A DNA stretch of 64,000 nucleotides, taken from the IMG/VR virus record IMGVR_UViG_3300035698_035359, positions 26,260 to 90,259 of that record; one strand, written 5' to 3'. The stretch is from a virus. The translations under genes were made by a program, and so were the position numbers. Below, piece by piece: positions 1 through 64,000 of this stretch (positions are counted from its first letter, which is position 1; every line of letters starts with the position of its first letter). The notes beneath the pieces are model-generated. The model saw nothing but the letters and a program-made list of their open reading frames with translations, made no database searches and had not been told where the DNA came from.

Positions 1-176
1 TTTAGCCAATGGAAAGCACCTATTAAACTTATTCCTCCCTTCCTCGCACTATTAACTATTGCAAGAAAGTCATTTGTATCCATAATACCTTCTTCTAAGG
101 CTTCTCTAGCTAAAGATATAATCTCTGATACTGTTGCTCCCTTTAAACTGTTTATATACTCTGCTAGGGTGTTCAT
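1..176 (-). CDS. small early protein, runs off window edge (partial)
   Basis: GGAGGT Shine-Dalgarno then ATG at 176; open frame MNTLAEYINSLKGATVSEII... to window start; not in ORF track. Confidence 0.55.
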   Translation of the reverse strand, partial: MNTLAEYINSLKGATVSEIISLAREALEEGIMDTNDFLAIVNSARKGGISLIGAFHWL

Positions 177-281
177 ATCATACCTCCCATCTTATAAAGT
201 TAAAACATCTATTACACACTATATACCACCGTTTCTTTGTTTCGTCATATAGACTTGTTTCATTTTTAGATATACAACAAT

Positions 282-698
282 TCATATCATTTCTCCTCTT
301 AAACTCATAAAATATTTAAATAATAAATTATTTGCACAGCTTGTTTCGTGCCAACTTTTTCTAACAAATTTTATTGGTATTAAAATTCCTAAATAATATC
401 TTCCATCTTTCCATGTAGCGTCATATACTTGATTATTTTTAACATTGAATCCGTGTTCAAAAGGTAAACCTATAAAACTTGTAATACCCCAACCCTCATA
501 ATATTTATGCTGACTATCGCTTATTGCTAGAGATTGGGCGTTATAGTAGCATTGTTTCATTTTACCCCTATTCTCAAGGTATTGAGCACCTTTAAACGAT
601 TCACCTGCTTGTAATACCCACTTATAGTACTCCGTAACAGTATTGTTTTTGTTTGTTTTGTGCATTTTTAGGATTTGTTTTAAGTATTTTTTTATCAT
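282..698 (-). CDS. hypothetical protein with Cys-His-Asp arrangement (papain/transglutaminase-like fold candidate)
   Basis: QCYYNA...YYEG...EHGFN...VYDATW motif order; lies directly downstream of a promoter. Confidence 0.55.
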   Translation of the reverse strand: MIKKYLKQILKMHKTNKNNTVTEYYKWVLQAGESFKGAQYLENRGKMKQCYYNAQSLAISDSQHKYYEGWGITSFIGLPFEHGFNVKNNQVYDATWKDGRYYLGILIPIKFVRKSWHETSCANNLLFKYFMSLRGEMI

Positions 699-718
699 TT
701 TATTTTTCTCTTATTTCT

Positions 719-746
719 ATTGTAACATTTCCAGAGGTGTTGTCAA
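719..746 (-). promoter_or_regulatory. sigma70-type early promoter with extended -10
   Basis: minus strand TTGACA-16 nt-TACAAT with TGn before the -10. Confidence 0.75.
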
Positions 747-749
747 GCA

Positions 750-917
750 TTATTTTTTATTTAATACAACTTTTTTTCCGTCTTGTATCACTTGTAAAAC
801 TATATCTAAGCACTTGTCACATTTGCATAAGTGATTAGTAATTTCATGGACAACCCACTCGTCTTTGATTTCATGTCGCAGATATTCATTTAATCTTTTT
901 AATGTTGGACATTCCAT
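750..917 (-). CDS. 55-aa zinc-binding anti-sigma (zf-HC2/ZAS)-like peptide
   Basis: AAGGAGG SD; translation MECPTLKRLNEYLRHEIKDEWVVHEITNHLCKCDKCLDIV... has N-terminal Cys plus HxxxCxxC; below ORF-track cutoff. Confidence 0.65.
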   Translation of the reverse strand: MECPTLKRLNEYLRHEIKDEWVVHEITNHLCKCDKCLDIVLQVIQDGKKVVLNKK

Positions 918-918
918 T

Positions 919-1146
919 TTATTTTTCCTCCTTACTACTTATTAGAGTAAATATAGTTTCCTTATAATCTTCTAAATCTTTTTGTAATGCTCCTTTTTTT
1001 ATTAATTTTTCCTCCGCCATTAGAACTGCAAAACCTTCTGCGGTCATATATACAGGTAACCCTGTTCCAGTACCAAAATCAAAATGAACCACATAAAACC
1101 CGTGTTTTATGCTCGGCTTTCTTATTTTTAATATTTTTCTACTCAT
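919..1146 (-). CDS. hypothetical early protein
   Basis: 75 aa ORF in tightly packed leftward operon, SD upstream. Confidence 0.6.
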   Translation of the reverse strand: MSRKILKIRKPSIKHGFYVVHFDFGTGTGLPVYMTAEGFAVLMAEEKLIKKGALQKDLEDYKETIFTLISSKEEK

Positions 1147-1286
1147 TTTTTATCTCCTCTCGATTTGATAGATTTTATATCCCAGCTAATATTTTCAATT
1201 TCTCTTATTCTTGCTTTGCTATTTTCGTCTTTGACGGGTTGCATTATTAAATTATAATATTCTCTTACTATATCTATGGTAGTCAT
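1143..1286 (-). CDS. hypothetical small protein
   Basis: likely start MTTIDIV just after the hydrolase stop; ATGA overlap with next gene. Confidence 0.5.
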   Translation of the reverse strand: MTTIDIVREYYNLIMQPVKDENSKARIREIENISWDIKSIKSRGDKK

Positions 1287-1293
1287 TTTATTA

Positions 1294-1719
1294 CTACACT
1301 TTCTTTTTATAAAACGTATGTTGACCAATTTTACAAGTAATTTCCATATCTTTCGCCCACCAGGGAATACCAAATTGCTCTATATTTTCATAGTGAGTGG
1401 CACCCTTTGTAACGTCTGGAGTCCCTAATATAAATACTTTTATTATTATATCCTTTGCCATCTGCTCATATCTCTTACCTTGTCGCTTGACAAAGGGAGT
1501 GAGATCCTTTCGCACTAGGGCTATGCACCCTAAAGATTTTCCTCTTATTAGTCTGTTTCTATATACACAAGTAACTGCGTACATTCCATTGTATCCCTCA
1601 GAAACAGCCTCACCTATAATCCCTTTCCAAAGGTCGCTTGGATAGGTTACTTCTTTGGCATTAACTAAAGATATAGAAAAGTTTAAAACTATTACTACTA
1701 TTAATAAATGTTTAAACAT
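1294..1719 (-). CDS. cell wall hydrolase, SleB/Hydrolase_2 family, with N-terminal signal or membrane anchor
   Basis: GEAVSEGYNGMYAV..V..NR, DVTKGATHY, PWWAK, IGQHTFY motifs typical of Hydrolase_2; hydrophobic N-terminus. Confidence 0.85.
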   Translation of the reverse strand: MFKHLLIVVIVLNFSISLVNAKEVTYPSDLWKGIIGEAVSEGYNGMYAVTCVYRNRLIRGKSLGCIALVRKDLTPFVKRQGKRYEQMAKDIIIKVFILGTPDVTKGATHYENIEQFGIPWWAKDMEITCKIGQHTFYKKKV

Positions 1720-1720
1720 T

Positions 1721-1918
1721 TTATATCCTCATTAGTTTATAGACTTTTTTCCTTGCCTCGTCAATATCAGTTGTACCCTTAAAAAAATCTTTATGATTAT
1801 CGCAGGCGTCAATTGCAATTCTTTCCCCAGTTTGCCTATCCTTCCTACTTATTCTCCATATGCTTTCTACTACCTTCCCTTCTTGATACTTGCAAACATC
1901 ACATATAGTCAGTTTCAT
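1721..1918 (-). CDS. small putative zinc-binding protein
   Basis: ICDVC...DACDNH; AGGAG SD. Confidence 0.6.
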   Translation of the reverse strand: MKLTICDVCKYQEGKVVESIWRISRKDRQTGERIAIDACDNHKDFFKGTTDIDEARKKVYKLMRI

Positions 1919-2097
1919 TTTGTTTCTCCTTTTATTACTTTTATTTGTAAACGGTGGTGTTCTTCAAATACCAATTTAACTCGGAGTAGCTGATTAAATC
2001 AGTTTTTAAAACTCCATTTTCCATGTATGTTATAATTAAATCCATTTTAGTTACCTTTCACCTTTATAGATTCCTTATTAATATTATTAATAGATAT

Positions 2098-2238
2098 CTA
2101 TTCTCCAATTATCTTCAATTTAATTTCTGTGGGATTAACATCTTTCATATCTGGTAAATTTTCACAGATAATTTCTTCTTCCAATCCATTTTTTCTTAAA
2201 ATCTTTTCATAGTATTTTACTTTTTGCTTGGTTGTCAT
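2098..2238 (-). CDS. small hypothetical protein (46 aa)
   Basis: AAAGGAGG SD, MTTKQKVKYYEKILRK...; not in ORF track. Confidence 0.55.
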   Translation of the reverse strand: MTTKQKVKYYEKILRKNGLEEEIICENLPDMKDVNPTEIKLKIIGE

Positions 2239-2280
2239 TTTGTTCCTCCTTTATTAATATTATTAATATCGTCTTATTTT

Positions 2281-2309
2281 ATTGTTGCATATTAGCTTTC
2301 TTTTGTCAA
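2281..2309 (-). promoter_or_regulatory. probable sigma70-type promoter
   Basis: TTGACA-17 nt-AACAAT with TGn; weaker -10. Confidence 0.45.
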
Positions 2310-2472
2310 TGCTTTATATTCATATTGATAGGTTGCCAACTTTGCTCCCAGTTTCAGGTTTAAAGGTTTACGTCTGATTAAATTTCTAATACGTTTTGCC
2401 AAAATCTGCGGTCTTTTCTCCCTGTTTACAGTTGGGTTTGGTATATTGTTTTGCATTTCATTTCCTTTCTTT

Positions 2473-2775
2473 TTACTTCGTTAATTTATATGCTCTATAT
2501 TCGCCCCAAAAATAGTCATTAATAGTATCAAGGGTCCCAAAATAATGTCCTCTATGTATCACTCCATAACCTTTAATACCATATATTTCACCTGTTGCAT
2601 TTACTATCATATATTTTCCGCAACCGCCTAAGTCTATATTAGTATATTTTCTTTTCATTATATATCTTGCAACCGCATTGTCCAGATTACATTGGCAATC
2701 AAGTCCAGTTTCTTTTAACCTTTGATGTTGGTCTATTGTAATTTTATCGCATAGTGCCTGAAGTTTAGTTTCCAT
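2473..2775 (-). CDS. hypothetical early protein
   Basis: 100 aa ORF with SD, ...KYTNID...GEIYGIKGYG. Confidence 0.7.
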   Translation of the reverse strand: METKLQALCDKITIDQHQRLKETGLDCQCNLDNAVARYIMKRKYTNIDLGGCGKYMIVNATGEIYGIKGYGVIHRGHYFGTLDTINDYFWGEYRAYKLTK

Positions 2776-2776
2776 T

Positions 2777-2968
2777 TCATCCCTTTACATTTTTTGAAAT
2801 CAGTTTTATTTTAAAATCCCGTCCTAATGAAATAACCCCTTTATCATTGTCCCATTCTATATGTTTCTTTCTGATAAACTTTCTGATATTCCTTCTTGCT
2901 GGTTGCTCGAATCGTCCACCCATAATCAAGTCGTAAATATCCTCAAATAATAATTCATGTTTCGTCAT
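2777..2968 (-). CDS. hypothetical early protein
   Basis: packed ORF, SD upstream. Confidence 0.6.
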   Translation of the reverse strand: MTKHELLFEDIYDLIMGGRFEQPARRNIRKFIRKKHIEWDNDKGVISLGRDFKIKLISKNVKG

Positions 2969-2988
2969 TATCTTCTACCTTTCTGCCA

Positions 2989-3198
2989 TTAGATGGTTTT
3001 ATTATAGTGAAAGCATTTATCAAGATATAATTTTGCTTTAATCCTAGCGTCTTCCTCCGTTGTACCGTCAATTATAGCATTACTACACTTTTTCCCACCC
3101 CTCGTAAATGTTGCAAAGGAGGCAGTTTTCCCCTTTTCTACATTTATTTTAAATCCTCTATATGTTTTATATTTCATATTTTCCCCCTTAGCCTTCAT
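2989..3198 (-). CDS. hypothetical early protein
   Basis: packed ORF; true start may be MKYKTYRG after GGGGG SD. Confidence 0.6.
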   Translation of the reverse strand: MKAKGENMKYKTYRGFKINVEKGKTASFATFTRGGKKCSNAIIDGTTEEDARIKAKLYLDKCFHYNKTI

Positions 3199-3199
3199 G

Positions 3200-3412
3200 T
3201 TATTCTGAATATTCCTCCCTTAGCCACTTCTTTGCAACTGATATCTTTCTTGTGTTGTATCGAACGATATCCACTCCGTCAAGTGTGATATCATATTGCC
3301 CTTGATACCTATTGAATGTTAAAATATATCTTTTTTTATTTATTATTGTTACACCGTCGGTTGCGTTGTTATGTAGTTTAATAACTGCGTTATTGATTGC
3401 TCTTACATCCAT
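3200..3412 (-). CDS. hypothetical early protein
   Basis: AGGAGG SD, 70 aa. Confidence 0.65.
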   Translation of the reverse strand: MDVRAINNAVIKLHNNATDGVTIINKKRYILTFNRYQGQYDITLDGVDIVRYNTRKISVAKKWLREEYSE

Positions 3413-3763
3413 ATATCCTCCTATCGATTAACTACGTTTCTTATTGATAAATATATCTCAATCTAACATCTGCTATTTTGCCTATTACTTCGCCAATCTC
3501 TTCGGCTCTTATCTTATCTCCGTTATGCCACAAAGTCCTTGCTATACTTTGTAATCTTATCATACGAGCTGATAAACTTTCGTATCTGCCTTGTGTGTCT
3601 TTAAACATCTTGCTTCCTTTCTTTTAACTACGTTTATTCCTCATTAATAGTATCAGCGTTACAATCAGGGCACATTAAAACACCCTTATACTTAATCATA
3701 TCTCTTCCACAATTACACTTCATATTTTCCCCTTCGGTTATGTTGCGTTCTTATTGATAATTC

Positions 3764-3791
3764 ATTTTATCACATTCCAAATATTTGTCAA
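3764..3791 (-). promoter_or_regulatory. sigma70-type early promoter with extended -10
   Basis: TTGACA-16 nt-TAAAAT with TGn, AT-rich upstream. Confidence 0.75.
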
Positions 3792-3812
3792 GAACTATTT
3801 TAAAAAATAAAA

Positions 3813-4019
3813 TTATTCCAAATTCTCGTTGAGCATATTAAATCCCAACTTTAATTTATATCCATTCTTGCGGTTTATATCTGTTGCTAAATCATTGGTA
3901 GGATGTCCAATATCTAATATTTTACCATATCGACATTCAGTACAGAACATTTTATGGTGTTTTGTACAGGGTTTGATTGCATTTTTTTCCTCTTGACTTA
4001 GTTTTAGTTTTTCAAACAT
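3813..4019 (-). CDS. hypothetical Cys/His-containing small protein
   Basis: GGAGG SD; CTKHHKMFCTEC. Confidence 0.6.
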   Translation of the reverse strand: MFEKLKLSQEEKNAIKPCTKHHKMFCTECRYGKILDIGHPTNDLATDINRKNGYKLKLGFNMLNENLE

Positions 4020-4523
4020 TTTAAACCTCCTTTAAGGTTATATTATTCGGGGCTATCCTAAATGTACTATATCGTAGGACTATCCTGAATTTATCATATA
4101 GCCAAAATTTTAAGATTTTTCCAGGATTTTGATTCGTGAATTCAATCACGGACTCCGTTATTCTGGTAACGGACTTAGATTCGGTATAGTATCCATGCTC
4201 CACTCATGCTTCCTCATGCTCGCCCTTACATGATTATCCTCGGAGTCATAGATTGTATTATTAATAGTATTAATAAAATCCAGATACATCCTTAACTTAC
4301 CTCCTATGTGGTAGGCATGTTGATTGACTTACTTATATACTCTATGCTCCTTGGAGCATGGTTCCAGCTTGTCCTCGTCTATCTCCTTTGTGTTTTTCTG
4401 TCTGTCAATACTTAGTACTAATTCCAGTAGGTGTTATTGGCAATTTTCTTGCGTCAATAATTCCAATTATTATGGTAGGATTTTTTTACTGTTGATTGAT
4501 TCATAAAAAATTATTAATAATTA

Positions 4524-4829
4524 TTAAAATAAATCCACCACTACTTTTGGCAAGTGTTTAAAAGCCATAATTCCATACCTATCTTTTGGCAATTTTTTGG
4601 CGATATCTTTTTTCATTCTACATAAACCTGTACCGATTTTATAACCGTATTTAATACTTGAAAGTGGGTGGCTTGTCACATAGACCAAGGTTAATGGACA
4701 CCAAATTAATCCGCCAATCATAAAAATCGAAATCGCCTTTTTTAAATTTCCTATAACATCTCTGTATTTATACCATAGGAATTTTATTACAATTATTACT
4801 ACCATTATTATTATCAGGTATTTTATCAT
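4524..4829 (-). CDS. small membrane protein
   Basis: two hydrophobic segments; AGGAG SD. Confidence 0.65.
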   Translation of the reverse strand: MIKYLIIIMVVIIVIKFLWYKYRDVIGNLKKAISIFMIGGLIWCPLTLVYVTSHPLSSIKYGYKIGTGLCRMKKDIAKKLPKDRYGIMAFKHLPKVVVDLF

Positions 4830-4953
4830 GATACTTCTCCTTTTTGTTATGTTGTATTATACAATTAAGCAAGTAGGTAATCATGCGGAGGATTAATTCT
4901 CCTACTTGATACCTTACTTGCTGATTCATAGCTTGACCCTATCCTCTCTTGCT

Positions 4954-6930
4954 TTACAGTACATCCAAAAATGCTCGTTCCAAAATTTCATTTGCGGTAT
5001 CAGGTTCTGTAATGTTATAATCTCCAAATAATTCTTGGACATCTTCATCATTTTCATTAATATCTATACCCACAAAAATGAACCTAGCCCCGTCGGTTTG
5101 TAGTTTGTTGGTTAATTCATTAATATCCTCGGGATAAACATTTGCATCCGTCAAAATTACTACCGCTTGGTCGGTACATTCTGAATCTTCCTTCAATTCA
5201 GCTACCACATGATTGACCGCATTTGCCAATCGGGTGTCATTAGTACCCGCCATTATTCTTTTTGATTCGTATTCATAGGTGAATTTTTTATCGGTATAAT
5301 CTTCCGAATTAATCAACCTAACGGTACGAGCTCCAAAGGAATAAATTGTAAAATCTGCAGGCGCACCCTCATTAATTGCTTTACTAAAGGCGTCGGCAAT
5401 TTTAATTGTGGCTTCAAGTGCTATATCTTTCCTGGTTAAAAGGCTAAACCTATTTTCTTCATGATTAAATTTTTTGCGATCCATAGAACCTGAGGCATCA
5501 ATTATGAAGGCAACTTTGGTTTTGGTTTCTTGTTTATAAGGGTCTAAAAATAACTGGTCTTCCGAGGTATACAAATCATGAAACCTACTTTCATTTAAAT
5601 AAGCACCTTCATCCGATTCAATTTTTTGGTCTCGTTTCATTATTAATACTTCTTTAATAATTTCCTCTAATGCGGGAGTGGCTTCTATTTTGACCACATC
5701 TTTTTTGGTTTCGATTAATGATTCAGAATCTAGAGCTTTAAATCCAAGGATGTCTTTAGGTTCTCCCTGACCACATAGCTTGTTGGCTTCGTATGCTATG
5801 TTATTTTTTAAAGTATTAATTGAATTATCAATTTCCCTCCTTTCTCTTGTTTTATCGAATTGATTATCATTAGCCTTTTGGTAATTTGCATGAGCCTTAT
5901 AGTATTTTTCCTTACATTCTTCTTCCAATTTACTATACTTTTTTTCCTTTGTGATTTCACCTTTTCTTTGGGCATTATATCTTTTGGTTTGATAGGTTCT
6001 CCATCTGCGCCTTGCTGTTTTCAGTTCCTTTCTTTCCGAATTAATATCGTTTACATCTGTATTTAATTTTTCTTTGATTTCTTCTTGCTTTTCCAATTCT
6101 TCAATATTTTCCTTGAGTTCAGAAAGGTTTGGTTCTTCTGCATTTTCCTCATTATCTGGAGTATTGTCTCCTTCTTTATCTCCTTCATTATTATTAGGCG
6201 CTTGATTGCTTGATTCAGACTCCTTTTTTTCTTCTTCCTGATTCTTGTCCGTTGCAGATTCTTTTTGGTTGTTTTGCTTATTTCCTTTATTATCTTCCTT
6301 CGATTCATTACTATTACCTGAATCTGAAGATGTTCCTTGTCCCTGCTGAGGTTCTGGTGGATTTTTTAACATTTCACCAACTATTTTTTTGATTAATTCT
6401 TTGGCTATCGGAACTAATGTTTCGGTATTTTCGGCATTTATAGCCTTCGGTATATATTCGGAAAATGATTCTATCAATTTAATAGTTTTTGAATCATAAA
6501 CCCTTTCCAAAGGAATTTTATAAGATTTTAAAATTAATCCCTTTAAAATTTTCCGCGCTATTTTTTCCTTCTGTAAACTTCCTTTACTTCTTTTTATTAC
6601 TCCTTCCACCAATAACTCTTGAAACTCCATCGATTTCGGATACCGTTTGGAGGTTAAAGTATCAATTCTAATATCCTCCAGGGCATTTAAGGTTTCGAAT
6701 TCTATGGTAGATAATTCACTGGTAATATGCCGACTGAAATCGGTATATCTGATATGCCCCGTTTCATGTAACAAGGCACCTAATACTGAATAAATAGCCT
6801 CTTCTCGCATACAGGTTGGAAGAGTGATTATTTTTCCATCGGTTTGAGGTGTTGCATTGTCCTCGAATTTTACCGTACATCTAATAGTTTCCGCTAAATG
6901 TCTTGCAAGTATTTGAAATCTACTTTGCAT
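4954..6930 (-). CDS. CobT-like vWA domain protein with N-terminal HExxH motif (partner of MoxR-type ATPase)
   Basis: LLHETGH, NALEDIRID, acidic low-complexity linker, C-terminal MIDAS IIDASGSM...ILTD. Confidence 0.85.
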   Translation of the reverse strand: MQSRFQILARHLAETIRCTVKFEDNATPQTDGKIITLPTCMREEAIYSVLGALLHETGHIRYTDFSRHITSELSTIEFETLNALEDIRIDTLTSKRYPKSMEFQELLVEGVIKRSKGSLQKEKIARKILKGLILKSYKIPLERVYDSKTIKLIESFSEYIPKAINAENTETLVPIAKELIKKIVGEMLKNPPEPQQGQGTSSDSGNSNESKEDNKGNKQNNQKESATDKNQEEEKKESESSNQAPNNNEGDKEGDNTPDNEENAEEPNLSELKENIEELEKQEEIKEKLNTDVNDINSERKELKTARRRWRTYQTKRYNAQRKGEITKEKKYSKLEEECKEKYYKAHANYQKANDNQFDKTRERREIDNSINTLKNNIAYEANKLCGQGEPKDILGFKALDSESLIETKKDVVKIEATPALEEIIKEVLIMKRDQKIESDEGAYLNESRFHDLYTSEDQLFLDPYKQETKTKVAFIIDASGSMDRKKFNHEENRFSLLTRKDIALEATIKIADAFSKAINEGAPADFTIYSFGARTVRLINSEDYTDKKFTYEYESKRIMAGTNDTRLANAVNHVVAELKEDSECTDQAVVILTDANVYPEDINELTNKLQTDGARFIFVGIDINENDEDVQELFGDYNITEPDTANEILERAFLDVL

Positions 6931-6976
6931 GATAAATTACCTCCATAATTTTAGGTTATTTTTATTTTTTGTTTAC

Positions 6977-8074
6977 TTATTCTGAATCTATTTCCTCAAA
7001 CGCTTTGGCGCCAAAGCAAATTTTGGCAATATCTTCCAGTGATTTCATTTCCCTCTCCGATGCCGTTGCAATTGCTGAATTGTAAAATCCATAAGAAAGC
7101 GCCGTTTTTACAGAATCTCCATTTTTTAGAAAATGGCTTATTCTCTGTATTGACCTTAAACTAATAACAGCCCGTAATCCTTGTTCCTTTATCACTCTTA
7201 AAACCTCGGAATAAAACCGTTTTAAGCTTTCAGTATTTTCTTCCGAATTGGTTTTGAAAAGATTTTCCATATCTTCGGTCTTAAATTGCTCCATAGGAAC
7301 TGTCATACATCTGTCAACTAAAGCCACATTAAATTTATTGGTACCTGCATACCTTCCCGAGACAGGATTACAAGATAAGAAAATACTACATTCAGGATGG
7401 ACATTAATTACTTTTCCAGACCCTGCATCCTTTAAGAATATTTTCCTATAACCTGGTTCCAATAACTCATGTAGGAAAAATTGCTTGCTTGGCGGTAGGC
7501 AATTAACCTCATCCAAAAGAATTATTGAGGGCACTTGCAGTAATTCAATCAAAGCACCCATCCGAAAGTATGTGGTTCCACTAATAATTTCCCTCTTGCC
7601 AATAAACTCTTTTAAAATTGCTGAATCATCACATGCAATCCTTAAAAATGGCTTTTTAGTTTCTGCGGCTATTTGGCGTGGCATGTATGATTTTCCCGTA
7701 CCAGCCTCACCTACTAATAACATGGCGCCATAATGTTTCCAATTAGTGCTGATACCGTTTTCAATCTTGGACATTATTTCAGCATCCACTTCCCGTTTTT
7801 TATAATTTGGGTCGGCTTGTGGAATATAATCTGCTGGATTAATGTTTGCTGGAATTACACTAACAAAATCGGTAGGATTTTTATCTACCAATCTGTTGAT
7901 TGCACCCGCTGAAATATCTCCTTTGGTTGATTGCTTGCTTGATTCTTCTTCTACTTTACGGAGCCAATAATAAGCTTGGGCTTTACTGATACCCAATTCT
8001 TTGGCTAATACTTCGGGATTATTTCCTATCTTTTCAATTGCTTCCTCTACCTTTGCTATTTTTAATCTTTTCAC
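6977..8074 (-). CDS. MoxR/CbbQ/CobS-type AAA+ ATPase with N-terminal HTH
   Basis: Walker A GEAGTGKS, Walker B ILLDEVN, NP..YAGT...ALVDR; N-terminal LAKELGISKAQAYYW. Confidence 0.9.
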   Translation of the reverse strand: MKRLKIAKVEEAIEKIGNNPEVLAKELGISKAQAYYWLRKVEEESSKQSTKGDISAGAINRLVDKNPTDFVSVIPANINPADYIPQADPNYKKREVDAEIMSKIENGISTNWKHYGAMLLVGEAGTGKSYMPRQIAAETKKPFLRIACDDSAILKEFIGKREIISGTTYFRMGALIELLQVPSIILLDEVNCLPPSKQFFLHELLEPGYRKIFLKDAGSGKVINVHPECSIFLSCNPVSGRYAGTNKFNVALVDRCMTVPMEQFKTEDMENLFKTNSEENTESLKRFYSEVLRVIKEQGLRAVISLRSIQRISHFLKNGDSVKTALSYGFYNSAIATASEREMKSLEDIAKICFGAKAFEEIDSE

Positions 8075-8116
8075 CTTATACCTCCTGTTTGATGTTAGTT
8101 AAAATTATTATTCTGA

Positions 8117-8305
8117 TTACCTTATTACTTCTAGTTTATTCTGCCTAAATTTATACTTCTTTAATCTGTCACGGTCATTATGGTCTTCCGCATAAAAGAC
8201 GTAACCGTATTTTACTACCGTTACGTTTACAATTTTTATCCGCTTTGATTGCTCCACTTGGCGTAATCTCTTTTTATCCAATGAATCTAAATAGGAACTA
8301 TTCAT
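8117..8305 (-). CDS. hypothetical small protein
   Basis: AAGGAG SD, 62 aa. Confidence 0.55.
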   Translation of the reverse strand: MNSSYLDSLDKKRLRQVEQSKRIKIVNVTVVKYGYVFYAEDHNDRDRLKKYKFRQNKLEVIR

Positions 8306-8929
8306 TAAATTCTCCTTTGTTTACTGATTATAGTTTATACAGTTTGTTTTTTCTTCTTCATTCAAACAACTAGACAAATTACCTTTATAATCTTCCTTTA
8401 TTTCACTAATCATCATTTCATCATACCCTAGGCAATCAATTAAATAATTGATTATCATTTTATTGGTTAATTTCACTATTTACCTCCATAGCTTTTGGTT
8501 AATTTGTGTTCAATTATTAATACTGATACACCAATTATTATTACAAGTGCTATAAAACAAATTCCCCACAAGTTTGGCATAAATTATTCTCCTTGATTGA
8601 TTGTTATTAATAAATTATTATAATCTTGATTACTTTTATTCTTTTATACTTGTATTACTTCATTATTAATAACAGCTTTACCCAGCAATTATTAAAAATG
8701 CAAAACTTAGTATTGCCGTCTATAATTTATAATCATAACGGCTAAGATTAATTGATAAAGATTATCTGATTAGGTATGTAGAGTACCCTCCAGGTCTTCA
8801 ATTTTAATCAGTTGAGGTTAAGCAAGCTCGGCACGAGAGCATCCTCTGACGGAATAATATCCGTTTCGATTCACGATTCGGCTGTCTTTACTATTTAACC
8901 TTACTTTAATTTATCATAGAACTGTATTT

Positions 8930-8957
8930 ATTATAGCATACCAGCGTATACTGTCAA
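8930..8957 (-). promoter_or_regulatory. strong sigma70-type promoter heading the leftward early region
   Basis: TTGACA-16 nt-TATAAT with TGn. Confidence 0.85.
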
Positions 8958-10025
8958 GAATAAAATCACTATTAATAATTATTATTCATTATTACATCAG
9001 AAGTCAAAAAGAGTGTTTATTACTGCATAATGTCTTATCCTATAGTCACGCATCCCTCACGCTACCCGAAAGGATTGGAACTCATACTTAAAGCTGGTAA
9101 ATAAACAAATACAATACCTGTATTAATAAGAAGAATTAAATTATTAATACTATTATACCATTGATTGATTGCATGAATGAGGTAATCTTGGCTATTTATA
9201 GGCAAAATGGATGCTATTAGAACGGTGTTGATTGCTCAAGATGCCATGTGGCTACTTGCACATGAATTGGTTATTTATAGGTGAAAATAAGGCGGATAAA
9301 ATTGAAAATACTTCCATTACCAAAAATAATAATACTATTACTACATAGCTAATTATTATTAATAATACGCATACTAGTTATTAATAAAATTATTACTATG
9401 TATGATACATTATTACTTATGAGCATAACACCATACTTGACGCTTGATACACCTAAGATACCACATCCTAATACAGAGTGTTATAATAATTATTACAAGT
9501 ACTATAATTAGTATTACTGTTATTATTATTGTATTACTAATGATTGATTAATATACCCGAAGAAGAAATATATATATTCGGATTGAGCTTGTTTTCCCTA
9601 GTCTAACAATAGACTATATACAGTAAAGCTATATAGCGTATAGAGTTAAGGCTTCAGCTTGACGGGGTACGTCAAAACCAGCACAGCCCCACACTCCCAC
9701 CACCACACTCTACTATACCACTCTCTGCAATATCTACATCCGACATCCATTCTAGTCACACACACGGTATATCACTGTTTTTCGGCACATTCTTCCAAAA
9801 CGCTCAGTTTCATTTCCTCATGGCTACATGCTATTCCAATGGAAATTCCAAGCTATCCAATCGTTTTTCTTTAATACTATGTTTTATTATTTTTGTCTCT
9901 TATTGCTTATTATTCGTTATTTGCTTCTATTTTGTTCTATTTGTTATAACTCTAATATATAACTTTAGTTATGATAAATAAACTACTATATTATATATTT
10001 ATTTTAATTTATTTTATTTTTTTAC

Positions 10026-10053
10026 TTAACTTTTACATCTTTCCTGCTATAAT
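10026..10053 (+). promoter_or_regulatory. probable rightward promoter (extended -10)
   Basis: TGCTATAAT upstream of the first rightward gene; weak -35. Confidence 0.5.
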
Positions 10054-10116
10054 ATATATGAGAGCTATAATAGTTATAGTATGTATATTAATACTATATT
10101 ACAATAAGGAGAGTTT

Positions 10117-10935
10117 GTGGAAGATAGTAGTAGTAGTAAGCAAGAAGTAACCCAGCGTCAAATAGATGCTGAATATAAAAGACTGAAAGCTTTAATGTAT
10201 TCGAAACATTGGCCTGAGGAAAAGTTACAAACAAAGGCTAAAGAAATAGCAATTCGAAAGCTAATTCCAACTGTTGCAACAATTATAGATGTGACTTCTT
10301 TATTTAAAAATAAAACTGAAATCAAAGATGCAAAGAAACTATTGGAGAAGTATTTAATAGATTTTTCCCCTACCACAGTTTCAGACAAGAATAATTTAAG
10401 AAGTTTAATATATCTTGAAATAATGCAACTTAGATTACAGAATAAAATGAATGAGCATGCCGACAAGGACAGTGCTATTCCATTACAAATGATGAATGCT
10501 ATACATAGCAATCTAAATGAGATTAATGTTGTAAAGGAGAAGCTTGGACTAATAGGAAAAGACAAAGAGGTTGCTAAAACTGATGCATATAAAGCTTTAG
10601 AGCTTAAAATCAAACGACATAGACAATGGATGGATGCAAACCAAGGAAGTAGAACAATGCCATGCCCACATTGTGGGAAGATTGCTTTATGGAAAATTCG
10701 CACTAATATCTGGGAAGCACAGAAACATCCGTTCTTCCGTGACAAAGTGCTTTATAATAGACATTTAATTAAGATGTATTTAATGAAACAAGTTAGTAGA
10801 CAAGATGTGGCAGATGTGTTGGAAGTATCTTCGGATTATATAGATTGGTTAGTTGAGAAATATAAGATGACTCCAGATTTTAGAGTAATACAAGCTGAAA
10901 TTAAAGCCCAAGCAAACAAAGAATCGGGTTCATAA
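10117..10935 (+). CDS. phage protein with CxxC and C-terminal HTH-like segment (terminase small subunit or regulator candidate)
   Basis: CPHCGK, VSRQDVADVLEVSSDYIDW; first gene of the arm leading to terL; AAGGAG SD, GTG start. Confidence 0.55.
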   Translation: MEDSSSSKQEVTQRQIDAEYKRLKALMYSKHWPEEKLQTKAKEIAIRKLIPTVATIIDVTSLFKNKTEIKDAKKLLEKYLIDFSPTTVSDKNNLRSLIYLEIMQLRLQNKMNEHADKDSAIPLQMMNAIHSNLNEINVVKEKLGLIGKDKEVAKTDAYKALELKIKRHRQWMDANQGSRTMPCPHCGKIALWKIRTNIWEAQKHPFFRDKVLYNRHLIKMYLMKQVSRQDVADVLEVSSDYIDWLVEKYKMTPDFRVIQAEIKAQANKESGS

Positions 10936-10953
10936 ACAACCACGAGGTATATT

Positions 10954-11133
10954 ATGTCAGGTAAATGTGGAGCATGTGATTATGGTTTTTTAGTATGTAA
11001 ACCCTATGGAAACGGTGATTGGGTAATAACTTGTACCAATTGTAAGTTTAGACAAGTTAGGAAAGACTGGCGAAGGTATCAGCGGAGGCGACAGCCGAGG
11101 CATGATGCCAGAGACAGAAGGAATAAAATGTAA
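10954..11133 (+). CDS. 59-aa zinc-ribbon protein with Arg-rich tail
   Basis: GAGGT SD; MSGKCGACDYG...CTNCKFRQVRKDWRRYQRRRQPRH; not in ORF track. Confidence 0.65.
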   Translation: MSGKCGACDYGFLVCKPYGNGDWVITCTNCKFRQVRKDWRRYQRRRQPRHDARDRRNKM

Positions 11134-11144
11134 GGAGAAAAAGT

Positions 11145-11432
11145 ATGGAAAGTTATACAGGGCAACAAAGCTTTGCTGGAACAGAATTGATGACAATTAG
11201 TAACACAGGAGATTATCAGATAGGACAATGTGATATATATCCTAACCATTATTATCCATTTTGGGAAAAGGAAGTTCATCACTATTATCCGTCAGTTTCT
11301 TATGTAACTGAAAAAAATAAGATAGAACAAGCTTTTAAGATAGTTAGAAAACTTTTAGAAAAAAAGATTATTAATAATATTAATGTAGCGAAGTTTATGG
11401 ATTTAGTACATGAAATAGCGAGCATTATATAA
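11145..11432 (+). CDS. hypothetical protein
   Basis: AAGGAG SD, 95 aa. Confidence 0.65.
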   Translation: MESYTGQQSFAGTELMTISNTGDYQIGQCDIYPNHYYPFWEKEVHHYYPSVSYVTEKNKIEQAFKIVRKLLEKKIINNINVAKFMDLVHEIASII

Positions 11433-11449
11433 TAGCTTGGAGAAATCTT

Positions 11450-12037
11450 ATGAAGCAATATATTAGAGCAGATATTGAAATTTTTCACGATTGTGGAATT
11501 TTAATTCCAAATAGAACAATATATTTCGGGAGTGAAATTGAGGATGAAGGTGAAGAGGGTGGGGTTGATTTTGCTTCTTCAAAGAAAGTTATTAAAAACT
11601 TACTTTACTTAGATAATAAGGGAGATGAACCAATAACGCTTTATTGGAATAGTCCTGGAGGATGTGTTTTTCGTGGTATGGCAATTTATGATGTTATAAA
11701 AGGATTACGTTCTAAAGTAATTATGATTGGGTTAGGTATGGTGCGTTCTATGGGAACAATTATAATGCAAGCTTGTGATGAAAGAATATTAAGCCCAAAT
11801 ACAGATTTTATGATACATGACGGAACTAGCGTAAATTATGGCGAAACAAAAACAGTTATTGCTTGGGGCAAATGGGATGAAAAAGAATTAGATAGAATGT
11901 ATAGTATATATTTAGAAAAAATACAAGTAAAACATCCTAAATATACCAAAAAACAAATATCTGATTTATGTACTCACGATTGTATAATGAGTGGTGCAAA
12001 GGCTTTAGAATTAGGTCTAGTTGATAAAGTATTATAA
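11450..12037 (+). CDS. clpP: ClpP-family serine protease
   Basis: RTIYF, NSPGG, GMAIYD, G..RSMG (Ser), FMIHD (His), ALELGLVDKV. Confidence 0.9.
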   Translation: MKQYIRADIEIFHDCGILIPNRTIYFGSEIEDEGEEGGVDFASSKKVIKNLLYLDNKGDEPITLYWNSPGGCVFRGMAIYDVIKGLRSKVIMIGLGMVRSMGTIIMQACDERILSPNTDFMIHDGTSVNYGETKTVIAWGKWDEKELDRMYSIYLEKIQVKHPKYTKKQISDLCTHDCIMSGAKALELGLVDKVL

Positions 12038-12045
12038 AATAAAGC

Positions 12046-12075
12046 TTTACAAAGTCACTATGAATGTAGTATAAT
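12046..12075 (+). promoter_or_regulatory. promoter for tRNA cluster
   Basis: TTTACA-18 nt-TATAAT just upstream of the cluster. Confidence 0.55.
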
Positions 12076-12096
12076 AAAGGAGTAAGATAAAATTAA

Positions 12097-12120
12097 ATAA
12101 TTCCATTGAGAATTATTCCA
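12097..12120 (+). ncRNA. acceptor-stem-like microhelix 1 ending U-CCA
   Basis: ATAATTC-cattga-GAATTAT-T-CCA abutting tRNA-Met. Confidence 0.6.
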
Positions 12121-12197
12121 TGCAGAGACAAGCCTTGGTAGGCTAGAAAGGTTCATACCCTTTATTATTGTGGATTCGATTTCCACCTCTGCTACCA
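12121..12197 (+). tRNA. tRNA-Met(CAT), initiator-like
   Basis: AAAGG-TT CAT AC-CCTTT anticodon arm, GTGGA-TTCGATT-TCCAC T arm, unpaired 1:72, encoded CCA. Confidence 0.8.
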
Positions 12198-12262
12198 AAT
12201 TATCCTGCTACTTGAGGTTAATAATATCCAGTGAGATGTAACCAAGCAGAGTAGCACTTATA

Positions 12263-12301
12263 AGGGGTAGGTGTTAAGGTTCTTAACTATCTACCTCTCC
12301 A
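12263..12301 (+). ncRNA. minihelix-like hairpin 2 ending U-CCA
   Basis: AGGGGTAGGTGTTAAG-gtt-CTTAACtATCTACCTCT-CCA abutting tRNA-Pro. Confidence 0.6.
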
Positions 12302-12379
12302 CTGGGTATAGGGGAGTTTGGCCACCCCGTCTCGTTTGGGGCGAGAAGAACGCAGGTTCGAATCCTGCTACCTAGACCA
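12302..12379 (+). tRNA. tRNA-Pro(TGG)
   Basis: TCTCG-TT TGG GG-CGAGA, GGTTCGAATCC, CCA. Confidence 0.92.
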
Positions 12380-12453
12380 AGGGATATAGTATAATGGTAG
12401 TGCATCGGTTTTACATACCGAGAGCGAAAGTTCGATTCTTTCTATTCCAACCA
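12380..12453 (+). tRNA. tRNA-Val(TAC)
   Basis: TCGGT-TT TAC AT-ACCGA, GTTCGATTC, CCA; 1:72 mismatch. Confidence 0.88.
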
Positions 12454-12529
12454 TCTGGAGTAGCTCACTGGTAGAGCGTTGGGTTGAAGACCCGAGACAG
12501 AGGTGGTTCGATTCCACTCTCTAGAACCA
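12454..12529 (+). tRNA. tRNA-Phe(GAA)
   Basis: TTGGG-TT GAA GA-CCCGA, GGTTCGATTCC, CCA. Confidence 0.9.
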
Positions 12530-12603
12530 AGTCGTGTGGTGTAATGGTAACACAAGCGACTGTTAATCGCTTGATACAGGTTCGAATCCTGTCGTGACTG
12601 CCA
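12530..12603 (+). tRNA. tRNA-Asn(GTT)
   Basis: AGCGA-CT GTT AA-TCGCT, GGTTCGAATCC, GCCA. Confidence 0.93.
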
Positions 12604-12709
12604 CAGTTGATAGTTTAAAAGGTAGTTTACTATACTAGTCGATGTAACTACTGCTAAAATCCTTTCTATCTGAAAGGGGATTTAGGTGGAAGTCCTAATC
12701 AACTGACCA
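12604..12709 (+). ncRNA. aberrant tRNA-like RNA with ~32-nt hairpin inserted in the D loop
   Basis: perfect acceptor CAGTTGA/TCAACTG-A-CCA, T arm TTAGG-TGGAAGT-CCTAA, arm CCTTT-CTATCTG-AAAGG, D-loop hairpin GGTAGTT...AACTACT. Confidence 0.7.
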
Positions 12710-12717
12710 AATATTAT

Positions 12718-12739
12718 AGAAAGTTTTTACTTTCTTCCA
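12718..12739 (+). ncRNA. microhelix 3 ending U-CCA
   Basis: AGAAAGT-tttt-ACTTTCT-T-CCA, exact 7 bp, abutting tRNA-Gly. Confidence 0.65.
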
Positions 12740-12816
12740 GCGTCTATGGTGTTAACGGACAAGCATGATAGATTTCCAATCTATTGGTTTCGGTTCGAAT
12801 CCGAATAGACGCTCCA
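12740..12816 (+). tRNA. tRNA-Gly(TCC)
   Basis: ATAGA-TT TCC AA-TCTAT, GCGTCTA/TAGACGC, TCCA. Confidence 0.93.
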
Positions 12817-12900
12817 GGGAAGGTAGTTTAGTCCTATTAAGCCATGGTAACTTGTAGGATAAGATGATTCAAAAGTGGGTGTAAATTCTCACCCTTCTCT
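12817..12900 (+). ncRNA. aberrant tRNA-like RNA lacking a normal anticodon arm and encoded CCA
   Basis: GGGAAGG/CCTTCTC acceptor, TAGTTTA, hairpin GTCCTA...TAGGAT, T arm GTGGG/CTCAC. Confidence 0.55.
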
Positions 12901-12908
12901 AAAATTAT

Positions 12909-12931
12909 AGAAGATATAATATCTTCTTCCA
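12909..12931 (+). ncRNA. microhelix 4 ending U-CCA
   Basis: AGAAGAT-ataat-ATCTTCT-T-CCA abutting tRNA-Cys. Confidence 0.65.
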
Positions 12932-13006
12932 GGCTATGTAGCCAAATGGCTAAGGCAATGAGTTGCAACCTCATTAATGGAGGTTCGATTCCTTCCGTAG
13001 TCTCCA
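12932..13006 (+). tRNA. tRNA-Cys(GCA)
   Basis: ATGAG-TT GCA AC-CTCAT, GGTTCGATTCC, TCCA. Confidence 0.92.
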
Positions 13007-13081
13007 GGGACCATAGTGTCAATGGTAGCATTTCTCCCCTGCAAGGAGAAGGTTAGGGTTCAAATCCCTATGGCTCCACCA
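13007..13081 (+). tRNA. tRNA-Ala(TGC)
   Basis: TCTCC-CC TGC AA-GGAGA, G3:U70 pair, ACCA. Confidence 0.88.
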
Positions 13082-13156
13082 GCCCGTTTAGTATAACGAT
13101 AGTATAATTCCCTTGTAAGGAATAGGTGGTGGTTTAATTCCGACCAATGGGCTCCA
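13082..13156 (+). tRNA. tRNA-Thr(TGT)
   Basis: ATTCC-CT TGT AA-GGAAT, GCCCGTT/AATGGGC, TCCA. Confidence 0.85.
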
Positions 13157-13161
13157 AAAAT

Positions 13162-13338
13162 ATGACATTAAAATATACAATTTATAAAATAACTAATTTA
13201 ATAAATAATAGGTTTTATATTGGGATGCATAGAACAAAAAATATTAATGATTATTATTTAGGTTCTGGTAAATTAATCATACAAGCGATAGAAAAATATG
13301 GTGAAGAAAATATTGTAAATTTATTGATAACAAGTTAG
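13162..13338 (+). pseudogene. truncated GIY-YIG (Seg-like) homing endonuclease
   Basis: YTIYKITNLINNRFYIGMH...YLGSG...AIEKYGEEN, then similarity breaks and the frame stops after 58 aa. Confidence 0.8.
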
Positions 13339-13366
13339 AAACTATTAAAAAATAAAAACAGTTTAA

Positions 13367-13395
13367 ATATACAAGAGATTAATTTGTATATTCCA
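13367..13395 (+). ncRNA. microhelix 5 ending U-CCA
   Basis: ATATACAAG-agattaa-TTTGTATAT-T-CCA abutting tRNA-Asp. Confidence 0.6.
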
Positions 13396-13470
13396 GGTAG
13401 ATTAGTGTAATGAAAAGCACGTGGCTCTGTCGAAGCCAAAGCGAGAGATTGATACTCTCATTTACCGCCA
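13396..13470 (+). tRNA. tRNA-Asp(GTC)
   Basis: TGGCT-CT GTC GA-AGCCA, GCCA end; atypical T and D loops. Confidence 0.8.
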
Positions 13471-13544
13471 GAGGATTTGGTGTAATGGAAACATTTGTAG
13501 CTCCAAACTACAAGACATGGGTTCGATTCCTATAATCTTTGCCA
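13471..13544 (+). tRNA. tRNA-Trp(CCA)
   Basis: TGTAG-CT CCA AA-CTACA, GGTTCGATTCC, GCCA. Confidence 0.88.
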
Positions 13545-13560
13545 ATAAAAAGGAGAAACA

Positions 13561-13755
13561 ATGTTTAATAATAAAAAAAGATGGGACAATGAACAACCAG
13601 AAATTGAGTTTCCGTCACTTGATATACTTAAAGATTGTTTATGTTTTATGTTTTGTATTCAAGTAAAGAAAAATAAACAGTTTCTTTCGTGTTATAAGCA
13701 AGCTTTAGAATCACAGTTAAAAATGGTGGGTCAAGAGTTAAAGACTTTAGATTAA
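13561..13755 (+). CDS. hypothetical small protein
   Basis: AAGGAG SD; CLCFMFC...C. Confidence 0.6.
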   Translation: MFNNKKRWDNEQPEIEFPSLDILKDCLCFMFCIQVKKNKQFLSCYKQALESQLKMVGQELKTLD

Positions 13756-13775
13756 TATTAATTTAAGGGGAGCTT

Positions 13776-13889
13776 ATGTCCAGAGATGGTAAAGGAAGTT
13801 TTTACAAGAAATTAAAAGTTGATAAGGAGACACGAAATATTATTCGTGAATTTAGGTCATGGAAGAAGAAAATTATTAATAAGAAATAA
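13776..13889 (+). CDS. 37-aa basic peptide
   Basis: GGGGAG SD; MSRDGKGSFYKKLKVDKETRNIIREFRSWKKKIINKK. Confidence 0.5.
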   Translation: MSRDGKGSFYKKLKVDKETRNIIREFRSWKKKIINKK

Positions 13890-13918
13890 TTTTAAAAAAT
13901 AAGTATAAAGTTTTATAT

Positions 13919-13956
13919 AACCCGTTATAGATTATGTTTCTATAGCGGGTTTTTTA
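13919..13956 (+). terminator. intrinsic terminator
   Basis: AACCCGTTATAGA/TCTATAGCGGGTT stem followed by T run. Confidence 0.8.
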
Positions 13957-13974
13957 TTTATATAAGGAGAATAT

Positions 13975-15570
13975 GTGTTAGAGAAATTATCAAATGAAGA
14001 ATTAGATTTTATGGATAGTTGGTTTTATCCGATATGTCAAGCAGAGACTTTGTTTTCGGATTTTGACAATCTCGCAATGATGGAAGATGGTATATTAGGT
14101 AATATAAGGCTTGGTCAATTCCCCTTACTTTCTTATGAATATTTATTAGATGATGAAAATCCTAGTCTTTCTAAAAAAGAGAATTTTCAATTAAGAAAAA
14201 GATTAGGAGATATTTACTGTTTTGGTGGAAGATTGTTTGGAAAAACTTTAATATTAGAAAAAATAGATATGATGATTTCGATGATATTGCAAGGAGCAGA
14301 AAAGGTTGGATTTACTTCCGCTGATGCTTCGCACATTGAAGGTGTTTTAGAAGATGTTTTATATGGGGTAGAAAATCACCCATTTATGAAATTATATGAA
14401 CCTAGTACCAAAAGAAACCCTTACACTGTAAAGTTAAAAACTGGTTATCATATGTTAGGCGTTAATATGAACGTATATGGAAAGAATCCTGGAAAGAATT
14501 TTTTTCAGAAGCATTTTACTAGGCTTTATATAGAAGAAGCTAGTATGGAAACAGATGAAGTTTATAAGAAAAGACGTGATAGTGTTTCGGAATTAGGATG
14601 TGTATTCCGTGTTGCTGGAATGACAGATTTCATAAAACATAGCCCCTGTGGTAGTGTAATGGATGATATAACAAAGATACCTTGGCTTTGTAATCTTCCA
14701 CAATATGTAAACCCAAATTGGAATGAGAAATCTAAAGTAGATGCTATTAGAGATTTTGGCGGGGAACAAACAATTGAATTTAGAATATTTATCAAAGGAG
14801 AAATAGTTGAAGATGCTATAACTGTTTTTGATATGGGAAGAATTCGCCCCCAGTATAATCAAAATAGAAGAGTTAAATTTTTTGAAGTAAACAAAGATAC
14901 TTTTGATTTATTTGAGCAAATAATAATAGTAGAGAGACCCTCTAACGCAGCAACAGTATTTATATCTGCGGATATTGGGGAATCTGCTCCAACGGAAATA
15001 GGAATATTTTTTGAAATAAATAAAAAATATAGATACGTTTATAATATTACTTTATATAATTTAACAGATAAAGAACAATTTAAAATTTTTAAATTTTTAG
15101 GTGAAATATTAGGTAGTAATTATATTGGGCTTGATTGCTCAGATGGTACTGGAAGAGCAATTTTCCGTTCTTTAGAAGAAGTATTTCCGAAAGAAAATTT
15201 AAACTGGTGTTCATTTAATGAAAAAGTAGCAGTAGACTATGTTAAAGATAAAGATGAGGAAGGTAAAGAAGTACTTGTGCTAAAAAATGGTAAGCCAGTT
15301 GAAAAAATGGAATATGTTGTTGCTTGGTCAGTTAAGAGATTACAACATTTATTATATGGGGAACTTTTTGATTTACCCATAGATAACAAGTTTGATACTC
15401 AATTTAATAAAGTAAAATGTTTTAAAACTGGTAACAGAGTTGTATATAAATGTCTCGGAGAAGACCATCTATTCCAAATGTTCCAAGTTTTTGCAATTAT
15501 GCAATGGGATAGAGAATGGTGCAATAATAAACCTATAAAAAAATTAACTTTTTGTAAGTCAGGGAAATAA
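13975..15570 (+). CDS. terL: terminase large subunit
   Basis: GGRLFGKT Walker A, LYIEE Walker B, RNase H-like nuclease acidic residues (ISADIG, GLDCSDG, EDH); position before portal. Confidence 0.8.
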   Translation: MLEKLSNEELDFMDSWFYPICQAETLFSDFDNLAMMEDGILGNIRLGQFPLLSYEYLLDDENPSLSKKENFQLRKRLGDIYCFGGRLFGKTLILEKIDMMISMILQGAEKVGFTSADASHIEGVLEDVLYGVENHPFMKLYEPSTKRNPYTVKLKTGYHMLGVNMNVYGKNPGKNFFQKHFTRLYIEEASMETDEVYKKRRDSVSELGCVFRVAGMTDFIKHSPCGSVMDDITKIPWLCNLPQYVNPNWNEKSKVDAIRDFGGEQTIEFRIFIKGEIVEDAITVFDMGRIRPQYNQNRRVKFFEVNKDTFDLFEQIIIVERPSNAATVFISADIGESAPTEIGIFFEINKKYRYVYNITLYNLTDKEQFKIFKFLGEILGSNYIGLDCSDGTGRAIFRSLEEVFPKENLNWCSFNEKVAVDYVKDKDEEGKEVLVLKNGKPVEKMEYVVAWSVKRLQHLLYGELFDLPIDNKFDTQFNKVKCFKTGNRVVYKCLGEDHLFQMFQVFAIMQWDREWCNNKPIKKLTFCKSGK

Positions 15571-15581
15571 AGGAGAAGAAT

Positions 15582-17495
15582 ATGGCAATTAAGAAAGCCT
15601 CGCCAGCACTTCGGTGGTTAGTAGATATGATGGATTTTATGAGTAGAGATTCTATAAAAGTACCATCAGATTATAGACCTCAAGTGTTAGAAGTTAAAGC
15701 ATTATTAAAGCAAGACCCATCTGGGTTGGCTAGTACATTACTTGACTTAGCTATTTCTTCTGCAGCAGATGTGGATTATAGAATTGAAACTAGCAACGAT
15801 TCATTAGATGATTTATTGAATTCGTGGTTAGGTGATATAAATTTTGCTCTAAGAGGCAAAATTCCAACAGGAATAGAAAATTTATCCAAAGAATATTATA
15901 GAGAAAGATGGAAGGGTTCTTCCTTTTTACTATTGAGAACTTTTTGGGAAGATGTAGGTGGATATAATTTACCTACAAAGCTATATTTTCTTGATGGAGA
16001 AGATATTGTGGTATCTGATAATAAGGAATCTGTTATATTAGGTGATGAAAAATATAAATTAAGAATTAGTAAAAATAAAAGTATTGCGCTTCCTTCTAGA
16101 AAGAATGAAGTAATTTTTATTCAAAAACCCTATGATTCTTGGGGAACGTCTTATTCTACTCCTTTTCTTATTCAGCGTGGAATATTTGAAAATGTTAAAT
16201 TTTTAGAATTATTAGGTAAAAAGGGACAAGATGTTGTTGGTAAAGCTCTTGAATATTTATTAACTATGAAAAAAGGAACAGAAGGATTGTTTTTAGAAGG
16301 GCATATTGGTTATAGTGCCGATGAGTTAGCAATAGCTAAAGAAGATTTCCAAAAAATTATATCGGATAGAAAAACTCAAGCGGGTACACCTAGTTATGTG
16401 TCTAATTTTGATACAGAAATAGAACATTTGATACCTGAATATAAGAAAATTTTAGATGGAGTTTTATATGCTCCTATTGAAAAAAGAATTTTGGCTGGAA
16501 TAGGTCTTGTAGATATTGTGCAAGGTGCTGCTTCAACTAGAAGAGAATCTACTTTAAACCCTAAACCTTTTATAGGTGAAATCAATAGTGGGGTTAGTGA
16601 TTTTAAATCTTTACTTAAAGACATAATGTTAACTATGGTTGAACGAAATAAAAATAAACATCCGAAATATTTTAAAAATACTCAAATAGAAAAAATTAGA
16701 ACTACTTCTTTAAAAATCTTTCTTAGCGATGATGATAAAGTTATGTTTAGAAGTATGTATGATAGAGGTGCTATATCTAAACAAACTTTTGTAGAAATGA
16801 CAGGAGACGTTGATTATACATTAGAAGTTGAAAGAAGAAAAGCTGAAAAGACACGTGGAGAAGAAAAAACTATGTTCCCACCTGTTACACAGAACTTAGA
16901 GCAGAATAGTAATGTTAAAGATTTTCCAGATACGAAAACAAAAGATGTAAATGACAATGAGGTTCCAGATGATAGAACTGGACCTGAAACTAAAAACTTT
17001 TCTGGTGTTTTAGAAGAAACTAAATGTCCACATTGTTCTGAAATATTTGATTATGAATCACAGAAAGAAATTACAGTAGGCTCAGTTGCATGCCCTAAAT
17101 GTCAGAAAGAAGTAACAAAAGCTTCTATATTGGAATTAGCTAAAAAGAAATATGAGGAAGCACCTTATACCTTAAAGAAATATCCTGCGCAACTAAAAAA
17201 CATACCTGCAAAGGCTAGAGAAATTTGGATTAAAACTTTTAATGAAGTTCTAAAGCAAACTAATAGCGAAACTACTGCAAGACAGTCTGCTTGGAGAAAT
17301 GTTAAATTAAAATATAAGAAGGTTGAGGATAAATGGACAAGAAAGACTAAGAGCGAAGTTGAGAAATCAGTTAAAGAATTGGATATTGAAAAATTGGTAG
17401 ACTTAGCAAAATTAGAAATTCTTGGCAAACAAAACAAGTTACTAGACCAAATTATAAAAGAAAATGAAGTTTCAGACTCAAGTGAGGTAGAATAA
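15582..17495 (+). CDS. portal protein with C-terminal zinc ribbon and ChaB-like domain
   Basis: follows terL; CPHC...CPKC; NIPAKAREIWIKTFNEV...ARQSAWRNVKLKYKK...W resembles ChaB. Confidence 0.7.
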   Translation: MAIKKASPALRWLVDMMDFMSRDSIKVPSDYRPQVLEVKALLKQDPSGLASTLLDLAISSAADVDYRIETSNDSLDDLLNSWLGDINFALRGKIPTGIENLSKEYYRERWKGSSFLLLRTFWEDVGGYNLPTKLYFLDGEDIVVSDNKESVILGDEKYKLRISKNKSIALPSRKNEVIFIQKPYDSWGTSYSTPFLIQRGIFENVKFLELLGKKGQDVVGKALEYLLTMKKGTEGLFLEGHIGYSADELAIAKEDFQKIISDRKTQAGTPSYVSNFDTEIEHLIPEYKKILDGVLYAPIEKRILAGIGLVDIVQGAASTRRESTLNPKPFIGEINSGVSDFKSLLKDIMLTMVERNKNKHPKYFKNTQIEKIRTTSLKIFLSDDDKVMFRSMYDRGAISKQTFVEMTGDVDYTLEVERRKAEKTRGEEKTMFPPVTQNLEQNSNVKDFPDTKTKDVNDNEVPDDRTGPETKNFSGVLEETKCPHCSEIFDYESQKEITVGSVACPKCQKEVTKASILELAKKKYEEAPYTLKKYPAQLKNIPAKAREIWIKTFNEVLKQTNSETTARQSAWRNVKLKYKKVEDKWTRKTKSEVEKSVKELDIEKLVDLAKLEILGKQNKLLDQIIKENEVSDSSEVE

Positions 17496-17788
17496 TGAAA
17501 ATTCAGACTAAAGACGGTAAAAATTTAGGAGATACAATTCCTCTAGGAATAGTAGAAGCTGGTAAATCAAAAGAGTTTGAATTTATTATTTTTAATAATG
17601 AGTCTCTTGCTCAGGTTAGCGATATTAAAATAGAAATTGCTCATAAAGAAGTTGAAATATTGGATTATCCTAAAGAGCTAAAACCAAATAATAGTGGAAT
17701 TTTGCGAATCCTATGGAGTCCAAATCTAACTGTAAAACAAGGATTAAAAACAACTATTAAATTAACTGCTAAAGAATTATATATGTAG
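17495..17788 (+). CDS. small beta-rich (Ig-like) virion protein candidate
   Basis: coupled to portal stop; alternating hydrophobic strands. Confidence 0.55.
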   Translation: MKIQTKDGKNLGDTIPLGIVEAGKSKEFEFIIFNNESLAQVSDIKIEIAHKEVEILDYPKELKPNNSGILRILWSPNLTVKQGLKTTIKLTAKELYM

Positions 17789-17800
17789 GGGATAAAAAAT

Positions 17801-20281
17801 ATGGCAGATAGTAGAGACTTTCAATTTCATCCTGACTTAACTGGAGCACAACTTCATATTCCTAAAGTACATATTACTACTCACTATCCTGGAGGCAGTG
17901 ACCCAATGGATTACAGTGCTATGACTTTTTCAGCTTCTGGGATGTCAGCTATAACTTTGCAAGGTGCAATAGAAGAAGCTTTTAATAGTGGTAGTTCTGG
18001 TGCAACTTGGGGAAGTATTATTGGTACTTTGGCAAGTCAAACTGATTTGCAAGTAGCTTTAGATGCTAAAGAAGATGATATAACAGCAGGAACCACTGCT
18101 CAATATTGGAGAGGCGATAAAAGCTGGCAAACATTAAATACTTCGATAGTTCCAGAAAGTACTAACCTTTATTACACGCAAGCTAGATTTGATACTGCAT
18201 TTGGTTTAAAATCTACTGCGGATTTAGCTGAACTAACAAATCTTTACTATACTGATGCAAGAGCTAGGGTTGCAATATCTGAAACTGTTGTAGGTTTAGA
18301 TTATAATAGTTCTACTGGAATTTTATCTTTAACCACTGGCTATGTAATCCCAACAACTACAGAAGAAGCAAATTGGAATGACGCATATGGTAAAAGAGTA
18401 GATACTTGGGGGAATGGATTAGCTTACTCATCTCAAGTTGCTAGTGTAGATTATAATACTACAAATTTAAAAATAACTTCGGAGCAGTTAAATACTATAC
18501 AAGATATAGCAACTTCTTCAAGTCCAACATTTAGTTCTTTGACAATAAGCACTGCACCAACAGAAGATGGTCATGCAACCCGCAAAGATTGGGTTCTTGC
18601 TCAGATAGCTACTGAAAATCTTTGGGATAGAGAATCAGGTGCAGTTTTAGTTCCACATACTGCAAATGATAATATTAACATTGGTTCAGGTGGATTTACC
18701 ACCACAGGTCTTGTAGATTTAGGTTCTCTTGTAGTAGATACTACTACTCTGGTAGTTAATGCCACGGGGTATGCTGATAAAGTTGGAATAGGTACAGCTA
18801 CACCAAGCGCAGAATTAGATGTAATAGGTAATACCGAAATAAGTGGCTATGTACGAATAGGCACTGATACAACATATGAAACTTTCTATCAAGAAGAAGG
18901 CGATTTGTATTCAGGCAGTGGTAAAGCTTATTTTGGGTCAGGTTTAAATACAGTAGCAGAACGATATGGTGTAGGACTTCAAATAAGAGAGCAGACTTTA
19001 ACTAAAACTCTTGTTTATGACATAGACGCTACATTCACAGCAGCTACAGGAACAGTATATAAATCAGGGCAAACCTTTGTTTCTAATGGAGTGGTAATAG
19101 GTGATTTCCTTGTAGTTACTAATGCAAACGATACTTCATACATAGGTTCAACAGGTGAAATAATATCAGTTACACAAGAAACTATTGTAGTTAATATAGC
19201 TGCTGCTGGAACAGATGTGCCAAGTGATTTAACAGACTTTGACTTTGTAGTATTAAATCACCCTATATGCTCAATATTAGACAATGGAGATATTCACTTT
19301 AAGGTAGGTGTATCTTCTACCGCAGGATTTCATATATTAAGCCCTACTGGTGCTTCTGAATGTGCTTTATTTTTTGACCTAACTACAGGAGTAGCTGGAC
19401 ACAATGGTATATGTATTGACTTTGATGCAGTAACTTTTGGGGGAACATCAGCCATAGGTTTAAATTATGATGCTTCTTCATTTAGTGCATCCGATACAAT
19501 AGGAACTGGAATAGATGTTGTAGTAAATAATACTGGCGCAACAAACGGTGATATGCACGTTATAGATGTTGCTTTATCAGACCCTACCAATACCAGTCTT
19601 GAAGTAGAAGCGATAGCAACAGGTGAAGGAGTAGATGTAATAGGACAATATTTAGGAGACCCTGCAGCACTTGACGCTGGTTTTTCTTATGACACAAGTA
19701 TTTATAATGATAGAACAGTAGCTTTTAATTCAGCAGGTACAGATGTTCAGATATTTGTTTCACAGAATGATTACATATACTTAGCAGCAACCTCTAAGTG
19801 GGACCAAATAAATGTAGCATTAGCAATTCAAGCAAGTCATAATATTATACCTACTTTTGAATATGTAGAAACTGATGGAGGTTGGGTAGTATTTACACCA
19901 GCTGATGATACTAATGGTTTCCAACAAAATGGAGCAATAAGATTTGAATCTGATAATCTTACAACTTGGGGACAAAGAACAGTTTTTCAAGTTACAGGAA
20001 AAGTAGGAGCAATAAATTACTATTGGATAAGGATAAGAAGAACAAGAAAAATCTTACCTACTCCACCAACGGAAGATACTATACAGCTTACTACTCTAGG
20101 TGCTAAGTTCTACTGGAATAAAACAGGAGATACTTTTCAGAATACAATGGCTGTAACAGATGGGGTAACTGCTCCTTCTAATGTTACAGGACAAGCAATA
20201 ATTTATGTAGATACTGCAGATGGAGATTTAAAGGTTAAATTCGCAGATGGTCATGTAGCAACAATAGCAAGTGATAGCTAG
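17801..20281 (+). CDS. large virion fibre/decoration protein in head module
   Basis: T/S/G-rich; WGSIIGTLASQTDLQ, ESTNLYYT repeats, VGIGTATPSAELDV fibre motifs. Confidence 0.75.
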   Translation: MADSRDFQFHPDLTGAQLHIPKVHITTHYPGGSDPMDYSAMTFSASGMSAITLQGAIEEAFNSGSSGATWGSIIGTLASQTDLQVALDAKEDDITAGTTAQYWRGDKSWQTLNTSIVPESTNLYYTQARFDTAFGLKSTADLAELTNLYYTDARARVAISETVVGLDYNSSTGILSLTTGYVIPTTTEEANWNDAYGKRVDTWGNGLAYSSQVASVDYNTTNLKITSEQLNTIQDIATSSSPTFSSLTISTAPTEDGHATRKDWVLAQIATENLWDRESGAVLVPHTANDNINIGSGGFTTTGLVDLGSLVVDTTTLVVNATGYADKVGIGTATPSAELDVIGNTEISGYVRIGTDTTYETFYQEEGDLYSGSGKAYFGSGLNTVAERYGVGLQIREQTLTKTLVYDIDATFTAATGTVYKSGQTFVSNGVVIGDFLVVTNANDTSYIGSTGEIISVTQETIVVNIAAAGTDVPSDLTDFDFVVLNHPICSILDNGDIHFKVGVSSTAGFHILSPTGASECALFFDLTTGVAGHNGICIDFDAVTFGGTSAIGLNYDASSFSASDTIGTGIDVVVNNTGATNGDMHVIDVALSDPTNTSLEVEAIATGEGVDVIGQYLGDPAALDAGFSYDTSIYNDRTVAFNSAGTDVQIFVSQNDYIYLAATSKWDQINVALAIQASHNIIPTFEYVETDGGWVVFTPADDTNGFQQNGAIRFESDNLTTWGQRTVFQVTGKVGAINYYWIRIRRTRKILPTPPTEDTIQLTTLGAKFYWNKTGDTFQNTMAVTDGVTAPSNVTGQAIIYVDTADGDLKVKFADGHVATIASDS

Positions 20282-20290
20282 GAGAATTGA

Positions 20291-20974
20291 ATGTCTTTCT
20301 ATGAATTTGAATATGTATATACTACCACAAATCAAGAAATAAAAACTACTGATAATAAAATTGTTGTTTTAACAGCAACTCCATTAGGTGTAGCTGGTGG
20401 TGGAAGTATAACACGTTACCCCAAAACCAAGAAAGAAGTTGAACTGAAATTAGATTTAGAAGGAATAAAGGCTTTTCAGTTAATGCTAACTATTTCTTTA
20501 ATTGGAACCAAACAGATTTTAGTTGAAAAATTATTAGAGATTATAGGTCAAATATTAACTCAAGAAACTACAGAATTATCAATAGAAGGTATTTCTAGCA
20601 CAATTATTGATATTGATAAAGAGATAGAAGGTGCAGTTTCTAAAGATATTATTAATTTAGATTTTTTATCTGGTATAGTTAAGAGTATCTTTAAACAAAA
20701 TGTTGAGTTAGAAGGTATTAAATCAAAAGATGTAAGTGTTATAAAATTTATGATAGGAGTTTCTAAAGTAGATTCTGGTTTAGTTAAAATTCTAGTTGGT
20801 GGGCAAAAAGTTGATGCAGAATTAATTACTTCAATTATAGGTTCTAAAGCCTTTTCAATTGGACTACATAAAATAGTTTCTGGGATTAAGAGTAGTAAAA
20901 CAAACTTAAAACTGGGAATCCAAGGAAAAAGAGATATTCGAAAGATAATATTGTCTCTTTTTGATGTTGACTAA
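20291..20974 (+). CDS. hypothetical structural protein with periodic G repeats
   Basis: ~15-residue periodic (L/I)xG(I/V)K pattern. Confidence 0.6.
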   Translation: MSFYEFEYVYTTTNQEIKTTDNKIVVLTATPLGVAGGGSITRYPKTKKEVELKLDLEGIKAFQLMLTISLIGTKQILVEKLLEIIGQILTQETTELSIEGISSTIIDIDKEIEGAVSKDIINLDFLSGIVKSIFKQNVELEGIKSKDVSVIKFMIGVSKVDSGLVKILVGGQKVDAELITSIIGSKAFSIGLHKIVSGIKSSKTNLKLGIQGKRDIRKIILSLFDVD

Positions 20975-20995
20975 TTTATTAAGGAGAAATAAAAC

Positions 20996-22885
20996 ATGAA
21001 AAGTAAAATAGAGATTTTTTTGGAGGATATGTCACTTAATACCACCTATGAATTTTTGGAATATGGAAAAGATAAATCTGAATTAGATAAGATAGCTAAA
21101 AAAAGAGGTATCAAGCTACCAGCTAAAGATTTAGCAGTTTTTAAAGGAACATATGCTTATACTGACCGAACAAATAAAAACGGTTGTATGTTAGTTAAAT
21201 CAGAGGTTGAAAAATCTTTGGATACGTTAGTTGGTAAAGCAGTTGACTTTGACCATTTCCGAGAAAATGTAGTGGGGAATTTTTTAGAGGCAACATTAAT
21301 TGATGATGAAATAATTTGTTATGGAACCTTTTATAAAGGTAATTTTCCAAAAGATTATGAGCTAGTCCAAAAATTAATGAAAAATGGTAATCTAGGAATA
21401 TCCTTTGAAGCTTGGGGAGATAAAGAATTTACCAATGATGCTATGACAGAATATAATTTGAATGGAATAGAATGGGCAGGAGGAGCTTTACTTATTAAAG
21501 AAGACCCTGCATTTGATGGTGCTGGAGTATTAGAGATGGCATCAGAAGAAAAAACTGAAGTTTTAGAGCTTGCAAAAGTTATGATTAAGCCAGCTAATTT
21601 TGTATTAGGTACAAAACCTGAAGAAGCAGCTTATAAATGTTCTTGTGTTGATTGTGGTCATGTAGTTACTAGTAAAGAGCATTGTAATACTCTGAAATGT
21701 TCTAAATGTGGTGGGTCTATGAGACGAGCAGAAAGACCTGGTCCTGGGAAATCAGCCATAGAAGAAGCAAGATATTCAATGTATGATTATCAAGCAATAG
21801 AAAAGATTGTTAGTGAAGCTGAAAAGCCAAAAGGTGAAGAAAATAATTATACAGTAATTGAATCTATAAATTTTAAAACAGAAAAAGTTACTATAAGATA
21901 TGAACCTAGTAATACTGTTGCTGAAATAGATTTAAGTATTAAACCAAAAGTTAAAGTTATTAAAAAAGGTAAAGGAACATCTAATGCTGGAGAAGATACA
22001 GTTTCCGCTGAAGAGAGAGTTTTAGCATTATTTGAAGATGCTACAAAAACTGATGCAGAGATAGAAATTTTACTTGCTACTGAATTAGAATATGTAGATA
22101 GTGAGATTGAGGAAAGTAAAAGAATAGATAAAGAGAAAAAAAGTAAATTGACAGATAATCAATTTGCTGTAATAAAATCTTACACAACTAAAGCTGGTTT
22201 AAAAAGAAAGATAAAAATATTCTCCCTTCACGACCCAGCACATGTTCGCAATGCGTTAGATAAATTAGATACATCTAAAGTTAAAGCTATTTTGCGTAAG
22301 TTGGGTATTTCAATAGATAATGCGAGGGGAAAAATCTTGAAACAAGCGAGGAAATTAAATATGAAGGATTTACTTGAAAGATATGAAGGTTCTGATGAAG
22401 CTATTAGAGTTAAAATGTTTACTGAGATTGCAGAAGAAAATGCTAGTTTGAAGTTACAAATAGAAGCTAAAGATACTGAAATTGCTACTGCTAAAGATGA
22501 AGCAACTAAAAAAGATACTGAAATTGCTACAAAAGTTACTGAATTAGCTGATATCACTAAAGAAAAAGATGAAGCTATTACTGAAATTGCTAAAAGAGAT
22601 AAAGAGATTCAGGATGCTACGATTAAAGCTAGAAGAGAAGAACTAGGTGAAGAAGTTGCTAAAGATATGAAAGATGAAGATATACTTGATGATAGTAAAT
22701 ATAAGATTGCTAAGTTAGAAAAAGAAAATGCTGCTTTAAAAGATAAAGTTGGAGAAGAAAAACCTGAAGATGCTAATACAGATTTAACTAAAGGTAGTAA
22801 AGATAAAAATGCTGCAACAAAAATTTGGGATGCGCAAAAAAGAGTTAGTGATGGTGCTTTTGGAAAAGAAAATAACGCCCAATAA
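20996..22885 (+). CDS. prohead protease-scaffold fusion
   Basis: NKNG, VDFDH, ISFE, GGALL...PAF protease-like N-terminus; zinc ribbon; coiled-coil C-terminus; directly before capsid. Confidence 0.75.
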   Translation: MKSKIEIFLEDMSLNTTYEFLEYGKDKSELDKIAKKRGIKLPAKDLAVFKGTYAYTDRTNKNGCMLVKSEVEKSLDTLVGKAVDFDHFRENVVGNFLEATLIDDEIICYGTFYKGNFPKDYELVQKLMKNGNLGISFEAWGDKEFTNDAMTEYNLNGIEWAGGALLIKEDPAFDGAGVLEMASEEKTEVLELAKVMIKPANFVLGTKPEEAAYKCSCVDCGHVVTSKEHCNTLKCSKCGGSMRRAERPGPGKSAIEEARYSMYDYQAIEKIVSEAEKPKGEENNYTVIESINFKTEKVTIRYEPSNTVAEIDLSIKPKVKVIKKGKGTSNAGEDTVSAEERVLALFEDATKTDAEIEILLATELEYVDSEIEESKRIDKEKKSKLTDNQFAVIKSYTTKAGLKRKIKIFSLHDPAHVRNALDKLDTSKVKAILRKLGISIDNARGKILKQARKLNMKDLLERYEGSDEAIRVKMFTEIAEENASLKLQIEAKDTEIATAKDEATKKDTEIATKVTELADITKEKDEAITEIAKRDKEIQDATIKARREELGEEVAKDMKDEDILDDSKYKIAKLEKENAALKDKVGEEKPEDANTDLTKGSKDKNAATKIWDAQKRVSDGAFGKENNAQ

Positions 22886-22951
22886 AAATTAAGACTAATA
22901 AAAAAAGAAATAGATAATATAGAAATATTCTTAAAGGAGGATACAATAGAT

Positions 22952-23905
22952 ATGAGTCAAATTAATCAGTTAGAAGTATCTAGAATCATAGGTGAACCAT
23001 TAGACCCAAGAAAACCTTACCCTCATATAGTTGATGCTACATGTGACACCGATAGTGCTGAGCCTGAGGATTACATTTATTATTTTGATGTATTGGTAGA
23101 AGTAGAAAAGGTATATGTGATAACATCTAGTGGTGAAGTTACACAGGAGAGGGTAGACCCCGATACACCTGCTGCGTTGACGTTTGCTGATTTAGCTACA
23201 CCTGAGTATTACATTAAGTTGAATGATTATGCTTCAAGAAAAGAAAATGTTTTAGCTAGAAAGAAAAAAACAATAGAGAGAGCGTTGAATAGTTATGAAA
23301 ATTATCAGATTATAACTCTATTAGCTGCTGCTACAAGTTCGACTGGTAATGAAAATACACCGATTTCTGGAGCTGGAAGATTTAGATTTATTGATTTAGT
23401 TGCGATGGTTGAACAGGTACAGGATTATGGAGATGACTTAGCTCTTATTAATGGTGCATCTTGTGATAAAGATATAATTAGATGGAACTGGGATGATAAT
23501 AAAAATCAAAGTTTATCTGAAGCTCTTACAATGATGAATATAAAATCAAAGATTAGATTAAGTTTAGCTGGCTCTGCGCAAACTCTTAGAATTGCTGCTG
23601 ATACTTCTGGTGCGTCAGTTAGTACAACCGATGTATTAGGTTCAACACTGTCTTACCTTGTTGCTAGAGATACTGTGATGGGTAAACCATTGTTATTTGT
23701 TAGAAAGAAAATGGATAGTTTAAAAGAGTTAGGTGGATTGATTTATGAAGATGGTACACAACCTGAAAGATTAGTGTTTACGTCACCGAACCCTATTGTT
23801 GTTACTGGTTCTGCCCGTTATCTTGCGATAGCTGTAATTGGTTTTGAACAATATGCTGCTGCAACGAAAAATATTTATGCAATTTCTAAGTTTACAAGGT
23901 CTTGA
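22952..23905 (+). CDS. major capsid protein
   Basis: 317 aa, strong AAAGGAGG SD, follows scaffold, followed by a strong hairpin. Confidence 0.75.
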   Translation: MSQINQLEVSRIIGEPLDPRKPYPHIVDATCDTDSAEPEDYIYYFDVLVEVEKVYVITSSGEVTQERVDPDTPAALTFADLATPEYYIKLNDYASRKENVLARKKKTIERALNSYENYQIITLLAAATSSTGNENTPISGAGRFRFIDLVAMVEQVQDYGDDLALINGASCDKDIIRWNWDDNKNQSLSEALTMMNIKSKIRLSLAGSAQTLRIAADTSGASVSTTDVLGSTLSYLVARDTVMGKPLLFVRKKMDSLKELGGLIYEDGTQPERLVFTSPNPIVVTGSARYLAIAVIGFEQYAAATKNIYAISKFTRS

Positions 23906-23950
23906 TACTAAACGAGTTACGACAATTTTGATAAATAATCTTTAGATATA

Positions 23951-23976
23951 GGGGGAAGTAATAAAATACTTCCCCC
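23951..23976 (+). terminator. stem-loop after capsid gene (terminator or stabiliser)
   Basis: GGGGGAAGTA-ataaaa-TACTTCCCCC perfect 10 bp; no clear U tract. Confidence 0.6.
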
Positions 23977-24036
23977 CCAATGAAATCTAAACTTATAATT
24001 GAGAAACAAGTAACATAACCCCAAGAAAGCCACAAA

Positions 24037-24501
24037 ATGATAACAAAATTGAATCCATCTGACAAGAAAAAACATGTTGGAATAGTTGATTTTCTCGCTA
24101 ATAACTTTGACACTGATTTTTATATGACACATGAGAACAAACGTGTTTATATCACTAAAGAATATCAACTTAAAATATTGTTTGCTGAATCTCAAGATAT
24201 CTATATATTAGAGGAAGGTGGAGATTATTTAGGTTTGGCTCTTATTTGGGTTAGTTTGGGTGGAGAGAAGAAACGATATTATATAAAAATAAATGCAATA
24301 AACAAAGATGTTGCAGATGATTTATTAACTCAAATTTTATGGGATTATTCTGAAAAAGAGTTATTTGTAAAAATTAAAAAAAGCAATAAATTACTATCTA
24401 CATTTTATAGGAAAAATTTTAAGTTTTTAGGTGGAAGAGGTTCACAAATACTCTTGAATAGAAAAAATTTATTTAATAGGGAGAGAAAAAATAATGGCTG
24501 A
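24037..24501 (+). CDS. GNAT-fold-like hypothetical protein
   Basis: YLGLALIW...VADDLL...VKIKKSN..LSTFYRKNFKFLG resembles GNAT motif layout. Confidence 0.45.
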   Translation: MITKLNPSDKKKHVGIVDFLANNFDTDFYMTHENKRVYITKEYQLKILFAESQDIYILEEGGDYLGLALIWVSLGGEKKRYYIKINAINKDVADDLLTQILWDYSEKELFVKIKKSNKLLSTFYRKNFKFLGGRGSQILLNRKNLFNRERKNNG

Positions 24502-25063
24502 TACAACTTTATCAGATGTAACTACACTTGTCCGATATTTAATTGAGGACACTTCTACAAATAATCTTCCAGGGGATATTTTTGTGTATGCTAACAGTGC
24601 AGTATTTACTTTAACAGAAAGTAATGTGATTGAGGTAACACAAGTATTGGTCAATGATTCTTCACTCGGTTCTGGAGACTATTCATATGATGTTGATGAT
24701 AATTCTGTACAAGTAGTTAGTTCTTTGTCTTCAGGAGACACCATTGAGATACAATATTCTTATTATGCCAATTACAGTGATTCAATTATTCAAAACTACA
24801 TAAGAAGTGCGGTTATACATTTAAGTATTAATAATTATTATAATTTTGAAGTTGTATCAACAGGAATATACCCTGAACCATCTACAACTGAAAAGAATTT
24901 AATAGCAATGGTTGCTTCTTTGTTAATAAACCCTGGGAATCAATCAATCCGTTTACCTGATATTACAATTAATGTTCCTAATGATTTACCAACAAATACC
25001 AAAATTGCTAAAGTTATTAATGTTGCAAAGCATAACACAACTGGAATTTTTTCCTTGTTATGA
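24494..25063 (+). CDS. head-tail adaptor candidate
   Basis: LSDVTTLVRYLIED N-terminal helix, YSDS.IQNYI; position after capsid. Confidence 0.6.
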   Translation: MADTTLSDVTTLVRYLIEDTSTNNLPGDIFVYANSAVFTLTESNVIEVTQVLVNDSSLGSGDYSYDVDDNSVQVVSSLSSGDTIEIQYSYYANYSDSIIQNYIRSAVIHLSINNYYNFEVVSTGIYPEPSTTEKNLIAMVASLLINPGNQSIRLPDITINVPNDLPTNTKIAKVINVAKHNTTGIFSLL

Positions 25064-25157
25064 TGCCCAAAAAGAAAGTAGATAAAAGTGTAATATAAGA
25101 GCTAATTTCAATAAAGACTATTGGTTTTCTTATTTTACTTATATAATGGAAAATTAA
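25063..25157 (+). pseudogene. internally deleted HNH homing endonuclease relic
   Basis: MPKKKVD start then out-of-frame KCNIRANFNKDYWFSYFTYIMEN*, matching the C-terminus of HNH ORF 49711-50322. Confidence 0.8.
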
Positions 25158-25270
25158 AAGTTTTATAGACGCAATTAAAAGTATGGGAGGATAATATGAA
25201 GTAAGAATAATGTTCCGTAGGTGTAGCTAAAAAAATAAACGTAACTAAAAGTATGAAAAGGAGAAGTAAG

Positions 25271-25693
25271 ATGAATATGAATTTTTACCAAGCTTTAAGA
25301 AATTTTAATGGGGAAGCAATTAAAAGAGGACCAGAAACTTTATATATTTCAGATATGATATCAAATGCTCTAAGTGTTACTCAACCTAAAAACCCACAGA
25401 CTGATGCTATCAAACAGTATGATTTAGCTTTAAAAATATATAATGCAAGAGAAGCTTTAGATGTAAATGAAACAGATATAGTATTACTGAAAAGTGTTAT
25501 GTCTCAAAACGAGTTAAAATATACTGCTTTAATATTAGGACAAGTCTTTAAGGTATTAGATGGCAAAGAAATTGAACCTGCGTTGAAACCAAGTAAGCCA
25601 ATGCCACCTAAAGTGGAAGCAATAGTTAAAGAAGAAACAAAACCCGATACCGTTGAGGTGAAAGATAAAAAAGAAGAGAAAAAACCTGAATAA
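25271..25693 (+). CDS. hypothetical phage protein
   Basis: AAGGAG SD before MNMNF; Pro/Lys/Glu-rich tail. Confidence 0.65.
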   Translation: MNMNFYQALRNFNGEAIKRGPETLYISDMISNALSVTQPKNPQTDAIKQYDLALKIYNAREALDVNETDIVLLKSVMSQNELKYTALILGQVFKVLDGKEIEPALKPSKPMPPKVEAIVKEETKPDTVEVKDKKEEKKPE

Positions 25694-25706
25694 AGGTTAG
25701 AAAATA

Positions 25707-26039
25707 ATGTCATATCCAAGAATAAAATCTGTCAAATTTGAATCTTCTGGTCAATATACTAACATACCAAAACAAGCAGTTTTAGGAGATGCTATTAGAA
25801 TAACTGCAATAGTGAATTTAGCATCTGCCGATACTGCAAAGATTACTATTGATGACTCTGCTGAAACTGTAAAAGTCGATGCAGTCGCAATGACTAAAGC
25901 AGCGGATGGAGTTTATACCTATATTCTCCAAAGTGATGAAGATTGGGACTGTGGTACTTTTATTATAACTATAGAAATTAGTGATGGAACTAATACTGCT
26001 ACTCGTCAAGACAGAATAGAATTATTGGAGCAAGATTAG
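25707..26039 (+). CDS. Ig-like small virion protein
   Basis: ITIDD...MTKAADGVYTY...GTFIITIEISDG beta-sandwich pattern. Confidence 0.6.
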   Translation: MSYPRIKSVKFESSGQYTNIPKQAVLGDAIRITAIVNLASADTAKITIDDSAETVKVDAVAMTKAADGVYTYILQSDEDWDCGTFIITIEISDGTNTATRQDRIELLEQD

Positions 26040-26055
26040 TTAGGAGAATATTTTT

Positions 26056-26364
26056 ATGGATGAAAAGAAAAAAAATAATGGAAATGGTAGTAAACAAGCT
26101 GTTGAATGGTTTCGATTAATTACTCCAGTCTTGGTTACAATTAGTATATTTTTTCTAAGTGGACTTAGTTTTCAGTTGCATAGAATAGATAATAAATTAT
26201 TTACCCACTTAACAAATGATGAAATTCATGTACCTAGAGGACAAGTTGTTACCCAAGCTGAGTTTGATTTACATTGTAAGTTTGCCAAAGAAAATAAAGA
26301 AGATTTTTTGAGGGCACTTGGTGAATTTAAACAGGATATGAGAGCAGTTTTAGCACAAAAATAA
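26056..26364 (+). CDS. holin-like membrane protein
   Basis: single N-terminal TM followed by charged coiled region. Confidence 0.5.
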   Translation: MDEKKKNNGNGSKQAVEWFRLITPVLVTISIFFLSGLSFQLHRIDNKLFTHLTNDEIHVPRGQVVTQAEFDLHCKFAKENKEDFLRALGEFKQDMRAVLAQK

Positions 26365-26379
26365 AAAGGAGAATGACTT

Positions 26380-26592
26380 ATGAATAAAATTATACAGTTT
26401 CTAAAAAATATTTTGATGGGTATAGTTGGAATACTTGAAGCCATAGTAAAAGCTATCAAAGAAATTTGTACAGTAATTTTAGATATTATATCAATTATTC
26501 CGAAAGTTAAAATAGTTATTACTAAAGTTAGAGAGTTTTGTAATGGTTTATATGATAAACTAAGCGATTTAAAAGATTCATTGGAAGAATAA
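26380..26592 (+). CDS. small amphipathic or membrane protein (lysis module candidate)
   Basis: hydrophobic helical 70 aa; AAGGAG SD. Confidence 0.5.
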   Translation: MNKIIQFLKNILMGIVGILEAIVKAIKEICTVILDIISIIPKVKIVITKVREFCNGLYDKLSDLKDSLEE

Positions 26593-26593
26593 A

Positions 26594-27040
26594 ATGGCTG
26601 ATATAAATAAAGATATTAAGTGGTTGGGATTTTTAGAGCAGTTTTCAATAAAAAGAAAAACAATTTTCAAGTTGATAAACTATGCTTGGATACTTTTAGT
26701 AGTGATTTTGTTTTTTATGGGAATTGCTTTTATAAAGAACTTAATATTCCCTGTTAAGCCTATAAGTAATGTAAATACCCCAGTGTTTAATACTGGTGAA
26801 GGAACTAACGTGAATTATACTGTTGTTCAACAAACAGAAAGAGAACAAGAAAAAATAAATGTTGTTCCTTATGTAGATGCAAACTTCGGACAAAATAGAA
26901 GTATGGGTAATTGGAATCAAGGTGAAACTGGCTGGGAAGTAAAAGCTGGAGTTAGGATAGAATTTGATGGTTTGTTTGATTGGTTATTTCAAAGAAGTAA
27001 TAAAGCTGTGCAAATGGTTTCAAAACCTGTAATAGAATAA
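26594..27040 (+). CDS. membrane-anchored protein (spanin-like candidate)
   Basis: one TM then soluble region ending in an aromatic beta-hairpin (WEVKAGVRIEF). Confidence 0.45.
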   Translation: MADINKDIKWLGFLEQFSIKRKTIFKLINYAWILLVVILFFMGIAFIKNLIFPVKPISNVNTPVFNTGEGTNVNYTVVQQTEREQEKINVVPYVDANFGQNRSMGNWNQGETGWEVKAGVRIEFDGLFDWLFQRSNKAVQMVSKPVIE

Positions 27041-27047
27041 TTAATAA

Positions 27048-27069
27048 AGGGGCGAAGCAATTCGTCCCT
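27048..27069 (+). terminator. stem-loop with GNRA tetraloop
   Basis: AGGGGCGAA-gcaa-TTCGTCCCT. Confidence 0.5.
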
Positions 27070-27087
27070 CCAATGGAGAATAATTAA

Positions 27088-27495
27088 ATGGTAAACATAA
27101 ATAAATCTTTACCCAATATAAAAAAAATTCTTAGAGATAGTAACTATCGTACTAAGATATATGTTTCCTTTGCGTCAAAAGCCTACGGTGATGACTATGA
27201 CCCATTTGAAGGAAATTCTACAGATACTATATTAAACCATAAAACAATATATGGGATTGTTTCTGATATTACTCCTGAGAGTCTTGCTTGGAAGCAATAT
27301 GGGCAAAAGGCACAGGGTGCAAAAGAAATTCTATGTGAATCTAAATATATAAATTATTTTGAGCAATCAATAAAAATAAAAATAGGTACCAAATATTATA
27401 CTACCTTTAGAGATGCTGCTAGTTCTAGATGTTTAATTACTGAGCGTGCTATGGGAATGATTCGAGTTATAGTGCAACAGAAAGATGAGGCATAA
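27088..27495 (+). CDS. head closure/stopper candidate
   Basis: size and position in neck module. Confidence 0.5.
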   Translation: MVNINKSLPNIKKILRDSNYRTKIYVSFASKAYGDDYDPFEGNSTDTILNHKTIYGIVSDITPESLAWKQYGQKAQGAKEILCESKYINYFEQSIKIKIGTKYYTTFRDAASSRCLITERAMGMIRVIVQQKDEA

Positions 27496-27497
27496 TT

Positions 27498-27980
27498 ATG
27501 GCTAGTGTATATTTTTCAGTTTTCCGTAATATGGAATTATCATTGCTTGAATATTTGCAAACACAACTAAATGCAAGTTGGACTGGCATAACAACTGTAA
27601 AAACTTTTAAAAATGTCTATTCAAAAAATGTTTCTGTTCCAATAGTAACTGCTAGAATGTTAGATTTAGGTCCAGAAACATTAGAAATTGGAGCAACAAC
27701 TTTAGACCCAAAACCTTTATTTTCTATTGATATTTTTGCAATATCTCAAGCTCAAAGACTTGACCTTGCAGCCTTTCTTACTGATAAATTAAAAGATTCT
27801 TTTGACTATCAAACTTATGCTCATGCTTCTGGAGATAAAAGTACAATAGAAGGAACTGTAGCTGGCAAATTAAAAGTAATTACTTGGATAACTAATGCCC
27901 CTCTGGATTTCGGAGAGCAGGTTGAGGTCAAAGACCGATACAGACATAATATTTCTATTCAAATTAGAAAGAGTACTTAA
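27498..27980 (+). CDS. tail terminator candidate
   Basis: P.VT...FSIDIFA.S.AQRLDLA.FL.D.L pattern; position. Confidence 0.6.
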   Translation: MASVYFSVFRNMELSLLEYLQTQLNASWTGITTVKTFKNVYSKNVSVPIVTARMLDLGPETLEIGATTLDPKPLFSIDIFAISQAQRLDLAAFLTDKLKDSFDYQTYAHASGDKSTIEGTVAGKLKVITWITNAPLDFGEQVEVKDRYRHNISIQIRKST

Positions 27981-27981
27981 A

Positions 27982-28518
27982 ATGATTACTAAGATAAGAT
28001 ATACTAAGCAGGGTAAAGGATATATTGAATTGTCTAGAGATATTGATTTTCAATTTATTACAATAGAAAATGGTTTAGTTGCATTGGGTGAAGAAACAAA
28101 AACTCATATGCAAACAATTATTCAGACTAGTAAGAAAAGGTCTGGAAGTAAAAATGAATTAGAGAATTCAATACGAGTTCATAAACAAAAAATAACAGCA
28201 AATAGAATTGATGTGGGTGTTGGAAAGAAAAGCGAATTACCAAAATATTGGGCTGTTATTAATTATGGAGGATATTCAGGTGCAGCTCTTTCTGGTAAAA
28301 AAGTTCCAGGTTCTTTTGGCGGTAGCCCACCTAATCCATCTTACAAAGGAACAGGAATAGGTCATGAGAAATATGACTATGCTAGAGGTGGTCCTTATTT
28401 TATGAAAGTTGAAAGTCCAATTATGGCGATGAATTATATAGAGAAAACTATTGTATGGGCAAATACTATTAGTAGAGTTCATTATAGTAATTGGAATAAT
28501 AAAATAAAAGTGATTTAG
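27982..28518 (+). CDS. neck/tail completion protein (HK97 gp10-like)
   Basis: LENSI, YWAVINYG, MNYIEK; likely start MITKIRY. Confidence 0.55.
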   Translation: MITKIRYTKQGKGYIELSRDIDFQFITIENGLVALGEETKTHMQTIIQTSKKRSGSKNELENSIRVHKQKITANRIDVGVGKKSELPKYWAVINYGGYSGAALSGKKVPGSFGGSPPNPSYKGTGIGHEKYDYARGGPYFMKVESPIMAMNYIEKTIVWANTISRVHYSNWNNKIKVI

Positions 28519-28620
28519 AATAAGTAAGATTGTTACAATTAAGTAAGACAGATAAATAAGATTCTTCCAAGGAGAGGAGAGTCAACCAGTACAATTACAT
28601 TTTCATAGGAGGAAAATAAA

Positions 28621-29844
28621 ATTATACATACCAGCCACTACGAACCACGCTACTTCCCATATAAGGGAGCAGCAACAATCATATCTACTGAAATAGATAG
28701 ATTACAAGATTTAGCAGCTACATCTACTTTAAATCGTACTAAGCTTGAAGAATTAGGTAGAGAAGGGCTTGTTGATTGGAGAAAAACAACTCCGACAGTT
28801 GGTCTTACTTTAAGACAATTAGAATATGGAGGATTTGAGTTTTATCAGCAGTTAGCTAATGTAGCATCTACAGATGTTAAAGTAGAGGCTAAAGATTTTA
28901 AAACTTCATTAGGAGATATTGCAGGATATGAAACTGATGATGATGCTTCATTTTTAAGTACCGTGTGGTATCCTAAACAGAAACTTGCAGGATTTAGTTT
29001 AAATATAGGAGACCCAGATGCAGTAGCGGAAAGAACATTTAATTTAGTTGGTGAAGATAGAATAATTTTAAGAGGAACAGGAAAATATCTTATTGATTTA
29101 ATAGATAGTGCTACTGCTGCAGGACATCAAATTGTTATAGCTTCTGGTGGTTTTGCTGATTATCCAGCTCCTGTTGAAGACCAAGATAATTCTGGAAATT
29201 ATTTCCTAAGATGCGTTAGATATAGAAGTAGTATTGCTACAGAATTAGTTGAAGGAACAGACTTTACTTGGGATAATGGAACTCAAACTATAACTATTCC
29301 ACTCTCAGCAAGTGGTGATGTTTTTAGATTTATGTATTCTGCTGCAGCTTATATAACTGATAGTAGCCCGTTTACAGAAAATGATTCAGATTTGGCAGCA
29401 ATTACTGCTGATTCAGTTAGCATTTATTTAGGTTCTGGTGAAGAATACTTATATAAAATACAAAATGTAGCTTGTGATATTAGTTTAGATAGATTTGATG
29501 TTAGAGAAGTTGGTAATTCTACTGTTGTAAAGGAAGGTGCTAGAGACATAACAACTAGTATTACTTTGGGTAGAATTCTTGAAGATTATACTATTGAGCA
29601 AATTTTACGAGGTGAAGGTTCTACTTTTAGAAAACTTGATATAAAGAAATTTGTTGATGAATTGCAACTTATTATAAAACTTTATTCAGATGATGGTAAA
29701 GGAACATTTTTGATGGGATATAAATTTACAGATTTAGCTCCAGCAAGTTTGGATGATGCTAATGCCTTAAATGATTACAGTACTATTGGTGTAAGTTTAA
29801 CTGGCGAATCCATGTTTGTAACAAATGATGAAACTGAGCTTTAA
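28621..29844 (+). CDS. major tail tube protein, apparently initiating at ATT
   Basis: frame open from 28609 to 29844; AGGAGG SD 8 nt before ATT at 28621; in-frame TAG at 28606; ORF track catches only the last 293 aa. Confidence 0.7.
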   Translation: MIHTSHYEPRYFPYKGAATIISTEIDRLQDLAATSTLNRTKLEELGREGLVDWRKTTPTVGLTLRQLEYGGFEFYQQLANVASTDVKVEAKDFKTSLGDIAGYETDDDASFLSTVWYPKQKLAGFSLNIGDPDAVAERTFNLVGEDRIILRGTGKYLIDLIDSATAAGHQIVIASGGFADYPAPVEDQDNSGNYFLRCVRYRSSIATELVEGTDFTWDNGTQTITIPLSASGDVFRFMYSAAAYITDSSPFTENDSDLAAITADSVSIYLGSGEEYLYKIQNVACDISLDRFDVREVGNSTVVKEGARDITTSITLGRILEDYTIEQILRGEGSTFRKLDIKKFVDELQLIIKLYSDDGKGTFLMGYKFTDLAPASLDDANALNDYSTIGVSLTGESMFVTNDETEL

Positions 29845-29862
29845 TATAGCAAAATAAGAAAC

Positions 29863-29887
29863 GGGGAGGGATTAATTTCCTTCCCCT
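29863..29887 (+). terminator. stem-loop after tail tube gene
   Basis: GGGGAGGGA...TCCTTCCCC inverted repeat. Confidence 0.5.
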
Positions 29888-29927
29888 CCAAATAGTAATT
29901 AAATGTAAGAAAAAATAAGGAGCAAGT

Positions 29928-30194
29928 ATGGGAAATGAAACTTTAAATATAAGTTATGATTATTTAAAAGAAGTAATAGGTTTTTCTTCTTCTAAATGCG
30001 TGGGCAAGATTATGAAGAGATTTGATTTATTTGAGAGCCCAGAGGTTCTAAAAAAAGAAATCAAGGAGTTGATATATGAAAATTATAGAGACTTTCTTGA
30101 TATTATATTAGCCCATAATAAGGGACTTGATATGGATATTTTTGTGTTTAAAGGCAAGAAAAAATTAGGGGAAGACTCTACCTATAAAGGGTAG
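29928..30194 (+). CDS. hypothetical protein
   Basis: AAGGAG SD, 88 aa. Confidence 0.65.
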   Translation: MGNETLNISYDYLKEVIGFSSSKCVGKIMKRFDLFESPEVLKKEIKELIYENYRDFLDIILAHNKGLDMDIFVFKGKKKLGEDSTYKG

Positions 30195-30240
30195 AAGTGT
30201 TCCCTCTTTTTTATTTTTATAACGAAAAGGAGAGTAAGGT

Positions 30241-30924
30241 ATGAATAAAGAATTTTTAGAAAGTGGTAAGACACCAGAAGAGCAATTAGCTGAAGATATT
30301 AAGCTAAAAGAAGTTAAAAAACAAATGCAAAAAGTTATGAATATGGATTTGTTAGAGAAAGTTTTAGAGAATAATGAGTTTATATTTTCAATTGAAGATA
30401 TAAAATATAAAGTAAAAAAACCTTCCTTTGAGCAGAAACAGGATGCTAATAATAAAAGAATTGCAAAATATATGGAGCTATTACAACATCCTACCTTTGT
30501 TTTAGAAGAAGAGTTACGCAAGATTTATAAACCTAAAGGTGTAGATATAGATGCAATGGATGAGAAAATGTTTAATATAACTAAAAAGAAAGAAGATTAT
30601 TTACTTAAATTAGGAAAAGCGATTAAAGACAAAAAACCTGATGCAGAGAAACAAGCATTTAAAAAAGAAATAGAAATTCTTCAACAAGAATTACAGGACG
30701 TTTCTATAAAGAAAACTTCGTATCTAGAATTATCTATAGAACATCAAGTTATAATTTATGTTTACTCATATTTAACTTATTTAATATCTGAAAAGAAAGA
30801 AAAAGATAAGTGGATACCAGTTTGGAAAACTTATGATGAATTTACAAGAGATAGTGGAGTAAGAATGGATGGAATAACTTTTTATGCTTCTTCAATAATA
30901 AGTGATGAATTAAATAAACAGTAA
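30241..30924 (+). CDS. tail assembly chaperone candidate
   Basis: coiled-coil, between tail tube and tape measure. Confidence 0.55.
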   Translation: MNKEFLESGKTPEEQLAEDIKLKEVKKQMQKVMNMDLLEKVLENNEFIFSIEDIKYKVKKPSFEQKQDANNKRIAKYMELLQHPTFVLEEELRKIYKPKGVDIDAMDEKMFNITKKKEDYLLKLGKAIKDKKPDAEKQAFKKEIEILQQELQDVSIKKTSYLELSIEHQVIIYVYSYLTYLISEKKEKDKWIPVWKTYDEFTRDSGVRMDGITFYASSIISDELNKQ

Positions 30925-30934
30925 GGACCATACT

Positions 30935-31312
30935 ATGAAATATAATAATTTTAGACCTTATAGTTTAATTCGTGAGTTGGCAAAAACAGACAAATATCAA
31001 GCATTATATTCACAAGCTAAAGAATTACACCTAAAATTATTTCTTAATGAGTTTAATTTTACAGACAAACAACTAATGTTTTTAAATTACTTGTCTTTTT
31101 ATGCCTCCTTAAATTTGGATGTTGCTTTAGGTGATGTGGAAGAGATAGTATTTGAGAATGAAATATATGAAGATGCTTATGCATTTTACCGTAATTCAGA
31201 ACGTAAAAAAGATAAAAAGCTAGTAGATAATAAAGGGAATAAGAACCAAAAAAATCAATCAGGGAATACTGATTCTTGGATTTTTAAATCTAAGAAGAAG
31301 TTAAATAAATAA
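30935..31312 (+). CDS. tail assembly chaperone 2 candidate
   Basis: immediately before tape measure. Confidence 0.5.
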   Translation: MKYNNFRPYSLIRELAKTDKYQALYSQAKELHLKLFLNEFNFTDKQLMFLNYLSFYASLNLDVALGDVEEIVFENEIYEDAYAFYRNSERKKDKKLVDNKGNKNQKNQSGNTDSWIFKSKKKLNK

Positions 31313-31313
31313 A

Positions 31314-34142
31314 ATGGCGCAAACTACTACAACTTATTTAATACGATATGTCGGAGATACTAAAGGATTAAAACAAGTCCAACAACAATTAGCTAGGACT
31401 AATAAGGTACAGGGTGCAAGTGTTAAAGAGCAAGATAAGTTAGCAAAATCAAGTAAAAGTCTTGGCCAAAATATGGCTCGTTTAGCTGGACGTGCAGCTA
31501 TAACTATTCCTATCTGGCTTGCTCTACGTGGTGCTATTATGTCGGTAATTGGTTTTGTTAAAGATTCAATTAAAACTTGGATAGATTTAGAGCGAGAAAT
31601 GGGTAGAGTTGCTACTGTTACTAGGGGAAGCGCAGCAGAGCTTGATTTATTAAAAAATAAAGTTATAGACTTTTCAGCATCTTCAAGTAGAGGATTTAAA
31701 GAAGCTGCATCGGCAATGTATGCTTTAGGTTCTGCAGGATTATCTGTTACAGAGCAGTTGACTGGTATGGAACATATTATGAATGTATCTATTGGTACTT
31801 TTGGCGATACTGAACAAATAGCTAAATTAGTTGCGGGTGCTTACAATGTTTTTGGTAAATCTATGGATGAAGCATATACTTCTTCAGCAAAATTCAAAAG
31901 AATATCTGATATTTTATCATATACATATAGTACACAGCAGGTAGAGTTATCAGAAATAGCAAACGCTATGACTTATGTTGCTTCTATTGGTAGTTTGATG
32001 AACATAAAATTTGAAACCCTTGTTGGAACAATAGGTGTTTTAAATACTGGAATGTTAAAAGGTAGTAAATCTGGTACAGCATTGATGAATGCCTTTATAC
32101 GAGTAGCGCAAAAAAGTGATGCATTAGCTAAATTGGGAGTTGTATTTGACCCAAGTGCGTCACTAGACTTTTTAGATGTAATGACTCAATTACATATTAA
32201 ATATGGAGACCAAGCACTTTCTTTAATGAATTTAAAAGAAATAATGGATGTATTTGGGAGAAGAGGGGGTAGAGCTGCAGCTCAATTAATTAAGGATTTT
32301 GATAGATGGAAAAAGTCTTTAGATGATGGTAAAGCTACATTTGAAGATTTTGCTGCACAAATGAAAGAGGACGCAGAAAACACTTTACCTATGGCTTTTG
32401 CCAAATTAGGTAATTCTATAAAGGCTAATGTAGTTGGAGCATTATCAGAAAGTTCAGGTGAGTTGAAAGATTTTATTAATACTATAAATGAGATAACAGA
32501 AGAGCAAAGATTGGCAGCTGAAGGAAAAAAATATTTACGTGGTCCAGATAGAAGTTCAGCAAAGACTGAAGACCCTACAAATAAATCTGCTTGGGGGGTT
32601 GCTCTTGAGTTAGCTTTGCGTCAAATTCGTGGGTTAAATAAAGAAAATACTGCAGAAAATGTCAAACAAGCAAAAGCTCACGGTGGATTAATTGATGCAA
32701 TGAAACAGGCCAATGTGTTATTAGAGAAAAAAAAGAAATTAACAAAAGAAGAAATTGGGTTTCAAAAAGAAATGAAATCAATTGGTAAAGAGTTAGCTGA
32801 AAGTACTAAAAGTTCTGTAGATGCAGAAGCAGATGCCCGTTTAAGAATCTCTAAATATATTTTTAATAATGCTAACATGTTAGAAATGAATCAAAAACTT
32901 TTTAATGCAACTGTAGATATATTAAAAGACCAGTTACTAATAAAAAAGAGTGAATTACAAGTTGCTAGAGAGTTAGCTAAAGAAGACCAGAAGAAAATTG
33001 ATAAAATAAAAGATTCAATGCAGTACGAGGAAATGAAGTTAAGAGGAGTTAAAGAAAGTACCATAGAGAGATTAAAGTTAGATAAGATGATTCTTGAAAT
33101 AAATGAAAAAATTGCTAGGGCAAACGAAAAAGATGGAAAATTAAATCTACAAAATTTAGATGCTACTAGTTTAATGTTAGGTGAAACAGAAGCTTTAGAA
33201 GCAGCAATTCAGCATGTAGGTGAAGCAGGAAAAACTGCATTATTAAAAACTTTTACTCAAGCGAAAAAAACTATTGGTGAATTAAGAGAAGAAGTTGCAG
33301 AGTTTAGTGATGAATTAAAGGGCTCTTTTCAAGAAGGATTTGTAGACTTATTTAAAGGTGATATAGGGTTAGCAGAATTTGGTGATAGAATAGGTGAAAC
33401 AATGAGAGAAGCTATTTTATCTCAAGCTGCTGAAGGGTTAACTGATTTAGTTTTTAATATGACTGGTATGGGTGACCTTTTTGGTGCTCAAATGCTTGAT
33501 ATAAAAGGGATGTTTGGTGGACCAGCAGCTCAATTTGAAGTAGCTATAATAAAAGCTTCAAGGGAAGGTTCAGCTATGTATGCAACTGCTATAAGTAATG
33601 CTAGCGTGGCTGGGGGAAGTAAGATTGGTACTGCTTGGGCAGGAGAAACTTTTGCAGGAAAAAGTCCTTTAGACGCATATGCTAAGGCAAAAGGCCAAGG
33701 AGCTACTGATGCCGATGCTTTAAAAGCAAGTAAAGGGTTCCAATTACCAGCAGGATTGCAAAAAGGATTAGGTTTCGGTATGGCTGGGTTATCTGGTTTT
33801 ATGGCAGGTCAAGCAGGTGGTGGAGGTATGGCTGGAGGTTTAATGGGTGGTGCAGGTGGAATATTATCTATGATTCCAGGAATGCAAGGATTTGGAGCAG
33901 CATTAAGTTTTGGTGCTCAACTATTTGGCATGTTCGGGAAGAAAGAAACTAAAGTAGAAGAAAAGCGACAAACTTTGCAAGTGACCTCCAGAATTGATGT
34001 TACTAATCATCAATTAGATATAGTAAACAGAAATCTTGTAGCAATGAGACAAGAACTTACTTATATAATGCAAGAAAGTTTCTATTTTTCAGAGAAACGT
34101 GGAACACTTGAAGACAATTTTTCATTAGATAGTCGTAGATAA
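31314..34142 (+). CDS. tail tape measure protein (TP901-type core)
   Basis: EREMGRVATV, EAASAMYALGSAG, LKGSKSGTAL, Ala/Gly-rich helical C-terminus. Confidence 0.92.
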   Translation: MAQTTTTYLIRYVGDTKGLKQVQQQLARTNKVQGASVKEQDKLAKSSKSLGQNMARLAGRAAITIPIWLALRGAIMSVIGFVKDSIKTWIDLEREMGRVATVTRGSAAELDLLKNKVIDFSASSSRGFKEAASAMYALGSAGLSVTEQLTGMEHIMNVSIGTFGDTEQIAKLVAGAYNVFGKSMDEAYTSSAKFKRISDILSYTYSTQQVELSEIANAMTYVASIGSLMNIKFETLVGTIGVLNTGMLKGSKSGTALMNAFIRVAQKSDALAKLGVVFDPSASLDFLDVMTQLHIKYGDQALSLMNLKEIMDVFGRRGGRAAAQLIKDFDRWKKSLDDGKATFEDFAAQMKEDAENTLPMAFAKLGNSIKANVVGALSESSGELKDFINTINEITEEQRLAAEGKKYLRGPDRSSAKTEDPTNKSAWGVALELALRQIRGLNKENTAENVKQAKAHGGLIDAMKQANVLLEKKKKLTKEEIGFQKEMKSIGKELAESTKSSVDAEADARLRISKYIFNNANMLEMNQKLFNATVDILKDQLLIKKSELQVARELAKEDQKKIDKIKDSMQYEEMKLRGVKESTIERLKLDKMILEINEKIARANEKDGKLNLQNLDATSLMLGETEALEAAIQHVGEAGKTALLKTFTQAKKTIGELREEVAEFSDELKGSFQEGFVDLFKGDIGLAEFGDRIGETMREAILSQAAEGLTDLVFNMTGMGDLFGAQMLDIKGMFGGPAAQFEVAIIKASREGSAMYATAISNASVAGGSKIGTAWAGETFAGKSPLDAYAKAKGQGATDADALKASKGFQLPAGLQKGLGFGMAGLSGFMAGQAGGGGMAGGLMGGAGGILSMIPGMQGFGAALSFGAQLFGMFGKKETKVEEKRQTLQVTSRIDVTNHQLDIVNRNLVAMRQELTYIMQESFYFSEKRGTLEDNFSLDSRR

Positions 34143-34184
34143 TTCTATGAAAATAAAATATAAAAATTTAGTGAGGTAAAATAA

Positions 34185-34580
34185 ATGGGAACACGTGGCA
34201 CATGGACTATTTATAGCAAAAGTACAGGAAGCTGGGTAGCAGATGGAACAATTTACCCTCCAAATTCTGATATTATCTTCCCAGAAATTTCAACTCAAAG
34301 CAAATCAAAATCTGCTGACGGAGATAACATATTTTTTACGCCTGCTACAAAATATGTAAAAGAACCAATTTCTTGGGTCTGGTATGCAGTAAATTCTACA
34401 TTTAAGAATAAAATTAGAACTTACTTTAGAGCTGGAACAAGTGTTAAAATTGTGGATGATAATAGCGTAAATCATATTGGAAGATTCACATCTTATAATG
34501 AAAGTAGGCTAATTGCTGATGGTGAAGAAGATGTTTTTAATGTTCAGGCTACCTTAGAACAAATACCTTCACTGGCTTAA
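34185..34580 (+). CDS. distal tail protein candidate
   Basis: follows TMP; SKSADG motif, beta-rich. Confidence 0.55.
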   Translation: MGTRGTWTIYSKSTGSWVADGTIYPPNSDIIFPEISTQSKSKSADGDNIFFTPATKYVKEPISWVWYAVNSTFKNKIRTYFRAGTSVKIVDDNSVNHIGRFTSYNESRLIADGEEDVFNVQATLEQIPSLA

Positions 34581-34584
34581 TATT

Positions 34585-34749
34585 ATGAATATAATAACTA
34601 AAAAAATAAAATTTGAGATAGATTTCCAATGTAAATGTGGATGCTCACGTTTTTTAGAAACAAAGATAAATCCAGCACAAATTAAATTACTTTGTACTAA
34701 TTGCGAAAAAATTTTTGTGATGTCAATCTGTACTGAGGAGAAGAAATAG
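34585..34749 (+). CDS. 54-aa zinc-ribbon peptide
   Basis: FQCKCGCSRF...LLCTNCEK fills the gap between tail genes. Confidence 0.55.
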   Translation: MNIITKKIKFEIDFQCKCGCSRFLETKINPAQIKLLCTNCEKIFVMSICTEEKK

Positions 34750-34750
34750 A

Positions 34751-37700
34751 ATGGCAAAGGCACTAACTCAAACAATTCAAAATATGATAACAGTTAAGGA
34801 TATACAAGGAACTTATATCTTTGAAATCAATGATGTTGTCTTTACTTCTTCAGTAATAAGCTATAATATTTCATATGATAAAGATTTTGGAAGTGCCTCT
34901 GCAACTTTTACCTTAGATAATAATGCTAGTGCATTTGGGTCTGGTGGCGCAAGTGAAATCAAAATTGGAGATAAAATAGAATTAATTGAAGATTATACTG
35001 GTGATTCTACTAATTGGAAAAGTTTCTATGGTGAAGTTGTTCAAAGAACTATAAATAAAAATTCGAGTAATCGAACTATAACTATAACTTGTTTAGATTA
35101 TATAAATAAACTTAAAAACTATGATATAGATTTAGAGGTTGAAGGAACAAAAGTAGAAGTTACTAATGAAGTTTTAACTCCTAATTACTTAGCTTCTCCT
35201 AATGAAGATTTAGCGCAATTATATGATTTTGTCAATGATGCAATTGCTACTAATCCAATGCCTGTTATAATGATAGAAGATACTTATAATAGCACTGAAG
35301 ACCCACAATTTGATGGGTTTGAAGTCTATTATCCAACTGGTCAATTAAAGTTAGGTACACCGTTAAATGCCAAAAATAATTATAATGTAAAAGTCCGTTC
35401 TTACTATTACTATACTCATGGCGTTTATGGGGAAGATATTTTAGAAGAAATTCTTACGCAGGTTGATGGATATGGAAATTATTTATTCGGTGAAACTTCT
35501 GCTCAAGATGTAATAGATAATCATCTAACAACAACATATGAAGCAGAGGAGGGTACAGGAGAAACAGATACCTTAACTCCCAATACATCTACCTCTACTA
35601 TTACTATTGAAACTACTTTAGCTTCTAGTGTTTCTGCTGGAGCTACTAGTGTTGTTTTAACTTCTGGGAGTGGATTTCCTACAAGTGGTTCAGGAACTAT
35701 AAATGGTGATACATTTACTTGGACAGGTAAAAGTACTAATACTTTAACAGGTGTACCAGCTACTGGGGGTAATGCTTTAAAGGCACATAATTCTGGTGAT
35801 TATGCGGAATATGAATCAACTTATGTAGCAGGAAAAGTGTGGAGTCTTACTTATAGTAATTTAGTAACAACTTTAGTTTCTGGTAATTTTACTGTTCCAG
35901 GTGCGACAATTGACTATGTTGATAAGCGATATGGCAGAATTATTTTAGATACTGCTATTTCTTTATTAGCAACAGTAACTTGCGATATTAATTATAGCCT
36001 TAAAACCTTGCAAGCAACAGGAATAGAGTTAAATGGTATTAAATTTAAACCAAGAGAACTAGATAACGCTTTTGACGCAATAGAAAAATTGAGAAAATAT
36101 TTAGCTCCTAATTATATTATTAGAACTCAAGGAGATGATAAGATTTGGGCATCATATTTAACTCAAAAAACAATTGCAGATTACACATTAAATTTAATGC
36201 AAAAAATAGATTATATGGATGATGAAGATATCTACACTAGAGTTAGTTTTTATGGAAAAAATGCTGACCCAACAGATTTAATGTTTGGAGATGATGTAGA
36301 TTTTGTAACTACTGGGGAAAACTATAAGGCTTTAGCATCACAAAATACTTTAACTTTTGATAGTGAAGAGGGTAACTATTATGTATATAAGAGTTCTCTT
36401 GGTAGCGCAGGATATATAGATTTGGAAGATATAAAGCCTATCGTCTATATTAACAATGTTGCGATTGATAATAAATCACATCAAATGGTGGCTTTACCTG
36501 TTGTTGTTGAAGTAAATAATAGAAGTGAAACTAGGTCTGGATGTCATGGTACAAGTAAAGAAAACTATACTAAAATTACTCAATATTATTGGTATAATAT
36601 CTATTTTTCACATATGAATATAGAACCAACTGAACCTATTTATATATACAATTCTACAGGTAGTTTGATTGTAACTATTTCAGCAAATGATGGAAATATG
36701 GACTATGCTAATGGAATATGGAGGGCTCCAGGTGACCAACGAAACAGTACTTTAGAAAGTATTTCCACTGCAACATATACAGTATTTTATTCAGATGAGA
36801 GTTTAGTAATAGATTATAACAATGTTCTATTTAAAATTGCTAAAAGCATCATACCAGATAGAACTAAGGCATCGGTTTCAGCAACCTATGAATATTGGTA
36901 TATTATGACACCAGTAGAAAATATTGCATCAATTGTTGATGGTAGATGGGATACTCAAGTTCAAACTGAATTTTTTGCTGAACCTACAACTGGATATAAT
37001 TATGCTATAATAGATTTGGGAGCAACTAAGAATATACAAACAATAGATTTAGTTGCTGGGTTTTTCAAGCCCGATACAATTAGAAAATATGATGTAGATA
37101 TACGTTTTACTTTACATTCATCAACTGACAATATAACTTATACAGCAATTAGTGATGCTACTCACAATGTTAAATTAACTGGTGGCGAAGCTGCTACTTT
37201 TAGTGAAGAAGATTTAGGTACAAGTTTTACTGCTAGATATATAAAAATTATATTAGAAAGTGTTAAGAAAATTGATTTTAGAGATGGAGTCTGGCCTGTA
37301 GCTTTTACAGAAATTGCAGCTTATGATAATATTATAGTTAATTCACAAGCTACTTTAATTGTCACTAATGAGTTAAATGGTGCATTATCTGGTGGAGAGT
37401 CCACTGTAACAGTTTTAGATACAACAGGATTTGACAGTTCAGGTACAGCATATTTAAACGCAGGAGGAACTTCAGGTAATACTGATGATGCTTTTACATA
37501 TACAGGAAAAACATCAACTACTTTTACTGGTTGTAGTGGAGTTCAAGCTCAAAGTGATGACGCTACTGTAGCACAAACTTTAGAAACAGATACTACTTTA
37601 TATGACCATTTATATCTTTTACCAAGTTTAGGAGATAGATTATATAAAGATGTTAGAATAAGTGATGAAACTTTATATACTCAAACACAATTGGATGATT

Positions 37701-37900
37701 TAGCAAAAGATTATTTGAGAGAATATGTGAAAGAACATACTAAAAGACAAGTTAATGTTATTTTTTCTCCATATCTAAAAGTAGGTCAGACAGTGCTTTT
37801 AACAGATACATATAATAATGCTAACGAAAATTATTTTATCGAAGCTGTAAATAATAATTCGGGAAATTTCTCATTAACCTTGGCGAGATATCCTGCCTAG
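34751..37900 (+). CDS. baseplate hub / tail tip protein with discoidin-like insert
   Basis: SASATFTLDN, ITITCLDY, IIDLGATKNI...ARYIKI, SPYLKVGQTV...YFIEAV. Confidence 0.75.
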   Translation: MAKALTQTIQNMITVKDIQGTYIFEINDVVFTSSVISYNISYDKDFGSASATFTLDNNASAFGSGGASEIKIGDKIELIEDYTGDSTNWKSFYGEVVQRTINKNSSNRTITITCLDYINKLKNYDIDLEVEGTKVEVTNEVLTPNYLASPNEDLAQLYDFVNDAIATNPMPVIMIEDTYNSTEDPQFDGFEVYYPTGQLKLGTPLNAKNNYNVKVRSYYYYTHGVYGEDILEEILTQVDGYGNYLFGETSAQDVIDNHLTTTYEAEEGTGETDTLTPNTSTSTITIETTLASSVSAGATSVVLTSGSGFPTSGSGTINGDTFTWTGKSTNTLTGVPATGGNALKAHNSGDYAEYESTYVAGKVWSLTYSNLVTTLVSGNFTVPGATIDYVDKRYGRIILDTAISLLATVTCDINYSLKTLQATGIELNGIKFKPRELDNAFDAIEKLRKYLAPNYIIRTQGDDKIWASYLTQKTIADYTLNLMQKIDYMDDEDIYTRVSFYGKNADPTDLMFGDDVDFVTTGENYKALASQNTLTFDSEEGNYYVYKSSLGSAGYIDLEDIKPIVYINNVAIDNKSHQMVALPVVVEVNNRSETRSGCHGTSKENYTKITQYYWYNIYFSHMNIEPTEPIYIYNSTGSLIVTISANDGNMDYANGIWRAPGDQRNSTLESISTATYTVFYSDESLVIDYNNVLFKIAKSIIPDRTKASVSATYEYWYIMTPVENIASIVDGRWDTQVQTEFFAEPTTGYNYAIIDLGATKNIQTIDLVAGFFKPDTIRKYDVDIRFTLHSSTDNITYTAISDATHNVKLTGGEAATFSEEDLGTSFTARYIKIILESVKKIDFRDGVWPVAFTEIAAYDNIIVNSQATLIVTNELNGALSGGESTVTVLDTTGFDSSGTAYLNAGGTSGNTDDAFTYTGKTSTTFTGCSGVQAQSDDATVAQTLETDTTLYDHLYLLPSLGDRLYKDVRISDETLYTQTQLDDLAKDYLREYVKEHTKRQVNVIFSPYLKVGQTVLLTDTYNNANENYFIEAVNNNSGNFSLTLARYPA

Positions 37901-37918
37901 AAATAAGGAACAAATAAT

Positions 37919-38380
37919 ATGAGACCAATGACTAATGCTATTAGAAATAAAATAAGCGTATATCGTAAGAACAAGATTGATATATCGGAACTAATCAAAG
38001 ATGTTGAAATAAGAGGAGAAAACCTTTCTTATGCTATAATAAAAGATTTTTATAGAGTTAAAACAGATATATCAAATTGTAACTTTTCCAATGCTATTAT
38101 AGGAGAAGAAAACAAAGTTACAATGATGTCAAATACTAATATGAAAAATTGTGTTTTTAAAAGCACTAAATTTTTGGGTAAAATTATTATGAGAAGATGT
38201 GATGCAAGAGGTAGTAATTTTACAGAAACTTTTATGCCGAATATAGCTTATGAATATAGTGATTTTAGAGGTTGTAATTTTTGTAGTTGTATATTTAGAA
38301 TAGGAAGTAGAGAAGGATTAGGAGCTATATTTGATAAAAAATTATGGGTTGATTTAACAAAGGGATGGGTAATTAAATAA
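37919..38380 (+). CDS. pentapeptide repeat protein
   Basis: ENLSY, CNFSNAII, CVFKSTKF, CDARGSNFTETFM, SDFRGCNFCSCIF. Confidence 0.8.
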   Translation: MRPMTNAIRNKISVYRKNKIDISELIKDVEIRGENLSYAIIKDFYRVKTDISNCNFSNAIIGEENKVTMMSNTNMKNCVFKSTKFLGKIIMRRCDARGSNFTETFMPNIAYEYSDFRGCNFCSCIFRIGSREGLGAIFDKKLWVDLTKGWVIK

Positions 38381-38395
38381 CAGTAAGGAGTAGAT

Positions 38396-38566
38396 ATGAA
38401 TATCGGAGATATAAGAAAAGAATTGGATGAAAAAGTTAAACATGGAAACAAATTAGCTAACGCAAAAGTTCAAGTAGATGCTGAGTTACAGCGAGTAGAA
38501 GGACAAATAATATTGTTACAAGATATGATAAAAAGGGAAGAAAATAAAGAAAGCGGAACTAAGTAA
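38396..38566 (+). CDS. small coiled-coil protein
   Basis: AAGGAG SD; LQRVEGQIILLQDM. Confidence 0.55.
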   Translation: MNIGDIRKELDEKVKHGNKLANAKVQVDAELQRVEGQIILLQDMIKREENKESGTK

Positions 38567-38574
38567 TAATTTTA

Positions 38575-41500
38575 ATGAATACTTATAAAACTTTGTTTAC
38601 ACAAGTAAATGAATTAATAGGCAAAAATGCTAATTTCAATACTACACAAAAATATGAAAAGCAACTTTCTCATGTTTCTGTGCAACCTCTTTCTGGCAAT
38701 CCTTTATCAGATGCGAGCAGTGCTGAATTAATTACTACTATAAACACTTTATTAAAGGATGCGATTGCTCCTTGGATAGCTAGTGGCTTGGTAGTAGATG
38801 CAACTGACCCTATTACTAATCAAATAACTATTAGCGCAGGAACAGGTTCGGTTGGTGCTAGAAAATTTACATTAGCTTCTAATACTACAATAACTATTCC
38901 ATTTGATTCAGTAACTACTTTGTTTTATGTTAATTTATATCAAGATAGAGTAATGCTTGATAAAGCACCTAGTATTGAAAAAATACAATTAGCCCAAATA
39001 ATAGTACCAAAGCCAGGAACTACTAATAAAGTTAGAGATATACAGAGTTTTGATGAACCATATGATGCATATTTACAAAATGCAAATGAATTTAAGTTTT
39101 ATGGTGATGGAAATGGGAATTTATCAGATGATAGTACTGATATAATTGAACGAGCTATTTTTCCAATTTCAGCAGATAATATAGTTGGTGGACTAAAATT
39201 AAATGAAGATGTAAAAATCACAAACACTTCTGGAAGTATTGAAATAGATAGTTTAGGGATTAATCTATATGATGTAGATAGTAATGTTATGGCTAAATTT
39301 AATCGTAGAGGAACTTTCTTTTATAATACTGATGGCGTTGAAATGGCTCGCTTTACAACAGATGACGCTAGAATAGGAAACATTTTAATAACTAAAAATT
39401 CAGTTGAATCGGCAGATTTTGTAACGGGTTCAGCAGGATTCCAAATACAAGATGATGGTTCTGCGGAGTTCAATGACGTAATCGTAAGAGGAACTATTTA
39501 TGCTTCTGCAGGTAAAATAGCTAATTGGACAATAGAAACTAATCAGCTATCTAGTGGTAATATGACTATTAATTCTATAACAGGAATAGATTTTAATTCT
39601 GTTTTTACTGTTGACCAAGATGGTGCTATTGGTGCTACTAGTGGGTCAATTGGAGGATGGTCTTTGCTATCTGATAGATTTTACGGTGGTTCAGGTAGTA
39701 GTTATATTGGTTTAATTCCTGGAACTGGTATCCAATTAGGAAATGAAATATTTGGCTCTGCACCTTTTAGAGTTACAAACGCTGGTGCTGTAACTGCTAT
39801 AAGTGGAGCCATAGGTGGATGGACATTAGCTTCTGATAGATTGTCTTATGGTACAGATGATGATTATATAGGTTTAATTCCAGGCGTAGGTATTCAATTA
39901 GGTGATTCTGTTTTTGCTGATGCAGAATTTAGCGTCACAAATGCAGGAGTATTAAAAGCTGTAAGCGGAACAGTAGGTGCTTGGACATTAGATACAGATA
40001 GATTATATGGAGGTTCAGGTTCTGCATATATTGGTTTAATTCCTGGCACTGGATTATATCTTGGTAGCGAAGCTTTTGGCTCTGCTCCATTTTCAGTAAC
40101 AAGTGCAGGAGTATTGAAAGCTGTTAGTGGTTTAATAGGTAACTGGACTATTTCTACTGACAGATTATCTGGCGGTACAGGTTCTTCTTATATAGGATTA
40201 TTACCAGGAACTGGTATGTATTTAGGTGCTGAAGCACTTGGTTCAGCTCCCTTCAGTGTTACAAATGCAGGATATTTATCCAGTATAAGTGGTAGAATTG
40301 GTGGTTGGTATATTGATGCTACAACTTTGGCTAGTGATTCAGATACAGATAGCGCAAATATTTTAGTAGACCAAGCAAATGGATTATTAAGAGTAGGAAG
40401 CAATGTAAGTGGTTCTGCTTCTTATATTACAATAGATGGTGCAAATAAAAGAATGGAATCTTCTGATTTTGTATCAGGTGTTTTAGGTTCTGGTTGGAGA
40501 ATAGACACAGATATAGCAGAGTTCCAAAATATAAGAGCAAGGGGAAAGATTACTACTGCTGTATTTGAGAAAGATGCTGTTTCTACAGTTGGTGGTAGTT
40601 TGATGACATTAGATTCCGATATTTTAGATACTGATATGACTGCTCTAGATTCATCTACTTTAACTATATTAGGTGACACAACTTTTGATGTGGGAGATAT
40701 TTTATTTATTAATGATGGCACTGATGAAGAATGGTTAGAAGTTACAAATACTACTTCAGGTTCAGATACTTATACAGTTACAAGAGATAAAAAAGGTTCT
40801 TATGCAACAGATAGCAATCCTATTTGGAAAAAAGGCACAGCAGTAGCTAATTATGGAGTAAGTGGTGAAGGAGGAGTTTTAATTACTGCCTCAGAAACAA
40901 ATTCACCTTATGTAGATGTATTTACTCACGATGGTAGTCCTTGGGATGGTGTAACTGTTAAATGTAGATTAGGAAATTTAGCTGGAATTAATCCATACTA
41001 TGGTTATGGTTTATATGCTGCAAACAATTTTATAATTGGTGACATTACAAGTGAGAACTATATAGCTTATGTTGATGGGGTTATGTCAATTCAAGGTGAT
41101 TTAATATTAGGTGGTGGTTCTTTACCTCCAGATGATGTATCTTATTTTACTGTAGAACAAGATGAAGACTTTTTAGTATTTACTTGGACACCTGTTCTCA
41201 ATGTAGATTTAAAAGGATATGAAATTAGACTTGGTGAAGAATGGAATAAAGCTTTTCCAATAGATACTGTAATTGCGGGAAGTGGATATATGTTTAGATT
41301 TTTTGGTTTGGGACTTCTAAAATTCCACATAAAAGCAATAGACTTTGCAGGTAATTATTCAGATAATGCAACATCAGTTTCAATAATTATTACAAGAAGA
41401 CCTGGCAAAAATGCAGCTTATATTAATTATGAGTGGGGTAAAATGGATACCCCTCTTGAAGGATTTATGACTGAAAATATGCAAAAATTTTGGAGTACTC

Positions 41501-42168
41501 TATATGATTCTTCTTATAACCGAATTGCATTAATGGCTAAAAGCACCAATCGTTGGGATACTTGGGATATGGATTGGACTACTGCTGAAGAAGGAGAATA
41601 TGAATGGGATTTCCCAATAGGTGAAGGTGGAGGAACTACTTGGATTTATGATATAAAACCAATAGATTTTGGAGGATTAATTAAGGTTAGTCACTTAGTC
41701 CAATTAGAATATTTTAGATACCAACAATATTCTACTGATGATTATAGCGCAATAGCTCAAGATAGACAAAGTGCTGATGGGATAACTTGGGGCGATTGGA
41801 AATTATATAATCCAGGATTTATTACAGCTAGATATTGGGATTTTAGATTTGTTATTGTTGAAGCAGTAGGGAATCTAGGATATAATGGAGATAGTTTTTT
41901 TAATAGTGTTTCTTTATTTGATGTTCCTGATGTAGTAGATAGCAGTCAAGCAGTGGACATTGCAGATAGTGGAACTGCTGTAGCATTTACTAGAGGATTT
42001 ATTACTACACCAAAATTATTTATAACCCCTTATAAAGCAAATACTCCTTTATGTATTGTAATGGATAAAGCAGATATTTCTAATACTGGTTTCACTTTAA
42101 AATTGAGAGACCCAGAAGCAGCAGCCTATGTTGCTGGAGAAATTGATTGGAAAGCAGAGGGATACTAA
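38575..42168 (+). CDS. central tail fibre/spike protein
   Basis: GFQIQDDGSAEFNDVIVRGTI, IGGW repeats, FN3-like DLKGYEIR...IKAIDFAGNYS, C-terminal H-lectin-like module. Confidence 0.8.
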   Translation: MNTYKTLFTQVNELIGKNANFNTTQKYEKQLSHVSVQPLSGNPLSDASSAELITTINTLLKDAIAPWIASGLVVDATDPITNQITISAGTGSVGARKFTLASNTTITIPFDSVTTLFYVNLYQDRVMLDKAPSIEKIQLAQIIVPKPGTTNKVRDIQSFDEPYDAYLQNANEFKFYGDGNGNLSDDSTDIIERAIFPISADNIVGGLKLNEDVKITNTSGSIEIDSLGINLYDVDSNVMAKFNRRGTFFYNTDGVEMARFTTDDARIGNILITKNSVESADFVTGSAGFQIQDDGSAEFNDVIVRGTIYASAGKIANWTIETNQLSSGNMTINSITGIDFNSVFTVDQDGAIGATSGSIGGWSLLSDRFYGGSGSSYIGLIPGTGIQLGNEIFGSAPFRVTNAGAVTAISGAIGGWTLASDRLSYGTDDDYIGLIPGVGIQLGDSVFADAEFSVTNAGVLKAVSGTVGAWTLDTDRLYGGSGSAYIGLIPGTGLYLGSEAFGSAPFSVTSAGVLKAVSGLIGNWTISTDRLSGGTGSSYIGLLPGTGMYLGAEALGSAPFSVTNAGYLSSISGRIGGWYIDATTLASDSDTDSANILVDQANGLLRVGSNVSGSASYITIDGANKRMESSDFVSGVLGSGWRIDTDIAEFQNIRARGKITTAVFEKDAVSTVGGSLMTLDSDILDTDMTALDSSTLTILGDTTFDVGDILFINDGTDEEWLEVTNTTSGSDTYTVTRDKKGSYATDSNPIWKKGTAVANYGVSGEGGVLITASETNSPYVDVFTHDGSPWDGVTVKCRLGNLAGINPYYGYGLYAANNFIIGDITSENYIAYVDGVMSIQGDLILGGGSLPPDDVSYFTVEQDEDFLVFTWTPVLNVDLKGYEIRLGEEWNKAFPIDTVIAGSGYMFRFFGLGLLKFHIKAIDFAGNYSDNATSVSIIITRRPGKNAAYINYEWGKMDTPLEGFMTENMQKFWSTLYDSSYNRIALMAKSTNRWDTWDMDWTTAEEGEYEWDFPIGEGGGTTWIYDIKPIDFGGLIKVSHLVQLEYFRYQQYSTDDYSAIAQDRQSADGITWGDWKLYNPGFITARYWDFRFVIVEAVGNLGYNGDSFFNSVSLFDVPDVVDSSQAVDIADSGTAVAFTRGFITTPKLFITPYKANTPLCIVMDKADISNTGFTLKLRDPEAAAYVAGEIDWKAEGY
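39658..40305 (+). repeat. four tandem 162-bp (54-aa) repeats inside the tail fibre
   Basis: Trp codons at 39658, 39820, 39982, 40144, 40306; unit W...DR..GGSGS.YIGLIPGTG..LG...GSAPFSVTNAG. Confidence 0.9.
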
Positions 42169-42305
42169 TGAAAACACATAATAGAATTACTAATGCAATA
42201 AAAGTAGACTTTTATAAATATAAAGTAGATAAAAATGGCAAAATAATAGTTACAGAAAAAATAGAAAGACATAAGAAAAGTAAGAAAAAGGATGGTAAAA
42301 AATAA
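42168..42305 (+). CDS. 45-aa basic peptide
   Basis: TAATG coupling at both ends. Confidence 0.45.
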   Translation: MKTHNRITNAIKVDFYKYKVDKNGKIIVTEKIERHKKSKKKDGKK

Positions 42306-44761
42306 TGGCACTTATAACGGAAATAACAAAATCATATTTTGATAGATTTATGCCTAGACCAAGAGATGGATTTAGCTCTGCAAATATGAGAAATCAATAT
42401 ATTGCATTAGCATCTGGAGACTTTCTTCCATTTAGAGCAATGTGTCAATTAGTAGTTGAAAGCCACGATTATGGAAGCGATATTGCAGCATCTGGAGTTT
42501 ATTCTGGAACAGGAGTTACAGTAACTACTAACAAAGCTAGTCAATATGAAGGATTGGCTTGTTTAGAATGCACAATAGATGGCACAGGAAATAGAACTGC
42601 AGCAAGAGCAGCATTAGGTACTGTAATAGATATATCTGATTTTACAATGCTAGGAATATGGGCTAGATGTGATACAACTTCTTCTGCTATACAATTTTAT
42701 TTGAAGGATGGTTCTGCCAATGAAAGTTATTGGGACATTACTACCAACGGAACAGCAGATACTTGGGAACAAGCTGCTTTAACTTTAGCTTCCCCAGATT
42801 CTAATAATGGTACACCAGCGGTTTTAACTGATATAGAATCTTATGGATATAAAGGATTAGATGCTTCTGTTGTTTATTTATTTGACGAGATACTTGCTCA
42901 TATTTGGGCGATGAAAGTTTATATGACACAATCTTACATTGGAGATTATTTCTATCCTTTTTATGACGGTACAACTAGAATAAGTTATGCAGGTGGATTA
43001 ACTGGGACAATTACTGCTCCATCTGTTAATCCTAGGTTAGATTTAATTAGTTATAATCCAGGTGCTGGAACAATTACAGTAACAAGTGGTAGTGAAGTTG
43101 CTGCACCTGTCTTTTCTGATATACCTGCAGTTCCTGCGGATGAGATACCTTTATATGCCGTATATGTTCCTACAACTGCTACAAAAATAGTAGAATATCA
43201 CGACAAATCCAACTACCCTACCGATGGATATATTTATGCGGATTTAAGACCACTATATGAAATGTCTGCTACAGAACCAGGTGCTAATAAAGCTCTTAGC
43301 AATCTTTCTTCAGTGGCGATAAATACTTCTTTGCTACCTGCTGCAGCAGATACACATAGTTTAGGTTCGGTAGATAAAGAATGGTTAAGTCTTTATATTG
43401 GTGATGCAGGAAAGATATATTTAGGTTTAGGGCAAGATGTCTCAATAGAAAGAAGTGCAGCTAATGAAATGACAATAACAGCTACTTCTGGTGTAACTTT
43501 AGCAGATTGCGGTGTTCTAGATGCAGATGGCATAGACTTAGTTACAGGGAATGATTATCAAATTAATAATGTATCTGTACTCAATGCAACTACGCTAGGT
43601 GCTACAGTATTAGCTTCCTCATTAACTTCGCTTGGCACAATAGCTTCCTTAGTAGCAACCACAGCAGACATTAATGCAGGAACATTTGACGGTATAGTAG
43701 GTGGTACAACACCAGCTGATGGGTCATTCTCTACTTTAAGTGCTACTGGAGATGTCACTCTAACTACTCACCTTGTAGGTGGAGATGGCACTACTAACCC
43801 TACTAACCTATTAACCAATGGTAACTTTGAACTATGGTCGGCAGGGACTTCTTCTGCTCCTGATGGGTGGACTTTGACAAATGGTAGTGTAGCGAGAGAA
43901 GGAACTATTATTAAAACAGGGACATACTCTGCCGCTTTAACAAGAGCTGGGGCAAATGCTACTATCAGGCAAAGGATAGATGAAGAAAAAGGAATAGATT
44001 ATTACAAGGGAAGATTAGTAACTTATAGTTGTTGGGTATATGCTACCGTTGCAGACAGAGCAAGATTAAACATTGAAGATGCGGGAACCGCTGATAACTA
44101 TTCATCTTATCATACAGGAAACTCAAGCTGGCAGTTGCTAACAGTTACAACTACAATAGGGTCTGGTTCTTCTATGATAACTTGTTACTGTAATGTAAGT
44201 ACAGGCGACACAACAGCCTACTTTGACGGAGCTATGTTAGTAGAAGGTGCTATGCCTTATGCTTTCTCTCCTCGCCCAGTTCAACCACAAGACACTCCAG
44301 ACTTAAATGGTATCAAATTCCCCGCCACTCAATCAGCCTCAGCAGACGCTAACACTTTAGATGATTATGAGGAAGGGACTTGGACGCCTGTTTTAAGTTT
44401 AGCTACTGCTGGGGATAGTGCCCAAAGTAGTCAATATGGTAGTTATGTAAAAATAGGTAATAGGGTATTTATTACTGGTAATGTTACTATTGTAAAGGGG
44501 ACAGGAACAGGAACATTAACTCTGACAGGATTACCATTTACAAATAAAAATGTAGCAGATAATTGGGCAGCACTTACTATTAATTGGTATGGTGGAGGGA
44601 ATGCTAATGAAATACCGATAGCTTTGGTTGATGTTAACAGCAATGTAGTTTCTTTACAGATGCAATCGTTGGCTTCAGGTGGCACATATTCCGCTATGGA
44701 TAATACTGATTTAGCTGCTGCTTTTGCAACAGCAAGAATATCAGGGCATTATCTGGTGTAA
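42305..44761 (+). CDS. tail fibre / receptor-binding protein with carbohydrate-binding-like modules
   Basis: NPRLDLI, ANKALSNL, NLLTNGNFELW...YFDGAMLVEG (CBM-like), LDDYEEGTWTP...YVKIGNRV. Confidence 0.8.
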   Translation: MALITEITKSYFDRFMPRPRDGFSSANMRNQYIALASGDFLPFRAMCQLVVESHDYGSDIAASGVYSGTGVTVTTNKASQYEGLACLECTIDGTGNRTAARAALGTVIDISDFTMLGIWARCDTTSSAIQFYLKDGSANESYWDITTNGTADTWEQAALTLASPDSNNGTPAVLTDIESYGYKGLDASVVYLFDEILAHIWAMKVYMTQSYIGDYFYPFYDGTTRISYAGGLTGTITAPSVNPRLDLISYNPGAGTITVTSGSEVAAPVFSDIPAVPADEIPLYAVYVPTTATKIVEYHDKSNYPTDGYIYADLRPLYEMSATEPGANKALSNLSSVAINTSLLPAAADTHSLGSVDKEWLSLYIGDAGKIYLGLGQDVSIERSAANEMTITATSGVTLADCGVLDADGIDLVTGNDYQINNVSVLNATTLGATVLASSLTSLGTIASLVATTADINAGTFDGIVGGTTPADGSFSTLSATGDVTLTTHLVGGDGTTNPTNLLTNGNFELWSAGTSSAPDGWTLTNGSVAREGTIIKTGTYSAALTRAGANATIRQRIDEEKGIDYYKGRLVTYSCWVYATVADRARLNIEDAGTADNYSSYHTGNSSWQLLTVTTTIGSGSSMITCYCNVSTGDTTAYFDGAMLVEGAMPYAFSPRPVQPQDTPDLNGIKFPATQSASADANTLDDYEEGTWTPVLSLATAGDSAQSSQYGSYVKIGNRVFITGNVTIVKGTGTGTLTLTGLPFTNKNVADNWAALTINWYGGGNANEIPIALVDVNSNVVSLQMQSLASGGTYSAMDNTDLAAAFATARISGHYLV

Positions 44762-44868
44762 AGGAGAAATCCAATGAACCAAAATGATAAGAGTATGAAC
44801 AACAGAGCAATCAAGCAGAAGTTGTTTGACCTACTCAAACAGGCTATAAGGCTGATCGGAGCGTTTAA

Positions 44869-45360
44869 ATGTTGAACCCTGAATGGGCAATGGCAACAGG
44901 CTCTTGGAATCACTTTGCTATTGTTAGAAACGGAAACAATGGATATCTTTATGTTAATGGTGTTCAAGGTCAAACTTGGGACGTAACAGGATTAAGTATA
45001 GATTCAGAAGGTTCTGGATTATGTATAGGACGACCTTACGGCAATGTTGATAATTATTATTTAGATGGTTGGATAGATGAAATTAGACTATCAAAAGGCG
45101 TTGCACGTTGGACAGCTGCCTTTACACCACCAACATACGCATATGTATCTACTTTCGAAGTTACGCCTAACATAACAAGTGCTAATGCATTTCAGGCGAT
45201 TGCATGGGATATTTCTGCAATAGGAGATTATAATAAAGATGCAATAGATAAAATTATAGCAACTGTAGTTAATGCCGATGCTGCTAATACTTTTTATATA
45301 GATAATATGTATGCAGTTCTTGGTGGTAGTAATGTAATCTTTTTTGGGAATAATTTTTAA
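44869..45360 (+). pseudogene. N-terminally truncated LamG/concanavalin-like virion gene
   Basis: starts mid-domain at WNHFAIVR...LYVNG...GWIDEIRLSKGVARW; in-frame TAA immediately upstream. Confidence 0.6.
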
Positions 45361-45374
45361 ACGGAGAAAACAAA

Positions 45375-46670
45375 ATGACAATATATCGGAACAATTCCAA
45401 TCTTCCAAATTCTACTAAAATAGATAATAACAATGAAATGATTTTAGAATTAGAAGGCTTAGTGCAAAGTGGAAGGTTTAATAAAAGTGAACTTGACCAA
45501 ATTTATGCTATTTTAAATCTTGATAGGAAATTCCTTCGTGACCAAGGTATAGGTAACACTATTACTACACGCACAGGTTGGTCACACATTAAGGAGGAAA
45601 CTGGGTATTCTATATGGCGTTTTCTACCTACTAGATATTCTTATAATTCTTTAAATAATCTCTATTTTAATAGTGCAGTCCTCGAAAATCGTGGCGAAGC
45701 TTCAAGTGAAACTGCTGAAACTTTTGATTCTGTTCAATTATATAATGGTGATAGTGGCGCAGGTTACACTGATGATACTACAGAAGCTGGAACAGAGGGT
45801 GGAACAGAGTTTGATTTGCTAGATTCAACTAATGACTATCTTTATATTGGTGACGCAACAACTTTTACTGGTATAAAATTTGAGTTTCATACAAGAGGTA
45901 GCAATAATACATTAAAAGTAGAATATTGGAATGGAGCGTGGACAGAAGTAACAGCTAATAGTGATACTTTAGATGATGATACTTCTGACTTTGAAAGTGA
46001 TGGAAAAATATCTTGGGATGCTTTATCAGACTGGGCTACAACTACTGTTAATAGTGTAACAAAATATTGGATAAGAATATCTACAACTACAACGCCAGTT
46101 ACAACAGCTAAAGGGTATTATATAATTCCTTATAATAGCGTACCTGCTTTACTTGCTTTATCTTCTACTCAAATACAAGAAGAAGATTGGGCTTGGTGTT
46201 CTTATAGCACTGCAATATATGTTACTGTAAGAAATTCAGGGAATGCTTCTTATGAGGGTGATTATTTTATAGATTCCGCTAGCACTTCTACAAATTTAGA
46301 AAATTTCTTTGTTCACAATAACGGAGATGGCTATGAAGCAGACTATGAAGATAGTGGATATGACCCAGTGCAAGCGGTTAGTTCCGCAACATCACTAACT
46401 GTAGATGATGGAGTAGTATTAGTAGATGCTTCAAATGTTCCTAGTGGTAGCAATTATATTGTAATTACATTGCCTAGCGCAGTTGCTATTGAAGGAAAAA
46501 GATTAACTATTAAAGTTCTAACAACAGAATCAGGTAATGCAGGCGTTCAAATAGATGGGGAAAGTGGAGAAACTATTGATGGGATTGCTACATATGAAAT
46601 GATAGTAGATTATGATTATGTTACTGTCATAAGTAATGGAGCAAGTTGGAATATCATAAGTAAATCATAA
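45375..46670 (+). CDS. virion structural protein
   Basis: NDYLYIG...VEYWNG.W...YWIRI domain; C-terminal ITLP.A...ETIDG...V.SNG..W fibre-tip module. Confidence 0.75.
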   Translation: MTIYRNNSNLPNSTKIDNNNEMILELEGLVQSGRFNKSELDQIYAILNLDRKFLRDQGIGNTITTRTGWSHIKEETGYSIWRFLPTRYSYNSLNNLYFNSAVLENRGEASSETAETFDSVQLYNGDSGAGYTDDTTEAGTEGGTEFDLLDSTNDYLYIGDATTFTGIKFEFHTRGSNNTLKVEYWNGAWTEVTANSDTLDDDTSDFESDGKISWDALSDWATTTVNSVTKYWIRISTTTTPVTTAKGYYIIPYNSVPALLALSSTQIQEEDWAWCSYSTAIYVTVRNSGNASYEGDYFIDSASTSTNLENFFVHNNGDGYEADYEDSGYDPVQAVSSATSLTVDDGVVLVDASNVPSGSNYIVITLPSAVAIEGKRLTIKVLTTESGNAGVQIDGESGETIDGIATYEMIVDYDYVTVISNGASWNIISKS

Positions 46671-47206
46671 TGCTAGTATTACTAAACTTATTACTATTAT
46701 TAATAATTACAGTATCTTGTGGATTATTGGGTTCTTATGCTGGTGCAGATAAAACCTGGAAGGGTTGGCGTAGATATATAATGCCTATTCTTTTAACTAT
46801 ATTAGCTATCGCAGTATTACAATGGTGGTGTGTATTAATACTATTAATAATAATTCCCTTAACAATGGGATATGGAATACCCGATTCGGGAGATGATGGA
46901 AGTACTTTAGGTAGGTTTTTCTGGAAGTTATTTAATAAGAATGAATTTTTAGCTAATTTTGCTACAAGGGGAATGTTATCAGTTTTAGAATGGATTCCTT
47001 TTATTATTATACCAATTCTTTTTGGTAACTTTATATTATATTTTATATTAGGGATTATTTTTATAGTGAACACTTTGATATGGTCTGTTTTTGTTAAAAA
47101 TGAGGGTATGTTCACATTCTTAAATAGAAATTTGGGATGGGAGGAATTTTATATTTGGAGTGGTTATGGGTTCTGTGCTGGAGTTTTAATATTATTTAAT
47201 AGATAG
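46670..47206 (+). CDS. polytopic membrane protein
   Basis: five to six hydrophobic segments, WRRYIMP, MGYGIPD. Confidence 0.7.
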   Translation: MLVLLNLLLLLIITVSCGLLGSYAGADKTWKGWRRYIMPILLTILAIAVLQWWCVLILLIIIPLTMGYGIPDSGDDGSTLGRFFWKLFNKNEFLANFATRGMLSVLEWIPFIIIPILFGNFILYFILGIIFIVNTLIWSVFVKNEGMFTFLNRNLGWEEFYIWSGYGFCAGVLILFNR

Positions 47207-47219
47207 GAGTGATACAATA

Positions 47220-47597
47220 ATGGGAGCTATGTCAGAGTGGGTTAAACAAATATATGAAGAAGTATTTTATTATAATTCAGAGACATTTAATGAACATTCT
47301 AAAATGAGACAATATAAATGTGACTTATGTAGAATTGTTCATAAAAACAAAAAAATGAGAGTTCAATGGGAAGATGAAGATTGGTTAATTGTTAATAGTC
47401 CCAAAAACACCCCCATGATTATATTTAAGAAACACGTTAAATATGTTGAGGGTGCTAGATACACTGAGGATTTGGAAGGTTTCTTAAAGTGGATGTTTTT
47501 AATTCATTCAAAAGTTAAAGACCATGAACATAGATATGTGGATATAGATATATATAGAACTTCACCTCATTTTCATGCATACTATAAGTTATTTTGA
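47220..47597 (+). CDS. HIT-like protein
   Basis: CDLC...WEDEDW...KKH...PHFHAY. Confidence 0.5.
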   Translation: MGAMSEWVKQIYEEVFYYNSETFNEHSKMRQYKCDLCRIVHKNKKMRVQWEDEDWLIVNSPKNTPMIIFKKHVKYVEGARYTEDLEGFLKWMFLIHSKVKDHEHRYVDIDIYRTSPHFHAYYKLF

Positions 47598-47770
47598 ACC
47601 AATTAATTTTTTAACTAATTTAATTTCTTCTCTTGTAACTTTTATAATGGTTTTCTTAATATTCCCATTATTAAAGAAAACAGATATAGTTTTATCTTTG
47701 CTATTCACTTCAAACATAAAAACTTCATCAAGTTTAATTCCGAAATTTCTTATTTTAATCCAATTCATTT
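47589..47770 (-). CDS. hypothetical small protein
   Basis: last gene of the leftward right arm; probable start MNWIKIR. Confidence 0.5.
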
Positions 47771-48045
47771 TCAATCTCCCCTCCAATGTATTTTTCTCCA
47801 TCCCATATTTCCATATGCAATGAGTCATCTTTTTTATTCATAAATATTTTAAGATACCCCTTATTTATTAATTCTATCGTTGCTTCTTCAGATTCATCTA
47901 ATCCCATTCCTCCTTTATGAAATAAACTATAACAATTGTTACTTTTTAATAATTCTCTAATAACTTTAATAAAAAATTTTCGTTCTTCATTAGGTAAGTC
48001 TTGCACTTTAATAAAAGGTAAACTTGTAATTGGTGGTGGGTTCAT
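47755..48045 (-). CDS. hypothetical protein
   Basis: coupled ORF, 96 aa. Confidence 0.6.
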   Translation of the reverse strand: MNPPPITSLPFIKVQDLPNEERKFFIKVIRELLKSNNCYSLFHKGGMGLDESEEATIELINKGYLKIFMNKKDDSLHMEIWDGEKYIGGEIENELD

Positions 48046-48662
48046 TATAATACACCTCTTTTTAATGCTCTAGAAACTTGGTAATGTTTTATTACTGCAT
48101 TATCACATTTCACATGAGGTTCTTGTCCTCCAGGCATACTTGTTATATAACAATATTCTAATGGTAAGTCATATATCTTAATATCTTTTTTTTGCTTCAA
48201 AACCCTACCTAAAGCTTTCTGCTCCCAGTCACCAACTTCCATAGCATTTTCATACCATATTCTGCATAACTTTTTAACTTTATCAGTATTCCGCAAAAAC
48301 ATAGTCCCAGAAAGTACTTCTTTTACTCCACTATTGTTTTTATACCAAGTATCCCAATCTAGAGTATATAAAGCTATGCTATACTCTTCTGGAAGGCACT
48401 GGAACAGCTCTGGATAGCTCTCCACAGTACAATCGACATCTAATAGTACGATATTAGTACCCTTATATTTTTCAAGCGTCTGAAGGGCTATCAGGGGCTT
48501 TTGAGCTACATTTTTATGCCAATTATGATAGTTTTCAGCTTCTATAATAAGAGGCTCTATATTAAGCTTTTTAAGTGAAGGTAGTAGATATTTATTAGCC
48601 ACTTCAATATATGGACTGTCTTTAGTTATAAAACAAACTATTTTAAATTCTTCCATGGTCAT
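48045..48662 (-). CDS. nucleotide-diphospho-sugar transferase (GT-A, GT77/GT34-like)
   Basis: KP, LLDVD (DxD), SGTMFL, WEQKAL, LPLEYC, IKHYQ.SR. Confidence 0.75.
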   Translation of the reverse strand: MTMEEFKIVCFITKDSPYIEVANKYLLPSLKKLNIEPLIIEAENYHNWHKNVAQKPLIALQTLEKYKGTNIVLLDVDCTVESYPELFQCLPEEYSIALYTLDWDTWYKNNSGVKEVLSGTMFLRNTDKVKKLCRIWYENAMEVGDWEQKALGRVLKQKKDIKIYDLPLEYCYITSMPGGQEPHVKCDNAVIKHYQVSRALKRGVL

Positions 48663-48996
48663 CTTCCAATCTTATAATATCATCTTCTTTACATCTACCT
48701 TCTTGCACTTCTAATATTCTAGCAACATCTTTTCCATTATTCTGTAACCTATGAACTTCTTTTTTCTTAATCATATCCCAATAACCAAAAATATCTCTAA
48801 TATCTACTTCTTGGTTATCAATGACAAAGGTAACTTTACCTTTTAATAAGTACCAAAATTCAGACCTAAATTTATGAAACTGTAATGAAGTTCTTGATTT
48901 AGGGTTAATTTCTATAATTTTAACTTTGTAATTTTTATCTTGTTCAATAACTTTAAATCTACCCCAAGGTCTTTTAGACCATTTATTTTTTACCAT
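48643..48996 (-). CDS. mannose-6-phosphate isomerase type II cupin domain
   Basis: RPWG, SLQFHKFRSEFW, HRLQN, EVQEG...EDDIIRLEDD. Confidence 0.88.
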   Translation of the reverse strand: MVKNKWSKRPWGRFKVIEQDKNYKVKIIEINPKSRTSLQFHKFRSEFWYLLKGKVTFVIDNQEVDIRDIFGYWDMIKKKEVHRLQNNGKDVARILEVQEGRCKEDDIIRLEDDHGRI

Positions 48997-49220
48997 GGTT
49001 TTATAATCCTACTTTTAGTTTCATGTAATTTTTTAGCTTCTTTTGGATGCTTTAAAAAATACAGTGCCTTTGCCAAATCATTTACAACTACTCCGTGAGT
49101 TTCTTCATCCCACTTAACAAATAATTTAAAGTGCTGTAAAAAGGAAATCATTTTGTCTATCGTTTCTTTTGTTTTACCTTTTTTAACTCCTATAAAACCT
49201 ATTTTCTTTTCATAACTCAT
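48990..49220 (-). CDS. hypothetical protein
   Basis: coupled ORF. Confidence 0.55.
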   Translation of the reverse strand: MSYEKKIGFIGVKKGKTKETIDKMISFLQHFKLFVKWDEETHGVVVNDLAKALYFLKHPKEAKKLHETKSRIIKPW

Positions 49221-49708
49221 TGTTTTTCTTCCCTTTCTTCATAATTTATAATAACGTCAATACCCTCTTCAATAGTAGGAGTTTCATATCTGTTATAAAA
49301 GTTAGTCCAAACTTTATCCCAAACTTCTCTTTTAAAACCCCCATGAGGATTTTTCATTCTTCTATCAACTGAATCTTTTTGACTTAATCTAGGCATTAAA
49401 ATACAAGTAACTTTATATTTATATTTTTTCGCCATATTGATAAAATAATCTCTCCATTCTTGAGCTACATTAACTTCATCAATAAGTAAATTAACCCCTA
49501 GCTTCATAAATTTCTTAGCCATATTATGAGCAGAATCTATAATAATAGGTTCATATTCAGTATTAAATATATATTTACCTCCACCTATACCATAGCGCAT
49601 AGCATCTCTAGAAATTATAACATAGTCTTTCTTTTGATATTTAGAAGCAACAGTAGATTTACCACTTCCTATGTTTCCCACAGTTAAAATTAAATTTTTT
49701 TCTGACAT
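49217..49708 (-). CDS. P-loop kinase (AAA_33 / polynucleotide kinase-like)
   Basis: VGNIGSGKST, ISRDAMR, LIDEVN, PTIEEG. Confidence 0.8.
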   Translation of the reverse strand: MSEKNLILTVGNIGSGKSTVASKYQKKDYVIISRDAMRYGIGGGKYIFNTEYEPIIIDSAHNMAKKFMKLGVNLLIDEVNVAQEWRDYFINMAKKYKYKVTCILMPRLSQKDSVDRRMKNPHGGFKREVWDKVWTNFYNRYETPTIEEGIDVIINYEEREEKQ

Positions 49709-49710
49709 TT

Positions 49711-50322
49711 CTAATTCTCCATTATATAGGTGTAATAAGCAAACCAGTAATCTCTATTTGTGTTGGCAATAACATTACATGGTTGACATATAGTAATTAA
49801 ATTATTAATATTACAATTCTTTTTGTTATAATCTATATGATGAATATCTAATTTTCTATAATAGTCTTTTTCTTTCTTTCCACACTTTTGACAGGTATAA
49901 TTATCTCTTTTTCTTATTTTTTCTTTTAATTTAGAAGTAAATTTTAAGCTATACTCGCCAAAGCTTAAACCACCTTGCCAATTCCAATGTTTATCTCCTA
50001 TCTCGGCTTCACCTATCTTCCTCTTAGTTTCTTCTGATAATTTTCCCCCTCTTAGACTATTAGCTATTTGCTTTCTCATTTTTTTAGTCATTCTTTTCTT
50101 ATGAATAACAACTACTTTGTTTCTATATTTAGGAGTAGTCCATATTTTCTTCATAAATAAACTATGTTCTGGATTCTTTTTCCCCTTTAATTTTTGTCTT
50201 ATTTTTGCTTTAATTTCTTCGCCCATTTTCCTATTTTTATTCCAAGGAATATGTCCTTTTTTAAAACTTCCATTATTTGACTGCCCTTTATGCAAACCCA
50301 TTATTTTACTCCCAATAACCAA
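49711..50322 (-). CDS. HNH homing endonuclease with NUMOD3-type repeats
   Basis: FKKGHIPWNK, LSEETKRKIG, WNWQGG, RDNYTCQKC, HHIDYNK.N...NLITICQPC. Confidence 0.9.
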   Translation of the reverse strand: MVIGSKIMGLHKGQSNNGSFKKGHIPWNKNRKMGEEIKAKIRQKLKGKKNPEHSLFMKKIWTTPKYRNKVVVIHKKRMTKKMRKQIANSLRGGKLSEETKRKIGEAEIGDKHWNWQGGLSFGEYSLKFTSKLKEKIRKRDNYTCQKCGKKEKDYYRKLDIHHIDYNKKNCNINNLITICQPCNVIANTNRDYWFAYYTYIMEN

Positions 50323-50744
50323 TCTTCAAAAATTTCTACGCATTTTCCCTTACTATTTTTATCTATATCTATTTTTAAATCAGGTTCCATAGGGATTTCG
50401 TAAGGTTTATTAGAAGCTAATCTCAATTTTCTTTCCAAGTAAACCCATTTTATAGGAACTATTTTCTGTAACTTTAATCTCGTATCTCTAAATGGAGCAA
50501 TAACAGATACAATTACTAGTTGATTTTGTTTTAGTAACACTTTAGCTAATCTTGCAACTCTTAAATTATGTTCTTCTCTAGCTTCTTTAGTGAAACCTGC
50601 ACCCAGAGAAATACTATCTCGCATTTCATCTCCATCTAGGATTACACAGCTATTATGTTTTTTAAATCCATAAGCTAAAGTTGTTTTACCTGCTCCCGAA
50701 TTTCCAGTGAGCCAAATTATTTGTTTTCTTTTTTGCATTGACAT
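50301..50744 (-). CDS. cysC: adenylyl-sulfate (APS) kinase
   Basis: IWLTGNSGAGKTT, LDGDEMR, GFTKEAREEHNLRV, VSVIAP, YEIP. Confidence 0.88.
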   Translation of the reverse strand: MSMQKRKQIIWLTGNSGAGKTTLAYGFKKHNSCVILDGDEMRDSISLGAGFTKEAREEHNLRVARLAKVLLKQNQLVIVSVIAPFRDTRLKLQKIVPIKWVYLERKLRLASNKPYEIPMEPDLKIDIDKNSKGKCVEIFEDWLLGVK

Positions 50745-50968
50745 TTTTCCCTTTCGTCCATTTTAAATAGTCTTAGAAATGTATAGTGATATAAATAATA
50801 TAGACACATATTAATAGTGCCCCATATTAAGGAAGCTCCCATTGCCCCAAAACTTATCATGGCTTGTTTCACTACCAATTTAAAGAAAATAGCGTTGACT
50901 AATATTACTATGCATCTATATACAAGACCGCTTTTTAGTAATCTAATTGTTTTAATCGGTCTCCACAT
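50717..50968 (-). CDS. DUF2061-like small membrane protein
   Basis: K..VYR, two TMs, LYYLYH..F; adjacent to cysC. Confidence 0.55.
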   Translation of the reverse strand: MWRPIKTIRLLKSGLVYRCIVILVNAIFFKLVVKQAMISFGAMGASLIWGTINMCLYYLYHYTFLRLFKMDEREKCQCKKENK

Positions 50969-51311
50969 TTCGCGATTCCCTAATCTTTGTTGCTGATATT
51001 TGTTCCGTTTCTTTATCTAGACTTATCACACGAATTCCCCATCCCACTTTTCTGCCATGACATACTTCATCTATATCAGGTATTTTAATAACTTTAACTG
51101 TTCCATCCAACATTTCATCCTTAAACTCTGCGATAAACATAAACAATCTTTCATCATAATTATACGGATTACTTTCATCTTTCATAGTATTTCTAATAGC
51201 AACACAAACATTTTTTCCTTCATCTAAAACCGATTGTATTAATTTGATATGCCCAGCGTGGAGAGGTTGATATCTCCCTATCATTAAAGAATAAACTTTT
51301 TTCTCTTTCAT
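50952..51311 (-). CDS. HxGH nucleotidyltransferase (cytidylyltransferase-like)
   Basis: IGRYQPLHAGH, NPY, GRKVGW, ISATKIR. Confidence 0.85.
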   Translation of the reverse strand: MKEKKVYSLMIGRYQPLHAGHIKLIQSVLDEGKNVCVAIRNTMKDESNPYNYDERLFMFIAEFKDEMLDGTVKVIKIPDIDEVCHGRKVGWGIRVISLDKETEQISATKIRESRNVETD

Positions 51312-51470
51312 TTCACTTTCTCCTTTAGATATAATATTCTATTTTTAATTCTATTTTCCTTTATTTGATAATACACTTTTTTCTTTTCAGTTGTTGCGGG
51401 TTGACATACCTCTCTTACATTAAATATTGCTAATTCTATTTCATATAGTAACAGTTCTAATTGTCGATAT

Positions 51471-51776
51471 TTATTCATCTTTATAAAATTCTTCTACATC
51501 ATGATGACCACTATATTTAAGAGATAAATCATTTCCATCTTTTAGTAAATCGATAACCTTTCTTGCCCAAATTCTATCCTCCTCTTTAATTTTTTCTGGT
51601 AATTGTTCATAAGGCACCCATAATCTTTGCCATCTTGCTAATATGTTCTGTCTAACGTCTTGAGTTCTTGATATATTCTTAGACCAAAATACCCATTGCT
51701 CATGTTCTAATGCAGCTAATTTTTCTATTAATTTTTCCATATTTTTCTCCTTTGGGGTGGTGCCCGAAGACACCAC
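51471..51776 (-). CDS. RyR-domain-like protein
   Basis: LAALEHEQW...PYEQLPEKIKEEDR; probable start MEKLIE. Confidence 0.65.
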   Translation of the reverse strand: MVSSGTTPKEKNMEKLIEKLAALEHEQWVFWSKNISRTQDVRQNILARWQRLWVPYEQLPEKIKEEDRIWARKVIDLLKDGNDLSLKYSGHHDVEEFYKDE

Positions 51777-51787
51777 CTATTTTACTA

Positions 51788-52183
51788 TTATCTTGTTCCT
51801 AACTTAATTTTCTTCCAAACAAATTCATTAATTATATAGGTAATATGTTTAATTCCTATATAAGTAAGTGTAATTGCTGTCATCTGTTTCCAATCACCTG
51901 TAATACAATAAGTAATCGTACCTAAAATCACATTACCTAACAATGTTTCATATGTAAACATTTTAGCAATACTTCTAGCAGTTAATCCAACAGGATGTTT
52001 TATCCTCAACCATATTCTTTCATGAAAATAAAATACAACAAGAAATACTCCATGATGAATAACTGTGATTAACCCAGTCTGCACCCAATGTCTTGTATAA
52101 AAATACGTTACTGCACCCAATATCAAAACACCCATAACACGCCATATAGCTGATTTGCTTGCGCTTCTTATTTTAGTTTCCAT
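51788..52183 (-). CDS. tandem DUF2061 membrane protein
   Basis: ETKIRSASKSAIWR...FYFHERIW, repeated as RSIAK...YIINEFVW. Confidence 0.75.
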   Translation of the reverse strand: METKIRSASKSAIWRVMGVLILGAVTYFYTRHWVQTGLITVIHHGVFLVVFYFHERIWLRIKHPVGLTARSIAKMFTYETLLGNVILGTITYCITGDWKQMTAITLTYIGIKHITYIINEFVWKKIKLGTR

Positions 52184-52353
52184 TTCATCCCTCCTCCTAT
52201 CTCACCAACTTTCCAATTATTATCGTTTTGTTCATTCATATCAGCACCGACCCAAACTTCATCGGGCATTACAGTACATTTTTTGTTAAATCCAGTTCCA
52301 GCACAACCAGTTAGCATAAGACTTAATATAAATATCGATATAAATTTTATCAT
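52168..52353 (-). CDS. small lipoprotein
   Basis: signal peptide with LTGC lipobox. Confidence 0.7.
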   Translation of the reverse strand: MIKFISIFILSLMLTGCAGTGFNKKCTVMPDEVWVGADMNEQNDNNWKVGEIGGGMKWKLK

Positions 52354-52760
52354 TTATTTTCCTCTCTTATTTTTTCTTTTATTTTTGTACTACTCTGTAC
52401 TGAGTAGTATGGCATCACTACAACTTTACCATTAATACTATTAATATAATTGTTTGCTGGCATCTCACTATGACTGGCACTTTCAAATAAAATGTCAGGT
52501 TTCAATGCCTTACAATTAGTTAATGGAGAATATTCTTCTTGACATACTGCCATATCTACATTCTTTAAGTTTGCAATAAGTTCTAATCTTTCATCAAATG
52601 ACTTTATCGGTTTAGGCTTTTTTTCCATACAAGCCTCATCAGATAATACGCCACAGATTAAAAAATCACATAAACTCTTACAATTTCTTAGATGCAACAG
52701 ATGTCCTTTATGTAAAATATCTCCAACAACATAACAGTATCCTATTATTTGGTCTTTCAT
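52350..52760 (-). CDS. TagD/RfaE-like cytidylyltransferase
   Basis: GDILHKGH, GVLSDE, KPKPI..F.ER, SSTKIK. Confidence 0.85.
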   Translation of the reverse strand: MKDQIIGYCYVVGDILHKGHLLHLRNCKSLCDFLICGVLSDEACMEKKPKPIKSFDERLELIANLKNVDMAVCQEEYSPLTNCKALKPDILFESASHSEMPANNYINSINGKVVVMPYYSVQSSTKIKEKIREENK

Positions 52761-53689
52761 ATTAACTCCTTTATTTTGTCATATGCCATAGCAAAAGTAG
52801 AGTATTTATTCATTAATAACTGTCTTGCTTGTCTCATATCTTCTAAATGTTCTTCTCTAAAATTACTTTTAACTAGCTCATGTATTTTATTAATTTCATT
52901 TATATTATCCCATTTTCGAATATCAACATAACGAAAAGAATTTTCTGGTAACCAATTTTGAATATTATCACTACCAAAATAAATAGGCATTGCCCATAAC
53001 AACATAGAATCAAAAAATCTTTCACTAAAATAATTCTTTATCCAGTCACCATCTGGAAAGACTCCATGGTCAAAGTCTAAAGAATATCTATAATTTTTTA
53101 ATACTCCCTTTCCTACAGTATGTTCATTATTACGTCCATCAAAAGTTTTATTACCTAAAATTCCTTTATATACTTTATTTAATATAGGATTAGCTTCAAA
53201 TAGCCTTTCTTGCCTACCATATACATCAATATCTTTAGAAACTTTTGTATATGATTCTAAAAACTTAATCCTATGAATATAAGTTGAATATTTATCCCTA
53301 TAAGTAGTTATACTTAATAGATTTTTTTCTTTCTTAGGTGGTTCCATTGCCATTAAAGTATCATAATCCTCTTCTATCCACCATTCACCTATACATAATG
53401 ATGTATCCGCAGGAAATACCGCTAATGCTTTATCTTTTACATCATCCATAGTTTTAAAGGCAGGAATACCTTGAGGATGTTGGGCAAAGAATAAAGTTCT
53501 TTCTATTGGATATTTATGTGTAGGATAACCGTCTACGCATACAACAAAATCTGCTTGCTTTAGGTCTGTTGTTGCTTCCATTTCTTTCCAAATTCCCTTT
53601 TTACCAGGAGTCATTTTAATTATTGTACTTAAAAACACTTCTGGGTTTTTAAAATGTGGACTAGTAAATAATACTTTAAATTTTTTCAT
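52757..53689 (-). CDS. GT10 family (alpha-1,3/4-fucosyltransferase-like) glycosyltransferase
   Basis: YRYSLDF...NYFSERFFDSML...PIYFG. Confidence 0.8.
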   Translation of the reverse strand: MKKFKVLFTSPHFKNPEVFLSTIIKMTPGKKGIWKEMEATTDLKQADFVVCVDGYPTHKYPIERTLFFAQHPQGIPAFKTMDDVKDKALAVFPADTSLCIGEWWIEEDYDTLMAMEPPKKEKNLLSITTYRDKYSTYIHRIKFLESYTKVSKDIDVYGRQERLFEANPILNKVYKGILGNKTFDGRNNEHTVGKGVLKNYRYSLDFDHGVFPDGDWIKNYFSERFFDSMLLWAMPIYFGSDNIQNWLPENSFRYVDIRKWDNINEINKIHELVKSNFREEHLEDMRQARQLLMNKYSTFAMAYDKIKELI

Positions 53690-54497
53690 TTTTCCTCCGT
53701 TTAAGAATTCCCAATTCTCTCAGTTCTTTTCCCATCAAAACAGTAATTTTAACTTTCGGATACTTTTTCTTAAAAAGCTTGAATTTTCTTTTAGCTCCAG
53801 GTCTCCAGTATCCTTTTACTTCAATCCATTCATTAGTTTTAATCAAATAAAAATCAGGACGATAAGTGCAATTACCTAAATCAAAAACTTTCTTTTCATA
53901 TGTCCATTTAATTTTATTTTTATCTAGATACTTAGCATACTTAATTTCCCAGGAACTCCGCATCCATATTTTTTTATAATAGCCTCCTTTATAATTATTA
54001 TCTTTACTTTGACAACCTTTACCAAAATTAGGATTATTTTTACCTACATGAGTTTTATTTAGTTTTTTGGTTTTACTAATACTTTTTTTATGCTCTAATG
54101 AAAGAGGGCATCTTTTTTTGCCTTTGATATATTTATGATAACAGTCAGAACATCTTTTATTTCCATAAGAAATCGGTGATTCGCAATCTATACAAAAGTT
54201 GTTTGTACTAATACCGTTCTTCCAATTAGGGTTATTTTTACCAGATAACTCAGTTCCTTTATGAAAAAATCTATTTTTAACACCAGATATTGCTAATTTA
54301 ACTGCTTCTATTTGAGTTCTTTTAGATATATTATATTTATTTAATCTGTTAGAAATAGTTGAGGAATCACATTTTTGTTCCTTTGTGATTTGGATAATTG
54401 ATTTCTTATTTGTGATATATTCCAAAATAAGAAATTCTTTTGTAATATAATTATATTTCTGATTAAAATATCCTTTATGATTATGATTCCCTTTCAT
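53676..54497 (-). CDS. homing-type endonuclease (NUMOD repeats plus PD-(D/E)xK domain)
   Basis: GKNNPNWK, CIDC..RC..C, RSSWE, YRPDFY, IEVKGYW. Confidence 0.85.
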   Translation of the reverse strand: MKGNHNHKGYFNQKYNYITKEFLILEYITNKKSIIQITKEQKCDSSTISNRLNKYNISKRTQIEAVKLAISGVKNRFFHKGTELSGKNNPNWKNGISTNNFCIDCESPISYGNKRCSDCYHKYIKGKKRCPLSLEHKKSISKTKKLNKTHVGKNNPNFGKGCQSKDNNYKGGYYKKIWMRSSWEIKYAKYLDKNKIKWTYEKKVFDLGNCTYRPDFYLIKTNEWIEVKGYWRPGAKRKFKLFKKKYPKVKITVLMGKELRELGILKRRKNEKI

Positions 54498-54516
54498 AAA
54501 TTAAATTCCTTTTTCA

Positions 54517-56604
54517 TTATATTTCTCCTTTATACCATTCTATAGTTTTTTTCAATCCATTTTCTAAGGACATTTCAGCCTCAAAATTTATTTCTGTTTT
54601 AGCTTTTGATACATCTAAGACTCTGTTTATTTGCCCAGTAGGTTTAGAACTATTAAAAACTACATTCTTTCCATATTCAGTAAGTTTATTCAAAGTTGAA
54701 GCCAAATGACCCATAGTTACTTCTTCTCCACTCCCTATATTTAAAGGTTCAGATTTATTATATTTTTCCATAGCTAATATTATTGCTTTAGCACAATCTT
54801 CTACATATAGAAAATCCCTAGTAACTGGTCGACTTCCCCAGATAGATACTTTGCGTATCTTATTCTTTTTTGCAGTTAGGAATTTCTTGATAAGAGAAGC
54901 AATAACATGAGAAGATTTGTCTCTTGGTCCATATAAATTTGTAGCTAGTAAAAATATAGCATCAAAACTATATTGTTTTCTGTAAGCTTGTGTTTGTACC
55001 AATAACATTTTTTTAGCCATAGCATAAGGAGCATTTGTTATGTTAGGATAACCACTCCATAAATCTTCTTCTTTGAAAGGAGCAGGGCAATTCTCAGGGT
55101 AGCAGGAAGCTGTTCCTAATGTAACAAATTTCTCTAGTTTAAGTTTTCTTGCTTCTTCCATTAATTGAATACCCATTATAGCATTATCATAAAAGAACTC
55201 TGCTGGTCTTTTCATATTGTCTTCAATTCCTCCAGCCAATGCAGCTAAGTGAATTACAATATTAGGTTTAAAGTCAGCATAAGCTTTTTTTATATCACTA
55301 AGCTTCCTTAAATCATATTCTTCAATTTTAGGAATGAAAACTTTATGTCCTCTATGCAATAATTGTATATTTACATGTGAACCTAAGAAACCTTCTCCAC
55401 CAGTTAACATAACTCTTTTAACATTATTATCTGCTACAGATTCCATCATAAAATTTATAGATTTTTCAGGTTTAGATTCTATAATTTTAAGTTTAGGTTT
55501 AAACACTACTTTTTCTGGTGTAATACTTTCTTCTAAACTTGGAGTATTTTTTTCTGGAACAATAACTTTTGGAGTAACAATTTCTGGAACCTCTTCTATT
55601 ATACTACTTTCCACGTATTTATATCTTAATTTTTTATATTTTTTTCTTATCAGGTCTACTAATTGCTGTGCCCTTATCTCATGAGTATGTCTTGATTCGA
55701 TACAAGACCTTGCTCTATTTGTAGCTGAACCCACATAATATTTATTATGTATTATCATACTTGCCTTTTCAAGCAAATCAGAGAAGTCTTCTTTATATGT
55801 GCAATAACTTCCTTCAGGAAATAACATTTTTAGTCCATATTTATCAGATTCATTAGTAAACAACAAACTACCTGAAGCCATTATTTCAAACATTTTAGCT
55901 GAACTAATATCAAAAAGGCTAGAACCATTCAAGTGACAAATATAGTTATGTAAACAAGCAAGATAACTTTGTTCTTTACATGTAGCTTTTTTATTTACAA
56001 AATACGCTTTATCTTTTAATATTTCACATACACCTCTACGAAAAGGATATGCTACTCCTCCGCTATTACCAGCGAAACAAATTTTATTTTCTTTTGAAAT
56101 TGTTTTATCATGATAAAAAGTATTAGTATCCACTGAAAAAGGAAACCACTCATGTTTTACTTTCTGTCCTCTAAGAGATTGAGAATAGTGACGTTGTAGA
56201 ACTAAATTAATTCCATTTTCATAAAACCAATCATCATTGTCTTGATAATGGTAGTCTTCTTCTATTACTAATTTTGGTGTTTTATTAAAAGAAGCAAAAT
56301 CTTTAGGTAGCCAACAGTTATATCTTAACTCTTGCCCCTCTAATCTAGGTGGAGTATATTTTTCAAACATTCTACTCATAGTATTGATAATAACTACATC
56401 AAAGTCTAATTCTTTCTTTAAATCTTCCATAGTCAAATCTTTATCATAGGGAAATGCTAATTTAGGATGACCATTTTCTAGGTCTAATCCATACCCCACT
56501 AAATCTACACCATTTAGTTTCTTTATAGTTTTAGCAAAGTCCATATGAAACCAGTGGTCAAAGTTATACCAACTGGCATATCTATAGAGCCACAAAATAC
56601 GCAT
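54517..56604 (-). CDS. fusion: CgeB/GT1_2-like glycosyltransferase plus GDP-L-fucose synthase
   Basis: N-half FPFSVD, KMFEIMASGSLL, HTHEIRA; C-half TGGEGFLG, HLAALAGGI..N...PAEF, SCYP, YAMAK, NLYGP. Confidence 0.85.
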   Translation of the reverse strand: MRILWLYRYASWYNFDHWFHMDFAKTIKKLNGVDLVGYGLDLENGHPKLAFPYDKDLTMEDLKKELDFDVVIINTMSRMFEKYTPPRLEGQELRYNCWLPKDFASFNKTPKLVIEEDYHYQDNDDWFYENGINLVLQRHYSQSLRGQKVKHEWFPFSVDTNTFYHDKTISKENKICFAGNSGGVAYPFRRGVCEILKDKAYFVNKKATCKEQSYLACLHNYICHLNGSSLFDISSAKMFEIMASGSLLFTNESDKYGLKMLFPEGSYCTYKEDFSDLLEKASMIIHNKYYVGSATNRARSCIESRHTHEIRAQQLVDLIRKKYKKLRYKYVESSIIEEVPEIVTPKVIVPEKNTPSLEESITPEKVVFKPKLKIIESKPEKSINFMMESVADNNVKRVMLTGGEGFLGSHVNIQLLHRGHKVFIPKIEEYDLRKLSDIKKAYADFKPNIVIHLAALAGGIEDNMKRPAEFFYDNAIMGIQLMEEARKLKLEKFVTLGTASCYPENCPAPFKEEDLWSGYPNITNAPYAMAKKMLLVQTQAYRKQYSFDAIFLLATNLYGPRDKSSHVIASLIKKFLTAKKNKIRKVSIWGSRPVTRDFLYVEDCAKAIILAMEKYNKSEPLNIGSGEEVTMGHLASTLNKLTEYGKNVVFNSSKPTGQINRVLDVSKAKTEINFEAEMSLENGLKKTIEWYKGEI

Positions 56605-57425
56605 TATATTTCCTCCTTCTTCAACTTCAACTCTTTTGGTATTAAGTCATCAATATTTATCTCTGTAGGATGGTTAGAATCTCCTACTTTACCTAACAGC
56701 CTATCCCTAATAATTAGCGGATTTTTTCTAGTGACTTTTAAAATTTCTAGCCTTTCAGGTGCTGGTTCTGCCCAATGGTGATATTGATGCACAATCACTT
56801 TATCCATAAATGGAATTTTACCTAAGATAGCTTTGATTCTATACCACAAATCATTATCTTCTGCACCATAACCAAAATAATTTTCATTCATCCCACCTAA
56901 AACATTTAAGAAGAATAGTCTATCGGCAAACCATATACCGCCTATTGTTTCTATGTTACTAGTAAATTGTATTCTTACTATCGGATTATCTCTACCTGGA
57001 AGACATACTATATTGCTATAAGCATTGAAAAGTAATGTATTTCTACCTTCTTCCAAGGATTTTAGTCTAAATAATATTAATCTTTTAAAATATTCTTTAT
57101 CAAATAAAACATCTGCATCTACAACTAAAATGTTATTGGTTGCTGCTGCCTTTATTCCTACGTTTACACACCAACTCTTATTGAAAGGTCTATCATCTTT
57201 TAATATAATATGTTTAGTCACTAGTTGAGGAACTCTAAAATGACTATGTTCTTTAAGTTCTTCTACCAATATTGTATCAAACTTAATAACATGCTCTATA
57301 TCAAGTTTATTTACAAACACTCTCTTTTGTACTCTAATACATTCAAATAAATCTTTTAGTGCTTGCTCTCTAAGCCCACCACCATAAGTGTAAGGAATAA
57401 TTATACTAAATTTTATTGTTTTCAT
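56604..57425 (-). CDS. GT2/GT7 galactosyltransferase-like protein
   Basis: IIIPY, FNKSWCVNVG, DAD, GGMNENYFGYGAEDND, HQYH. Confidence 0.85.
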   Translation of the reverse strand: MKTIKFSIIIPYTYGGGLREQALKDLFECIRVQKRVFVNKLDIEHVIKFDTILVEELKEHSHFRVPQLVTKHIILKDDRPFNKSWCVNVGIKAAATNNILVVDADVLFDKEYFKRLILFRLKSLEEGRNTLLFNAYSNIVCLPGRDNPIVRIQFTSNIETIGGIWFADRLFFLNVLGGMNENYFGYGAEDNDLWYRIKAILGKIPFMDKVIVHQYHHWAEPAPERLEILKVTRKNPLIIRDRLLGKVGDSNHPTEINIDDLIPKELKLKKEEI

Positions 57426-58321
57426 AGATTATTTATAACCCCATGTACCCTTCCCCAAATCTGATATCGATTTAGCATTAAGTCTCTAGCTTCTGCTATA
57501 TCTGTCATATGTTCCTCTCTAAAATTACTATTTAATAAGTCAATAATTTCTTCAGGTGTAGTTTTAAAGACATCAAGATACACAAAAGAATTCTTAGGTA
57601 TATATTTTTCTAGACCAATAGCTCCATAATAAATAGGACAACACCACATCAACATACTATCAAAAAATCTTTCTCCCCAATAATTAGCATTTGTTCTTTT
57701 AACAAATTCTAAAGAGTATTTGTAAGGTTCTAATCCTTTTCTTTTACCAAACCAATATTTACTTCCCCAGTTAGGATGTCCTTTATCTATGCCAAGCAAC
57801 CCTTTATAACTATTAGCTAAACTTTGTTCCTTTGGCAATTCAGGATGTATTCTCCCATATAAATCTACTCTATCAGGATATTTTTTACAAAAATCCATCA
57901 TATATTCTATTCTAATTCTATGATTAACATGATTTCTTTCATTAGATAATATACAACTTAAATCTTTAGTCTTTTGAGGTGGTTTCATAGCTACGAGAGT
58001 GTCATAGTCTTCATCTAGCCACCATTCTCCAAATCCAAAAGTATCTCTCTGGTCTAACTTAGCTACGCATTTTTTATCATCAAAATTTACATACGAGCTA
58101 TGAGCATATGCGTGAGCACCTATATAAATTTTCTTTTCAGCAGGAACTTTATCTTCCCATTCTCTAGAGTAATCTATAAACACTACAAAATCAGCTTTAT
58201 TTGGGTCAGTTATTCCTTCTATATTTTTCCATATACCTTTTCTTCCTGGAGTCATCTTTTTAAGATGCTCTAATAGTATATCATTAGTATATGAAGTTTG
58301 TAAAAAGCATACTTTAATCAT
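57422..58321 (-). CDS. GT10 family fucosyltransferase-like glycosyltransferase (paralog of 52757-53689)
   Basis: KMTPGRKGIWK, GEWWLDEDYDTL, YKYSLEF...NYWGERFFDSML...PIYYG. Confidence 0.8.
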   Translation of the reverse strand: MIKVCFLQTSYTNDILLEHLKKMTPGRKGIWKNIEGITDPNKADFVVFIDYSREWEDKVPAEKKIYIGAHAYAHSSYVNFDDKKCVAKLDQRDTFGFGEWWLDEDYDTLVAMKPPQKTKDLSCILSNERNHVNHRIRIEYMMDFCKKYPDRVDLYGRIHPELPKEQSLANSYKGLLGIDKGHPNWGSKYWFGKRKGLEPYKYSLEFVKRTNANYWGERFFDSMLMWCCPIYYGAIGLEKYIPKNSFVYLDVFKTTPEEIIDLLNSNFREEHMTDIAEARDLMLNRYQIWGRVHGVINNL

Positions 58322-58348
58322 ATTATTGTATTCCTTTCATAGTTTTTA

Positions 58349-59608
58349 TTAACATGACTCTGGAAGTCTTGCTGGTTTCTTTCCTTCTTTTGGTATCTTC
58401 CAATCTGCTCCATAACATAGTTCTAAAAACTCTTCCGTATGACATGGAACTTTAAAAGTATATCCTTTAAACTCAAAATCTATTAAATTATCTAAGAAGT
58501 GTTTTGGATATCCTAGAGGACTTCTTTTAGGTGCAGCAACATACTTGTCTCCCTTATCTTCTGATAAAGTTACTTGTATTTTTTCTTTATCTCTTATATA
58601 CCACCTATCTTCAGGGAAACAAACTTCTTCTTTAGGAATGAAACATCCTTTCTTAATTAAATCTACTTCTACTTTATGGATTATTTTTTCTCTATCTTCC
58701 CAATGAGCTGATATATCCATATCTGTATCCCAAGAAATAAAAGCTCCATCTCTAACTAATCCTAACAAAGTTCCCCAACAAAGCCAATATTTTATATCGT
58801 GTTTTTTAAATGTTTCAACAGTATCTATTAGTAATCTTAAAGCATTATCTTGATGCATTTTAGCTTTATGTCTAATTCCAAATTCCCAATCAGGCATTCC
58901 CCAAATAAATATTTCTCTAGCTTCTAATAAATCTTCTTCAAAATCTATTTCTATGGAAGGAAAATTAGTTACATCTATCATATAAGTACCGTCATGATAA
59001 GGTTTCTGTTTAAGAAAGGGATTTATAGCATGTTCAAACCATTGATTCTTATCACACTCATAAAGATGTTTTTTAAAACGTGTAATATTATCAGTGAATT
59101 TTGCTATTCCCATAAACTCTCCATAAGAGTCTTTTATTTCTTTGCTTACCTCTAATATCTTATGTGGGAAATAACTCTCATCTACAGTAACTTTCATATC
59201 TTCTTCTATGTAATCTTTCTTTTGGATAGCCATACAATTTGAAACAGGAGATAATACTACATTCCTAATTACATCTGGATGGCATATTGTATCTCCATTT
59301 AATACTATAAAACCATTATCATTTTCTTCTAATGCCAATCCCAAAGAGAAGGCATTATTAGTAGTCGAATATTGGGTGTTGTATATTAACTCTACATTCA
59401 TATGATTATATTTTTCGATAAATTTTTCAACTTTATCATGTTGAAATCCAGTCACAATAGTAACATCATAAATACCACTTTTACTTAATCCATCTAATTG
59501 CCAACCTAATATTTCCTTTCCTCCGACTTTTAAAAGGCATTTAGGTGTATCATCAGTATAAGGTTTTAATCTTGTTCCTTGTCCTGCAGCTAGTATAATT
59601 GCTCTCAT
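58349..59608 (-). CDS. fusion: LicC-like phosphocholine cytidylyltransferase plus LicD phosphotransferase
   Basis: ILAAGQGTRL...PKCLL, NN..SL, LNGD, EIDF.EDL; then GTLLGLVRDGAFISWDTDMDI...YGADWKIP. Confidence 0.88.
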   Translation of the reverse strand: MRAIILAAGQGTRLKPYTDDTPKCLLKVGGKEILGWQLDGLSKSGIYDVTIVTGFQHDKVEKFIEKYNHMNVELIYNTQYSTTNNAFSLGLALEENDNGFIVLNGDTICHPDVIRNVVLSPVSNCMAIQKKDYIEEDMKVTVDESYFPHKILEVSKEIKDSYGEFMGIAKFTDNITRFKKHLYECDKNQWFEHAINPFLKQKPYHDGTYMIDVTNFPSIEIDFEEDLLEAREIFIWGMPDWEFGIRHKAKMHQDNALRLLIDTVETFKKHDIKYWLCWGTLLGLVRDGAFISWDTDMDISAHWEDREKIIHKVEVDLIKKGCFIPKEEVCFPEDRWYIRDKEKIQVTLSEDKGDKYVAAPKRSPLGYPKHFLDNLIDFEFKGYTFKVPCHTEEFLELCYGADWKIPKEGKKPARLPESC

Positions 59609-60354
59609 ATTTCATACTCCTTTAATTTACTTTTGAATTTCTCAAATTTATCTTCTCTGCAATAAGCAACAGCTAAATCATCTTCATCTTTGCAAAGAAA
59701 AACAAAATTCTTTCTCAATTTATCGAATATTTTTTCTTTAGGTTTCCAGACTTCTTTCCATTTACCAGTCTTCATCATCTCTTCCCATCTTCTATTAGTA
59801 TAGAAGCATACCAATTCTATACTTTCAGAGAATCTAGAAGTAATAAAGATTGTTGGAGAACTACAATTATTTACTACAATTGGCTTTGTTGTTTTAAAAT
59901 CATTTAGTTTATATTTAATATCACCAGCTTTCATTAAATCTTCTAACATTGATGGGCAAATTTGAGAAAAGTTGTCTATTGCATGAAAATTATCAAATCC
60001 TAATTTAGATAAATAAAATATAAGTCTACCCATACCAGCTCCGAAATCTTCTATTAATATATGCTTATCTTTGTAGAGTAAGTCAACCAAAAATAAAGGT
60101 AAATAATTAGAAACATATAAAATTAGATTATAGCGTTCATCCTCTCTTACTTTAGAGTCACAGTTAGGATAACATCTTGATAAAGGTAGTTTCTTGACAG
60201 AATCAGGGTCAAACCATCTACTTACTTTTTTATTTTCTAAATCATAGGGTCCATCGTGATTGTAAGTGTAATTTGAACATACATCTCTAATTACTTTTTC
60301 ATGACATTGGAGATTCTTATAAAAGTTTAGATTTTTAAATATATTAATAGACAT
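59605..60354 (-). CDS. class I SAM-dependent methyltransferase-like protein
   Basis: IEDFGAGMGR motif I, AIDNF. Confidence 0.6.
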   Translation of the reverse strand: MSINIFKNLNFYKNLQCHEKVIRDVCSNYTYNHDGPYDLENKKVSRWFDPDSVKKLPLSRCYPNCDSKVREDERYNLILYVSNYLPLFLVDLLYKDKHILIEDFGAGMGRLIFYLSKLGFDNFHAIDNFSQICPSMLEDLMKAGDIKYKLNDFKTTKPIVVNNCSSPTIFITSRFSESIELVCFYTNRRWEEMMKTGKWKEVWKPKEKIFDKLRKNFVFLCKDEDDLAVAYCREDKFEKFKSKLKEYEI

Positions 60355-61108
60355 GTACTTTATATTCCTCTAGTTGTTTTTTAAACTCATCATACTTATC
60401 TTTTCTGCAATAAGCTATTGAAAGTAGGTTTTGCTCTTCACATAATTCTACATAGCCACTACCCTTTAAGAAAGAACCAAAATCTTTTAGAAGAGCATTA
60501 TTACAATATACACAAACTAATTCAGTTGTCTCTATATTAAAGCCTTTTATTTTAGGATAAGAAGGATATCCGCAATGATTTACTACAACTGGTTTTGACT
60601 TATTCTTTTCATCGGAAATTATTTTTTGATTTTTAAGTTCAAGACAATCATTTAGCATATGTTTAACTTTAGGGTTTAATTCTGTAACTTTTTTCCAGAA
60701 ACTTTCTAGAAATTTTTGTGGCATCTGTGAAAAGTTATCAACAAAACTAAAATTAGTATATCCTAATTTAGATAAATAATAGCTAAATCTGCTTATGCCA
60801 CAGCAACTATCTTCTATTAAAATATCTTTCTTATCACGATACAGTAAATCTAATAAAAATATTCCTAAATAATTAGGTTGATAAAGTATCAATTCGTAAG
60901 AATTTTTTAATGTTATCTTCCAAAGAGGTTCTGTTCCTCTTATCTTTAACCATAAAGCATTCACTTTTTTAGGGTCAAACCACCAAGAAGGTACATGCTT
61001 TCCTGATTCCAAATCTTCTATATATTCCTTGTATATCAACTCAGGTAATTCGTTGTGCTTTTTAAGACTTTCAAATAATTCCGTATTCTTAAATATGTTT
61101 ATTCTCAT
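60344..61108 (-). CDS. methyltransferase-like protein (paralog of 59605-60354)
   Basis: IEDSCCGISR, DNFSQ, KPVVVN, AYCRKDK shared with neighbour. Confidence 0.55.
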   Translation of the reverse strand: MRINIFKNTELFESLKKHNELPELIYKEYIEDLESGKHVPSWWFDPKKVNALWLKIRGTEPLWKITLKNSYELILYQPNYLGIFLLDLLYRDKKDILIEDSCCGISRFSYYLSKLGYTNFSFVDNFSQMPQKFLESFWKKVTELNPKVKHMLNDCLELKNQKIISDEKNKSKPVVVNHCGYPSYPKIKGFNIETTELVCVYCNNALLKDFGSFLKGSGYVELCEEQNLLSIAYCRKDKYDEFKKQLEEYKVHVY

Positions 61109-61764
61109 AAAATGTATTCCTCCAATTTTGGATTTAATTTTAAAATTTTATCTCTAATTTGCTTAGAGTAATTTCTTACAAATATAGTTTTCATACTATT
61201 TTTATATTCTGGTATAATACCTTTCCTGTGTTTCTTTATAATTTCCTTTGTGCATTTAAGCTTATAAAGTTTTTTTTCATCTATCACATCAGTAAAATGG
61301 AGTATTGCTTTGGATATTTCTTTATGCATATCTTTAACTAATCCTTCATAAGTTATTATTGTTTTCTTTTTAGTATCATTAAAAAGCCATTTAGATATCT
61401 GGTCAACATATTGCTCTGTCCAAGAGTTTACATTATTTCTAAGTACTTTACCTCTAATATTTGTCATTTCTGGATATCTATTACTAAAAAATCTCATACA
61501 AGAAAAGACGCATTCTGCACTATTTTTACGATACAGATAAAGAACATTATTAGGTTGTAAACTTAGCTCCATATCATGTGTTCTAATAGCTAAATAATTA
61601 TCATTATTATGGATAAAACAAGCAGGTAATATTGGTCTTTCAAAGTACTGCTCTAACAAATACCATACCCAATGAGTTCCTGAGCGAGGAAAACTTATAA
61701 AATGTGGGAAATCTTTATTATATAAATAAGGATAACACTTTTTAATTTCTAGGAGTCTTTGCAT
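61105..61764 (-). CDS. sulfotransferase
   Basis: SFPRSGTHW PAPS-binding loop, RTH, LYR...S, ITYEGL. Confidence 0.8.
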   Translation of the reverse strand: MQRLLEIKKCYPYLYNKDFPHFISFPRSGTHWVWYLLEQYFERPILPACFIHNNDNYLAIRTHDMELSLQPNNVLYLYRKNSAECVFSCMRFFSNRYPEMTNIRGKVLRNNVNSWTEQYVDQISKWLFNDTKKKTIITYEGLVKDMHKEISKAILHFTDVIDEKKLYKLKCTKEIIKKHRKGIIPEYKNSMKTIFVRNYSKQIRDKILKLNPKLEEYIL

Positions 61765-62518
61765 ATCCCCACCTCACTAACTGTCCATCTAGTTCATAGA
61801 ATATAGACCATAGATGTTTGGGTACTAATTTTTTCCAGCCACCAACTTTTCCATCACCTATGTGATGAACATGCATATTACTTATGAAATTTACATTGTC
61901 AAATTCTTCTCGTAAATTCCTATTTATAACTATATCATTAGACTTTTGCTTATTAGCTTCTATGCTTGTATTTGCTATTATTTCCTCTCTTTTACTTTTT
62001 GGAATTGTGACATCAAAAAAGACTTCTATTTTTTCGAATAAATAATCATAGTTATTGAAAAAATCCTCATACCTTAACCATAATAAATTGTTTCTAAGAT
62101 GATATAGCTTACCCTTTTCTTCCATATATTCTCGTCTATATCTATTCAAATGTCCTAATTGCTTTCGTGTCTTTTCGACACTTTTAACTAGTTTAGTAGG
62201 TTCTGGAACAGAAATTAAATTCCTATTCTCATCAAACTGTCCATGGTGAATTCTCCATTGTGAACATGCACAATCTCTAAAGTCTCTATATCCAATTACT
62301 AATGGTAACTCCGTTTCTTCATATAGATGTGCAGTAGTTTCAACATCAAATAGATGCAATAAGACTTGTCTTAAAAAACTACCTCCACTTCTCGGTAACC
62401 AATATAGCTTTATTTTTTTCTCTATCATCATAGGATTATAACAATCAAGAATGGCTTTTCTATTTGCATCTCTCGCTTTTTCTTTACTGTCTGACATTTT
62501 AAGTTTTTTCCTTTTCAT
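61742..62518 (-). CDS. sulfotransferase
   Basis: LPRSGGSF, YRDFRD..CS, LRYEDF, HIGDGKVGGWK. Confidence 0.85.
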   Translation of the reverse strand: MKRKKLKMSDSKEKARDANRKAILDCYNPMMIEKKIKLYWLPRSGGSFLRQVLLHLFDVETTAHLYEETELPLVIGYRDFRDCACSQWRIHHGQFDENRNLISVPEPTKLVKSVEKTRKQLGHLNRYRREYMEEKGKLYHLRNNLLWLRYEDFFNNYDYLFEKIEVFFDVTIPKSKREEIIANTSIEANKQKSNDIVINRNLREEFDNVNFISNMHVHHIGDGKVGGWKKLVPKHLWSIFYELDGQLVRWGYAKTPRN

Positions 62519-63230
62519 TTATTAATTCCCACGATTTACCCCAAATTAATCCTTGAGATTTTCTTTTGAGATGTGTTAATATATCTTTATTTTTAGTATC
62601 ACCTCTTGAAACTTTATGCGTTTCATCCATTTCTTCACGACAAAATCCAGGATGGTAATGTTTTAATATTGCATCTTTACAATGTATGAACTTATTTAGT
62701 GAAGAAGCATATTCAAACATTTCTTCATCTTGATACAAAAAAGTATAATCTGGACATGCTATTTGTCTATCAGGATATCTTTCGATAAATTGTTTACCTA
62801 TTAAAGTTTGCCCAAATGGTTTATAAGTATATTCAGAGTGCCCAGGACATACCTGACTTAATCCTACAATACCATTAGTATCTTTGTAATTTTCTTTAAA
62901 ACATTTTACTGCATTTTCTAAGCATTCGGGATAAAGCTCTACATCATCACAAAGCCCTAACATAGCATCTTTTATGTTTTCGTTTCCTTGTGAATCCCTA
63001 GTAAATAGATTCCAACAACCCATAACATATTGATGGTCAAGTATTATAATAGGAAATACTTTATCAATACCTTTGTATTCTGTCTCAATATATTCAAAGC
63101 TTTCCACATCATTATTATCACACATAACATAAATCTTAAAGTCTTGGTGAGTTTGACATAGTATCGAATCAATACACCGTTTTAATTTTTTATGCCTCTG
63201 AAACGTAGGAATTACAATTGATAAATGCAT
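62499..63230 (-). CDS. GT2 family glycosyltransferase
   Basis: SIVIPTFQR, CIDSILCQT, LCDD, HYHP. Confidence 0.88.
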   Translation of the reverse strand: MHLSIVIPTFQRHKKLKRCIDSILCQTHQDFKIYVMCDNNDVESFEYIETEYKGIDKVFPIIILDHQYVMGCWNLFTRDSQGNENIKDAMLGLCDDVELYPECLENAVKCFKENYKDTNGIVGLSQVCPGHSEYTYKPFGQTLIGKQFIERYPDRQIACPDYTFLYQDEEMFEYASSLNKFIHCKDAILKHYHPGFCREEMDETHKVSRGDTKNKDILTHLKRKSQGLIWGKSWELINEKEKT

Positions 63231-63231
63231 A

Positions 63232-63714
63232 TTAACTTTCCTTCCCGTGATGTTTTACATCCATTTGTTCTATTGCATCTATGGTATTTATAAGTATTTG
63301 TTTAAGTTGCTCAGAATACTCAAACCTTTCAGCGTTCATTTCTAAGCTTTTATATATGTCACCCGTTTCGTGCCTCAAAGTGGCAGCTTTCCAATCACAC
63401 ATCATTTCAAGTAAATCAATTAAAGTCATATCGTTTATACCATTTTTAAAATGCTCTGGGTGGTGACGATTAACTTTAGTATGATGGTCTATCGCAACTT
63501 TCATTTCTTTCATATTTTGCATATATTCATCAGAACCATAAGGAGTATCTTTTAGCTTTGGGGTATATTCATTAAAAATTGATAGCTCTGGTTCTTGTAG
63601 TTTAGATTGGTCATGATTTTCTTGACGTTTCATAAGCTCTACAATAACAGCGTTAATATAATTGCGTACAGTTTCAATATGGCGCAATGTTTTAAATTGT
63701 GAATTTTGTTTCAT
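63232..63714 (-). CDS. DUF5662-like HD-superfamily protein
   Basis: HI..V, HDQSK, HH...NRHHPEH, EMMCDW. Confidence 0.75.
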   Translation of the reverse strand: MKQNSQFKTLRHIETVRNYINAVIVELMKRQENHDQSKLQEPELSIFNEYTPKLKDTPYGSDEYMQNMKEMKVAIDHHTKVNRHHPEHFKNGINDMTLIDLLEMMCDWKAATLRHETGDIYKSLEMNAERFEYSEQLKQILINTIDAIEQMDVKHHGKES

Positions 63715-64000
63715 TTTTCCTCCAATATTCGTATAACTTCTTTTAATAAATCTACAACTTTTCTTATTTTTGCTCTATATTTCATATTAGCTTCAGCGAT
63801 TTTATTATTCATTATTATTCCCTTTATTTTTAAAATTCAGTTGTAGCAAAAAAACAAGGAAACTTTTGTCCAGATTTAATTCTATTTTCTAATTCCTCTG
63901 CAAAAGTAATCACTATTGCCTTGCCATCTTTATCTTTTGTATCAGTATGATACTTGGTGCTTTTTAAGGCTTCTGCTGACATAGCTTCTATGGGTTCGTC

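Follow-up and report, generated by a model that had tools for sequence, protein, structure and literature searches.

Five small hairpins that look like tRNA acceptor stems punctuate the tRNA array of an uncultured salt-lake phage, and the evidence supports the view that they were placed there on purpose and not by chance. The array lies in the window, the whole stretch of 64,000 nucleotides that was analysed. Tentatively, and with somewhat less than even confidence, we read these hairpins as acceptor-stem mimics, partly shrunken tRNAs, that are kept as RNase P cutting marks in an array without spacers.

Layout of the array and anatomy of its hairpins

In 13/13 units, the base right after a CCA is the first base of the unit. 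Eight of the 13 adjoin the preceding unit head to tail, and the remaining five (Met-like, Pro, Gly, Cys and Asp) come directly after a hairpin ending in U-CCA; reading of the sequence thus confirmed the CCA rule put forward in the first-pass annotation. The units are arranged in the order hp1, Met-like, spacer with hp2, Pro, Val, Phe, Asn, X106, 8 nt, hp3 and Gly, continuing with Y92, hp4, Cys, Ala, Thr, 210 nt, hp5, Asp and Trp (Table 1). The layout of 13 tRNA or tRNA-like units claimed by that annotation also stood, but three of them, the Met-like unit, X106 and Y92, are aberrant and were called neither by ARAGORN, which called 8/13 units, nor by Rfam, with 10/13 above the gathering score; for the Met-like unit there was no Rfam match even at E<=10. 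Y92 can be aligned to X106 plus spacer, and the 3' end of X106 is conserved in the relative L011. Judging from its sequence, the promoter-like site ~20 nt 5' of hp1 is likely the start of the array transcript. At the other end, the last CCA of the array, after Trp, is followed by an RBS and an ORF, with no terminator. Across 134 nt, the homing endonuclease remnant in the spacer is ~75% identical at the nucleotide level to segB genes of the T4 type, and it has a weak SegE_GIY-YIG match (E 0.0066).

Table 1. Coordinates of the tRNA array and its elements in the window
Feature	Position	Strand	Description	Basis
tRNA array, phage genome	12097-13544	+	units and hairpins	read and cut into units
Promoter-like site	12046..12075	+	TTTACA-18-TATAAT	11/12 consensus matches, top site within 11900-13900
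hp1	12097..12120	+	7-bp stem, 6-nt loop, U, CCA; adjoins Met-like unit	fold z -2.96
Met-like unit (CAU)	12121..12197	+	cloverleaf, U1-U72 mismatch, 4-nt D loop, ends ACCA	fold
Spacer, 65 nt	12198..12262	+	begins AATTAT, contains a hairpin of its own	
hp2	12263..12301	+	16 pairs, one bulge, ends U-CCA; adjoins tRNA-Pro	fold z -4.16
tRNA-Pro(UGG), Val(UAC), Phe(GAA), Asn(GUU)	12302..12603	+	zero spacer, CCA encoded in each	ARAGORN/Rfam
X106	12604..12709	+	106-nt aberrant tRNA-like RNA; perfect 7-bp terminal stem and ACCA	
Spacer	12710..12717	+	AATATTAT, type usual between tRNAs of the family (AAATTAT-type in L039)	
hp3	12718..12739	+	7-bp stem, 4-nt loop, U, CCA; adjoins tRNA-Gly	fold z -5.43
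tRNA-Gly(UCC)	12740..12816	+		ARAGORN/Rfam
Y92 and spacer	12817..12908	+	tRNA-like RNA lacking both anticodon arm and CCA, then AAAATTAT spacer	
hp4	12909..12931	+	7-8-bp stem, U, CCA; adjoins tRNA-Cys	fold z -4.52
tRNA-Cys(GCA), Ala(UGC), Thr(UGU)	12932..13156	+	head to tail	Thr: Rfam only, 38 bits
SegB-like remnant	13147..13338	+	GIY-YIG homing endonuclease remnant, 63 codons, in spacer	
hp5	13367..13395	+	9-bp stem including one G-U, U, CCA; adjoins tRNA-Asp	fold z -2.46
tRNA-Asp(GUC), Trp(CCA)	13396..13544	+	head to tail	ARAGORN/Rfam

The hairpin stems are as first annotated: hp1, hp3 and hp4 consist of exactly 7 bp, one base (U) and CCA, i.e. a tRNA acceptor end alone, with stems of AGAAAGT/ACTTTCT in hp3 and AGAAGAT/ATCTTCT in hp4, while hp5 has 9 bp and hp2 16 pairs with one bulge. 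All are fully paired, unlike the real tRNAs alongside, which tolerate acceptor mismatches (A1-A72 in Val and A4-C69 in Ala; U1-U72 in the Met-like unit). None of the five (22-39 nt) gave a tRNA match with Rfam RF00005 to E<=10 or with ARAGORN. A strict scan of both strands of the window for a perfect stem of at least 7 bp, a loop of 3-9 nt, one base and CCA returned 7 sites on the + strand, 4 of them being hp1, hp3, hp4 and hp5, and 0 on the - strand. When the scan was relaxed (G-U allowed, loop 3-14, 0-1 base before CCA, helix of at least 7 bp; both strands of the 90-kb record), a helix was present at 63/2170 CCA sites outside the array (2.9%) versus 5/5 leaders. Folding z-scores were taken against 200 dinucleotide shuffles of each hairpin. 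The number of shuffles that folded as well as the native sequence was 0 for hp2, hp3 and hp4, and 7 and 9 for hp1 and hp5, respectively, so the latter two are weak as isolated folds (-2.9 and -4.0 kcal/mol; four of the five hairpins lie within -2.9 to -6). In a fold of the 1478-nt precursor, hp2 is independent, and the stems of hp1, hp3 and hp5 are kept, with their U-CCA tails paired to bases beyond the hairpin; third-pair probabilities are 0.91-0.99 for the hairpins that form, whereas hp4 is absent from the minimum-energy structure and has a pair probability of 0.59.

Other readings of these elements were tried and rejected. As intrinsic terminators they fail, with no terminator-like site on the + strand of 11900-13900 and A/U-rich stems that are followed by CCA and a tRNA. 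Of 15 sigma-70-type promoter-like sites, 0 lie on hp2-hp5, and the one near hp1 lies 5' of it. No ribozyme or other Rfam family scored above threshold, either in the window or elsewhere in the record. Among the 13 salt-lake runs checked for the array stretch there was no RNA run carrying it; contigs of four runs, looked at for covariation, cover the array and carry no alternative letter at the hairpins.

Junctions in relatives and the origin of the hairpins

A terminase search gave 9 viral and 12 metagenome loci, or 42 viral loci when a profile was used, with no match in GTDB genomes or in cultured phages. L011 is the closest relative by terminase (78%) and the sole close one; a 16-nt string from X106 matches one contig, L184, which is unrelated. 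From the window (5), L011 (4), L001 (3), L146 (2), L155, L160 and L039 (1 each) we collected 17 non-tRNA segments that end in a CCA directly abutting a tRNA. The helix ends 0-1 nt before the CCA in 13/17 and 2-3 nt before it in 3/17; the one segment without a helix, an L146 junction running from Met to Trp, still ends in CCA. The stem sequences at these junctions are unrelated between relatives. Even before the first (Met) tRNA there are three unrelated stems, in the window, in L146 and in L001 (where the CCA is 3 nt off), and some of the L011 segments are not alignable to those of the window. This bears out the earlier remark that stem sequences differ while pairing is kept, as do the two compensated pairs between hp3 and hp4. 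Other family members have plain A/U-rich leaders ending in U, at 37 junctions.

A wider survey took in 113 IMG/VR loci, picked by the zero-spacer junction pattern, with 1200 tRNAs. While 131 of these abut another tRNA, 1068 do not, and of the latter 12 have CCA at -3..-1. By eye, 7 of the 12 follow tRNAs missed by ARAGORN, 4 rows carry a hairpin and one (L120) is without. The four hairpin rows represent three distinct sequences, L039, L049 and L051=L074. The L049 hairpin reads as a canonical promoter, TTGACA-17-TATGAT-7 nt-tRNA. With just 4 hairpin rows among the 1068 non-abutting tRNAs, the motif is therefore rare outside the lineage of this phage, in a sample that is biased because the loci were selected by a pattern drawn from the window's own array. 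The scan for stem-N-CCA before tRNAs that the first-pass annotation had called for thus found the motif recurring in relatives and rare elsewhere.

Where the hairpins came from seems to differ between them. Since hp3, hp4 and the hp2 unit come after AATATTAT, AAAATTAT and AATTAT, the kind of spacer found ahead of real tRNAs in L039, they occupy a tRNA slot, with U at -1. Two modules, each consisting of an aberrant tRNA-like unit, a spacer and a hairpin (X106/hp3 and Y92/hp4), can be aligned, and the two stem positions at which hp3 and hp4 differ are both compensated. The stem of hp4 is found again, unchanged, as the terminal stem of a tRNA-like unit of 100 nt (L181:173-272), and it matches 6/7 pairs and U73 of a tRNA-Gln (L160:4082-4158), a link to full-length units for which p is only ~0.05 once multiple comparisons are allowed for. 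The hp3 stem is identical in L011, where the loop and spacer differ; 0 changes in 18 nt against ~13% divergence in the flanks is not significant by itself. By contrast, the stems of hp1 and hp5 resemble no family tRNA, and the L011 ortholog of hp5 overlaps a 90-codon ORF, with the stop codon in its loop and its 5' arm inside the ORF, so hp5 is no simple tRNA relic. Graded states of decay are found in X106, Y92 and the Met-like unit of the array and in the Thr of L001.

An insert in L011 has a 5' arm, GAGGATT, that is identical to the 5' strand of the acceptor stem of tRNA-Trp in the window, at the position to which it aligns. The match is no more than suggestive. This stretch is also similar to a fragment of a T arm, and the acceptor stem of the Trp in L011 itself is poor.

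It can be argued from these observations that the hairpins are neutral scars, i.e. remnants of tRNA genes after internal deletions, without function or selection, in which both ends of a dead gene last a while because deletions into the neighbouring tRNA are purged. The tRNA slots behind AAUUAU-type spacers, the match of hp4 to full-length units, the Trp-like arm in L011, the graded decay in X106, Y92 and L001 Thr and the lack of significance of the hp3 conservation would all be in keeping with this. However, random internal deletions should give unequal arms, and three hairpins are exactly 7+7; every stem is perfectly paired, better than in live tRNAs; the two pairs that distinguish hp3 from hp4 are compensated; non-homologous segments of L011, L001 and L146 arrive at the same helix-N-CCA end; and neither the ORF overlap of hp5 nor the hp1 and hp5 stems, unlike any family tRNA, fit a relic. 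We therefore consider neutral scars a fairly unlikely explanation. The first-pass annotation had named scars left by random decay as the outcome that would speak against its proposals, and half of that scenario is borne out: some hairpins do look like shrunken tRNAs, but pairing and the abutment of the CCA have been kept where random decay would have lost them.

Possible roles of the hairpins

In the cutting-mark reading, the array would be a single transcript that host RNase P divides at each tRNA 5' end and, with zero spacer, the same cut would give the upstream unit its finished CCA 3' end. At least hp3 and hp4, and probably the hp2 unit, would be tRNA genes whose interior was lost, and hp1 and hp5 may have originated in place. 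We propose that the hairpins have lasted because a unit that has died within an array of this kind is locked in place. A half-decayed unit would burden its neighbour with a long or structured tail, whereas a closed helix with N-CCA would allow clean excision on both sides. The shrunken unit would then act as a minimal RNase P substrate, and the context of helix-N-CCA followed by +1 would thereby be uniform at all cleavage sites. All five hairpins have a helix (7-16 bp), then U, then CCA, the structure predicted for such a substrate. We infer that RNase P does the cutting, including 5' of the hairpins, and that the hairpins have been retained for this reason.

Several points stand against cutting marks. 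RNase P needs no hairpin to process the downstream tRNA, and since relatives do without one at 37 junctions, where the leaders are plain A/U, any gain from retaining the hairpin is hypothetical. The base before CCA is U in 5/5 hairpins, and RNase P favours the motif RCCA, in which this base is a purine. The weak folds of hp1 and hp5, the ORF overlap of hp5 in L011 and the L146 junction without a helix also count against it. On the other hand, RNase P is described as separating polycistronic tRNAs and removing a terminator hairpin endonucleolytically (PMC4176162), and the natural hairpin-type substrates described include phage C4 RNA and pre-SRP RNA (PMC10731613); small substrates are reported to depend on a 3' RCCA (PMC12710915).

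The phage record, estimated to be 83% complete, contains no RNase P RNA, RnpA or CCA-adding enzyme and no match to the Ribonuclease_P or PolyA_pol families, so processing by the host would be needed. The nearest RtcB relatives, from Desulfobulbales and Bacteroidales MAGs, have <=56% identity and name no host. The first-pass annotation had suggested a punctuation route independent of RNase P, in which an enzyme that recognises helix-N-CCA, e.g. a tRNase Z of the Thermotoga type, makes the CCA 3' ends and the next 5' ends. The helix-N-CCA context does recur at 13/13 junctions; T. maritima tRNase Z cuts after CCA, and chemically a cut of this kind would be suitable. However, tRNase Z requires a T arm, which the microhelices do not have, and the phage offers no candidate enzyme. 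As RNase P explains each junction and relatives use plain A/U leaders, we found nothing in favour of this route and regard it as highly improbable.

A different possibility is that processing of the array releases the hairpins as 22-39-nt microhelices with a free CCA, acting in trans as decoys that soak up host factors attacking the acceptor end, such as toxSAS enzymes (pyrophosphorylation), MenT-type nucleotidyltransferases (tailing) and acceptor-stem nucleases, or that occupy the phage's own end-repair enzymes. The phage is predicted to encode RtcB, a Thg1-like 3'-5' polymerase and an RNase T-family exonuclease, a tRNA-end toolkit with which the decoys could form one protection system. The N-CCA tail retained on each hairpin would be unneeded by a mere insulator. 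The toxSAS FaRel2 is reported to modify a synthetic minihelix, reading the acceptor pairs 1:72, 2:71, 4:69 and 5:68 (bioRxiv 10.1101/2024.07.05.602228), which would also favour decoys. But A/U-rich stems of -2.9 to -6 kcal/mol in four of five hairpins make a poor stable sponge, each hairpin is single-copy, Thg1-like genes are carried by 161 phage records, and no single target seems to be mimicked because the hairpins differ mutually and from the acceptor stems of the phage's own tRNAs. Both forms of the decoy idea, including the joint protection system, thus appear improbable.

A role for released microhelices as aminoacyl carriers also looks unlikely from the stems, which begin with A1:U72, are A/U-rich and are without the Gly and Ala identity pairs. 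These are G3:U70 for Ala and G1:C72, C2:G71 and G3:C70 with U73 for Gly. As an aminoacylatable microhelix of the Ala or Gly type, the hairpins were rejected; only U73 fits.

Alternatively, the hairpins could work in cis, either as end caps that, after the RNase P cut, shield the upstream RNA (leader, spacer or the L011 ORF) from 3' exonucleases, or as insulators that stop an A/U-rich leader from pairing with the tRNA. The stop codon of the L011 ORF in the loop of the hp5 ortholog recalls an mRNA 3' stem-loop, and t-elements are described as shaping mRNA ends in plant mitochondria (PMC1920247), both of which speak for caps; for insulators, leader pairing with the tRNA 3' ACCA, or structure near the site, is reported to slow RNase P (PMC10731613). 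Against this, only 8-9 nt of spacer lie 5' of hp3 and hp4, so there is nothing worth shielding, hp1 comes after a promoter and not a gene, and a trailer ending in a shielded 3' hairpin would make the upstream tRNA harder to trim. We give caps and insulators together the same low likelihood as the decoys.

Relation to known systems

Our literature search found no published description of CCA-ended hairpins that punctuate a tRNA array. A natural, genome-encoded set of microhelices would give minimal RNase P substrates an example in vivo. Zero-spacer arrays would then follow a simple evolutionary rule, by which dead units do not decay but are reduced to a stub that can still be cut, and the hairpins would be concrete candidates for small RNAs acting against defences that target tRNA ends. 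If the hairpins are relics and nothing more, the finding would be a neat illustration of how arrays evolve, of limited scope.

The T4 tRNA cluster likewise contains stable RNAs that are not tRNAs (C and D), whose ends lie near CCA, together with a GIY-YIG gene, segB, which the SegB-like remnant of the window recalls. However, T4 tRNAs have 1-10 nt spacers, several are without encoded CCA, and the T4 sequence examined has no hairpin-N-CCA leader. For decades, laboratory work on RNase P, synthetases and the CCA enzyme has made use of acceptor-stem microhelices. Minimal RNase P substrates, whether synthetic acceptor-stem or minihelix constructs or phage P1/P7 C4 RNA and pre-4.5S/SRP RNA, likewise combine a short helix with single-stranded N-CCA and no T loop, but they are laboratory constructs or stand-alone RNAs with their own job, while here five are encoded within a tRNA array, each abutting a tRNA. 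The array hairpins also have U before CCA in place of a purine, and their cleavage is predicted. C4 and pre-SRP RNA are named as T-loop-less RNase P substrates (PMC10731613). In the E. coli valU and lysT operons, as described, RNase P likewise cuts off a non-tRNA hairpin after a tRNA and separates packed tRNAs (PMC4176162); those hairpins are operon-end terminators without N-CCA, whereas the array hairpins are internal, not terminator-like and CCA-ended. HDV-like theta ribozymes beside phage suppressor tRNAs are described as another phage RNA element linked to tRNA function (PMC10879173), but they self-cleave, and the array hairpins match no ribozyme family.

In the array, and also in relatives, a non-decoding tRNA-like fold sits exactly at its neighbour's end, the placement expected of t-element-type punctuation. 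The t-elements of plant mitochondria are cutting marks for tRNA-processing enzymes, and they flank mRNAs and keep more of the cloverleaf, whereas the array hairpins have only the acceptor stem, with CCA encoded, and flank tRNAs. What the two would have in common is the use of non-decoding, at least partly tRNA-shaped structures as cutting marks, as described for plant mitochondrial tRNA punctuation (PMC1920247).

The tRNA array and its leader hairpins

The record, a 90,259-bp IMG/VR virus of 31.7% G+C from salt-lake metagenomes, carries its tRNA array between a ClpP-like gene and a small ORF that is followed by the gene for the large terminase. The array runs hp1, Met-like unit, spacer and hp2, Pro, Val, Phe, Asn, X106, 8 nt, hp3, Gly, Y92 and 9 nt, hp4, Cys, Ala, Thr, 210 nt with a homing-endonuclease remnant, hp5, Asp and Trp, where hp1 to hp5 are small hairpins and X106 and Y92 are aberrant tRNA-like units. 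With the sequence cut into units at its CCA triplets, all 13 units begin on the base directly following a CCA, eight of them head to tail on the preceding unit and five behind a hairpin with a U-CCA end, as the first-pass annotation had described. ARAGORN called eight units and Rfam ten; neither called X106 or Y92. The Met-like unit, also missed by both, has a cloverleaf fold whose anticodon is CAU; its acceptor stem shows a U1-U72 mismatch, and its D loop is tiny (4 nt). A Met(CAU) tRNA with this mismatch atop the acceptor stem is likewise the first tRNA in L001 and L146, two loci of the same terminase family, and the mismatch is initiator-like.

A strong promoter-like site, TTTACA-18-TATAAT, lies upstream of hp1 with 21 nt between the two, and no terminator was found downstream of the array. 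Starting 17 nt past the last CCA, a ribosome-binding site (AAGGAG) and an ORF of 64 codons lie right behind it, and thus the packaging genes and the tRNAs may share a transcript. The remnant inside the array comprises 63 codons of a SegB-like GIY-YIG homing endonuclease, has its ATG within the 3' end of tRNA-Thr, and shares about 75% nucleotide identity over 134 nt with segB-type genes of T4-like phages; an unrelated 90-codon ORF takes its place in the closest relative, L011.

Coordinates of the array, its surroundings and features of related loci (window positions unless a locus or contig is named)
Feature	Location	Strand	Details
ClpP-like gene	11450-12037		upstream flank
Met-like unit	12121-12197		first array tRNA
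First module	12604-12739		X106, spacer, hp3
X106	12604-12709		
Second module	12817-12931		Y92, spacer, hp4
Y92	12817-12908		
SegB-like remnant	13147-13338		
Ribosome-binding site and 64-codon ORF	13545-13760		
Large terminase	13975-15570		
First Met(CAU) tRNA of L001	L001:517-592		
First Met(CAU) tRNA of L146	L146:289-363		
tRNA-Trp of L011	L011:871-945		
Thg1-like 3'-5' nucleotidyltransferase	in C1:12576-18236	-	228 aa, E 1e-21
RtcB ligase	in C1:12576-18236	-	450 aa, E 2e-110
RNase_T-family exonuclease	in C1:12576-18236	-	204 aa
ATP-dependent DNA ligase; zinc-finger protein	in C1:12576-18236	-	

The helix-N-CCA leaders exceed chance expectation. A strict scan of both strands of the 64 kb (perfect stem of at least 7, loop of 3-9, one base, CCA) returned seven sites on the + strand, four of which are hp1, hp3, hp4 and hp5, and none on the - strand. 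In a looser scan, a helix of at least 7 bp ending 0-1 nt before CCA was found at 63 of 2170 CCA sites (2.9%) elsewhere in the record and in all five leaders. Folded in isolation, hp2, hp3 and hp4 were equalled by 0/200 shuffles, and the weaker hp1 and hp5 by 7/200 and 9/200, respectively. When the whole precursor was folded, the stems of hp1, hp2, hp3 and hp5 had pair probabilities of 0.91-0.99, hp2 alone being free of outside pairing; hp4 was missing from the minimum-energy structure and had a probability of 0.59.

Recurrence in the terminase family and in other phages

The terminase family is uncultured and large, with 446 proteins at E<=1e-50 and no cultured relative found by terminase, and its arrays reach 26 tRNAs (L160), which are packed head to tail and encode their CCA. 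Two junction types occur: in one there is zero spacer (CCA|tRNA), and in the other a short, A/U-rich, AAUUAU-type spacer with a final U. Among members with DNA we counted 37 junctions of the second type, after dropping duplicate loci and leaving out tRNA-His, for which G-1 is encoded. A non-tRNA segment with CCA directly before a tRNA was found 17 times (five in the window, four in L011, three in L001, two in L146 and one each in L155, L160 and L039). The helix ends 0-1 nt upstream of the CCA in 13 of the 17 and 2-3 nt upstream of it in three, while one has no helix (L146, Met..Trp). The stems are unrelated in sequence across the family: those before the first (Met) tRNA start ATAATTC in the window, TGACCGTT in L146 and AAAGTAT in L001, where the CCA is 3 nt off.

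In L011, whose terminase is 78% identical, hp3 has an identical stem with a changed loop and spacer, and Y92 with hp4 is replaced by an unalignable 54-nt segment ending in a 6-bp helix, U and CCA. The hairpin hp5 is also present there, overlapping the end of the 90-codon ORF, and the Asp-Trp gap holds a 68-nt insert ending in a 7-bp helix, AU and CCA. In the tRNA-Trp of L011 the D, anticodon and T arms are all intact, but there are only about 4 acceptor pairs; ARAGORN missed it, and its Rfam match is limited to positions 6-65.

Beyond the family, 113 viral loci fetched via the zero-spacer junction pattern held 1200 tRNAs, of which 1068 did not abut another tRNA. Their leaders usually ended in TAT, AAT or TTT, and in CCA in only 12 cases, seven of which were tRNAs missed by ARAGORN. 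Three distinct hairpin sequences were present among the 12, one of them from the family member L039 and another, that of survey locus L049, a textbook promoter; the motif is thus rare outside the family. Three survey loci of unrelated phages (L054, L047 and L115) share a conserved G+C-rich hairpin whose CCA end lies 2-3 nt before the tRNA, and this is another recurring leader element.

Origin of the hairpins and their possible processing

An AAUUAU-type spacer stands directly before hp3, before hp4 and before the unit that ends in hp2, so that all three take the place of a tRNA start and have U at -1. The segments ending in hp3 and hp4 form two alignable modules, each combining an aberrant tRNA-like RNA with an AAUUAU spacer and a microhelix, and from their alignment they look like a duplication; the two stems differ at two positions, both compensated. 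X106 and Y92 share the opening word TAGTT after the acceptor strand. The hp4 stem recurs unchanged in the family locus L181, where it closes the end of a tRNA-like unit of 100 nt, and has 6/7 pairs and U73 in common with tRNA-Gln of L160, matches that are only suggestive given that about 750 comparisons were made. In the L011 insert, the 5' arm has the same sequence as the 5' acceptor strand of tRNA-Trp in the window, to which it aligns in position, but this stretch is ambiguous. It could be argued that the hairpins are neutral scars, which their placement fits, but their symmetry, pairing and convergent ends do not, and we consider this unlikely. Moreover, the A/U-rich stems of hp1 and hp5 resemble no tRNA of the family, and in L011 hp5 lies over coding sequence, so at least some of the hairpins cannot be relics. 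That they serve as end caps or insulators would suit hp5 in L011 but not hp3 and hp4, and is improbable.

The reading that we favour, tentatively and with somewhat less than even confidence, is that the hairpins are acceptor-stem mimics cuttable on both sides by RNase P. It draws on the known ability of this enzyme to separate packed tRNAs and cut off non-tRNA hairpins, according to an excerpt of PMC4176162, and to accept T-loop-less hairpin substrates with a 3' CCA, according to excerpts of PMC10731613 and PMC12710915. RNase P cleavage at each tRNA 5' end would suffice for every junction, and at zero spacer the same cut would also complete the upstream CCA end; the phage itself was found to encode neither RNase P RNA nor RnpA nor a CCA-adding enzyme. 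The RNase P-independent route proposed in the first-pass annotation would be superfluous, and with no candidate enzyme for it we regard it as very improbable.

Within an array of zero spacers, a tRNA that has died could shrink but could not decay freely, and a half-broken unit would burden the upstream tRNA with a long or structured tail. If the hairpins are such mimics, this would account for the exact geometry of 7 bp, N and CCA, for stem pairing that is perfect, better than in live tRNAs, for the compensated stem changes, and for the same end structure being reached independently in L011, L001 and L146. It fails to explain the hairpin before the first tRNA behind the promoter (hp1, L146 and L001) and the constant U before CCA in the window.

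Outside the window, the minus strand of the genome (L022) holds a cluster of tRNA-end and repair genes (see Table), with a radical SAM protein and DnaJ nearby; Thg1-like genes are present in 161 phage records. The RtcB, Thg1-like 3'-5' polymerase and RNase T-family exonuclease encoded there would be in keeping with hairpins acting in trans as decoys, as would the CCA tail, which is always kept, and a toxSAS that, according to an excerpt of a preprint (bioRxiv 10.1101/2024.07.05.602228), modifies a minihelix and reads its stem. The stems of the hairpins are weak, varied and single-copy, however, and a decoy role seems improbable. The arrangement itself is real, non-random and rarely seen, and is most likely a processing device of partly vestigial origin.

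Terminase variants and comparison with known systems

Some terminase homologs (P0061, P0070) are about 845 aa long and carry Pfam PF14890, which we take to be an intein domain and which would mean an intein within the large terminase. In L180 and L181 the terminase match covers 2205 nt for residues 190-530. The 419,765-bp metagenome contig JGI24729J20445_1000001 (L014-L016) carries three copies of one and the same terminase, each about 109 kb from the next, and probably arose by concatemer-like assembly of a phage genome of 109 kb.

We found no published account of phage arrays in which encoded hairpin-N-CCA units abut tRNAs, although the older T4/T5 literature may hold similar cases, and saw no hairpins of this kind in the T4 tRNA cluster. 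That cluster does hold stable RNAs, as well as segB, comparable to the SegB-like remnant of the window. The closest known systems are the T4 cluster, minimal RNase P substrates, tRNA punctuation and t-elements, and the removal of terminator hairpins by RNase P.

What the first reader, a model, noticed from the sequence alone, without database searches (positions are those of the whole stretch)
12604..12709. tRNA-like RNA with a hairpin grafted into the D loop and an odd anticodon loop
Seen: perfect acceptor stem plus ACCA, a T arm and a 4-nt variable region, but the D loop carries a ~32-nt hairpin (12621-12652) and the anticodon loop reads CT-ATC-TG, which could pair further to a 5-nt loop. 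Established: A34 Asp anticodons are essentially absent from bacteria. Inference: a chargeable non-decoding tRNA mimic (decoy, or donor for non-ribosomal aminoacyl transfer), or a tRNA with a non-canonical intron.
Basis: partly seen in the sequence, partly recalled or inferred. Interest (0 to 1): 0.7.

Follow-up and report, generated by a model that had tools for sequence, protein, structure and literature searches.

The report
Non-decoding tRNA look-alike in phage array
Among the tRNA genes of an uncultivated sediment phage sits a 106-base gene that folds like a tRNA and ends in CCA but carries an extra hairpin and cannot plausibly read codons; it is one more of the unexplained tRNA-like RNAs long known from phages T4 and T5.

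Summary
Window 12604-12709 starts directly after the CCA of tRNA-Asn. It has a 7-bp acceptor stem plus ACCA, a 5-bp/7-nt T arm, a 5-bp anticodon-like stem and a 32-nt hairpin (12621-12652) in the D loop.

ARAGORN and Rfam tRNA, YrlA and tmRNA models do not call it. Deleting the hairpin in silico lets ARAGORN call a tRNA in 54 of 324 variants.

It is unlikely to decode. It has U37, A34, a non-canonical T loop and A73, and a normal tRNA-Asp(GTC) lies in the same array.

Only one relative carries it. Metagenome contig L083 begins inside it and keeps the T stem, acceptor strand and ACCA exactly, with all 3 changes in the T loop. A sediment contig covers its first 17 nt, then diverges where the hairpin starts.

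A sister element at 12817-12899 has the same design and shows covariation in three phages.

The phage also encodes RtcB and a Thg1-like protein.

Best reading: a tRNA-derived, RNase P-processed, non-decoding tRNA mimic of unknown target. The intron reading is not supported.

The scan noted such phage tRNA look-alikes before on other DNA.

The parts
12046..12075 (+). Sigma-70-like promoter (TTTACA, 18 nt, TATAAT) upstream of the whole RNA array
   Evidence: 11 of 12 consensus matches, the best site in 11900-14100. This is a consensus match only.
12096..12120 (+). Leader minihelix: an 8-bp stem followed directly by CCA, abutting the first tRNA(CAT) at 12121
   Evidence: Read. It shows that even the leader ends in 'hairpin + CCA' at the junction with the next unit.
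12604..12709 (+). The finding (U1): a 106-nt tRNA-like RNA gene
   Evidence: It abuts the tRNA-Asn CCA at 12603. ARAGORN and Rfam do not call it.
12604..12610 (+). Acceptor 5' strand (pairs with 12699-12705). C1-G72 with A73 is the tRNA-Pro type of these phages.
   Evidence: pair probabilities 0.98-1.0. C1-G72-A73 occurs in 14 of 14 tRNA-Pro and in 2 of 225 other CCA-ending tRNAs of the related arrays; a sediment contig covers 12451-12620 at about 90% identity.
12613..12616 (+). Weak D stem 5' strand (pairs with 12657-12660)
   Evidence: it is part of the MFE structure, but its pair probability is only about 0.33.
12621..12652 (+). Hairpin in the D loop (7+2 bp, 13-nt loop). The loop holds the 6-nt palindrome ACTAGT at 12634-12639.
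   Evidence: pair probabilities about 0.8-0.9; palindrome. The relative's contig stops matching at 12620.
12661..12677 (+). Anticodon-like arm: 5-bp stem, loop CTATCTG (U33, A34 T35 C36, U37). A sixth pair can close the loop to 5 nt.
   Evidence: stem probabilities 0.87-0.95, sixth pair 0.95.
12682..12698 (+). T arm: 5-bp stem with the non-canonical loop TGGAAGT (no U55 C56)
   Evidence: L083 keeps the stem 5 of 5 and changes 3 of 7 loop bases (12689, 12692, 12693).
12699..12709 (+). Acceptor 3' strand, discriminator A and encoded CCA
   Evidence: identical in L083 (11 of 11).
12710..12739 (+). A/T-rich spacer plus a 7-bp minihelix ending in TCCA, abutting tRNA-Gly (12740)
   Evidence: z-score -5.1. 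It is kept in L083 with one extra pair and a different loop.
12817..12899 (+). Sister element (U2): acceptor-like stem, the same TAGTTTA entry, a hairpin at the D position with the loop palindrome CCATGG, no anticodon arm, a T-like arm and no CCA
   Evidence: Homologues at L110:3888-3982 and L062:2161-2251. 8 of 18 pairs change on both sides.
12900..12931 (+). Second spacer plus an 8-bp minihelix ending in TCCA, abutting tRNA-Cys (12932)
   Evidence: L110 carries a counterpart.
13919..13951 (+). Intrinsic-terminator-like hairpin downstream of the array
   Evidence: 13 pairs followed by a T run.

Best explanation
12604-12709 is a gene for a tRNA-derived RNA that does not decode.

Inferred from the anatomy:
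- It is transcribed with the 11 tRNAs of the phage's array from the promoter-like site at 12046-12075.
- Host RNase P cuts it out. The cut that makes its 5' end also makes the CCA end of tRNA-Asn. Units of the array abut directly, and each ends in an encoded NCCA.

Shown by comparison: selection keeps the part that tRNA-end enzymes see, namely the acceptor stem, the T stem and ACCA.

Shown by sequence:
- The elbow is rebuilt. A hairpin replaces the D loop, and the T loop lacks U55 C56.
- The anticodon loop is not usable for decoding.

Most likely role (inferred): a tRNA mimic that offers a tRNA-Pro-type acceptor end to some tRNA-binding factor. That factor could be a host tRNA-targeting nuclease or an end-processing or repair enzyme. 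The RNA may act as a dimer formed through the self-complementary ACUAGU in its hairpin loop. At the least, it serves as a processing unit of the array.
For: Structure:
- All 30 pairs of the cloverleaf-plus-hairpin are standard pairs.
- The unit abuts tRNA-Asn and ends in ACCA.
- Removing the hairpin in silico yields a tRNA call in 54 of 324 variants, against 0 for the intact unit.

Not a decoder:
- No Rfam tRNA match even at E<=10 and no ARAGORN call.
- U37 and a T loop reading TGGAAGT.
- A normal tRNA-Asp(GTC) with G73 lies at 13396-13470.

Selection on the ends:
- L083's marker protein is 78% identical to the window's. In L083 the last 30 nt are 27 of 30 identical. All 3 changes fall in the 7-nt T loop and 0 in the 23 stem, acceptor and ACCA bases. 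My hand calculation gives a hypergeometric p of about 0.009.
- The tRNA-Gly next door in L083 did not align at all.
- Sediment contig record 7 covers 12451-12620 with 16 differences. None of the 13 listed differences lies in 12604-12620. Its remaining 22 nt do not fit the hairpin.

Pro-type end: C1-G72-A73 occurs in 14 of 14 tRNA-Pro and 2 of 225 other tRNAs. CAG...CTG ends occur in 8 tRNAs, all of them Pro.

The design recurs:
- The sister element has homologues in L110 and L062, with 96% of cells paired against 53-61% in the slid controls.
- 8 of 18 of its pairs change on both sides, including 4 of 6 pairs of the D-position hairpin.
- All four hairpin loops hold a 6-nt palindrome: ACTAGT, CCATGG, CCATGG and CTATAG. 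Chance is about 0.06-0.13 per loop.

Context: the same phage encodes RtcB (E 1.7e-110) and a Thg1-like protein (E 1.2e-21), which points to pressure on tRNA integrity.
Against: - No full-length homologue was found. The single-sequence model R1 over 91 sources (783 kb) found only the window copy, the truncated L083 end (23 bits) and ordinary tRNAs at 37 bits or less. Three pattern scans of IMG/VR found nothing.
- There is therefore no covariation for this element itself, and its middle is not conserved in the one relative seen.
- There are no expression data.
- Perfect stems could simply mean a young insertion. A duplicated TAGTTTA, and an 11-nt identity with the sister element (18 of 2000 shuffles score as high), suggest recent rearrangement.
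- The D stem is weak, and the thermodynamic model prefers a shifted T hairpin.
- The covariation counts for the sister element rest on 3 sequences aligned to the model. That leans towards the structure.
- The palindrome argument rests on two independent lineages at most.
- Charging, dimerisation and any target are untested.
Confidence: 0.5

Rival explanations
1. It is a decaying tRNA gene, or pure punctuation. A former tRNA, possibly tRNA-Pro-like, acquired a local duplication or insertion in its D loop and lost decoding. It survives only because the array needs an RNase P-cleavable acceptor/T minihelix at this position. The RNA has no function of its own.
For: - Only the two ends are conserved in relatives, and the middle diverges.
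- L062 and L110, whose marker proteins are 60% and 51% identical, have no counterpart.
- TAGTTTA is duplicated, and 11 nt are shared with the neighbouring element.
- The arrays of this phage group are full of reduced 'stem + NCCA' units and bare minihelices, including the leader at 12096-12120.
Against: - All 30 pairs are intact, including the anticodon-like stem and a 9-bp hairpin, which punctuation would not need.
- A bare minihelix evidently suffices elsewhere in the same array.
- The same hairpin-at-D design is kept by compensatory change in the sister family.
- The hairpin loops carry palindromes.
Confidence: 0.28
2. It is a real decoding tRNA whose D-loop hairpin is an intervening sequence. 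The hairpin would be removed by an unknown endonuclease and the halves joined by the phage's RtcB ligase, giving a tRNA with anticodon AUC (or IUC).
For: - In-silico excision gives an ARAGORN tRNA call with anticodon ATC in 47 of 324 variants.
- The phage encodes RtcB.
- The relative's sequence diverges exactly where the hairpin begins.
Against: - No bulge-helix-bulge motif flanks the hairpin (fold).
- No splicing-endonuclease family was found in the record.
- tmRNA genes in related arrays point to bacterial hosts.
- The spliced product would still have U37, a T loop without U55 C56, a D loop of about 8 nt without a partner elbow, and A73 instead of the G73 of the array's tRNA-Asp(GTC).
- The sister element keeps its hairpin as a covarying, permanent part.
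- No joint skipping the hairpin was reported in the DNA contigs. That bears only on DNA.
Confidence: 0.05
3. The conserved features act at the DNA level, not as RNA. One possibility is an internal promoter (TTGATA at 12607, 18 nt, TATACT at 12631-12636). Another is a palindromic protein-binding site in the hairpin.
For: - One search lists this 10-of-12 promoter-like site inside the element.
- The -35-like part lies in the 17 nt that the sediment contig covers.
- The loop holds ACTAGT and TCGA palindromes.
Against: - Promoter-like sites are not rare here: 15 found against 8.5 +/- 3.1 in shuffles.
- The -10-like part lies in the stretch that is not conserved.
- The full tRNA geometry, the exact abutment to tRNA-Asn and the encoded ACCA are not explained by this reading.
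- The loop palindromes are off the hairpin's own symmetry axis.
Confidence: 0.05

Closest known systems
Phage T5 'tRNA-like stable RNAs with unknown functions', RNA1, RNA2 and RNA3 (record AY543070, annotation seen)
   Same: - They are genes inside a phage tRNA cluster, next to tRNAs and homing-endonuclease genes.
- They close with an acceptor-like stem and have a T arm. RNA3 ends in ACCA.
- They have no usable anticodon arm, and their function is unknown.
   Different: - There is no sequence or structure homology. Model R1 hits only ordinary T5 tRNAs (Lys 33.7 bits, Asp 19.8 bits), not RNA1, RNA2 or RNA3.
- In the folds, RNA1 and RNA2 keep a D arm and T-loop sequences like those of ordinary tRNAs (RNA2 UUCGAAU, RNA1 UUCAACU). 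They are expanded in the anticodon and variable region.
- Here the reverse holds: the anticodon arm has canonical geometry, and the D loop and T loop are rebuilt.
Phage T4 species 1 RNA (rnaC), and species 2 RNA (rnaD), in the T4 tRNA cluster (record NC_000866)
   Same: - They are small stable RNAs encoded in the tRNA cluster beside segB, a GIY-YIG homing endonuclease. The window has a SegB-like remnant at 13147-13338.
- rnaC folds with a canonical T arm next to a closing stem.
- Their function is unknown.
   Different: - Model R1 finds no match.
- rnaC is 139 nt with large internal arms and no encoded CCA.
- The unit here is a near-complete cloverleaf with an encoded ACCA.
Canonical bacterial or phage tRNA (Rfam RF00005)
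   Same: It has a 7-bp acceptor stem, a discriminator plus CCA, a 5-bp/7-nt T arm, a 5-bp/7-nt anticodon-like arm with U33, a 4-nt variable region, and a position in a head-to-tail tRNA array.
   Different: - The D loop is 40 nt and holds a 32-nt hairpin, with no G18 G19 context.
- The T loop reads TGGAAGT.
- Position 37 is U, and A34 is present.
- There is no Rfam match at E<=10 and no ARAGORN call.
YrlA-type bacterial Y RNAs, which are tRNA mimics (Rfam RF02553; Chen et al. 2014, PMC4201824, of which I saw only the search listing and the start of the abstract)
   Same: It is a non-decoding RNA that mimics part of a tRNA. From recall, YrlA genes often lie near rtcB. This phage has rtcB.
   Different: - There is no RF02553 match on the element.
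- The record has no Ro60/TROVE gene.
- From recall, the ends of YrlA lie in the Ro-binding stem, not in an acceptor stem with CCA.

Membership tests
Canonical decoding tRNA (RF00005) | Score at or above the Rfam gathering threshold (29 bits), or a call by a tRNA finder | tested here: not met
   No RF00005 match on 12604-12709 at gathering or at E<=10. ARAGORN makes no call, also with its intron option on the isolated unit.
Canonical decoding tRNA (RF00005) | 7-bp acceptor stem, discriminator and CCA, and a 5-bp T stem with a 7-nt loop stacked on the acceptor | tested here: met
   The T stem is supported by L083.
Canonical decoding tRNA (RF00005) | D loop of about 7-11 nt with G18 G19 pairing to U55 C56 of the T loop (the elbow) | tested here: not met
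   40 nt lie between the D-stem strands, including a 32-nt hairpin. T-loop positions 55 and 56 are G G (A at 56 in L083).
Canonical decoding tRNA (RF00005) | 7-nt anticodon loop with U33 and a purine at position 37 | tested here: not met
   The loop is CTATCTG. U33 is present, but position 37 is U. A sixth pair (probability 0.95) can close the loop to 5 nt.
tRNA-Asp | GUC anticodon and discriminator G73 (identity elements recalled from E. coli work) | tested here: not met
   The element has AUC and A73. The array's own tRNA-Asp at 13396-13470 has GTC and G73. Every tRNA-Asp listed in the related arrays is GTC.
Phage tRNA-cluster tRNA-like stable RNAs (T4 rnaC and rnaD; T5 RNA1-3) | Encoded within a phage tRNA gene cluster, on the same strand, between tRNAs | tested here: met
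   it lies between tRNA-Asn and tRNA-Gly. Compare the T4 and T5 annotations.
Phage tRNA-cluster tRNA-like stable RNAs (T4 rnaC and rnaD; T5 RNA1-3) | tRNA-like closing stem and T arm without a decodable anticodon arm | tested here: met
   compared with the folds of T4 rnaC and T5 RNA1-3.
Phage tRNA-cluster tRNA-like stable RNAs (T4 rnaC and rnaD; T5 RNA1-3) | Accumulates as a stable small RNA in infected cells | not testable with these tools
   No RNA run was available, and the host is unknown.
Phage tRNA-cluster tRNA-like stable RNAs (T4 rnaC and rnaD; T5 RNA1-3) | Sequence or structure homology to the T4 or T5 RNAs | tested here: not met
   Model R1 over the T4 and T5 tRNA regions hits only ordinary T5 tRNAs. 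It is the same kind of RNA, not the same family.
YrlA / bacterial Y RNA (RF02553) | Match to the covariance model, and a Ro60 (TROVE) partner gene | tested here: not met
   There is no RF02553 match on the element. The only hit, at 16.7 bits, lies on another tRNA. PF05731 is absent from the record.
tmRNA (RF00023) | Match to the model or an ARAGORN tmRNA call | tested here: not met
   No tmRNA in the window. Relatives do carry tmRNA elsewhere in their arrays.
Archaeal-type (bulge-helix-bulge) tRNA intron | Two 3-nt bulges separated by a 4-bp helix at the exon-intron borders, and a splicing endonuclease | tested here: not met
   The hairpin base shows no such bulges (fold). PF01974 is absent from the record. 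RtcB is present.

The most novel reading that the evidence does not exclude
The hairpin is a true intervening sequence in the D loop of a bacterial-virus tRNA. An unrecognised nuclease would cut it out and the phage's own RtcB would rejoin the halves. The product would be an A34 (or I34) tRNA with a tRNA-Pro-type acceptor end, which could insert a non-cognate amino acid at GAU/GAC codons. This would be the first protein-spliced tRNA intron in a bacterial system.
Probability: 0.04. Interest if true: 0.9.

Novelty: new variant of a known kind. Interest (0 to 1): 0.42.

Why it matters
tRNA-like RNAs in phage tRNA clusters have been annotated in the T4 and T5 genome records, and T5's are labelled as having unknown functions.

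This example adds three features:
- It is a near-complete cloverleaf in which only the elbow and the anticodon loop are disabled.
- Its acceptor end is of the tRNA-Pro type.
- It has a sister family with covariation, and it shares a genome with RtcB and a Thg1-like enzyme.

If such RNAs prove to be decoys for tRNA-targeting defence nucleases, they would extend the recent idea that phage tRNAs serve counter-defence. That idea comes from PMC10264068 and PMC11464382, of which I saw only the search listing and the start of the abstract.

As it stands, this is one lineage-restricted case without expression data.

Tried and rejected
Close relatives:
- Megablast of the array against 50,697 phage records found nothing.
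- Distant blastn found only the GIY-YIG remnant.
- The ClpP-like protease next door gave no IMG/VR relatives.

Pattern scans of IMG/VR:
- Exact and degenerate patterns for the 3' end, for the 5' plus 3' ends and for minihelix 1 gave 0 hits.
- A pattern for the sister element gave one hit, inside the coding region of an unrelated phage. I judged it a chance match.

Relatives found through the marker ORF:
- The 531-aa ORF at 13975-15570 has no PHROG family. I used it only as a marker for related phages.
- It gave 58 IMG/VR loci, 2 genome loci (MAGs labelled Promethearchaeota and Omnitrophota, probably binning artefacts) and 80 of 201 metagenome loci.
- Among the 91 sources I searched with model R1, only L083 holds part of the element.

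Sequencing runs:
- No RNA holder is listed for the L083 stretch.
- The three DNA runs are from one marine-sediment sample and hold 9-16% of the words.
- Laid on the window, they left 12652-12739 and most of the downstream array uncovered. That says nothing either way.
- The 22 unmatched letters of record 7 were not among the loose ends shown.

Motifs and similarity:
- The motif TTATAGAAR, shared by the two spacers, is not enriched in the window: 6 found against 6.9 expected. I dropped the idea that it is a phage promoter.
- The element shares only an 11-nt identity with its sister element.
- With the hairpin removed, it has no clear nearest tRNA. Global identities were 0.66-0.8 across many isotypes. 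Model R1's best tRNA hits lean towards tRNA-Lys, which I regard as weak.

Genes and RNA families:
- EndA, TROVE, FemAB and CCA-adding-enzyme families are absent from the record, which is 83% complete.
- Rfam at gathering over 13 related loci gave only tRNA, tRNA-Sec and tmRNA among the 150 rows shown (4 lower-scoring rows were not shown). None of the odd array RNAs is listed as a known family.

Literature:
- The search 'species 1 RNA' + 'bacteriophage T4' + 'tRNA' found 0 papers.
- Searches turned up no listed paper describing a phage tRNA-like RNA with a D-loop hairpin.
- I read no paper beyond listings and abstract starts. Supplements were closed.
Full report
Setting.
- The window is part of a 90,259-base IMG/VR virus record (G000:C1:26260-90259). 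IMG/VR classes it as a provirus and CheckV estimates it 83% complete. G+C is about 31%.
- Most of its large proteins match no PHROG family.
- Positions 12121-13544 on the + strand form an RNA array. ARAGORN finds 8 tRNAs. Rfam finds 10, adding Thr(TGT) at 13082-13152 and Asp(GTC) at 13396-13467.
- An eleventh tRNA, with anticodon CAT, lies at 12121-12197. Both tools miss it.
- Units abut head to tail, and each ends in an encoded NCCA.
- A strong sigma-70-like site lies upstream at 12046-12075 and a terminator-like hairpin lies at 13919-13951.
- Even the leader folds into an 8-bp helix followed by CCA, right before the first tRNA (12096-12120).

The observation.
- 12604-12709 begins at the base after the CCA of tRNA-Asn.
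- The minimum-free-energy fold is a cloverleaf with an extra hairpin inside the D loop (-27.5 kcal/mol, z = -2.69, 2 of 200 shuffles as good).
- Pair probabilities are 0.98-1.0 for the acceptor stem, about 0.8-0.9 for the hairpin 12621-12652, 0.87-0.95 for the anticodon-like stem and about 0.33 for the D stem.
- The energy model prefers a shifted T hairpin (0.75) over the tRNA-like T stem (0.08). The relative L083 decides for the tRNA-like stem (see below).
- ARAGORN calls nothing on the intact unit. When I deleted the hairpin region in silico it called a tRNA in 54 of 324 variants: 47 with anticodon ATC, and 7 as a long class-II reading in which the hairpin is taken as the anticodon arm.
- The description 'a tRNA with a hairpin grafted into the D loop' is therefore accurate. 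That alternative class-II-like reading is not excluded.

It is not a member of a catalogued family.
- Rfam gives no tRNA match on it even at E<=10, no YrlA match and no tmRNA match.
- As a decoder it fails on several counts. Position 37 is U. The T loop reads TGGAAGT, without U55 C56. The D loop cannot form the usual elbow. The discriminator is A, whereas the array's own tRNA-Asp(GTC) has G73.
- Every tRNA-Asp that ARAGORN lists in related arrays has GTC.

Relatives.
- The 531-aa ORF just downstream (13975-15570) has hundreds of homologues at 61% identity or less in the protein collection. I used it as a marker.
- It gave 58 IMG/VR loci, 2 genome loci and 80 metagenome loci.
- Many relatives carry tRNA arrays in the same place, and three carry tmRNA genes, which points to bacterial hosts.
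- A covariance model of the element (R1) was searched over 91 sources (783 kb). It found the window copy (136.6 bits), ordinary tRNAs with the hairpin skipped (37 bits or less) and one true relative, the first 30 nt of L083.
- L083 is the closest relative, at 78% identity over 357 residues of the marker. Its contig begins inside the element.
- The last 30 nt are 27 of 30 identical. The T stem, the acceptor strand and ACCA are unchanged, and all three changes (12689, 12692, 12693) lie in the T loop.
- The neighbouring tRNA-Gly of L083, by contrast, did not align with the window's.
- Logan contigs of the sediment sample that holds L083 add one piece. Record 7 covers 12451-12620 with 16 differences. 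The 13 listed ones all lie upstream of 12604, so at most 3 unlisted ones could fall in the element's first 17 nt.
- Its remaining 22 nt do not fit the window from 12621 on.
- So both ends are held, while the middle differs at least where the hairpin begins. The stretch 12643-12679 was not seen in any relative.

The same design next door.
- 12817-12899 has an acceptor-like stem, the same TAGTTTA entry and a hairpin at the D position. It has a linker instead of an anticodon arm, a T-like arm and no CCA.
- It has homologues at L110:3888-3982 and L062:2161-2251.
- On the three sequences, 96% of cells pair, against 53-61% with slid partners. 8 of 18 pairs change on both sides, 4 of them among the 6 pairs of the D-position hairpin.
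- That alignment was fitted to the model and has only three rows, so the figures are indicative.
- The two window elements share an exact 11-mer, and 18 of 2000 shuffles score as high.
- All four D-position hairpin loops contain a 6-nt palindrome: ACTAGT in the finding, CCATGG in the window's sister element and in L062, and CTATAG in L110. The L110 form differs from CCATGG by two symmetric changes.
- The window-wide density of such palindromes is 1.5% per position, which gives about 0.06-0.13 per loop.
- This suggests loop-loop self-pairing, or a dimeric binding partner. It rests on two independent lineages at most.
- Both window elements are followed by an A/T-rich spacer and a 7-8-bp helix ending in TCCA that abuts the next tRNA. 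The first of these helices is kept in L083 with a changed loop.

The acceptor end.
- I compared 239 distinct CCA-ending tRNAs of the window and the related loci.
- C1-G72-A73 occurs in 14 of 14 tRNA-Pro and in 2 of 225 others.
- Ends reading CAG...CTG occur in 8 tRNAs, all of them Pro.
- The element has exactly this end.
- That A73 and G72 matter to ProRS, together with G35 and G36, is recalled from E. coli work. The element lacks G35 and G36.

Genome context.
- Outside the window, the record encodes RtcB (PF01139, E 1.7e-110), a Thg1-like protein (PF04446, E 1.2e-21), an RNase T-like exonuclease, an integrase and a DNA ligase.
- It has no match to the splicing-endonuclease, TROVE/Ro60, FemAB or CCA-adding-enzyme families.
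- The RNA-repair enzymes suggest that tRNA damage matters in this phage's life. They do not link to the element directly.

Mechanism.
- Shown: the fold, the abutment to tRNA-Asn, the encoded ACCA, the non-canonical loops and the conservation of both ends in a relative.
- Inferred: co-transcription with the array, release by RNase P, and stability.
- Proposed: a non-decoding tRNA mimic that presents a Pro-type acceptor end and may dimerise through its loop palindrome. Its target could be a tRNA-targeting defence nuclease or an end-processing or repair enzyme.
- I give this reading about 0.5.
- The main rival, at about 0.28, is a tRNA relic kept only as a processing unit. It fits the conserved-ends, variable-middle pattern and the abundance of bare 'stem + NCCA' units in these arrays. 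It does not explain the intact anticodon-like stem and hairpin, or the covarying hairpin of the sister family.
- The intron reading (about 0.05) has only RtcB in its favour.
- A DNA-level reading (about 0.05) rests on a 10-of-12 promoter-like match that is not unusual here.

Comparison with what is known.
- The T5 record annotates RNA1 and RNA2 as 'tRNA-like stable RNA with unknown functions' and RNA3 as 'putative tRNA-like RNA', among its tRNA genes.
- The T4 record annotates rnaC and rnaD beside tRNA-Arg and segB.
- Folds show an acceptor-like closing stem and a T-like arm in T5 RNA1-3. T4 rnaC has a canonical T arm next to a weaker closing stem.
- The element is the same kind of thing but not a homologue. 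Its anatomy is inverted relative to T5 RNA1 and RNA2: the anticodon arm is regular, and the elbow is rebuilt.
- The scan has repeatedly noted non-decoding tRNA look-alikes in phage arrays on other DNA.

Verdict.
- The element is real, ordinary in kind and unusual in detail.
- I class it as a new variant of a known, functionally unexplained kind.
- It is lineage-restricted, and it has no expression data and no covariation of its own.
- Interest: 0.42.

Noticed in passing
window 12121-12197 (+): A tRNA with anticodon CAT that both ARAGORN and Rfam miss. It has a clean cloverleaf, a canonical T loop, ACCA, and a T-T mismatch at positions 1 and 72. The 85-nt tRNA-Met(CAT) calls in L016 and L029 start with the same TGC and end in NCCA; homology was not tested.
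   Followed up: partly
window 12198-12301 (+): A unit of about 104 nt made of two hairpins (z = -3.45). The second is a long helix ending in TCCA that abuts tRNA-Pro. It matches no Rfam family.
   Followed up: no
window 12817-12899; L110:3888-3982; L062:2161-2251: The sister tRNA-like element without an anticodon arm is a small conserved family. It shows compensatory changes (8 of 18 pairs) and a conserved loop palindrome and linker.
   Followed up: partly
window 13147-13338 (+): A 63-aa remnant of a SegB-like GIY-YIG homing endonuclease inside the array (PHROG 314, E 2e-19). T4 segB likewise sits in the T4 tRNA cluster.
   Followed up: partly
G000:C1 outside the window (L143:16884-18236, 12576-13262 and 15037-15651, all on the - strand): The phage encodes RtcB, a Thg1-like 3'-5' nucleotidyltransferase and an RNase T-like exonuclease. 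Together they would make an RNA or tRNA repair set.
   Followed up: partly
L005:667-779 and 1186-1297; L062 about 2012-2083: Another recurrent non-tRNA array RNA. It has a 10-bp terminal stem plus NCCA and shared internal motifs. It matches no Rfam family.
   Followed up: no
L069:3756-3876; L137 about 1549-1675; upstream part of L003: A conserved structured RNA of about 120 nt. It sits next to the phage tmRNA genes in L069 and L137, and is closed by a stem plus NCCA. It has no Rfam match at gathering.
   Followed up: no
L024:1470-1561; L080:534-626; L085:6448-6541; L112:1946-2037; L137:890-981: tRNAs of 92-94 nt with anticodon TAT (Ile) recur in related arrays. L024's shows a long variable arm, which is unusual for tRNA-Ile; the other four were not folded.
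   Followed up: no
L083:65-138 and L110:3814-3887: These two tRNA-Gly genes are nearly identical (1 difference by eye). Yet the two phages' marker proteins are 78% and 51% identical to the window's. The arrays look mosaic.
   Followed up: no
window 4954-6930 and 6977-8074 (-): A VWA-domain protein lies next to an AAA_5 ATPase, a CobT/CobS- or MoxR-like pair. No TROVE domain was found, so it is not a Ro60 homologue.
   Followed up: partly
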